Origin: Chitinophagaceae bacterium
Lineage (GTDB): Bacteria > Bacteroidota > Bacteroidia > Chitinophagales > Chitinophagaceae
NCBI GenBank assembly: GCA_044234005.1
Contig: JBIIJE010000025.1
Coordinates: forward strand, 1 to 26,740
Length of the DNA stretch: 26,740 nt
Reading direction: 5' to 3'
In this document: positions 1 to 26,740 of the stretch, piece after piece
How the letters are laid out: each line of letters begins with the position of its first letter
How positions within the stretch are numbered: the stretch's first letter is position 1
Position numbers and translations under genes: made by a program
Notes under the pieces: model-generated
Told to the model about the DNA's origin: nothing
Seen by the model: only the letters and a program-made list of their open reading frames with translations
The model's database searches: none

Positions 1-123
1 TTCCGCTAAAAATGAAAGCTCATCCAAATATTCTTGTATTACTGATTCTGGTTGCCCTTGTTGCAACCAACCAATCAAGATTACCTGTGTATCTTGTTGT
101 GCTTGTAATTTTTTTTCAATCAA
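1..123 (-). CDS. hflX: probable GTPase HflX, N-terminal 41 codons only (gene runs off the window start)
   Basis: The minus-strand frame is open from TTG at 123-121 to position 1, with an in-frame TAG at 135-133 just upstream. It translates as (M)IEKKLQAQQDTQVILIGWLQQGQPESVIQEYLDELSFLAE. The hydrophobic 'VILIG' strand followed by 'EYLDEL.FLA' matches what I recall of Bacteroidota HflX N-termini. The fragment is too short for certainty and is absent from the ORF track because it is under 60 aa. Confidence 0.4.
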   Translation of the reverse strand, partial: MIEKKLQAQQDTQVILIGWLQQGQPESVIQEYLDELSFLAE

Positions 124-142
124 TGTATAGTCCTATTTTTAT

Positions 143-150
143 CAAAAGTA
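143..150 (-). promoter_or_regulatory. candidate Bacteroidota sigma-A -7 box (TACTTTTG on minus strand) for hflX
   Basis: The plus strand reads CAAAAGTA, which is TAnnTTTG on the minus strand. It lies 19 nt upstream of the TTG start at 123. Confidence 0.3.
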
Positions 151-379
151 GTCAATTTTAAGTTGTTATTTTTTGGTCGGCACACGCACTTTTCGTTTCA
201 ATCTTTTCGCCATACCCTGAGGCTCGCTCGAAAAGGATTTTCACTGCAATTGCTGCCGCAATACACCTACCATTAGGCGACCTAATTTTACAGGTATTTT
301 TCTTTATTACAAAACCTAGGCTCGGCGTTCATTTTTCTGTTTTGAGGTTCTTAGATGTAACTTTATCAATGCCTTGTTT

Positions 380-387
380 TAGATTTG
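380..387 (+). promoter_or_regulatory. candidate -7 box TAGATTTG for ddl
   Basis: Exact TAnnTTTG match 17 nt upstream of ATG 405. It lies inside the ORF-track extension (342-404), which argues for the ATG 405 start. Confidence 0.4.
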
Positions 388-404
388 CCAACTTTACAAC
401 GAAT

Positions 405-1403
405 ATGAATCAATCAAAAATAAAGCTTGCATTAATTGCAGGTGGCTATTCTGGTGAATATGTAATTTCTATTAAAACTGCTATAACCATTGAAAATAAT
501 ATTGATAAAGATAAATATGATGTCTATAAAATTATCATCAGCAAGGACAACTGGTTGCACAGAACTCCGCAAGGAGATAACATTGAGGTGGACAAAAAAG
601 ATTTCAGTTTAAATATTGGCGGAGAGAAAATTGTGTTCGACACAGCATTTATAGCTGTGCATGGCACCCCCGGCGAAGATGGCAAACTACAAGGTTATCT
701 AGAAATGCTCGATATTCCTTTTACTTCTTGCGGAGCCATTGTTTCCGGGTTAACCTTTAATAAAATATTTTGCAATCGAGTTATTGCACAAAGTGGTTTA
801 GTACATGTAGCAAAGTCTTTGCATGTAGTCGCAAATCAAGGAATGGGCGTAAAAGAAATTTTAGAGCAAGTTACTTTGCCTGTTTTTGTAAAACCTGCGG
901 AAGGAGGTTCTAGTTTGGCTACGACAAAAGTGAAAAGGCCAGAGGATTTGCAAGCTGCTTTGAATGCAGTTTATGATTTCGAGCCTCAAGCAATGGTGGA
1001 AGAGTTTGTGAAAGGGCGAGAGTTTAGTATTGGAGTCTACCGAGCAAAAAATCAAGTAGTTGCCTTGCCAGTAACTGAAATAATTAGCTCAAAGGAGTTT
1101 TTTGATTACGAAGCCAAATATACAGATGGTGTAAGTAAAGAGATAACACCCGCTGAAGTAGAAAAAGAAATGAGTGAGCTTATGGCTCAAACTGCCCAAA
1201 AAATTTATCAAGTTTTAAACTGTAGAGGTATATGTCGTGTCGATTTTATCCTAGAAGCATCGTCAAATCATTTATACTTCTTAGAAATAAATACGATTCC
1301 AGGCCAAAGTGAGAATAGTATTGTGCCGCAGCAAGTCAGAGCTACAGGCATGTCATTACAAGATTTTTATGGTTTACTGATCGAAGAGTCATTGAAACAC
1401 TAG
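405..1403 (+). CDS. ddl: D-alanine--D-alanine ligase
   Basis: Full-length ATP-grasp Ddl. N-terminus KIKLALIAGGYSGEYVISIKTA, then HGTPGEDGKLQGYLEML, the FVKPAEGGSSLATTKV P-loop region, and C-terminal LEINTIPGQSENSIVPQQ. Start set at ATG 405 (MNQSKIK...) rather than the TTG at 342. Stop is TAG. Confidence 0.93.
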   Translation: MNQSKIKLALIAGGYSGEYVISIKTAITIENNIDKDKYDVYKIIISKDNWLHRTPQGDNIEVDKKDFSLNIGGEKIVFDTAFIAVHGTPGEDGKLQGYLEMLDIPFTSCGAIVSGLTFNKIFCNRVIAQSGLVHVAKSLHVVANQGMGVKEILEQVTLPVFVKPAEGGSSLATTKVKRPEDLQAALNAVYDFEPQAMVEEFVKGREFSIGVYRAKNQVVALPVTEIISSKEFFDYEAKYTDGVSKEITPAEVEKEMSELMAQTAQKIYQVLNCRGICRVDFILEASSNHLYFLEINTIPGQSENSIVPQQVRATGMSLQDFYGLLIEESLKH

Positions 1404-1476
1404 CTAATTTTTTAACATTTAAAATGAAGGTTGCACTTTAAAAACCTTATTTTTACCCCCTCACAAATTTTTTTGA

Positions 1477-2685
1477 GTGCTAAAAAGATCCCTGTTATTT
1501 AATTTGTTGTTGGTTGGCCTTGTTGTGGTTGGTCTGCTTTATGCTTTTTTTGCATCACTTAATTACTTAACAAATCATAATCAAGAAACTAAAGTGCCAG
1601 CTTTGGAGGGTAAATCTATGAATGAGGCTGTTAATATTTTGAAACGTCAAGGTTTTAAAATTAACTTAGATTCTACCTACCGCTCCTATGAAACACCCTT
1701 GAAAGTGTTGTTTCAAGAACCAAGTGCAGGTTCGACAGTTAAAGTAGGTAGGACTATTTTTTTAACGATTAATCGCAAAACCCCACCTTCTATAGAAATG
1801 CCGAATTTGGTGAATATTTCTTTTCGAAATGCCTTATTGCAAATGCAAAGCTACCGCTTAACGATGGGAGATACAACCTATCGTCCAGATGTAGCAGCAG
1901 GTGCTGTATTGGAACAATGGTTTAACGGCAAGCCTATTTTGCCAGGACAGCTGGTGCCTTTAGGTAGTCGCATCGATTTGGTAATCGGTGAAGGATTATC
2001 GGATATGCAAGACGTTCCTAATTTTATTGGTATGACATGGCAAGACGCACGAGCGTTTATACAATCGCATAATTTAATTGCTAATCCTGTATTTGAGGGT
2101 GATATTGTAGATTCTAACAATGCAATTATTTTTTCTCAACAACCCGAAGCTTTGAATGAGCTCGATTTCAAAAACTCAATCATGTCGGGTGATATTATGG
2201 ATTTGCGCATCATGCAAAATCCTTCTGCCGAAATATTGCAACAGAATCAACCAGGTTCTCAGAAATTATTAGGTGAGGATACCCGACAATTAGATTCAAA
2301 TGGGAACCTAATTGAAGAAAAACCTTTAATGGATTTACCTGTAACACCTTCCAAATTAGACACGGCACCTAAGAGAAATAAAGTGCCGGGCATCAATGTG
2401 CCGAATGCTGCTAAGGATAAACCCATCGGAAAAATGCCTGATCCAAGTTCCGTGAAAAAGAATACAACGTCAAAAAATGGAGCTAATACTAAAAGTGTCA
2501 CAAATAACGTTAATGCTAAATCAGATGCGGCCGGTAAAGATTTGATTAATCCCAAACCAAAACCTAAAAAAACTAAAGAGGCGGGTGCGAATTCAAACGC
2601 AAATAGTGCTGATAAAGTAGAAACTAAACCTAAAACAGCCCCGATTAAGAAGTCTGACGACAATATAAAAAATGAATTTGATTAA
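1477..2685 (+). CDS. membrane-anchored stand-alone PASTA-domain protein (three PASTA repeats plus a Lys/Asn/Pro-rich disordered tail)
   Basis: GTG start. N-terminal TM helix LLFNLLLVGLVVVGLLYAFFA. Three repeats begin VPALEGKSMNEAV..., MPNLVNISFRNAL... and VPNFIGMTWQDAR... (about nt 1588-2211), with no kinase or PBP domain. Residues from about 250 to 402 (nt 2224-2682) are low complexity and K/N/P/S-rich. Confidence 0.85.
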   Translation: MLKRSLLFNLLLVGLVVVGLLYAFFASLNYLTNHNQETKVPALEGKSMNEAVNILKRQGFKINLDSTYRSYETPLKVLFQEPSAGSTVKVGRTIFLTINRKTPPSIEMPNLVNISFRNALLQMQSYRLTMGDTTYRPDVAAGAVLEQWFNGKPILPGQLVPLGSRIDLVIGEGLSDMQDVPNFIGMTWQDARAFIQSHNLIANPVFEGDIVDSNNAIIFSQQPEALNELDFKNSIMSGDIMDLRIMQNPSAEILQQNQPGSQKLLGEDTRQLDSNGNLIEEKPLMDLPVTPSKLDTAPKRNKVPGINVPNAAKDKPIGKMPDPSSVKKNTTSKNGANTKSVTNNVNAKSDAAGKDLINPKPKPKKTKEAGANSNANSADKVETKPKTAPIKKSDDNIKNEFD

Positions 2686-4521
2686 TTGAAAGTATTTTAT
2701 TCAATATGGATTTGTGTATTGTGCTTGGGTAATTTCAGCGCTAGTGCGCAGGAAATACTTGCTCCTTTGAATATTAATTCGATGCTTTTTGACAATCAAA
2801 TCAAACCTTATCAATCGAAGAAAATAAGATTGAATTTACCTTTCATTGAAGATTTTTCTTATGAAGGCCCTTACCCTGATGCTACAAAATGGCAAGACAA
2901 ACATGTCTTTATCAATAATACCTTTAGCAACGATCAAGTTACGCAAGGTGTTGCAACCTTTGACGGATTACGATTTGACGGAAGACCCCACATGCCATTC
3001 GCAAATTCACAATCCTATGCAGATAGCTTAACTTCGGAAACTATCGATTTGTCAAGTTACAGCAATGCCTCAAATATATACATGAGCTTTTATGTGCAAC
3101 CGCAAGGCTTGTCTTTTGCTCCAGAATTAAACGATAGTCTACTTCTTTTTTTTAAAAATAATACTAACAGTTGGGAAAAAGTATGGCAACAAGCTGGTTC
3201 GGCTTTTTTAAATTTTGAATTAAAATTTGTGCCTATTCAGGCAAGTCGCTTTTATCATAGCGATTTTCAATTCAGGTTTGTCAATATCGCTTCACTCAAT
3301 GTGAATGATGACATTTGGAATCTTGATTACATAAAAATTGATGCGAACCGAACGAATTTAGATACCAATATGAATGATGTGGCTTTTACTAGAGAGCCAA
3401 CTTCCTTTTTGTCACCTTATACGTCAATGCCCTATCGACATTTTATCATAAATCAAAATGATGAAAAGACCGCAGACCAAACGTGTAGCATTAAGAATAA
3501 TTACAACAATACAATTACACTTTCGAATACGCTCAATACAATAGAACCAATTAGCGCATCGCTACTGAACACAGCAAGCATTAATAATGTGACCATGGGT
3601 GCTAAGGCTATCTTGCCTCAAGTATTCTCTACTTTTAATGTTACCTATGTAGCTCCTTCTCCTTTAAGTAAAGTAGTTTTTAAACAAACTTATAACTATG
3701 CGCCCATCAACTCGAACGATTTGAGAAGGAATGATACCATAGTGCGTGAGACTATATTTGATAATTATTTTTCGTATGATGATGGCAGTGCTGAGAAATC
3801 TTATTTTTTGTTACCAGCGCCTAACTTCGCATCCAAACTCGCATTGAAATTTCATTTGAATCAGACTGACACATTTCGAGGCATGATGGTTAATTTCGGC
3901 GCACAATTACCAAGTGCTGCAGGTAAATATTTCTCCATTGTCCTCTACCAAAGTTTAGGTTCAATGGGTAGCAACGATTCAATAATCTTGCAAGAAGATT
4001 TATTTCAAGTAAAATATGACACGCTACGTGGTGGATTTTGGAGCTATGCTTTAGCAGCACCTAAAGTATTAAACGCAGGAGATTATTACTTAGGTGTTTT
4101 ACAGCCAGCTAACTTTGGAAGTGACAGTATTTATTACGGTTTTGATGTGAACACAAACACTAGTTCTCAGTTTTTGTTTTATAACGTACAAGGCTCATGG
4201 CAAGCGTCAACTGTGAATGGTAGCGTGATGATACGTCCGATAGTTGGTGCAGCATTTAGACCCAGTGCTGTTCAACACCTAAACAAGCAGCAACAAACTC
4301 TACATCTATTTCCAAATCCTTGTAAGTCTATTGTTCAATTAAATAAAGAAAATAATTTCGATACTTATGTAATTTATTCTGCTCATGGACAAATCATGAA
4401 GAAAGCCAAACTCATAGGTAACAAAATCGATTTATCACCTTTGCAAAATGGTCATTATTTGATTCAATGTTATAATGTAAAAGGAGAAACAGCAACCGAG
4501 TCAATTATCAAACAAGATTAA
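2686..4521 (+). CDS. secreted protein of unknown function with T9SS (Por) C-terminal sorting domain
   Basis: The TTG start directly abuts the PASTA gene stop (TAA 2683-2685, TTG 2686-2688). Signal peptide is MKVFYSIWICVLCLGNFSASAQE. The last ~73 aa (LHLFPNPCKSIVQL...NGHYLIQCYNVKGE..., nt ~4300-4518) fit the T9SS CTD pattern. The central region has no motif I can name. Confidence 0.8.
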   Translation: MKVFYSIWICVLCLGNFSASAQEILAPLNINSMLFDNQIKPYQSKKIRLNLPFIEDFSYEGPYPDATKWQDKHVFINNTFSNDQVTQGVATFDGLRFDGRPHMPFANSQSYADSLTSETIDLSSYSNASNIYMSFYVQPQGLSFAPELNDSLLLFFKNNTNSWEKVWQQAGSAFLNFELKFVPIQASRFYHSDFQFRFVNIASLNVNDDIWNLDYIKIDANRTNLDTNMNDVAFTREPTSFLSPYTSMPYRHFIINQNDEKTADQTCSIKNNYNNTITLSNTLNTIEPISASLLNTASINNVTMGAKAILPQVFSTFNVTYVAPSPLSKVVFKQTYNYAPINSNDLRRNDTIVRETIFDNYFSYDDGSAEKSYFLLPAPNFASKLALKFHLNQTDTFRGMMVNFGAQLPSAAGKYFSIVLYQSLGSMGSNDSIILQEDLFQVKYDTLRGGFWSYALAAPKVLNAGDYYLGVLQPANFGSDSIYYGFDVNTNTSSQFLFYNVQGSWQASTVNGSVMIRPIVGAAFRPSAVQHLNKQQQTLHLFPNPCKSIVQLNKENNFDTYVIYSAHGQIMKKAKLIGNKIDLSPLQNGHYLIQCYNVKGETATESIIKQD

Positions 4522-4539
4522 TTTTTTTAACACAATAAT

Positions 4540-4842
4540 ATGCAAAGTATTACAGCTGAAGATTTAAAAGCACGCATTAACTCGGGCGAAGTTATACATA
4601 TATTGGACGTAAGAGAACCTGCAGAATATGCAGAGACAAATATGGGCGCCACGTTGATCCCTTTAGGTCAAATTATGAATGCCCAAATTGATGAAATTGA
4701 AGATTGGCGTAATGAAGAAGTAATTGTGCATTGTAGAAGCGGCGCGCGCAGTCAGCAAGCTATTCTCATGCTAAGTCAAATGGGTTTTAGTAATCTAAAA
4801 AACCTCAGTGGTGGAATTATAGCTTGGAATGCCTTAGGCTAG
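4540..4842 (+). CDS. single-domain rhodanese-like sulfurtransferase
   Basis: 100 aa with the active-site loop HCRSGARS and the typical ILDVREP.EY N-terminal segment. Stop is TAG, and the 3' end overlaps fdhD by 9 bp. Confidence 0.85.
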   Translation: MQSITAEDLKARINSGEVIHILDVREPAEYAETNMGATLIPLGQIMNAQIDEIEDWRNEEVIVHCRSGARSQQAILMLSQMGFSNLKNLSGGIIAWNALG

Positions 4843-5625
4843 TTTTATTCTATCCTCTACTGAATAGACAGTAAACTTACTTTCTCGACAAAAAGCTAGT
4901 AAAGTGATGCCTAGGTGTTTGCAATATTCAACGGCTAGACTCGAGGGTGCCGACACAGAAGCTAAGATAGGGATTCTTGCTTTATAGCACTTACTCACAA
5001 TTTCATATGAAAGCCGACCGCTGACTGTTAGACAAACTGCTTTCTCTAAATTACCATCTTGCAACAATTGGCCTATGACTTTATCCACTGCATTGTGTCG
5101 CCCAATATCTTCATGTATACACAGCAATTCGTTGTTTGCATTGAAGGCGCAAGATGCATGTGAACCGCCGCTTTGTTGAAATATGGCTTGCTGTGCTTGC
5201 ATCTTACTAAACATTTCCTCTACCTGCTGTGCATCAATTTGTATCGTTGATTCTATCTTCTCATCACCTAATGATAAATCTAGATCTTCTTTGCCACACA
5301 TGCCGCAACTAGTGACCGACATTAAATTTCGTTTTGTTGCTATGCCTTGTTGAATTGCACTTGCAGGAATGATTGCATTGATAGCGGTAACAAAGCCTTT
5401 CTCATTTAGAGCTGTAACATTAAATTGGGGAGCCTTCAACTTATCTGTATAAACATCTTCGGTATATAAAATACCTCTTACTAATGCCTCCTCGTGACCG
5501 GGTGTTCGCATGGTAATCGTGTAGGGTTCGCCATTCACTAAAATACGGATCATCTCTTCACAAGTTAACTCGTCTTCCACTTGCTGCGGCAGACCTTTTG
5601 TATATTTAGTAGCGGTTGTCTTCAA
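4834..5625 (-). CDS. fdhD: formate dehydrogenase accessory sulfurtransferase FdhD
   Basis: Carries TSCGMCGKE, GGSHA and EDIGRHNAVDK motifs and a normal length of 263 aa. The start codon is TTG (plus strand CAA at 5623-5625). The only ATG lies inside the conserved core. Confidence 0.88.
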   Translation of the reverse strand: MKTTATKYTKGLPQQVEDELTCEEMIRILVNGEPYTITMRTPGHEEALVRGILYTEDVYTDKLKAPQFNVTALNEKGFVTAINAIIPASAIQQGIATKRNLMSVTSCGMCGKEDLDLSLGDEKIESTIQIDAQQVEEMFSKMQAQQAIFQQSGGSHASCAFNANNELLCIHEDIGRHNAVDKVIGQLLQDGNLEKAVCLTVSGRLSYEIVSKCYKARIPILASVSAPSSLAVEYCKHLGITLLAFCRESKFTVYSVEDRIKLA

Positions 5626-5641
5626 TGGCAGAATGTATTTT

Positions 5642-5649
5642 CAAATTTA
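5642..5649 (-). promoter_or_regulatory. candidate -7 box (TAAATTTG on minus strand) for fdhD
   Basis: Plus strand reads CAAATTTA, 16 nt upstream of the fdhD TTG start. Confidence 0.35.
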
Positions 5650-5799
5650 ATTATATGTATGAACAAATTCAAAGGCATTGTAAACATGTTTTTTAAAATG
5701 CTTTAAGTAAATATAGGTTAGATTAATTTTTCTTTGTTTTTTTGCATGAAAATAGACTGAAATCCGCATTAACCATTAGATTAAATAGAAGAAAATAAT

Positions 5800-6174
5800 A
5801 TGTCAGCTTTAAATAAACTTTCAAATATCATTGTAGATTTTGCAATAGAAGTTCATACACAGTTAGGGCAAGGCATGGCAAAATCGGCCTATCTAGCTTG
5901 TTTGGCATACGAGCTCGAAAAAGCAGGGTTTACAGTAGAGAAGGAAGTGAAAATGCCAATCAATTATAAAGGAGTAACAATAGAGAACGGCTATCAAGTA
6001 GATATTTTAGTGAACCATGAAATTATTTTAGAGATAAAGACTTTAAAAGCGATTACCGATTTGCATGTTGAACAAGTGCAAAGCTTTTTAACACTTGGGA
6101 ATTGTTCACTGGGGCTTATTTTCAACTTTAATGTACCTAGCTTGCGTAAAGGTATACGAAGAGTTGTTAAGTAG
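5800..6174 (+). CDS. GxxExxY-family protein (PD-(D/E)XK nuclease fold, PDDEXK_3-like)
   Basis: 124 aa with family-typical layout: helix ...GQGMAKSAYLACLAYELEKAGF..., then PINYKG, YQVDILV, ILEIKTLK and LGLIFNFN...KGIRRVV. The name-giving motif reads GMAKSAY, so Lys replaces the Glu. The D...E.K core is retained. Confidence 0.75.
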   Translation: MSALNKLSNIIVDFAIEVHTQLGQGMAKSAYLACLAYELEKAGFTVEKEVKMPINYKGVTIENGYQVDILVNHEIILEIKTLKAITDLHVEQVQSFLTLGNCSLGLIFNFNVPSLRKGIRRVVK

Positions 6175-6246
6175 TTTAGTTTCTTCTTTTTAATACCCTA
6201 TCTTGCAACAAATTTTGGCAGGTGTCATAATTCAAACAGTGAAATT

Positions 6247-6837
6247 ATGCATCATGCTTTTCAAGCCATTGTTGAAACTTTCCTAGCAAACGAGATAGGC
6301 ATTTGCGACTTTTTTGTTTCTCCCGAAATGGCATTAGGTTTGCGTGCTAATATAAATGCTTTAGAAGAAAAAAATCAACTAAATGCAGCGAGTATTGGAA
6401 GCAATCACCAGCTAGCTTTAAATACAAGTTTTCGGAACGATAAAATTTTGTGGCTTGATAGAATACATGAAAATAAAGTTGAAACTGAATTTTTAGATAT
6501 CATAGACGCGTTTATTCTATTTTTAAATACCACATGTTATACGGGTATTAAAAGCAGTGAGTTTCATTATGCGTTATACGATACGGGAAGTTTTTATAAA
6601 AAGCATCTTGATCAATTTAATCAAAATACAAGTCGTCAGTTCTCGATGATTTTATATCTTAATGAAAACTGGCAAATAAATGATGGTGGCGAGTTATGTA
6701 TTTATAAGCAAGAGATAAAACAACTTATAGAGCCTACAAATTGTAAATTGGTATTCTTTAAAAGTAGCGATTTATTACATGAAGTACTTATTACAAATAA
6801 GCCTCGACTGAGTGTAACAGGATGGTTGAAGTTATAA
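6247..6837 (+). CDS. 2OG-Fe(II) oxygenase family protein (prolyl-4-hydroxylase-like)
   Basis: H-x-D iron ligands in YKKHLDQF, the jelly-roll signature FSMILYLNENWQ..DGGEL, and a distal His plus 2OG-binding Arg in LLHEVLITNKPRLSVTGW. Confidence 0.8.
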   Translation: MHHAFQAIVETFLANEIGICDFFVSPEMALGLRANINALEEKNQLNAASIGSNHQLALNTSFRNDKILWLDRIHENKVETEFLDIIDAFILFLNTTCYTGIKSSEFHYALYDTGSFYKKHLDQFNQNTSRQFSMILYLNENWQINDGGELCIYKQEIKQLIEPTNCKLVFFKSSDLLHEVLITNKPRLSVTGWLKL

Positions 6838-6839
6838 TG

Positions 6840-8090
6840 CTATTTTTTCTTATTCTTCTTTGGATTTTTTTTCTTCCACACTAAGTCGCTTTTTTCAGCT
6901 TCTTCAATCAGCTTTTGCCAATCATGCTTCCCTTCATTTTGTAATGCCAATGTAAGACTATAATCTAGTTTATTGATATTCATAATTTCGATAGGTGTAT
7001 GCGTGAATTTTTCTATTTCTTGTAGCATCTCTTTCTCTTCTTCGGCACAAAATGAAATAGCTTCGCCCTTTTGCATTCCTCTTCCTGTTCTACCAATTCG
7101 ATGCACATAATTTTCAGCTACATCTGGCAAATCGTAATTAATTACAAATTCGATTCCAGCAATATCTATACCCCTGGCGCTTATGTCCGTTGCTATTAAT
7201 ACTTTTACTTCCCCTTTGCTAAATTGTTGCATTACCTCAATTCTATCTTCTTGCGCCTTATCGCCATGCATGGTTATCGTTTGAATGCCCACTCTTGCCA
7301 TGGCTTTGCACACACGTTCAGCCCTCACCTTAGTTCTCACAAAAACTAATATTTTTTTCTCAATATTTGCCCGAATAAATCTTTCTAAAAAGAAACGCTT
7401 ATCATCCATTTCAATATAAGCAACAGCATGGTGAACATTTTTTGACACAGGGTCTTTAGGCGAAATTTGAATGCGTATTGGATTTGTTACTAATGAGTAG
7501 GCTAAATCTTTTATTTTTTCGTCGATAGTAGCCGAGAAGAATAAAGTTTGATGTCGCTTTGGCAAGAACTGAATTACATCGCGAATATCTTTTATAAAAC
7601 CCAGAGCAAGCATATGATCAGCTTCGTCGAGTACTAAAATTTCGGTGTATTTAAAATTAATAAATCCTTGTGCACGCAAATCAAACATTCTACCCGGCGT
7701 TGCAATAAGCACATCAACTCCTTCACTTAATTCTTCTTTTTGCTCGCTACTATCGATGCCGCCGAAAGCAGAAATAATAACTAAGTCTGTATATCTTGCA
7801 ATATCGTTACATGCTTTTGTAATTTGAATGGCTAATTCCCTCGTCGGTACCATGATTAAACAACGCACACTATTCCGTAACAAATTAGATTTTCGATACA
7901 ACAATTTATGCATGATTGGAATGGCGAAAGCGGCGGTTTTGCCTGTACCTGTTTGAGCAATTGCCAGCACATCTTCACCTTTTAAGATAGAAGGAATGGC
8001 TTTAAATTGAATGTCCGTAGGTTTATTAAAACCCATTTCTTGCAAACTCTTTTTTATATCAGGTGCTATATTGTATTTTTCAAATTTCAC
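6840..8090 (-). CDS. DEAD-box ATP-dependent RNA helicase
   Basis: Q-motif region, AQTGTGKT (motif I), PTRELA, DEAD, SAT and HRIGRTGR, plus a Lys-rich C-terminal tail. Stop is TAG. Confidence 0.93.
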   Translation of the reverse strand: MKFEKYNIAPDIKKSLQEMGFNKPTDIQFKAIPSILKGEDVLAIAQTGTGKTAAFAIPIMHKLLYRKSNLLRNSVRCLIMVPTRELAIQITKACNDIARYTDLVIISAFGGIDSSEQKEELSEGVDVLIATPGRMFDLRAQGFINFKYTEILVLDEADHMLALGFIKDIRDVIQFLPKRHQTLFFSATIDEKIKDLAYSLVTNPIRIQISPKDPVSKNVHHAVAYIEMDDKRFFLERFIRANIEKKILVFVRTKVRAERVCKAMARVGIQTITMHGDKAQEDRIEVMQQFSKGEVKVLIATDISARGIDIAGIEFVINYDLPDVAENYVHRIGRTGRGMQKGEAISFCAEEEKEMLQEIEKFTHTPIEIMNINKLDYSLTLALQNEGKHDWQKLIEEAEKSDLVWKKKNPKKNKKK

Positions 8091-8097
8091 AGAGCAT

Positions 8098-8105
8098 CAA
8101 AACTA
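8098..8105 (-). promoter_or_regulatory. candidate -7 box (TAGTTTTG on minus strand) for the DEAD-box helicase
   Basis: Plus strand reads CAAAACTA. Only 7 nt separate the box from the ATG at 8090. Confidence 0.4.
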
Positions 8106-8274
8106 GAATAATTAGTTTAGAGTTAAATAGTTTTTATTTGTCGATATTCAATTGTGGTCAATTGGTATTAGAATATTGTATTTTTCAATTGCTATTCATC
8201 AGTGAAATTTAATTATACTACTTACAAATTTTATGTTTTTTAATTTTCACCTTTCAAAAAAGTATTATCTTGTT

Positions 8275-9244
8275 ATGCCATTTCTTCTTATACGAGTCAA
8301 AAAAATCATTTTTTTATTTATTTTTTACTTTGCACTAATGTCATGATGGTACAATCCAGGTCAACTGGTTTGATACTTGATGATAATGCTTATGATAATA
8401 CAAATCAGTTAGCTACAGGGCTCAACGTTGCCCCTGTTGACTCAGTTGCTTCATTTAAAAAATATTGTCTTAAAGCAGGGGTGAAGGTAAGATTAGCTCT
8501 TGTGTAGGTTGGGCAACAGGGTATGCGGCATTAAGTATTTTGCTGGTGCTACAACATGAGCTGTCTAATAATCTTGCATCTCAATTGGCTCGTTCAAATA
8601 TGTTTATTTACAATTAAATTAAGGTAGATGATTGTATTTCGGGTTCGAGAATGAACAATTCGCTTGACTAACTTGGAACTCGAGGTAGTTGTGCTTACAA
8701 AGTTTTTTACACGAGTGATTGTAATATACTACCGAGTCCTGCTTTTAAAGATGCTGCGAATCCAATGGCGATAATAGCGCTTTACAAATAATTTGATAAA
8801 GAAGCCTCGAATCAAGAAAAGATAACTGCTACTATACGAAGCATAGCTTCAAATAAACCTGTAATACCATTTTGACATTAATTTTATATTATACATTTCG
8901 CTAGACGAAAATGGTAAATGCCTATGGATACAAATGTTTAGATTAAATGGAGGAACGAAATTTTAATCTGTTACATTTGTCTAATCGGTATAATTATTGG
9001 TATGCAAATAAAAACTTCTATGCAGGATTTGCGAAAAACAGGTTTATATAAGCCTAAGATGGATGCTGAAGATAGTGGTGGACATGCTATGTGCGTTGTT
9101 GGTTATGATCAACAAAAGCAGCTTTTTAAAATCACGAATTCGTGGGCGAGTGCATGGGGTAATGATGGCTTTATGTTTGTGTCTTTTGAAGATTGTGGAG
9201 CTGCTATAGCTTATGCACATCAAATTGTTATGGATCGAAATTGA
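8275..9244 (+). pseudogene. papain-family (C1-like) cysteine peptidase pseudogene with frameshifts, nonsense codons and a MITE insertion
   Basis: A signal-peptide-like segment (ATG 8275, ...KKIIFLFIFYFALMS) stops at TGA 8344-8346. A second frame (8343-8507) reads MMVQSRSTGLILDDNAYDN...FKKYCLKAG. A third frame from ~8480 reads GEGKISSCVGWATGYAALSI (catalytic-Cys region) and carries in-frame TAA codons at 8615, 8669 and 8789. The 126-bp insertion lies at 8865-8990. The same frame then resumes as GMQIKTS...GGHAMCVVGYD...ITNSWASAWGNDGFMFVSFED (catalytic His/Asn region, which is ORF 9002-9244). Confidence 0.8.
8865..8990 (+). mobile_element. 126-bp MITE-like non-autonomous element, copy 1 (inside the peptidase pseudogene)
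   Basis: 121/126 identical to 25368-25493. Terminal inverted repeats TACCATTTTGACA / TGTCTAATCGGTA. Flanked by direct TAA (8862-8864 and 8991-8993). It has no transposase-size ORF. Confidence 0.75.
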
Positions 9245-9474
9245 TCATGGGGATTGGCTGTACAATCTATTAATGAAGAGATACTAAAAATGTCAAAAGC
9301 TAGAATTTTGATTGGTGAGTTTGTGTTTAGAAAATATGATATAGATACCAACAATTTTCAAATTATTAAACCTGTTTAAGTGAGTTTATCAATATGTATT
9401 ATTATCACAGTGATGGTTCAACTTAGCCCTTCACAATAAATATTCCTTATCTTAGTTTTATCAAATTATAAAAT

Positions 9475-10158
9475 ATGTCAAACATACTCATGCTGCATGG
9501 TGCCTTAGCATCGCAAAAGCAATTCAACGAATTGATTCCACAGCTTACTCAACATACTTGTCATGCCTTAAATTTTAATGGACATGGTGGCAAAATGGTT
9601 TCAAGCAAAGGCTTTGGATTCGACTCTTTTACGGATGATATACTTCAATACCTTGATGAACATCATATTGAAACCATAAATTTATTTGGTTATAGTATGG
9701 GCGGTTATGCAGCACTTTTATTCGCTAGTAAATACCCCAATCGAGTCGAAAAAATATTTACTTTAAATGTTAAATTCAGATGGGATTTAGAAAGCACGGT
9801 CAAAGAAACTAATTTCTTGAACCCTGATAAAATGTTAGAAAAAGTGCCAGGCTTTGCGAATAATTTAATATTGCAACACGGTATGAATTTATGGAAAAAC
9901 ATGTTACACCAAACGAGCCAAATGATGCTCGATATGAGTGAAACAAACCTTCTCACTGATGAAAAAATTAAATTGATAACACATCCAAGCTTGCTCGCAG
10001 TAGGCGAACTGGATACAACAAGCAGTCTTGAAGAAACAATTGCGATGAAGAACAAACTTAAAGACGCTTCTTTACTCGTAATTCCAGCAACGCCTCATGC
10101 TTTCGAGAAAATATCAATAGAAAGATTAGTCTTTGAAATCAATAGTTTCCTGCGCTAA
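9475..10158 (+). CDS. alpha/beta-fold hydrolase (BioH/esterase-like)
   Basis: N-terminal LMLHGA, nucleophile elbow GYSMGG, a late Asp (GELD) and His (ATPHA). 227 aa. Substrate cannot be assigned. Confidence 0.8.
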   Translation: MSNILMLHGALASQKQFNELIPQLTQHTCHALNFNGHGGKMVSSKGFGFDSFTDDILQYLDEHHIETINLFGYSMGGYAALLFASKYPNRVEKIFTLNVKFRWDLESTVKETNFLNPDKMLEKVPGFANNLILQHGMNLWKNMLHQTSQMMLDMSETNLLTDEKIKLITHPSLLAVGELDTTSSLEETIAMKNKLKDASLLVIPATPHAFEKISIERLVFEINSFLR

Positions 10159-10361
10159 AGTACAGCCTAGAAGAAAATCGGATCTGAAACAATTAATAAG
10201 CTGTAAGTCAATATTTTGAGAATATTGAAAACATTTTCTAAATCGTATGGTTAAGTGCTAACTAGACTAACTAACAGCTCGTATTCTCCTTACTTAAATC
10301 CTAGCGGTTAATTTGTCTTAAACTAAGTAGTTTATTTCTATTTCAAGTTTGCTTACCTTCG

Positions 10362-13300
10362 ATGCCTCTTATGAATTTGCAATATCTGCAAGATTTATAT
10401 ACAACTCATCCTTGCGCAAATAAATTGGCGGACGACATTCTATTGTCCAAACCAAAGTTAATCGAACTTAAAAATTTACAAGCGTCTGCATTTTCATTTC
10501 TATCAACAACAGTTTTTAAGCGACTTGATGTAAATCATGTATTTATTTTAGATGATAAGGAGGCTGCCGCTTATTTTCACAACGATTTTGAAACATTAAG
10601 TCACGCCTTAGATATTTGCCTTTTCCCCGACTCATTTAAAAAATCGGGTCAAATTGGTGAGCTTAATAGCAGTCATGTAATGCTAAGAGCAGAAGCCCTG
10701 ATGAAATTTAATTCATCTCAAGTTCGAAAAAAAGTACTAGTTACTTATCCCGAAGCTTTGCTCGAAAAAGTAGTAAACGCAAATTCATTCGCAAAAAATA
10801 CAATTTACATTAAGCAAAATGAAAAGCTTGATGTGGCATTTATAACTGAGTTCATGGTAGATATGGGATTTACAAAAGTAGATTTTGTATATGAACCTGG
10901 TCAGTTTGCGATTCGGGGAGGTATCATTGATATTTACTCCTTTGGTAATGAGCATCCTTATCGAGTTGAATTATTCGATGATGAAGTAGACACTATTCGA
11001 ATTTTCAATCCAGAGACTCAATTAAGTGAGCGGAAGCTCCTACATGTTACCATTATTCCAAATATTGAAACTCGCTTTCAAACAATTGACAAAGTAGCTC
11101 TCTTTGAGTATTTACCTGAAAATACAATTATTTGGGTTCATGATGCAGAACTTCTTATGCAACGTTTCGAAAAAACTTGGAAGTACATTGATGAACATAA
11201 GGAAATAAAAGTGCATGACATCAATGATAATGAAGTTGACTTAAATCAATTAGATTTTGTTACATCAGAAGCCTTACTAAGTCAATTTCAACGTCGAACT
11301 GTTCTAGAATTTGGAAAAGGTTTTGCAGCAGATACCTTTAACATGCCAGTGCATGATTCCTATAATTTTGTTACACAAGATCAACCAAGCTTCAACCGAA
11401 ATTTCGAACTGCTCATCAAAGATTTACATGAACGTAGTGCTGCGCATTACAATATTTTTATCTTTTCTGAAAATCCAAAGCAACTAGAACGTTTACGAAC
11501 GATTTTTCAAGAGTTGAAAGCTAATATTTTATTTACGCCTATCCCACATTCAATTTCACAAGGCTTCATAGATGCTGATTTGAAGATAGTTTGTTATACC
11601 GATCATCAAATATTTCAGCGTTACCACAAGTATAAAATGAAGCAAGCTTATTCGCAAGGAAAAGCTTTAAGCATGAGAGCTTTACGCGAATTGACACCTG
11701 GTGATTTTGTTGCGCATATCGATCATGGTGTAGGTCGTTACAGTGGATTGCAAAAAATAGATGTGAATGGTGTGATGCAAGAGGCGGTGCGTATTATTTA
11801 TAAAGACAACGATGTACTTTATGTAAATATCAACTCACTTCACAAAATAACTAAATACACAGGCAAAGAAGGAACCGAACCTAAAATACATAAAATTGGC
11901 AGCGGTGTTTGGGAAAAATTAAAATCAAAAACTAAAAAGCAAATTAAAGATATTGCAAGTGATCTGATTAAGTTGTATGCCAAGCGTAAAGCCTCGAAAG
12001 GATTTGCTCATACACCTGATTCATACTTGCAAACCGAATTAGAGGTATCATTTATGTATGAAGATACACCTGATCAAAGCAAAGCAACTGCTGATGTAAA
12101 AAGAGATATGGAAAGCGATTCGCCCATGGATAGGTTGGTATGCGGTGATGTGGGATTTGGGAAAACTGAAGTAGCGATTCGTGCAGCTTTTAAAACAGTT
12201 GTCGATGGCAAGCAAGCTGCAATACTCGTTCCTACAACTATATTAGCTTATCAGCATTATCAAAATTTTAAAGAAAGATTAAAGGATTTTCCATGTACGG
12301 TAGATTATATCAATCGATTTAAATCGACGAAGCAAAAAAAGGAAACACTACAATTGCTTAAAGAAGGTAAAATTGATATCATAATCGGTACCCATGCATT
12401 ATTGAGTAAAGATGTGGAGTTTAAAGACTTAGGTGTGCTTGTTGTAGATGAAGAACAAAAATTTGGTGTAGCCGCAAAGGAAAAAATTCGTTCCTTTAAA
12501 GCCGATGTAGATACCTTGACGTTAACAGCTACTCCCATTCCTAGGACCTTGCAATTTTCTTTAATGGGTGCTCGAGATTTAAGTGTAATTAATACACCGC
12601 CGCCTAATAGGCAGCCTGTTCACACCGAATTAAGTGTGTTTAATGAAGTATTGATTCGGGATTCTATTTATTATGAAACGGAAAGAGGCGGGCAAGTATT
12701 CTTCATTCATAATCGAGTACAAGGCTTAGCGGAGATGAAAGCTTTGATTCAAAATTTGTGTCCCGATATTAGTATTGGTATTGCTCATGGACAATTAGAA
12801 GGCGATGAGTTGGAAGAAACTATCCTTGATTTCATGGCGCAAAAATATGATGTTTTAGTATGTACAAATATTGTTGAAAGTGGCGTTGATATTCCGAATG
12901 CCAACACCATCATTATTAATAATGCACACAATTTTGGGTTGAGTGATTTGCATCAATTACGCGGTAGGGTTGGACGCAGCAACAAAAAGGCATTTTGTTA
13001 TTTACTTTCACCATCATTAAGTTTGTTGCCGAGTGATTCTAAAAAACGATTACAAACTATTGAACAATATAGCGAATTGGGGAGCGGATTTTCTATTTCG
13101 ATGCGTGATTTAGATATTCGAGGTGCAGGCAATATGTTAGGTGGTGAGCAAAGCGGATTTATTACGGATATCGGTTTTGAAATGTACCAAAAGATATTGA
13201 ATGAGGCCATTCATGAACTCAAGAATACTGAATTCAAAGAAGTATTCAAAGACCAAATTCATCACAAACAAGATTACGTAAGCGATTGTACAGTAGATAC

Positions 13301-13766
13301 CGATTTAGAAATCTTGATTCCAGATTCTTATGTAGAAAGTATCGCTGAAAGATTGTATCTCTATACTCAGCTAGACAATTGCGAAACTGAACAAGAATTG
13401 GAATCTTTTAGAAGTTCTTTAGTAGATAGATTTGGACCATTACCTAAACAGGTAGGTGATTTACTAACAGCCTTGCGTGCTAGATGGATTGCGCAGGAAG
13501 TTGGTTTTGAAAGACTAATCCTAAAGAACAAACAACTGCGATTATACTTTGTTTCTAACCCAGACTCACCCTATTTTGAAAGTGAAACATTCAAACACAT
13601 ACTCGATGTAATTCAAATGCAAATTAAAAATGCTAGGCTGAAAAATGTAGGTACTAATTTTATGCTTATTGTTGATGATATCAGAACCATCAACGATGTA
13701 CTTCAGCTCATTCAAAGAATGAAATTACAAGATAAAGAAAGCACGATAGAAAAAATAGAAAGCTAA
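10362..13766 (+). CDS. mfd: transcription-repair coupling factor Mfd
   Basis: 1134 aa. UvrB-homology N-terminus, RNAP-interaction domain (GDFVAHIDHGVGRY), helicase motifs GDVGFGKTEVA, DEEQKFG, TATPIPRT and QLRGRVGRS, and a TRG-motif region. The start could instead be ATG 10371. Confidence 0.95.
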   Translation: MPLMNLQYLQDLYTTHPCANKLADDILLSKPKLIELKNLQASAFSFLSTTVFKRLDVNHVFILDDKEAAAYFHNDFETLSHALDICLFPDSFKKSGQIGELNSSHVMLRAEALMKFNSSQVRKKVLVTYPEALLEKVVNANSFAKNTIYIKQNEKLDVAFITEFMVDMGFTKVDFVYEPGQFAIRGGIIDIYSFGNEHPYRVELFDDEVDTIRIFNPETQLSERKLLHVTIIPNIETRFQTIDKVALFEYLPENTIIWVHDAELLMQRFEKTWKYIDEHKEIKVHDINDNEVDLNQLDFVTSEALLSQFQRRTVLEFGKGFAADTFNMPVHDSYNFVTQDQPSFNRNFELLIKDLHERSAAHYNIFIFSENPKQLERLRTIFQELKANILFTPIPHSISQGFIDADLKIVCYTDHQIFQRYHKYKMKQAYSQGKALSMRALRELTPGDFVAHIDHGVGRYSGLQKIDVNGVMQEAVRIIYKDNDVLYVNINSLHKITKYTGKEGTEPKIHKIGSGVWEKLKSKTKKQIKDIASDLIKLYAKRKASKGFAHTPDSYLQTELEVSFMYEDTPDQSKATADVKRDMESDSPMDRLVCGDVGFGKTEVAIRAAFKTVVDGKQAAILVPTTILAYQHYQNFKERLKDFPCTVDYINRFKSTKQKKETLQLLKEGKIDIIIGTHALLSKDVEFKDLGVLVVDEEQKFGVAAKEKIRSFKADVDTLTLTATPIPRTLQFSLMGARDLSVINTPPPNRQPVHTELSVFNEVLIRDSIYYETERGGQVFFIHNRVQGLAEMKALIQNLCPDISIGIAHGQLEGDELEETILDFMAQKYDVLVCTNIVESGVDIPNANTIIINNAHNFGLSDLHQLRGRVGRSNKKAFCYLLSPSLSLLPSDSKKRLQTIEQYSELGSGFSISMRDLDIRGAGNMLGGEQSGFITDIGFEMYQKILNEAIHELKNTEFKEVFKDQIHHKQDYVSDCTVDTDLEILIPDSYVESIAERLYLYTQLDNCETEQELESFRSSLVDRFGPLPKQVGDLLTALRARWIAQEVGFERLILKNKQLRLYFVSNPDSPYFESETFKHILDVIQMQIKNARLKNVGTNFMLIVDDIRTINDVLQLIQRMKLQDKESTIEKIES

Positions 13767-14686
13767 TCTGTAGGTAATAAAATATTATAAGTTCTTCCTT
13801 TTTTATTCATTAAAAATTTATCTCTCAACCACGGATTAAGCATACGAATCGTTTTGTAGTTAGTGCCTTTATGCTTGGCATAGGAAACTAAGCTGCCAAT
13901 GCTACCGCTTATCGTTTCATGTTTTACCTTAAGTGGCTTATATAAATCATCTTTGTCTAAATTAAATCCAAGCTCTTTTTGGTTTGATAAGATATACTTT
14001 AAAGCTGCAATGCGAAATACATAACGCATAGTTTCTTCAGGCAATAACACATCGTAAAAATTTGTTTCGCTTTGATTGGTCAAGGCGCTATTCATGCCAC
14101 CCATGCCGCAGTTGTATGATGCTGCCGCAGAAGTCCAATTGCCAAATTTAGCGTAAGCTTCTTTCAGATATTTACAGGCAGCATCAGTGGCTTTTTCAGG
14201 ATTATACCTTTCATCCACTTCGCTATCTATATATAATCCATAGCTCGGTGCTGTGCTAGGCATAAATTGCCAAAATCCAACAGCCCCGACACGAGATGTT
14301 TGATTTTGCAACGCACTTTCTGCAATAGCTAAATATTTAAAATCATCAGGTACACCATTTGCTTCTAAACGCTCCTCTATCATCGGTAACCATCGATTCA
14401 TGAGTTTAATAATGTAGGAAGTAGAGCCTTGCATAAAAGTATTTACTAATATCTCTCTGTCGAATCGTTCTCTGACATCCCATATTTCGAGGGGTAATTT
14501 TTCGCCAAACAAAGAAAAGGATTTCGGCGTGTTGGGCACTACCACTTGAAGCATATTGCCACCATTCAAGTTTTGTTCTTGGAGAGCTTCTTGTTTTGTT
14601 TCTGTTCTTAAATATCTCGGATTATTTTGCGCAACTGAAAATTGAGAACTAAGTAGCAAGCAAGTTGCTGCAATCATTTTATACAT
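13763..14686 (-). CDS. lytic transglycosylase (SLT domain, MltD-like) with signal peptide
   Basis: Signal peptide MYKMIAATCLLLSSQFSVAQ. SLT core AIAESALQ (catalytic Glu)...GAVGFWQFMPSTA...AASYNCG. The stop overlaps the mfd stop by 4 bp. Confidence 0.85.
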   Translation of the reverse strand: MYKMIAATCLLLSSQFSVAQNNPRYLRTETKQEALQEQNLNGGNMLQVVVPNTPKSFSLFGEKLPLEIWDVRERFDREILVNTFMQGSTSYIIKLMNRWLPMIEERLEANGVPDDFKYLAIAESALQNQTSRVGAVGFWQFMPSTAPSYGLYIDSEVDERYNPEKATDAACKYLKEAYAKFGNWTSAAASYNCGMGGMNSALTNQSETNFYDVLLPEETMRYVFRIAALKYILSNQKELGFNLDKDDLYKPLKVKHETISGSIGSLVSYAKHKGTNYKTIRMLNPWLRDKFLMNKKGRTYNILLPTD

Positions 14687-14716
14687 AAATTTTTAGAATT
14701 ATTAGGAGAGTAAATA

Positions 14717-15223
14717 TTAAGTCGTTTTCTTCTTATAGATAGGTACAGTACTGCAAGGTTCGCCATACATAATACTCTTAGCCCATGGCTTTAATTTTTC
14801 AGTAATACTTGCATAAGCACTTGGCGGTATTGGCAATTCGCCGCATCCCTTAATAACAATACGTTTGTCGGCATAAGGTGTTGCATCCATTTTTTGAATT
14901 GCCTCCAACATAAATGATTCTTTGCAAGTATCTTCATTACCTACCTTGATGGCTGATGCAACCTCGCTTAAATAGCTGCTTACTAACATATAAGCCCATA
15001 CTGGAATAATTGCATCTACACTGCAAGTAATTATTACATTTTTTTTAAGATATTCATTCCAGTTCAATTGTTGTAGTGCTGCTCGAAAATCTTTCTCTTT
15101 TAAAATCAAGCCCATAAATAAATGTTCCTTTAAATCAAAAACTACAACATCCTTGGGGGCAAAATCTTCAAGATTCAAAGTAATAATGCCACTCTCTGCT
15201 ACTTTATTTACAATTACTTCCAT
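14717..15223 (-). CDS. DUF2480 family protein
   Basis: From MEVIVNKVAESGIITLNLEDF... through ...AIIPVWAYMLV... to ...SIMYGEPCSTVPIYKK matches my recollection of DUF2480 (about 170 aa). Start set at the internal ATG 15223. The 39-codon upstream extension in the ORF track contains the promoter box and lacks family similarity. Confidence 0.72.
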   Translation of the reverse strand: MEVIVNKVAESGIITLNLEDFAPKDVVVFDLKEHLFMGLILKEKDFRAALQQLNWNEYLKKNVIITCSVDAIIPVWAYMLVSSYLSEVASAIKVGNEDTCKESFMLEAIQKMDATPYADKRIVIKGCGELPIPPSAYASITEKLKPWAKSIMYGEPCSTVPIYKKKTT

Positions 15224-15228
15224 ATTTG

Positions 15229-15236
15229 CAAATTTA
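15229..15236 (-). promoter_or_regulatory. candidate -7 box (TAAATTTG on minus strand) for the DUF2480 gene
   Basis: Plus strand reads CAAATTTA, 5 nt upstream of ATG 15223. Confidence 0.4.
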
Positions 15237-15360
15237 GGTGATGCGCTATTGAAATGTCCAAGTAAATCGTTAATGCAAATAGTATAAAATTTAGTATTCA
15301 AAACTAGCAGAATTTCTAAAAGTCGTTTTTTAGAATGCATTACAATCGTTTAAGGAGTAT

Positions 15361-15368
15361 TATATTTG
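15361..15368 (+). promoter_or_regulatory. candidate -7 box TATATTTG for the PaaE-type reductase gene
   Basis: Exact TAnnTTTG match 29 nt upstream of ATG 15398. Confidence 0.4.
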
Positions 15369-15397
15369 CTCGAATTGATAATAAGTAAATATTTTAC

Positions 15398-16483
15398 ATG
15401 GCGACTCCTCATTTTCATACCTTAAAAGTATCAGACATAACGCGCGAAACTCCAACTTGCGTCTCAGTAGCATTTCATATTCCTGATGAAATCAAACATG
15501 AATTTGCTTATCAAGCAGGTCAGTATATTACTTGTAAAAAAACTATTGATGGGGAAGAAATAAGACGTTCTTATTCATTATGTAGTTCTCCGCTAGAGAA
15601 TGATTTTCGCGTAGCCATTAAACAAGTTCAAGATGGTATTTTTTCGACGTATGCAAACACAAGATTGCAAGTTGGCGACGAAATTGAAGTAATGAATCCA
15701 ATAGGAAATTTCACTTTAAAACTTCATGACGCCAACAAGCACAATTATATGGCCTTTGCAGCAGGTAGCGGTATTACCCCCATTTTAAGCCTAATCAAGA
15801 CCATATTAATTGCCGAGCCAGAAAGTACGTTTACATTAGTATATGGTAATCAAAATATTTATTCTATTATTTTCCGGGAGGAAATAGAAGGACTAAAGAA
15901 TAAATTTATGCAACGATTGCAAGTGGTGCATGTTTTAAGTAGAGAACGGATGGAAACTGAAGTTAATTATGGCAGAATAAATGCAGTGAAGTGCGAGCAA
16001 CTTTTACAAAAAGCAATTGATTATAAGCATATGCATCAGTTTTTTCTGTGTGGCCCAGAAGAAATGATAATGAGCGTAAAAGACTATTTGGTGCAACATG
16101 GTGTTGATGAACATATAATTCGCTTTGAATTATTTACGAGTAGCTCTGCGAAGAAAGCTAAAAAAGAGTACAAAGAGGTGCATGTTGCGGATGCGGCAAA
16201 GATGTGCAGCGTAACTGTTAAAGTTGATGAGAGAAGTTTTGATTTACAATTGGCTTATGGAGGAGATAGTTTATTGGATGCTGCATTAAAGCATGGGGCT
16301 GATTTGCCATTTGCATGCAAAGGTGGGGTTTGCTGTACTTGCAAAGCAAAAATAATAGAAGGTACAGTTGAAATGGAGGTTAATTATGCGTTAGAGCCTG
16401 AAGAAGTTGCCGCTGGTTATGTGTTGACTTGCCAAGCTCATCCCACGAGTGAAAGAGTTGTCATCGATTTTGATGCCCGGTAA
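15398..16483 (+). CDS. ferredoxin-NAD(P) reductase with C-terminal plant-type 2Fe-2S domain (PaaE/PaaK-like)
   Basis: FAD motif RRSYSL, NAD(P) motif AAGSGITP, and a C-terminal 2Fe-2S cluster CKGGVCCTCKAK...LTCQ. No other paa genes are nearby. Confidence 0.85.
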   Translation: MATPHFHTLKVSDITRETPTCVSVAFHIPDEIKHEFAYQAGQYITCKKTIDGEEIRRSYSLCSSPLENDFRVAIKQVQDGIFSTYANTRLQVGDEIEVMNPIGNFTLKLHDANKHNYMAFAAGSGITPILSLIKTILIAEPESTFTLVYGNQNIYSIIFREEIEGLKNKFMQRLQVVHVLSRERMETEVNYGRINAVKCEQLLQKAIDYKHMHQFFLCGPEEMIMSVKDYLVQHGVDEHIIRFELFTSSSAKKAKKEYKEVHVADAAKMCSVTVKVDERSFDLQLAYGGDSLLDAALKHGADLPFACKGGVCCTCKAKIIEGTVEMEVNYALEPEEVAAGYVLTCQAHPTSERVVIDFDAR

Positions 16484-16486
16484 ATT

Positions 16487-17869
16487 TTAATCGAGACTAT
16501 CTTTAAAAGGAATTAGCTTCGTTTTCTTGTATTTAATCCACGACCTTACAATATCATCTTCATCGGGGTGAAGCTTCGGAAACTGCAGATATTCTTTGGC
16601 ATCAACTAAGGTATAAATTTGACTTTGTTCATCAATATATCCATAGCCAAGCAACTTGAAATTTTCTATCAATACAATTGCTTTCTCTTGGGGCGTTCGC
16701 CCTTTATCATGCAGCATAAAATTTTTGTATGGAAAAGTATTTGATTTTACAATTTTCTCAACACGAGTATTATAAGATGCGGCAGCTTCTTGTCCGTTGC
16801 AAATACCTCTACATTTTTTAATCTGATGATGAAAACAAACACTCTCATCCGAGGTGAGCCCACAATATTTCAAACAAAGCTCATTCTCGTCAATCCATCG
16901 CTCCAACAATTCTCTGGCTGATGTATAATTTGTAAATGCCAACAAATAATTTTCTTGTTCATCAAAGTCTGCTATACTTAAGATTTCAATGCCTTCTTCA
17001 TTTTGAGTATGCTTAATCACATGGGTAAACACATCTTTTTTTCTAAGTCGATTATAGAATGGCTTATGCACTTTAATTTCCTGTGATTCGAGTATTAAAG
17101 AAATGAGTTCGCTGCCTGTTTCAATCCAATCTGCATTGCTCAAGTCTTGCAGCATTTGTTTGGTTTTTTTTAAGTCACTATTGAAATGACTTACTGCTCT
17201 TGCATACATATCTATACTCTTACCGATATAAACGATTTCTTCTTTCGCATTTAAAAAATAGTAAACCCCACAAGTTGCTGGAATTTTATCTAATATATAT
17301 TTCTTGATAGCATCTATTCGCGATGACATAATACTTGATAATGAACTTGCTTTATGTGTCTTACTTTGACTTTTTAATTGCAGTAAAATATCCAGGAGTT
17401 TGGCTGTCGCAATAGCATCGCCTTCTGCTCTATGTCGATTATGAATAGTAATGCCAATAGACTCGCATAAATTACCCAAGCTGTAGGATGGTTTTCCCGG
17501 CATTAGTTTACGACTTAGCTTAACAGTACAGAGTGTATCTCTTTTGTACTTATAACCGATTGATGCAAATTCTTCTTTGATAAAATTGTAATCAAATGCT
17601 GAATTATGTGCCACGAAAATATATCCTTCTGTATACTGTAATATTTCTTTTGCTACTTCATGAAATTTCGGGGCGTCTTGCACCATCTCATTGGTAATGC
17701 CCGACAAATTGGTGTAAAAGCTCGTGATATAGCATTCTGGATTAATGAGGGTACTAAATTTATCCACTACACTTAAGCCATCATGTACTAAAATACAAAT
17801 GTCGATAATTCTGCCACGTTGGTAAGCAAATTTAGACCCACAAGTTTCAATATCCACGATAGCAAACAT
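16487..17869 (-). CDS. DnaQ-type 3'-5' exonuclease fused to a GIY-YIG / UvrC-N-terminal (Cho-like) nuclease module
   Basis: Exo I FAIVDIETCG, Exo II VAHNSAFDYNF, Exo III HRAEGDA. Then GIY-YIG GVYYFLNAKEEIVYIGKS...R...H, and a UvrC-like Cys cluster CFHHQIKKCRGIC. Confidence 0.85.
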   Translation of the reverse strand: MFAIVDIETCGSKFAYQRGRIIDICILVHDGLSVVDKFSTLINPECYITSFYTNLSGITNEMVQDAPKFHEVAKEILQYTEGYIFVAHNSAFDYNFIKEEFASIGYKYKRDTLCTVKLSRKLMPGKPSYSLGNLCESIGITIHNRHRAEGDAIATAKLLDILLQLKSQSKTHKASSLSSIMSSRIDAIKKYILDKIPATCGVYYFLNAKEEIVYIGKSIDMYARAVSHFNSDLKKTKQMLQDLSNADWIETGSELISLILESQEIKVHKPFYNRLRKKDVFTHVIKHTQNEEGIEILSIADFDEQENYLLAFTNYTSARELLERWIDENELCLKYCGLTSDESVCFHHQIKKCRGICNGQEAAASYNTRVEKIVKSNTFPYKNFMLHDKGRTPQEKAIVLIENFKLLGYGYIDEQSQIYTLVDAKEYLQFPKLHPDEDDIVRSWIKYKKTKLIPFKDSLD

Positions 17870-17873
17870 GACT

Positions 17874-17881
17874 CAAATGTA
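17874..17881 (-). promoter_or_regulatory. candidate -7 box (TACATTTG on minus strand) for the exonuclease gene
   Basis: Plus strand reads CAAATGTA, only 4 nt upstream of ATG 17869. Confidence 0.4.
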
Positions 17882-18286
17882 GGTTGAGATGACCGAAATT
17901 TGAAGCATTAAATTCGTAAGGAATTCTACAAACACTAATTACTGAATCCGAAATCTTTTGGGCATTCCTCTTGCGTAATCTAGGTAAAGCATAGAGAATT
18001 AAAACTCAAACATAGAAAGAACAAAAGCGAAACCGAAACCTGCAAAATCTTTATTAACCCTAGAAGGGAAATGTTTTTATTCAGATTTATGGGCGGGAAG
18101 TATGTAGTTTATACTAACTATAGATTAATGGATCCGGTTCTTTTTTAACATCAAACAGTGATATTGAATATCTAATGGTTGAATACGATTTACTTTACTT
18201 TTTCCTATCATGTATTTATGAATTGCGATGTGCCAATTCATATTTTAATTTACTTTCGTGTCCACAACAAAATTTATATTTTTCAA

Positions 18287-19669
18287 ATGTCACAACAAGG
18301 TACAAAGAAGGCAACCATTATTGGCTCAGGATTAGTAGGCTCATTGTGGGCAGTTTATCTCAATAAAGCAGGTTACCAAGTAAATGTTTATGAGCGTCGT
18401 GCTGACATGCGATTGCAAAAAATGAGTGCTGGCAAATCAATTAACTTGGCCATGTCAACACGTGGTTGGAACGCACTTGATGAAATGGGTATTGGAGATG
18501 AGATTAGAAAAATAGCGATACCTATGTATGGCAGAACTATGCACGCCATTGACGGTAATACATCTTATCAGCCATATGGAAACGAAGGTCAAGCTATCTA
18601 TTCTGTATCTCGCTGGGACATTAATGCCACACTGATGACAATAGCAGAGCAGCATGATACAAGTAGCATTCATTTCAATGAAGAGTGCATTCACGTAAAT
18701 ATGCAAGACGGCTTAGTGACTTTCAAGAATACACAAGACGGTAAAATAACCGAAGTGAAATCGGATGTAATATTTGCAACCGATGGTGCGTTTAGTGCAG
18801 CCCGCTATAATGGCATGCAAAAAGTAGATCGTTTTACCTACTCGCAACAATACATACCTGATGGCTATCGCGAAATTTTATTACCTGCTAATGAAGACGG
18901 AACACATAAGTTAGACGCAAACACCTTGCATATTTGGCCGCGAGGAAGATTTATGCTTATTGCATTGCCTAATTTTGATGGGTCTTATACGTGTACATTG
19001 TTTATGCCATATGAAAATCATGAACATTGTTTTAATAACCTCACAAGCAAAGAAAAAGTTACCCAATTCTTTAAAGACGTTTTTCCAGATTTTTACGAGA
19101 TGATGCCAAGTGTAGCAGATAGCTGGGAAAGCCATCCCCTATCGTCGTTGGCTATTATAAGATGCTTGCCTTGGACGCATGGCAAACTTGTGTTGATGGG
19201 TGATGCGGCTCATGCAACTGTTCCATTTTTTGGGCAAGGCATGAATGCTGGCTTCGAAGATTGCTATGTGATGTGGAAATTAATTGAAAAGCACCATCAT
19301 GATTGGGAAATTATATTTAAAGAATTTGAACGCTTACGCAAGCCCAATGGAGATGCTGTGCAAGACTTGTCGATGCTCAATTATATTGTAATGCGCGATA
19401 AAGTGGCAGATCCTGATTTTCTACTGTTACAGAAAATTGAAAGACGAATTAATTATTTGTACCCTGACAAGTATTTCCCTTTGTATAGCATGGTTTCTTT
19501 CACGAATATAGAATATCAAATTGCTTTGCAAAAAGGTCAAGAACAAGAGGCGATGATAAAAACATTAATCGAGCAACAGAATATTACCGCACAAACTGGA
19601 GAAAGTGAAATTGACAATCTCATTCATGAATTTATGAAAACTCAATCCCTTAATCATGGCAACAAATAG
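18287..19669 (+). CDS. kmo: kynurenine 3-monooxygenase (FAD-dependent)
   Basis: Start set at ATG 18287 (MSQQGTKKATIIGSGLVGSL is the GxGxxG dinucleotide fold at the N-terminus). Also has DGAFSAAR and GDAAHATVPFFGQGMNAGFED motifs. The 36 upstream codons in the ORF track are AT-rich junk. Confidence 0.9.
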   Translation: MSQQGTKKATIIGSGLVGSLWAVYLNKAGYQVNVYERRADMRLQKMSAGKSINLAMSTRGWNALDEMGIGDEIRKIAIPMYGRTMHAIDGNTSYQPYGNEGQAIYSVSRWDINATLMTIAEQHDTSSIHFNEECIHVNMQDGLVTFKNTQDGKITEVKSDVIFATDGAFSAARYNGMQKVDRFTYSQQYIPDGYREILLPANEDGTHKLDANTLHIWPRGRFMLIALPNFDGSYTCTLFMPYENHEHCFNNLTSKEKVTQFFKDVFPDFYEMMPSVADSWESHPLSSLAIIRCLPWTHGKLVLMGDAAHATVPFFGQGMNAGFEDCYVMWKLIEKHHHDWEIIFKEFERLRKPNGDAVQDLSMLNYIVMRDKVADPDFLLLQKIERRINYLYPDKYFPLYSMVSFTNIEYQIALQKGQEQEAMIKTLIEQQNITAQTGESEIDNLIHEFMKTQSLNHGNK

Positions 19670-20570
19670 AGAAGATATATTAAATCGTATTGATCGTAAA
19701 TTTAACGACATCGATCAAAATCCTGATACGCATTTAGAAGGCTTAGTCCATGTGAATCCGATAACTTATTGGGATTACATTTTACCTGATGCCTTGCTCA
19801 GCTTGCAAATACAACGTACCACATTGCCTGATGAGATGGTATTTATCATGTATCATCAAATCAATGAATTGATTTTTAAAATGATATTGTGGGAAATAGA
19901 TCAAGTGAGCCAAGCTGAACCAATCGAGGCTAATTTTTTTACCGAAAAACTACGTAGAATCAGTCGCTATTTCGATTTACTTTCTAACTCATTTGAAATA
20001 ATGGGCGACGGTATGGAAGTAGAACAATACATGAAGTTTAGAAATACGCTTACTCCAGCAAGCGGATTCCAATCAGCTAATTATCGTTTAATTGAATTTG
20101 CTTCAACCGAATTAATTAATCTCATTGATTATCGTTTTAGAGCCACCATCAATAGAGATACGCCTTACTCACATGCCTATAATCATTTGTATTGGCAGGC
20201 TGCCGGAAAGGATCACACAACAGGCAAAAAAAGTACTTTGATAGTTAATTTTGAAAACCGATATAAAGAGTTTTTTTTGCAAAAAATGGAATCTTATAAC
20301 ACCACAAATCTTTGGACTAAATTCAAGCAACTACCAGAAAATATCAAGCAAGATGAAGCCTTAATCAAAGCCATGCGACATTATGATTATACCGTAAATG
20401 TGTCTTGGGTAATGGCGCATTATCATGCCGCTGCTAAATATATTGGTGGGGGCGAAGCAACCGGTGGCAGCGATTGGCGCAAATACATGCATCCGCGTTA
20501 TCAACGACGTATTTTTTTTCCAGATTTATGGACAGCAGAGGAATTAGCGCATTGGGGCGAAAATGTCTAA
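19656..20570 (+). CDS. kynA: tryptophan 2,3-dioxygenase
   Basis: 304 aa. Has YWDYI...LLSLQ, FIMYHQINELIFK and MKFRNTLTPASGFQS, plus a C-terminal heme-ligand region HYHAA...ATGGSDW. The start overlaps the kmo stop by 14 nt. Confidence 0.85.
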   Translation: MATNREDILNRIDRKFNDIDQNPDTHLEGLVHVNPITYWDYILPDALLSLQIQRTTLPDEMVFIMYHQINELIFKMILWEIDQVSQAEPIEANFFTEKLRRISRYFDLLSNSFEIMGDGMEVEQYMKFRNTLTPASGFQSANYRLIEFASTELINLIDYRFRATINRDTPYSHAYNHLYWQAAGKDHTTGKKSTLIVNFENRYKEFFLQKMESYNTTNLWTKFKQLPENIKQDEALIKAMRHYDYTVNVSWVMAHYHAAAKYIGGGEATGGSDWRKYMHPRYQRRIFFPDLWTAEELAHWGENV

Positions 20571-20606
20571 GTGATGAGCATCTATGATAAAACACACATA
20601 AAATAT

Positions 20607-20614
20607 TACTTTTG
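20607..20614 (+). promoter_or_regulatory. candidate -7 box TACTTTTG for deoC
   Basis: Exact TAnnTTTG match 4 nt upstream of ATG 20619. Confidence 0.4.
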
Positions 20615-20618
20615 ATCT

Positions 20619-21509
20619 ATGACATTCACAAAATCCCCAAGTATTGACCAGGTCGGTGTAGAAGAAAGAGTTGCTCGATTTAATACACGAAGTATTAAAA
20701 AATCTAGCAAAGTGCAAGGGTTACATTTAGCGTTAAGCATGATAGACTTAACCACATTAGAAGGGAAAGATACAGTTGGGAAAGTAAAACAAATGTGCTA
20801 CAAGGCGCAACACATTGCCGACCATTTATCCAATTTACCGCAAGTTGCAGCTGTTTGTGTTTATCCGAATCATGTGAAAACAGCCAAACTCGCTTTGGGT
20901 AATTCAGGCATCAAAGTAGCGTCTGTAGCTACTGCATTTCCTAGTGGTAATTCAAGCAGAAAAATAAAACTTGAAGATACAAAAATGGCTGTTTCGCATG
21001 GAGCCGATGAAGTGGATATGGTGATTAGTAGAGGCGAATTTCTTTCCGGTAATTACAATTTCGTGTTTGATGAAATTGCTGCTATAAAAGAAGCTTGCCA
21101 ACACGCTCGACTCAAGGTAATTCTTGAAACTGGCGAATTGTCTACCTTAGATAATATCCGAAAAGCAAGCGATATTGCTATGGCTGCTGGCGCGGATTTT
21201 ATTAAAACATCAACTGGCAAAATACAGCCTGCTGCTACAATGCCCGTGACATTTGTGATGCTACAAGCCATTCTAGATTTTTATGAAGCGACAGGAAGAA
21301 TGGTAGGTATGAAACCTGCTGGTGGTATTTCAACGGCAAAAGCATCCTTGCAATATTTAGTGATGTTGTATGAAACTTTGGGCGAAAAATGGATGAGTAA
21401 CGAGTGGTTTCGTTTTGGGGCAAGTAGTTTAGCCAATGATATTATCATGCAATTGGCAAAAGAAGCAAATGGGGTTTATTATTCAAGCGATTATATTTCC
21501 AAAGATTAG
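20619..21509 (+). CDS. deoC: deoxyribose-phosphate aldolase (long, E. coli-type DeoC)
   Basis: Collinear with E. coli DeoC: IDLTTLEG.DT, AAVCVYP, GADEVDMVI, LKVILETGEL, GADFIKTSTGK (Schiff-base Lys), GMKPAGGI and FRFGASS. Confidence 0.92.
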   Translation: MTFTKSPSIDQVGVEERVARFNTRSIKKSSKVQGLHLALSMIDLTTLEGKDTVGKVKQMCYKAQHIADHLSNLPQVAAVCVYPNHVKTAKLALGNSGIKVASVATAFPSGNSSRKIKLEDTKMAVSHGADEVDMVISRGEFLSGNYNFVFDEIAAIKEACQHARLKVILETGELSTLDNIRKASDIAMAAGADFIKTSTGKIQPAATMPVTFVMLQAILDFYEATGRMVGMKPAGGISTAKASLQYLVMLYETLGEKWMSNEWFRFGASSLANDIIMQLAKEANGVYYSSDYISKD

Positions 21510-21594
21510 ATGCAGTGATTGAAGACTGAGGTCGCATCGATGAACAATATCCTCGGCTTAATACAAAGCATATTTATTTTAAAGCACATCAAAA

Positions 21595-23124
21595 ATGAAG
21601 AAAGTACAAAATCCAAAATTGAAAATAGCTGAGCTTGGTAAGAAGCCATCGGCATCTTCTGCTGGAAATTATAAATCAAAATCGGCATTTGAGGCTTGGG
21701 ATTATGTACCAGCGCCTGAGAGTGCGGAACATGTTAAAATTGAAAAACAGTATGAGTTATTTATTGGTGGGAAATTTATAAAGCCGATTAGTAAAAAATA
21801 TTATGAAACGATAAATCCGGCTAACGGAAAAGTATTGAGCAATATTGCTGACGCCAATGAAAAAGACGTAGATTTCGCGGTGAAAGCAGCGAAGAAAGCA
21901 TATGATAATGTATGGTCTAAATTAAGTGGTGCTGAACGTGGTAAATATATTTATCGTATTGCGCGTATGATGCAAGAACGCGCCCGTGAGTTTTCTGTAA
22001 TTGAAACAATGAATGGAGGTAAATCTATTCGAGAAAGTAGAGATATTGATATTCCTTTAGCCGCGAATCACTTTTTCTACTATGCAGGTTGGGCAGATAA
22101 ATTAGATTATGCATTCCCCAATCGTAAACCAAAATCAATTGGAGTAGCTGGTCAAATCATACCATGGAATTTCCCATTATTAATGGCTGCATGGAAAATA
22201 GCTCCAGCATTGGCTACCGGTAATACCGTTGTACTGAAACCAGCAGAAAGCACGCCTTTAACTGCTTTAAAGCTTGCTGAATTAATACGTGATGCAGGTA
22301 TTCCAGATGGTGTTGTAAATATAGTCACAGGTCATGGGCAAGCAGGAGCTGCGCTAGTAAATCATCCTTTGGTCGATAAAATCGCCTTTACAGGAAGTAC
22401 ACCTGTTGGCAAGTTCATACAAAAGGCGGTTGCAGGCACAAACAAAAAAATAAGTTTGGAATTAGGCGGCAAAGCGGCTAACATTATCTTTGACGATGCT
22501 CCCATTGATCAAGCTGTGGAAGGCATCGTGAATGCTATATTTTTTAACCAAGGTCATGTATGTTGTGCAGGTTCGAGATTGTTTATTCAAGAAAATATTG
22601 CACCCAAAGTTATTCAAAAATTGAAGCGCCGCATGAGTACATTAATTGTAGGTGACCCCTTAGATAAGAATACAGATATTGGCGCAATTAACTCGCGCAG
22701 ACAACTCGATAAAATAAATGAGTATATAAAAATTGGCATTGATGAAGGTGCTGAAATCTATCAACCAGATTGCAAAATGCCAAGTAGTGGTTTTTACTGT
22801 AAGCCTACATTATTCTTAAATACAACCCAGTCGCATCGTATAGTACAAGAAGAAATTTTTGGGCCTGTACTAGCCATTCAAACTTTTAGAACCATTGAAG
22901 AAGTGATTGAGAAAGCAAATAATATTCCATATGGCTTAAGTGCGGGAGTTTGGACCGATAAAGGAAGTAAAATATTTAACCTCACAACCAAACTTAAGGC
23001 AGGCGTAGTATGGGCGAATACTTTTAATAAATTTGATCCTACTTCTCCTTTTGGTGGCTATAAAGAAAGCGGGTTTGGCAGAGAAGGCGGATTACACGGT
23101 TTGATGCCTTATGTAAAATTTTAG
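21595..23124 (+). CDS. NAD(P)-dependent aldehyde dehydrogenase
   Basis: Has IIPWNFPLLMAAWKIAPALATGNTVVLKP, LELGGKA (catalytic Glu), NQGHVCCAGSR (catalytic Cys) and EEIFGPV. Carries an N-terminal extension of about 50 aa. Confidence 0.92.
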   Translation: MKKVQNPKLKIAELGKKPSASSAGNYKSKSAFEAWDYVPAPESAEHVKIEKQYELFIGGKFIKPISKKYYETINPANGKVLSNIADANEKDVDFAVKAAKKAYDNVWSKLSGAERGKYIYRIARMMQERAREFSVIETMNGGKSIRESRDIDIPLAANHFFYYAGWADKLDYAFPNRKPKSIGVAGQIIPWNFPLLMAAWKIAPALATGNTVVLKPAESTPLTALKLAELIRDAGIPDGVVNIVTGHGQAGAALVNHPLVDKIAFTGSTPVGKFIQKAVAGTNKKISLELGGKAANIIFDDAPIDQAVEGIVNAIFFNQGHVCCAGSRLFIQENIAPKVIQKLKRRMSTLIVGDPLDKNTDIGAINSRRQLDKINEYIKIGIDEGAEIYQPDCKMPSSGFYCKPTLFLNTTQSHRIVQEEIFGPVLAIQTFRTIEEVIEKANNIPYGLSAGVWTDKGSKIFNLTTKLKAGVVWANTFNKFDPTSPFGGYKESGFGREGGLHGLMPYVKF

Positions 23125-23211
23125 TTAGCAATTCATGCAGATGTCAGATATGTTTTTTAGGAAGCCCTAATCAATTTGAACAAAAATTGGTTCAAGAATA
23201 TTGCTGTAATG

Positions 23212-23817
23212 TTAGCTTATTTTTTCAGCAGATTCCGGCAGATTCAGATCAAAATCGCTACACAATAATTTTTCAATGACTCTTGCATAATACTTATGTT
23301 CTAAAGCGAGCACTTTTTGTGCCACATTCAGAGCATTATCAATCGGTTCTATTGCTATTTTCTCTTGTAAAATAATGGCTCCATCATCATACTTTTCGTT
23401 CACATAGTGAATGGTTATGCCTGTTTCCGTTTCGTGATTGGCCACAACAGCTTCATGCACATAATGCCCATACATACCTTTACCTCCATATTTGGGCAGT
23501 AATGCAGGATGTATATTAATAATTTTACCTTCAAATTGATTGACCAACAAAGAAGGTATTTTCCAAAGAAATCCAGCTAAGACGAGTAGGTTGGGCTTAT
23601 ACTTTTTTAGCATTTTTGAAAAAGAAACATCTTGAAAAATATCCTTATTGATAAGCATCACAGGAATATTGTAAGATTTTGCGATTTGAATGACTCCCGC
23701 AGATGCATTATTACAGACAATCAACGGAAATTCAACATGAGGTTTACTGGCAAAATACGTTAAAATGGCTTTTACATTACTCCCACCTCCTGATGCAAAA
23801 AGAATGACTCTTGGCAT
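23212..23817 (-). CDS. purN: phosphoribosylglycinamide formyltransferase
   Basis: Has ILFASGGGSN, LLVLAGFLWKIP and INIHPALLPKYGGKGMYGHYVHEAV. Confidence 0.92.
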   Translation of the reverse strand: MPRVILFASGGGSNVKAILTYFASKPHVEFPLIVCNNASAGVIQIAKSYNIPVMLINKDIFQDVSFSKMLKKYKPNLLVLAGFLWKIPSLLVNQFEGKIINIHPALLPKYGGKGMYGHYVHEAVVANHETETGITIHYVNEKYDDGAIILQEKIAIEPIDNALNVAQKVLALEHKYYARVIEKLLCSDFDLNLPESAEKIS

Positions 23818-23818
23818 G

Positions 23819-24121
23819 TTAAGAAATTACATTTTCTTTCTTCAACAAGCCCATACGTCGAAGTATTTTCTTCTCATAATTCCAGAAAAACGAAAACTGC
23901 CCAAAAGGAATAGATACCAATAATATGATAATTTGATATCCGAAAATAAGTACAATGATTTTAAGCAGCCAAAACATTCCAGAATACTTTTCAATCTCAA
24001 GCCACGTGGTAATTTGCCTCGAAATATAAGCCGTTGTGGTACCTGTAATTGCAAATACACATAATATTAGAAATAATTGTTTGCCGTTGACTTGCCAGCG
24101 TTTTTGTAGTTTTTCAAACAT
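23819..24121 (-). CDS. small integral membrane protein (two predicted TM helices), function unknown
   Basis: 100 aa with two hydrophobic stretches (LFLILCVFAITGTTTAYI and FWLLKIIVLIFGYQIIILLVSIPF). Its stop lies 1 bp from the purN start. It resembles small conserved Bacteroidota membrane proteins, but I cannot name the family with confidence. Confidence 0.55.
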   Translation of the reverse strand: MFEKLQKRWQVNGKQLFLILCVFAITGTTTAYISRQITTWLEIEKYSGMFWLLKIIVLIFGYQIIILLVSIPFGQFSFFWNYEKKILRRMGLLKKENVIS

Positions 24122-24140
24122 AATTGAAAGAAGCGCTGGG

Positions 24141-25232
24141 TTATTTTTTGTTTACATCACTGATGCTGTGTATGTCCATTAGTAATTTGGGATCTCGACC
24201 GTTTAATACTTTAGAAATAGTTTCTTCAGGTATTACTTGTTTTACTTTGTGTCCTTGCGAAATTACTGAGTGTCGATTCACTTTCATCGGGCCTTCAATG
24301 ATCCAGTCTTGTGTTTCTTTTTTATCGAATCGGCAAGTGTTGCATATCCAACCAGGTTTACCATCTTTTGTATTATCAGCTACTTCACCCCATTCGTCTT
24401 TTCGAGCTGTAACTCGTAAAACATCATCTCCACGATACCACAATGTTACTTCTCCACAGCAATTTTTACAATCGCGATGCGCTAAAACAGGTTTAGTAAA
24501 CCATACACGATTTTTAAATCGGAATGTTTTATCAGTTAATGCACCTACAGGACATACATCTATCATATTGCCACTGAAATCATTATCGATGGCTTTAGAA
24601 ATAAGCGTGGAAATTTCTGCATGGTCACCTCTTTCGAGTATACCATGATTACGCGAATTAGTCAATTGGTCTGCCACATATGTACAGCGATAGCATAAAA
24701 TACATCGCGTCATATGCAATTGTATATAGGGTCCAATATCTTCTTTCTCAAAGGTACGTCTGTCAAATTCGTAGCGAGTTCCTTCTTTGCCGTGCTCATA
24801 ACCCAAATCTTGTAAATGACACTCGCCGGCTTGGTCGCAAACAGGGCAATCTAAAGGATGATTTAATAATAGCATTTCAACTACACCTGCTCTAGCTTCT
24901 TTTACTTTATCGCTCGTGATATTCTTCACAATCATGCCATCCATTACGCCAGTTCGGCAACTAGCTTGCAATTTGGGCATGGGTCGGGGATCTTTAGCAG
25001 AACCTGCAGCTACTTCTACCAAACATGTTCGGCATTTACCACCGCTACCTTCTAATTTGCTGTAATAGCACATAGCGGGGGGTGTTACATCACCGCCTAT
25101 CATACGCGCGGCTTGTAATACAGTGGTTCCAGGGGGAACTTCAATAGTTATGTTATCAATAGTAACTGATAAATTAGGATTAACGACTACTTCGCTCATA
25201 TTGGCAAAAGTAGCATCAAAATCTAAATTCAT
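24141..25232 (-). CDS. nuoG: NADH-quinone oxidoreductase subunit G, short Bacteroidota form (2Fe-2S and 4Fe-4S domains, no molybdopterin-like domain)
   Basis: N1b 2Fe-2S cysteines (CYY...GKCRTCLVEV...SC), N5 HPLDCPVCDQAGEC and N4 CILCYRC...CPVGAL. A Cys-rich C-terminal segment follows (CKNCCGE, CNTC). 363 aa. Confidence 0.88.
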   Translation of the reverse strand: MNLDFDATFANMSEVVVNPNLSVTIDNITIEVPPGTTVLQAARMIGGDVTPPAMCYYSKLEGSGGKCRTCLVEVAAGSAKDPRPMPKLQASCRTGVMDGMIVKNITSDKVKEARAGVVEMLLLNHPLDCPVCDQAGECHLQDLGYEHGKEGTRYEFDRRTFEKEDIGPYIQLHMTRCILCYRCTYVADQLTNSRNHGILERGDHAEISTLISKAIDNDFSGNMIDVCPVGALTDKTFRFKNRVWFTKPVLAHRDCKNCCGEVTLWYRGDDVLRVTARKDEWGEVADNTKDGKPGWICNTCRFDKKETQDWIIEGPMKVNRHSVISQGHKVKQVIPEETISKVLNGRDPKLLMDIHSISDVNKK

Positions 25233-25367
25233 GGGATTAAATTCGGATAGATATTCTAAATTAGAGATTGGTTAAGCCTAGCGTGGCAGATTAGGGAAAG
25301 CGGTTTTATACTTAAGTTAGATACTGCTTAGCACTTTATGTTCATGCTAGACTTATTAAAGTACTTA

Positions 25368-25493
25368 TGCCATTTTGACATTAATTTTATATTATACATT
25401 TCGCTCGACGAAAATGGTAAATGCCTATGAATACAAATGTTTAGATTAAATGGAGGAACGATATTTTAATCTATTACATTTGTCTAATCGGTA
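25368..25493 (+). mobile_element. 126-bp MITE-like element, copy 2 (intergenic)
   Basis: Same length and orientation as 8865-8990, with 5 mismatches. Flanked by direct TTA (25365-25367 and 25494-25496). Confidence 0.75.
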
Positions 25494-25667
25494 TTATTAT
25501 TCTGGTTTATTTTTCTTATTTCCACGCTACATGAAGAGATGATTCGTTGTTTTAACCTAGATTTTGAATGATAATCTGTTAAGCTACCTTATTATGGTCA
25601 ATAAACAAAGATGACATGAAAATCACACCTATTTTTTTCAACGCATTGTAGCAAGTAAAAGTTTTAA

Positions 25668-25700
25668 TGTAATACCGATTGGAATTTTGTAATACCGATT
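25668..25700. repeat. two direct copies of TGTAATACCGATT spaced 20 bp apart, resembling the MITE terminus
   Basis: TGTAATACCGATT occurs at 25668-25680 and 25688-25700. TAA+TACCGATT equals the reverse complement of the MITE 3' terminus (AATCGGTA+TTA) and resembles the copy-1 5' junction TGTAA|TACCATT. Confidence 0.5.
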
Positions 25701-25802
25701 GTTATTGCAGTAAACTCCCTTCGTTATAAACATCCATATCATCGGCACAGGCAGCCTAATTATTCGTATCTCAAATTGTTCTTAACAAAATAACCATCGG
25801 CG

Positions 25803-25830
25803 TTTATCGCGATAAATTTATCGCGATAAG
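25803..25830. repeat. tandem pair of 14-bp palindromes TTTATCGCGATAAA / TTTATCGCGATAAG (candidate operator or cruciform)
   Basis: Read directly from the sequence. 25803-25816 is a perfect 14-bp palindrome, and the adjacent 25817-25830 repeats it with one terminal change. The CGCG core is conspicuous in AT-rich DNA. Confidence 0.55.
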
Positions 25831-25915
25831 ACTTGGTCTGCGACACAAATTACATGGGAATAAGATACGGCCTGAGATTTGAGGTAGATAAAAATAATAA
25901 TTATAATCCGTAAAG

Positions 25916-26095
25916 CTACACCAATTGAAACCATACACCTGTTGGCGTTGCTATTTTATCTATATAAGCTTTCACAATAGCTTTTTTATTTGCGCAATTA
26001 CATCAGATCGCATCCCAAGGTTTAGCAGCTACTTCTTTGTTATTGCTTTTAAATATTTTTTTTCCTGCTTCCTTTAAAAATGAAAATAATCCCAT
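25916..26095 (-). pseudogene. remnant of a Kbp/YgaU-type (BON-LysM) gene: N-terminal ~60 codons with an in-frame TGA
   Basis: Minus strand from ATG 26095 reads MGLFSFLKEAGKKIFKSNNKEVAAKPWDAI, then TGA (26005-26003), then CNCANKKAIVKAYIDKIATPTGVWFQLV, then TAG (25918-25916). MGLFSF.K.AG.K.F is the characteristic N-terminus of E. coli Kbp/YgaU and its Bacteroidota LysM homologues. No BON or LysM domain follows. Confidence 0.55.
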
Positions 26096-26203
26096 AATCG
26101 TTTTTTAATTTGTCTAGTAATTTAATCAAATGATTAGTACAATTGTTTTAGGATGCGGCTATTATTTAGAATAGTCATGTTAAATTGGCTAAGGTCTCAC
26201 AAA

Positions 26204-26740
26204 TTATCCTTCTTTTTTGGCTTCCTTAGCCCAAGAATCCTTCAGACCCACGGTTCTATTAAAAATGTATTTCTCAGGGGAACTATTTTTATCTAAACAA
26301 AAGTAACCTAATCTTAAAAATTGGAACTTGTCGTTTAGTTTTGATTCTAACAAAGCGGGTTCTAATTTTGCAGTTGAGACAACTTGCAAACTATTTGGAT
26401 TTATGATATCGATTAAATCGCCATCATGGGCGGCAGGATTTTCAATTGTGAAAAGTCTATCATATAAACGAATTTCTGCATCCTTGGCATCTGCTGAATT
26501 TACCCAATGTATTGTGCCTTTTACCTTTAACCCACTGGTATCATGGCCGCTTTTACTTTCTGGGAAATAGTTACAATGAACTTCTACGACTTTCCCGGTT
26601 TCATCTTTTTTAAAATCATGACATTGAACAATGTAAGCATGTTTCAAGCGCACTTGCAATCCTTGTCCTAGACGGAAATACTTTTTAGGAGGGTCTTCCA
26701 TAAAGTCATCACGCTCTATCCAAATTTCTTTACTGAATGA
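26204..26740 (-). CDS. glnS: glutamine--tRNA ligase, C-terminal anticodon-binding part (gene continues beyond window end)
   Basis: The frame is open to the window edge: SFSKEIWIERDDFMEDPPKKYFRLGQGLQVRLKHAYIV...GTIHWV...LYDRLF...ENP...INPNSL. This is typical GlnRS C-terminal beta-barrel sequence. The ORF-track Met at 26701 is internal. Confidence 0.92.
   Translation of the reverse strand, partial: SFSKEIWIERDDFMEDPPKKYFRLGQGLQVRLKHAYIVQCHDFKKDETGKVVEVHCNYFPESKSGHDTSGLKVKGTIHWVNSADAKDAEIRLYDRLFTIENPAAHDGDLIDIINPNSLQVVSTAKLEPALLESKLNDKFQFLRLGYFCLDKNSSPEKYIFNRTVGLKDSWAKEAKKEG

Follow-up and report, generated by a model that had tools for sequence, protein, structure and literature searches.

MITEs are generally defined as elements of about 50-1000 bp with no coding capacity, and several described groups come close to the repeat reported here. 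The termini of the Tourist-like MITEs are of the GGCC/GGG type. The Correia elements of Neisseria and RUP of Streptococcus pneumoniae are TA-duplicating MITEs linked to IS630/Tc1-mariner-like enzymes. The Rickettsia palindromic elements (RPE) lie within protein-coding genes, whose frame they leave intact, and they are translated in functional proteins.

Tourist-like MITEs (e.g., mPing) are small, AT-rich and non-coding, with terminal inverted repeats that are short and a target duplication of 3 bp (TTA/TAA); they occur in multiple copies and are moved in trans (PMC2836001, PMC2213677). A strict T-W-A duplication of 3 bp is the hallmark of PIF/Harbinger-Tourist (PMC2213677, PMC2836001), and the PIF/Harbinger transposases have prokaryotic relatives in the IS5 family (PMC12730594, PMC4482050). 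The IS5-derived bacterial MITEs comprise BrickBuilt, MITEPgRS/MITE464 and MITE239/MITE700 of P. gingivalis, and the ATR of Neisseria (ISNme1) (PMC4596501). These elements were assigned to their partners by the termini; in P. gingivalis, both the IS5 elements and the MITEs derived from them begin with GAGACC or ACGTCA (PMC4596501).

The window, which is the whole stretch of DNA that was analysed, comprises 26,740 nucleotides (26.7 kb) with 36% G+C. Its genes are ordinary Bacteroidota housekeeping genes, and a Flavo-1 RNA at 178-261 was the only Rfam match above the gathering score. The window harbors two copies of a 126-bp repeat, designated family A, and one copy of a second MITE-like repeat, designated family B. 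The features are as follows:

8275-9379, plus strand: papain-family Peptidase_C1 pseudogene (its reconstructed product matches PF00112 with E = 1.9e-12)
8862-8864, plus strand: left target-site duplication TAA of family A copy 1, read directly; the triplet occurs again at 8991-8993
8865-8990, plus strand: family A copy 1, MITE of 126 bp, TACC...CGGTA, in the peptidase C1 pseudogene
8991-8993, plus strand: right target-site duplication TAA of family A copy 1, read directly
25365-25367, plus strand: left target-site duplication TTA of family A copy 2
25368-25493, plus strand: family A copy 2, MITE of 126 bp, intergenic
25494-25496, plus strand: right target-site duplication TTA of family A copy 2
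25670-25672, plus strand: target-site duplication TAA, left flank of family B
25673-25860, minus strand: family B, MITE of 188 bp, uninterrupted, with termini TACCGATTGGAATTTTG ... CAAATTACATGGGAA, located by the terminus scan
25861-25863, plus strand: target-site duplication TAA, right flank of family B

Family A is a previously uncatalogued MITE family, though of a well-known kind. The generic features of MITEs found in it are the size, the lack of coding capacity, the inverted ends, a duplication that varies from copy to copy, dispersed copies and empty sites. It shares the features listed above for the Tourist-like MITEs; however, those are eukaryotic, show no sequence similarity to family A, end in GGCC/GGG-type termini instead of TACC, and have a known partner transposase, whereas none was found for family A in the sequences searched. 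The likeness to the IS5-derived bacterial MITEs is that these are also non-coding, present in tens of copies, mostly intergenic and nested in repeats (PMC4596501), and P. gingivalis, like the host of family A, belongs to the Bacteroidota. In contrast, the GAGACC... or ACGTCA... termini of the P. gingivalis MITEs recur in the resident ISPg elements, and the duplications of these MITEs vary or are unclear (PMC4596501), whereas family A has a strict TWA duplication and TACC ends, and no resident IS ending in the same way was seen. The Correia and RUP elements are likewise bacterial, of about 100-150 bp, with inverted ends, and they can interrupt or adjoin genes, but they duplicate 2 bp (TA) instead of the 3 bp (TWA) of family A. 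The RPE are palindromic repeats of a size similar to family A; however, no frame of family A is free of stops, and copy 1 lies in a pseudogene.

The initial annotation had described 8865-8990 and 25368-25493 as one repeat with imperfect terminal inverted repeats, bracketed by a TAA pair at copy 1 and a TTA pair at copy 2, and this description proved accurate to the base. The two copies, both in the same orientation, are identical at 121 of 126 positions, with mismatches at element positions 2, 39, 63, 95 and 106, and their flanks are unrelated outside the match. The ends TACCATTTTGACA and TGTCTAATCGGTA are complementary at 10 of 13 positions without gaps, which makes the terminal inverted repeats short and imperfect. 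All six frames of the element contain stops, and the peptidase frame through copy 1 reads IPF*H*FYIIHFA*..., with the asterisks as stops.

The repeat finder reported the pair as an ungapped match of 135 nt with 96% identity (8864-8998 against 25367-25501). As the runner-up direct repeat in the window reached only 50 nt and 72%, the match is far beyond chance. To the right of both window copies, 8 more bases are identical (TWATTATT), which consist of the target duplication and TTATT. The TTATT common to the two copies is a coincidence, since it is absent from all 22 other copies. A 135-nt element without duplication was rejected, as the additional bases are absent from the other copies and the excision of 135 nt would remove two residues relative to P0001, the peptidase homologue introduced below. 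A third family A copy considered at 25670-25694 was also rejected because the local alignment score is no better than the background; this region is the terminus of family B.

For the search of further copies, which the initial annotation had called for, the 18-mer at the right end (ACATTTGTCTAATCGGTA) was used as an exact-match query. It matched 26 stretches of JGI metagenome contigs, which are separate contigs mostly from one assembly (Ga0315903); the contigs bearing family A copies have 33-38% G+C, like the window. As a result of the BLASTN search, 22 further full-length copies were found at distinct unrelated loci, 91-98% identical to copy 1, together with three partial copies in metagenome contigs. 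Additionally, a contig of the same species has one copy (L128, 519-644, flanks TAA/TCA) that lies about 9 kb upstream of the window, and more than 25 copies in unrelated contexts are known. Pairwise, the copies are on average 92% identical (range 85-98%), and they each diverge from the consensus by about 4%; ascertainment makes the right end look more conserved than it is, as the metagenomic copies were found through the exact right-end 18-mer. In 19 of the 24 restored sites, no open frame of at least 80 codons runs across the site, which places family A mostly in intergenic DNA. The Logan short-read contigs of the window locus begin inside the family A element, as expected for a dispersed repeat.

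The 18-mer had no exact match among 185,579 species-representative genomes, family A had no match in plasmids, phages and viral contigs, and Rfam returned no match on the element with E up to 1. These results are consistent with the initial view that the element belongs to no named family.

By exact-protein look-ups, the window was found in many lake-type metagenome assemblies (ENA, JGI, Logan) with 98-99% DNA identity. The nearest GTDB species representatives were Chitinophagaceae and other Bacteroidota MAGs with only 64-74% amino-acid identity for a conserved protein. The next relatives, with 60-74% identity at the protein level, harbor neither the peptidase nor the element. The hydrolase beside the insertion locus forms a 99% cluster, and its next best match is 64%. 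From this drop and the distant GTDB representatives, the host is concluded to be an uncultured freshwater lineage of the Bacteroidota, Chitinophagaceae-like and without a sequenced close relative.

The boundaries of family A were defined from an alignment of 24 copies, which comprises the two window copies and the 22 full-length metagenomic copies. In this alignment, the homology stops exactly where TWA meets TACC on the left and where CGGTA meets TWA on the right. The flanking triplets are distributed as follows:

TAA on the left and TAA on the right: 10 copies of 24
TTA on the left and TTA on the right: 8 copies of 24
TTA on the left and TAA on the right: 3 copies of 24
other pairs with a single-base mismatch: 3 copies of 24

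Thus, the two triplets match perfectly in 18 of the 24 copies. The remaining six (25%) have one-base mismatches, approximately as predicted for six bases at 4-5% divergence. The centre base of the triplet on the left side is associated with that on the right side (Fisher p = 0.001). Homology running past the TWA flanks, which would have indicated a segmental duplication, was found in none of the 24 copies. Family A was shown to insert at T-W-A trinucleotides and to duplicate them.

Two empty sites served as controls, the first at the protein level and the second paralogous, within family B. In the first one, 8865-8993 (the element and one of its TAA triplets) was removed, whereby ...NKPV is connected to IIGMQ... 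in the same frame as the Peptidase_C1 fragments, and P0001, the only intact peptidase homologue found, aligns ungapped across this junction. The restored junction is SIASNKPVIIGMQIKT against SLAQNKPVVIGMEIRN of P0001, with NKPVIIGMQI against NKPVVIGMEI. The removal of 126 nt instead of 129 would add one residue relative to P0001. It had also been asked whether the 129 bp are coding sequence in an intact peptidase; P0001 does not have the insert of 43 residues.

In the second one, the contigs L025 and L029 carry a family A element inside family B, where ...ttattttgTTA precedes the element and TTAagaacaa follows it (right flank TTAagaacaatttgag). The family B copy of the window is uninterrupted at this point and has a single TTA, ttattttgTTAagaacaatttgag, i.e., ttattttgTTAagaacaa. 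The 3-bp duplication is thus confirmed, because two independent empty sites hold a single TWA. A 2-bp (AT) duplication with ACC...GGT ends cannot reproduce the empty family B sequence, and a duplication of zero bp is excluded by the single TTA in the uninterrupted copy. A MITE derived from IS630/Tc1-mariner, of the Stowaway, Correia or RUP type, was rejected as well, since the filled and empty sites require 3 bp and not TA; under a 2-bp reading, the empty family B copy would be three bases longer and the peptidase would have one residue more.

The initial annotation had called for orthologous empty sites; a paralogous one (family B against L025 and L029) and a protein-level one (P0001) were found. 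For every refuting condition that the annotation had set out, the outcome favored its interpretation. The conspecific contigs examined from ENA, JGI and Logan were L001-L006 and L113-L130; none had an orthologous empty site, and all of those spanning the sites (98-99% identical) carry copies 1 and 2.

The gene interrupted by copy 1 encoded a secreted papain-family peptidase before its decay. Besides the family A element, the pseudogene has three in-frame TAA stops, which are present in all strains examined. Two deletions of 1 nt, which shift the frame at about 8316 and 8477, and one more stop at 9242-9244 are additional lesions of this strain. The conspecific strain L113 (about 98% identity) shares the element and the three in-frame TAA stops, whereas the two frameshifts and the last stop (9242-9244) are absent from it, and its longer frame defines the ends of the peptidase as MPFLL...IIKSV*. 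The element and the three stops, being common to L113, are older shared lesions, and the decay is ongoing. P0001, at 36% identity, was the only detectable homologue of the peptidase, and the loci syntenic to it in 80 related genomes contained no intact orthologue. The insertion of copy 1 either inactivated the peptidase or followed a nonsense mutation in the gene.

Two claims of the initial annotation hold in part for this gene. The first was that excision restores the open reading frame: the frame is locally continuous across the junction, but no open reading frame results, as the gene is a pseudogene with multiple lesions. The second was an in-frame insertion: the 129 bp do correspond to 43 codons, but the insertion has no functional meaning given the stops in six frames. 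The reading frame is kept for the trivial reason that 126 + 3 = 129 = 43 codons.

Copy 2 is located upstream of a Fer2/NADH-G-like gene (24141-25232, minus strand), with the gene start 136 nt from the copy. The intergenic region of 972 nt contains both copy 2 and the family B copy. One end of family B carries the subterminal direct repeat CAATCGGTATTACA twice, and this repeat accounts for the excess of AATCGGTAT, of which the window has 5 occurrences where 0.2 are expected. The end opposite TACCGATTGGAATTTTG reads, as reverse complement, TTCCCATGTAATTTG in the window and TACCCATGTGATTTG in other copies. Homologous copies of family B were found in L025, L029, L013, L009 and L031. They are 70-87% identical and often truncated, which indicates that family B is older than family A.

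The two families have in common the TACC...GGTA ends, the TWA flanks and an internal AAATGCC(T/G)ATGG segment. A chimera in L031 consists of the left end of family B and the right part of family A, joined at this same segment. The simplest reading of these shared sequences is that one transposase probably moves both families.

The window encodes no transposase, and the earlier claim that both the window and the element lack one was confirmed. As family A codes for nothing, its movement presumably depends on a trans-acting transposase from elsewhere in the genome, and the T-W-A duplication points to a DDE-type cut-and-paste enzyme with 3-nt staggered cuts. Such a transposase would bind the TACC-proximal ends in trans, and perhaps the subterminal repeats as well, and would excise or copy the family A element. 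After 3-nt staggered cuts at a TWA target, the ends of the element would be joined to it, and gap repair would then yield the TWA duplication. On the whole, an uncatalogued non-coding MITE that duplicates TWA and relies on a transposase supplied in trans is very probably the right explanation of the repeat.

The initial annotation had suggested looking for a longer element with the same termini that encodes a transposase; none was found in the window or in about 286 kb of host-like contigs. In the same contigs, fuzzy terminus scans did not detect termini resembling those of A or B that were paired at the distance of an IS. The all-against-all megablast among the loci resulted in no repeats longer than 180 bp other than A and B. 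The paired-terminus scan was defined by TWA-flanked TACC...GGTA pairs 150-4000 bp apart, and the candidate pairs inspected fall inside ordinary large genes. Beside a right end that stands alone in L023, no transposase was found. Family A looks old rather than recently active, since its insertions are fixed in the sampled population and its copies have diverged from the consensus.

For the partner, the duplication is compared with those of known families; the initial annotation had taken it as a hint at the IS5 superfamily, and it is still no more than a hint. The IS1031 group of IS5 has a TNA duplication (ISfinder tables), and the IS5-family elements have Ga/Gg ends. The DDE families able to make 3-bp duplications also include IS30, IS3 and IS982, and the duplications of IS30 and IS3 are not confined to TWA. 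The likeliest partner may be an IS5-superfamily or PIF/Harbinger-like transposase, which the duplication, as the only link to these enzymes, suggests with a confidence slightly below even. A MITE with another partner, from IS30, IS3, IS982 or an uncatalogued family, also falls just short of an even chance. Such a partner is favored by the finding that only the duplication ties the element to IS5, that no partner was found in the sequences searched, and that the TACC termini are unlike Ga/Gg ends; against it, the duplication also fits the TNA of the IS1031 group. The TACC termini are likewise unlike the GAGACC and ACGTCA termini of the P. gingivalis IS5 elements (PMC4596501), whereas the strict T-W-A duplication is that of PIF/Harbinger-Tourist (PMC2213677, PMC2836001), which argues against a partner from outside these families. 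Additionally, families A and B both have TACC...GGTA ends, TWA duplications and subterminal repeats, and no such IS was present in the searched collections. On this basis, A and B might mark an uncatalogued bacterial transposase lineage, which could be a true counterpart of PIF/Harbinger-Tourist with atypical termini, active in a small-genome freshwater Chitinophagaceae lineage, although we regard this as unlikely.

Apart from the partner, other origins of the repeat were weighed. A structured non-coding RNA, a cis-regulatory RNA or a promoter module, kept by selection at many loci, is very improbable. Both strands fold somewhat better than shuffled sequences (z -2.2 to -2.6) with two hairpins, but modest hairpins and folding scores of this kind are expected from inverted repeats. 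Rfam had no match even at E = 1, the covariation term of RNAalifold was 0, and there was one compensatory cell in 27 pairs and 24 sequences. Family A is also found within a coding sequence and within another repeat, flanked by target duplications, as a transposable element would be. The promoter module is suggested by a perfect, outward-facing match to TAnnTTTG, the TACATTTG box, at 12 nt from the right end of family A; TAnnTTTG is the Bacteroidetes -7 promoter box. At the left end, with its TTGACA, no -10 hexamer of a sigma-70 promoter was seen by eye at 16-18 nt spacing. Some P. gingivalis MITEs carry promoters (PMC4596501). Copies of family A acting as portable promoters would be a weaker addition, and such a secondary effect of the right end would not replace the MITE explanation.

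Even less probable is an IS200/IS605-type palindrome-associated element, or another non-duplicating one, with TWA as the target motif plus the element end. The subterminal hairpins and the weak terminal inverted repeats of family A would suit it. IS200/IS605 elements insert 3' of a fixed tetra- or pentanucleotide and make no target duplication, whereas the empty sites of family A have a single TWA against two at the filled sites, and the centre base co-varies between the sides.

That a piece of 126-135 bp was copied by segmental duplication or gene conversion, without transposition, is hardly credible. It draws on the 8 additional identical bases on the right side and the 135-nt ungapped match, but the homology ends at TWA in 24 of 24 copies, the 22 others lack the TTATT, and the more than 25 copies stand in unrelated contexts with their own TAA or TTA pairs. 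The same negligible probability is given to an RPE-like insert translated in frame within a functional protein, for although the 43 codons of the insert plus duplication keep the downstream frame, all six frames have stops, the host gene has three further stops in all strains examined, and most family A copies are intergenic.

The finding of family A as a MITE matters mainly for the annotation and the population genomics of the uncultured freshwater Bacteroidota lineage. The insertion explains the split peptidase gene. The two MITEs make up a third of the 972-nt intergenic region and explain its length, and family A explains the fixed breakpoints in short-read assemblies of the host. The bacterial MITEs gain a family with clear-cut boundaries and a TWA duplication like that of Tourist, for which the nested families A and B provide an internal control of filled and empty sites. 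If the partner transposase is unusual, families A and B would give its binding sites directly; otherwise, family A is a routine addition to the catalogue, an ordinary genomic parasite.

Element A, the 126-bp non-coding MITE, shares the window with a second MITE-like family, designated B, which is older than A. The copies and motifs considered for the two families are as follows (window coordinates unless a metagenome contig, with an L-number, is named):

25673-25860: family B, MITE-like, 188 bp; the ends are TACC...GGTA, and TAA is duplicated on either side (25670-25672 and 25861-25863)
L127, 2416-2487: degenerate B fragment, same species, just outside the window
L128, 519-644: further copy of A, same species, just outside the window, with TAA/TCA flanks
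L031, 8078-8193: A/B chimera of 116 bp, comprising the left 60 nt of B and the right 74 nt of A
8972-8979 and 25475-25482: TACATTTG, at positions 108-115 of A, 12 nt from the right end and directed outward

One third of the 972 nt that separate glnS from the Fer2 gene consists of family B and A copy 2. One end of B carries a subterminal direct repeat, CAATCGGTATTACA, present twice. In the ~98% strain represented by L125, the B copy (9394-9566) aligns only to positions 1-173 of the 188-nt element, and 21 nt fewer are present in the intergenic region holding it; both differences are consistent with the loss of one of the two CAATCGGTATTACA repeats. The window copy of B also contains a 26-nt perfect palindrome, TTATCGCGATAAATTTATCGCGATAA, at 25804-25829. 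Because the other B copies are missing approximately 14 nt at this position, the palindrome looks, from the compared copies, as if it had arisen locally, by palindromic duplication or by insertion.

The two families were also found joined. Element A lies inside B at an identical position in two loci (L025, 3151-3276; L029, 727-852), and the outer flanks of these loci differ. Two readings fit this arrangement: movement of an entire composite B::A unit, or an insertion hot spot at the TTA of B into which A is inserted. The L031 chimera, whose junction is the AAATGCC(T/G)ATGG segment common to A and B, has different flanking triplets (TAA versus TTA) and probably arose by recombination or deletion.

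Regarding the further occurrences of A, the L128 copy is directly preceded by a terminator-like hairpin. The 18-mer, a right-end sequence of A used to find metagenomic copies, also terminates one of the units in a diverged tandem array in L019 (2834-3298; sample Ga0209562, 39% G+C), a 3.3-kb contig nearly devoid of ORFs. The array consists of two to three units of about 195-205 nt each and, apart from the 18-mer, has no relation to A; the 18-mer may match here by chance, or it may be distantly related to the terminus.

Near its right end, A carries a candidate promoter box, as TACATTTG perfectly matches TAnnTTTG, the Bacteroidetes -7 promoter box. A -33 TTG, sought at the usual spacing from TACATTTG, was absent. 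In copy 1, the candidate box is directed toward the hydrolase gene at 9475.

The papain-family peptidase pseudogene carrying copy 1 (8275-9379) was compared with its counterpart in L113 (8799-9905), and the two strains represent different decay stages. Three TAA stops and element A are common to both. Two frameshifts and one stop occur only in the strain of the window.

Other genes and RNAs in and around the window included the following:

178-261, minus strand: Flavo-1 RNA (RF01705), full-length match scoring 43.9 bits (gathering score 42)
5800-6174: small PD-(D/E)XK nuclease-superfamily gene (PF13366)
L125, 2964-3263: small PD-(D/E)XK nuclease-superfamily gene (PF13366), within a strain-specific insertion near glnS

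The Flavo-1 match supports a Bacteroidota origin for the window. The PF13366 genes look like a multi-copy family whose presence varies. Within the species of the window, a gene pair (adh_short and MerR) located between rplL and the GTPase gene is present in some strains and absent from others.
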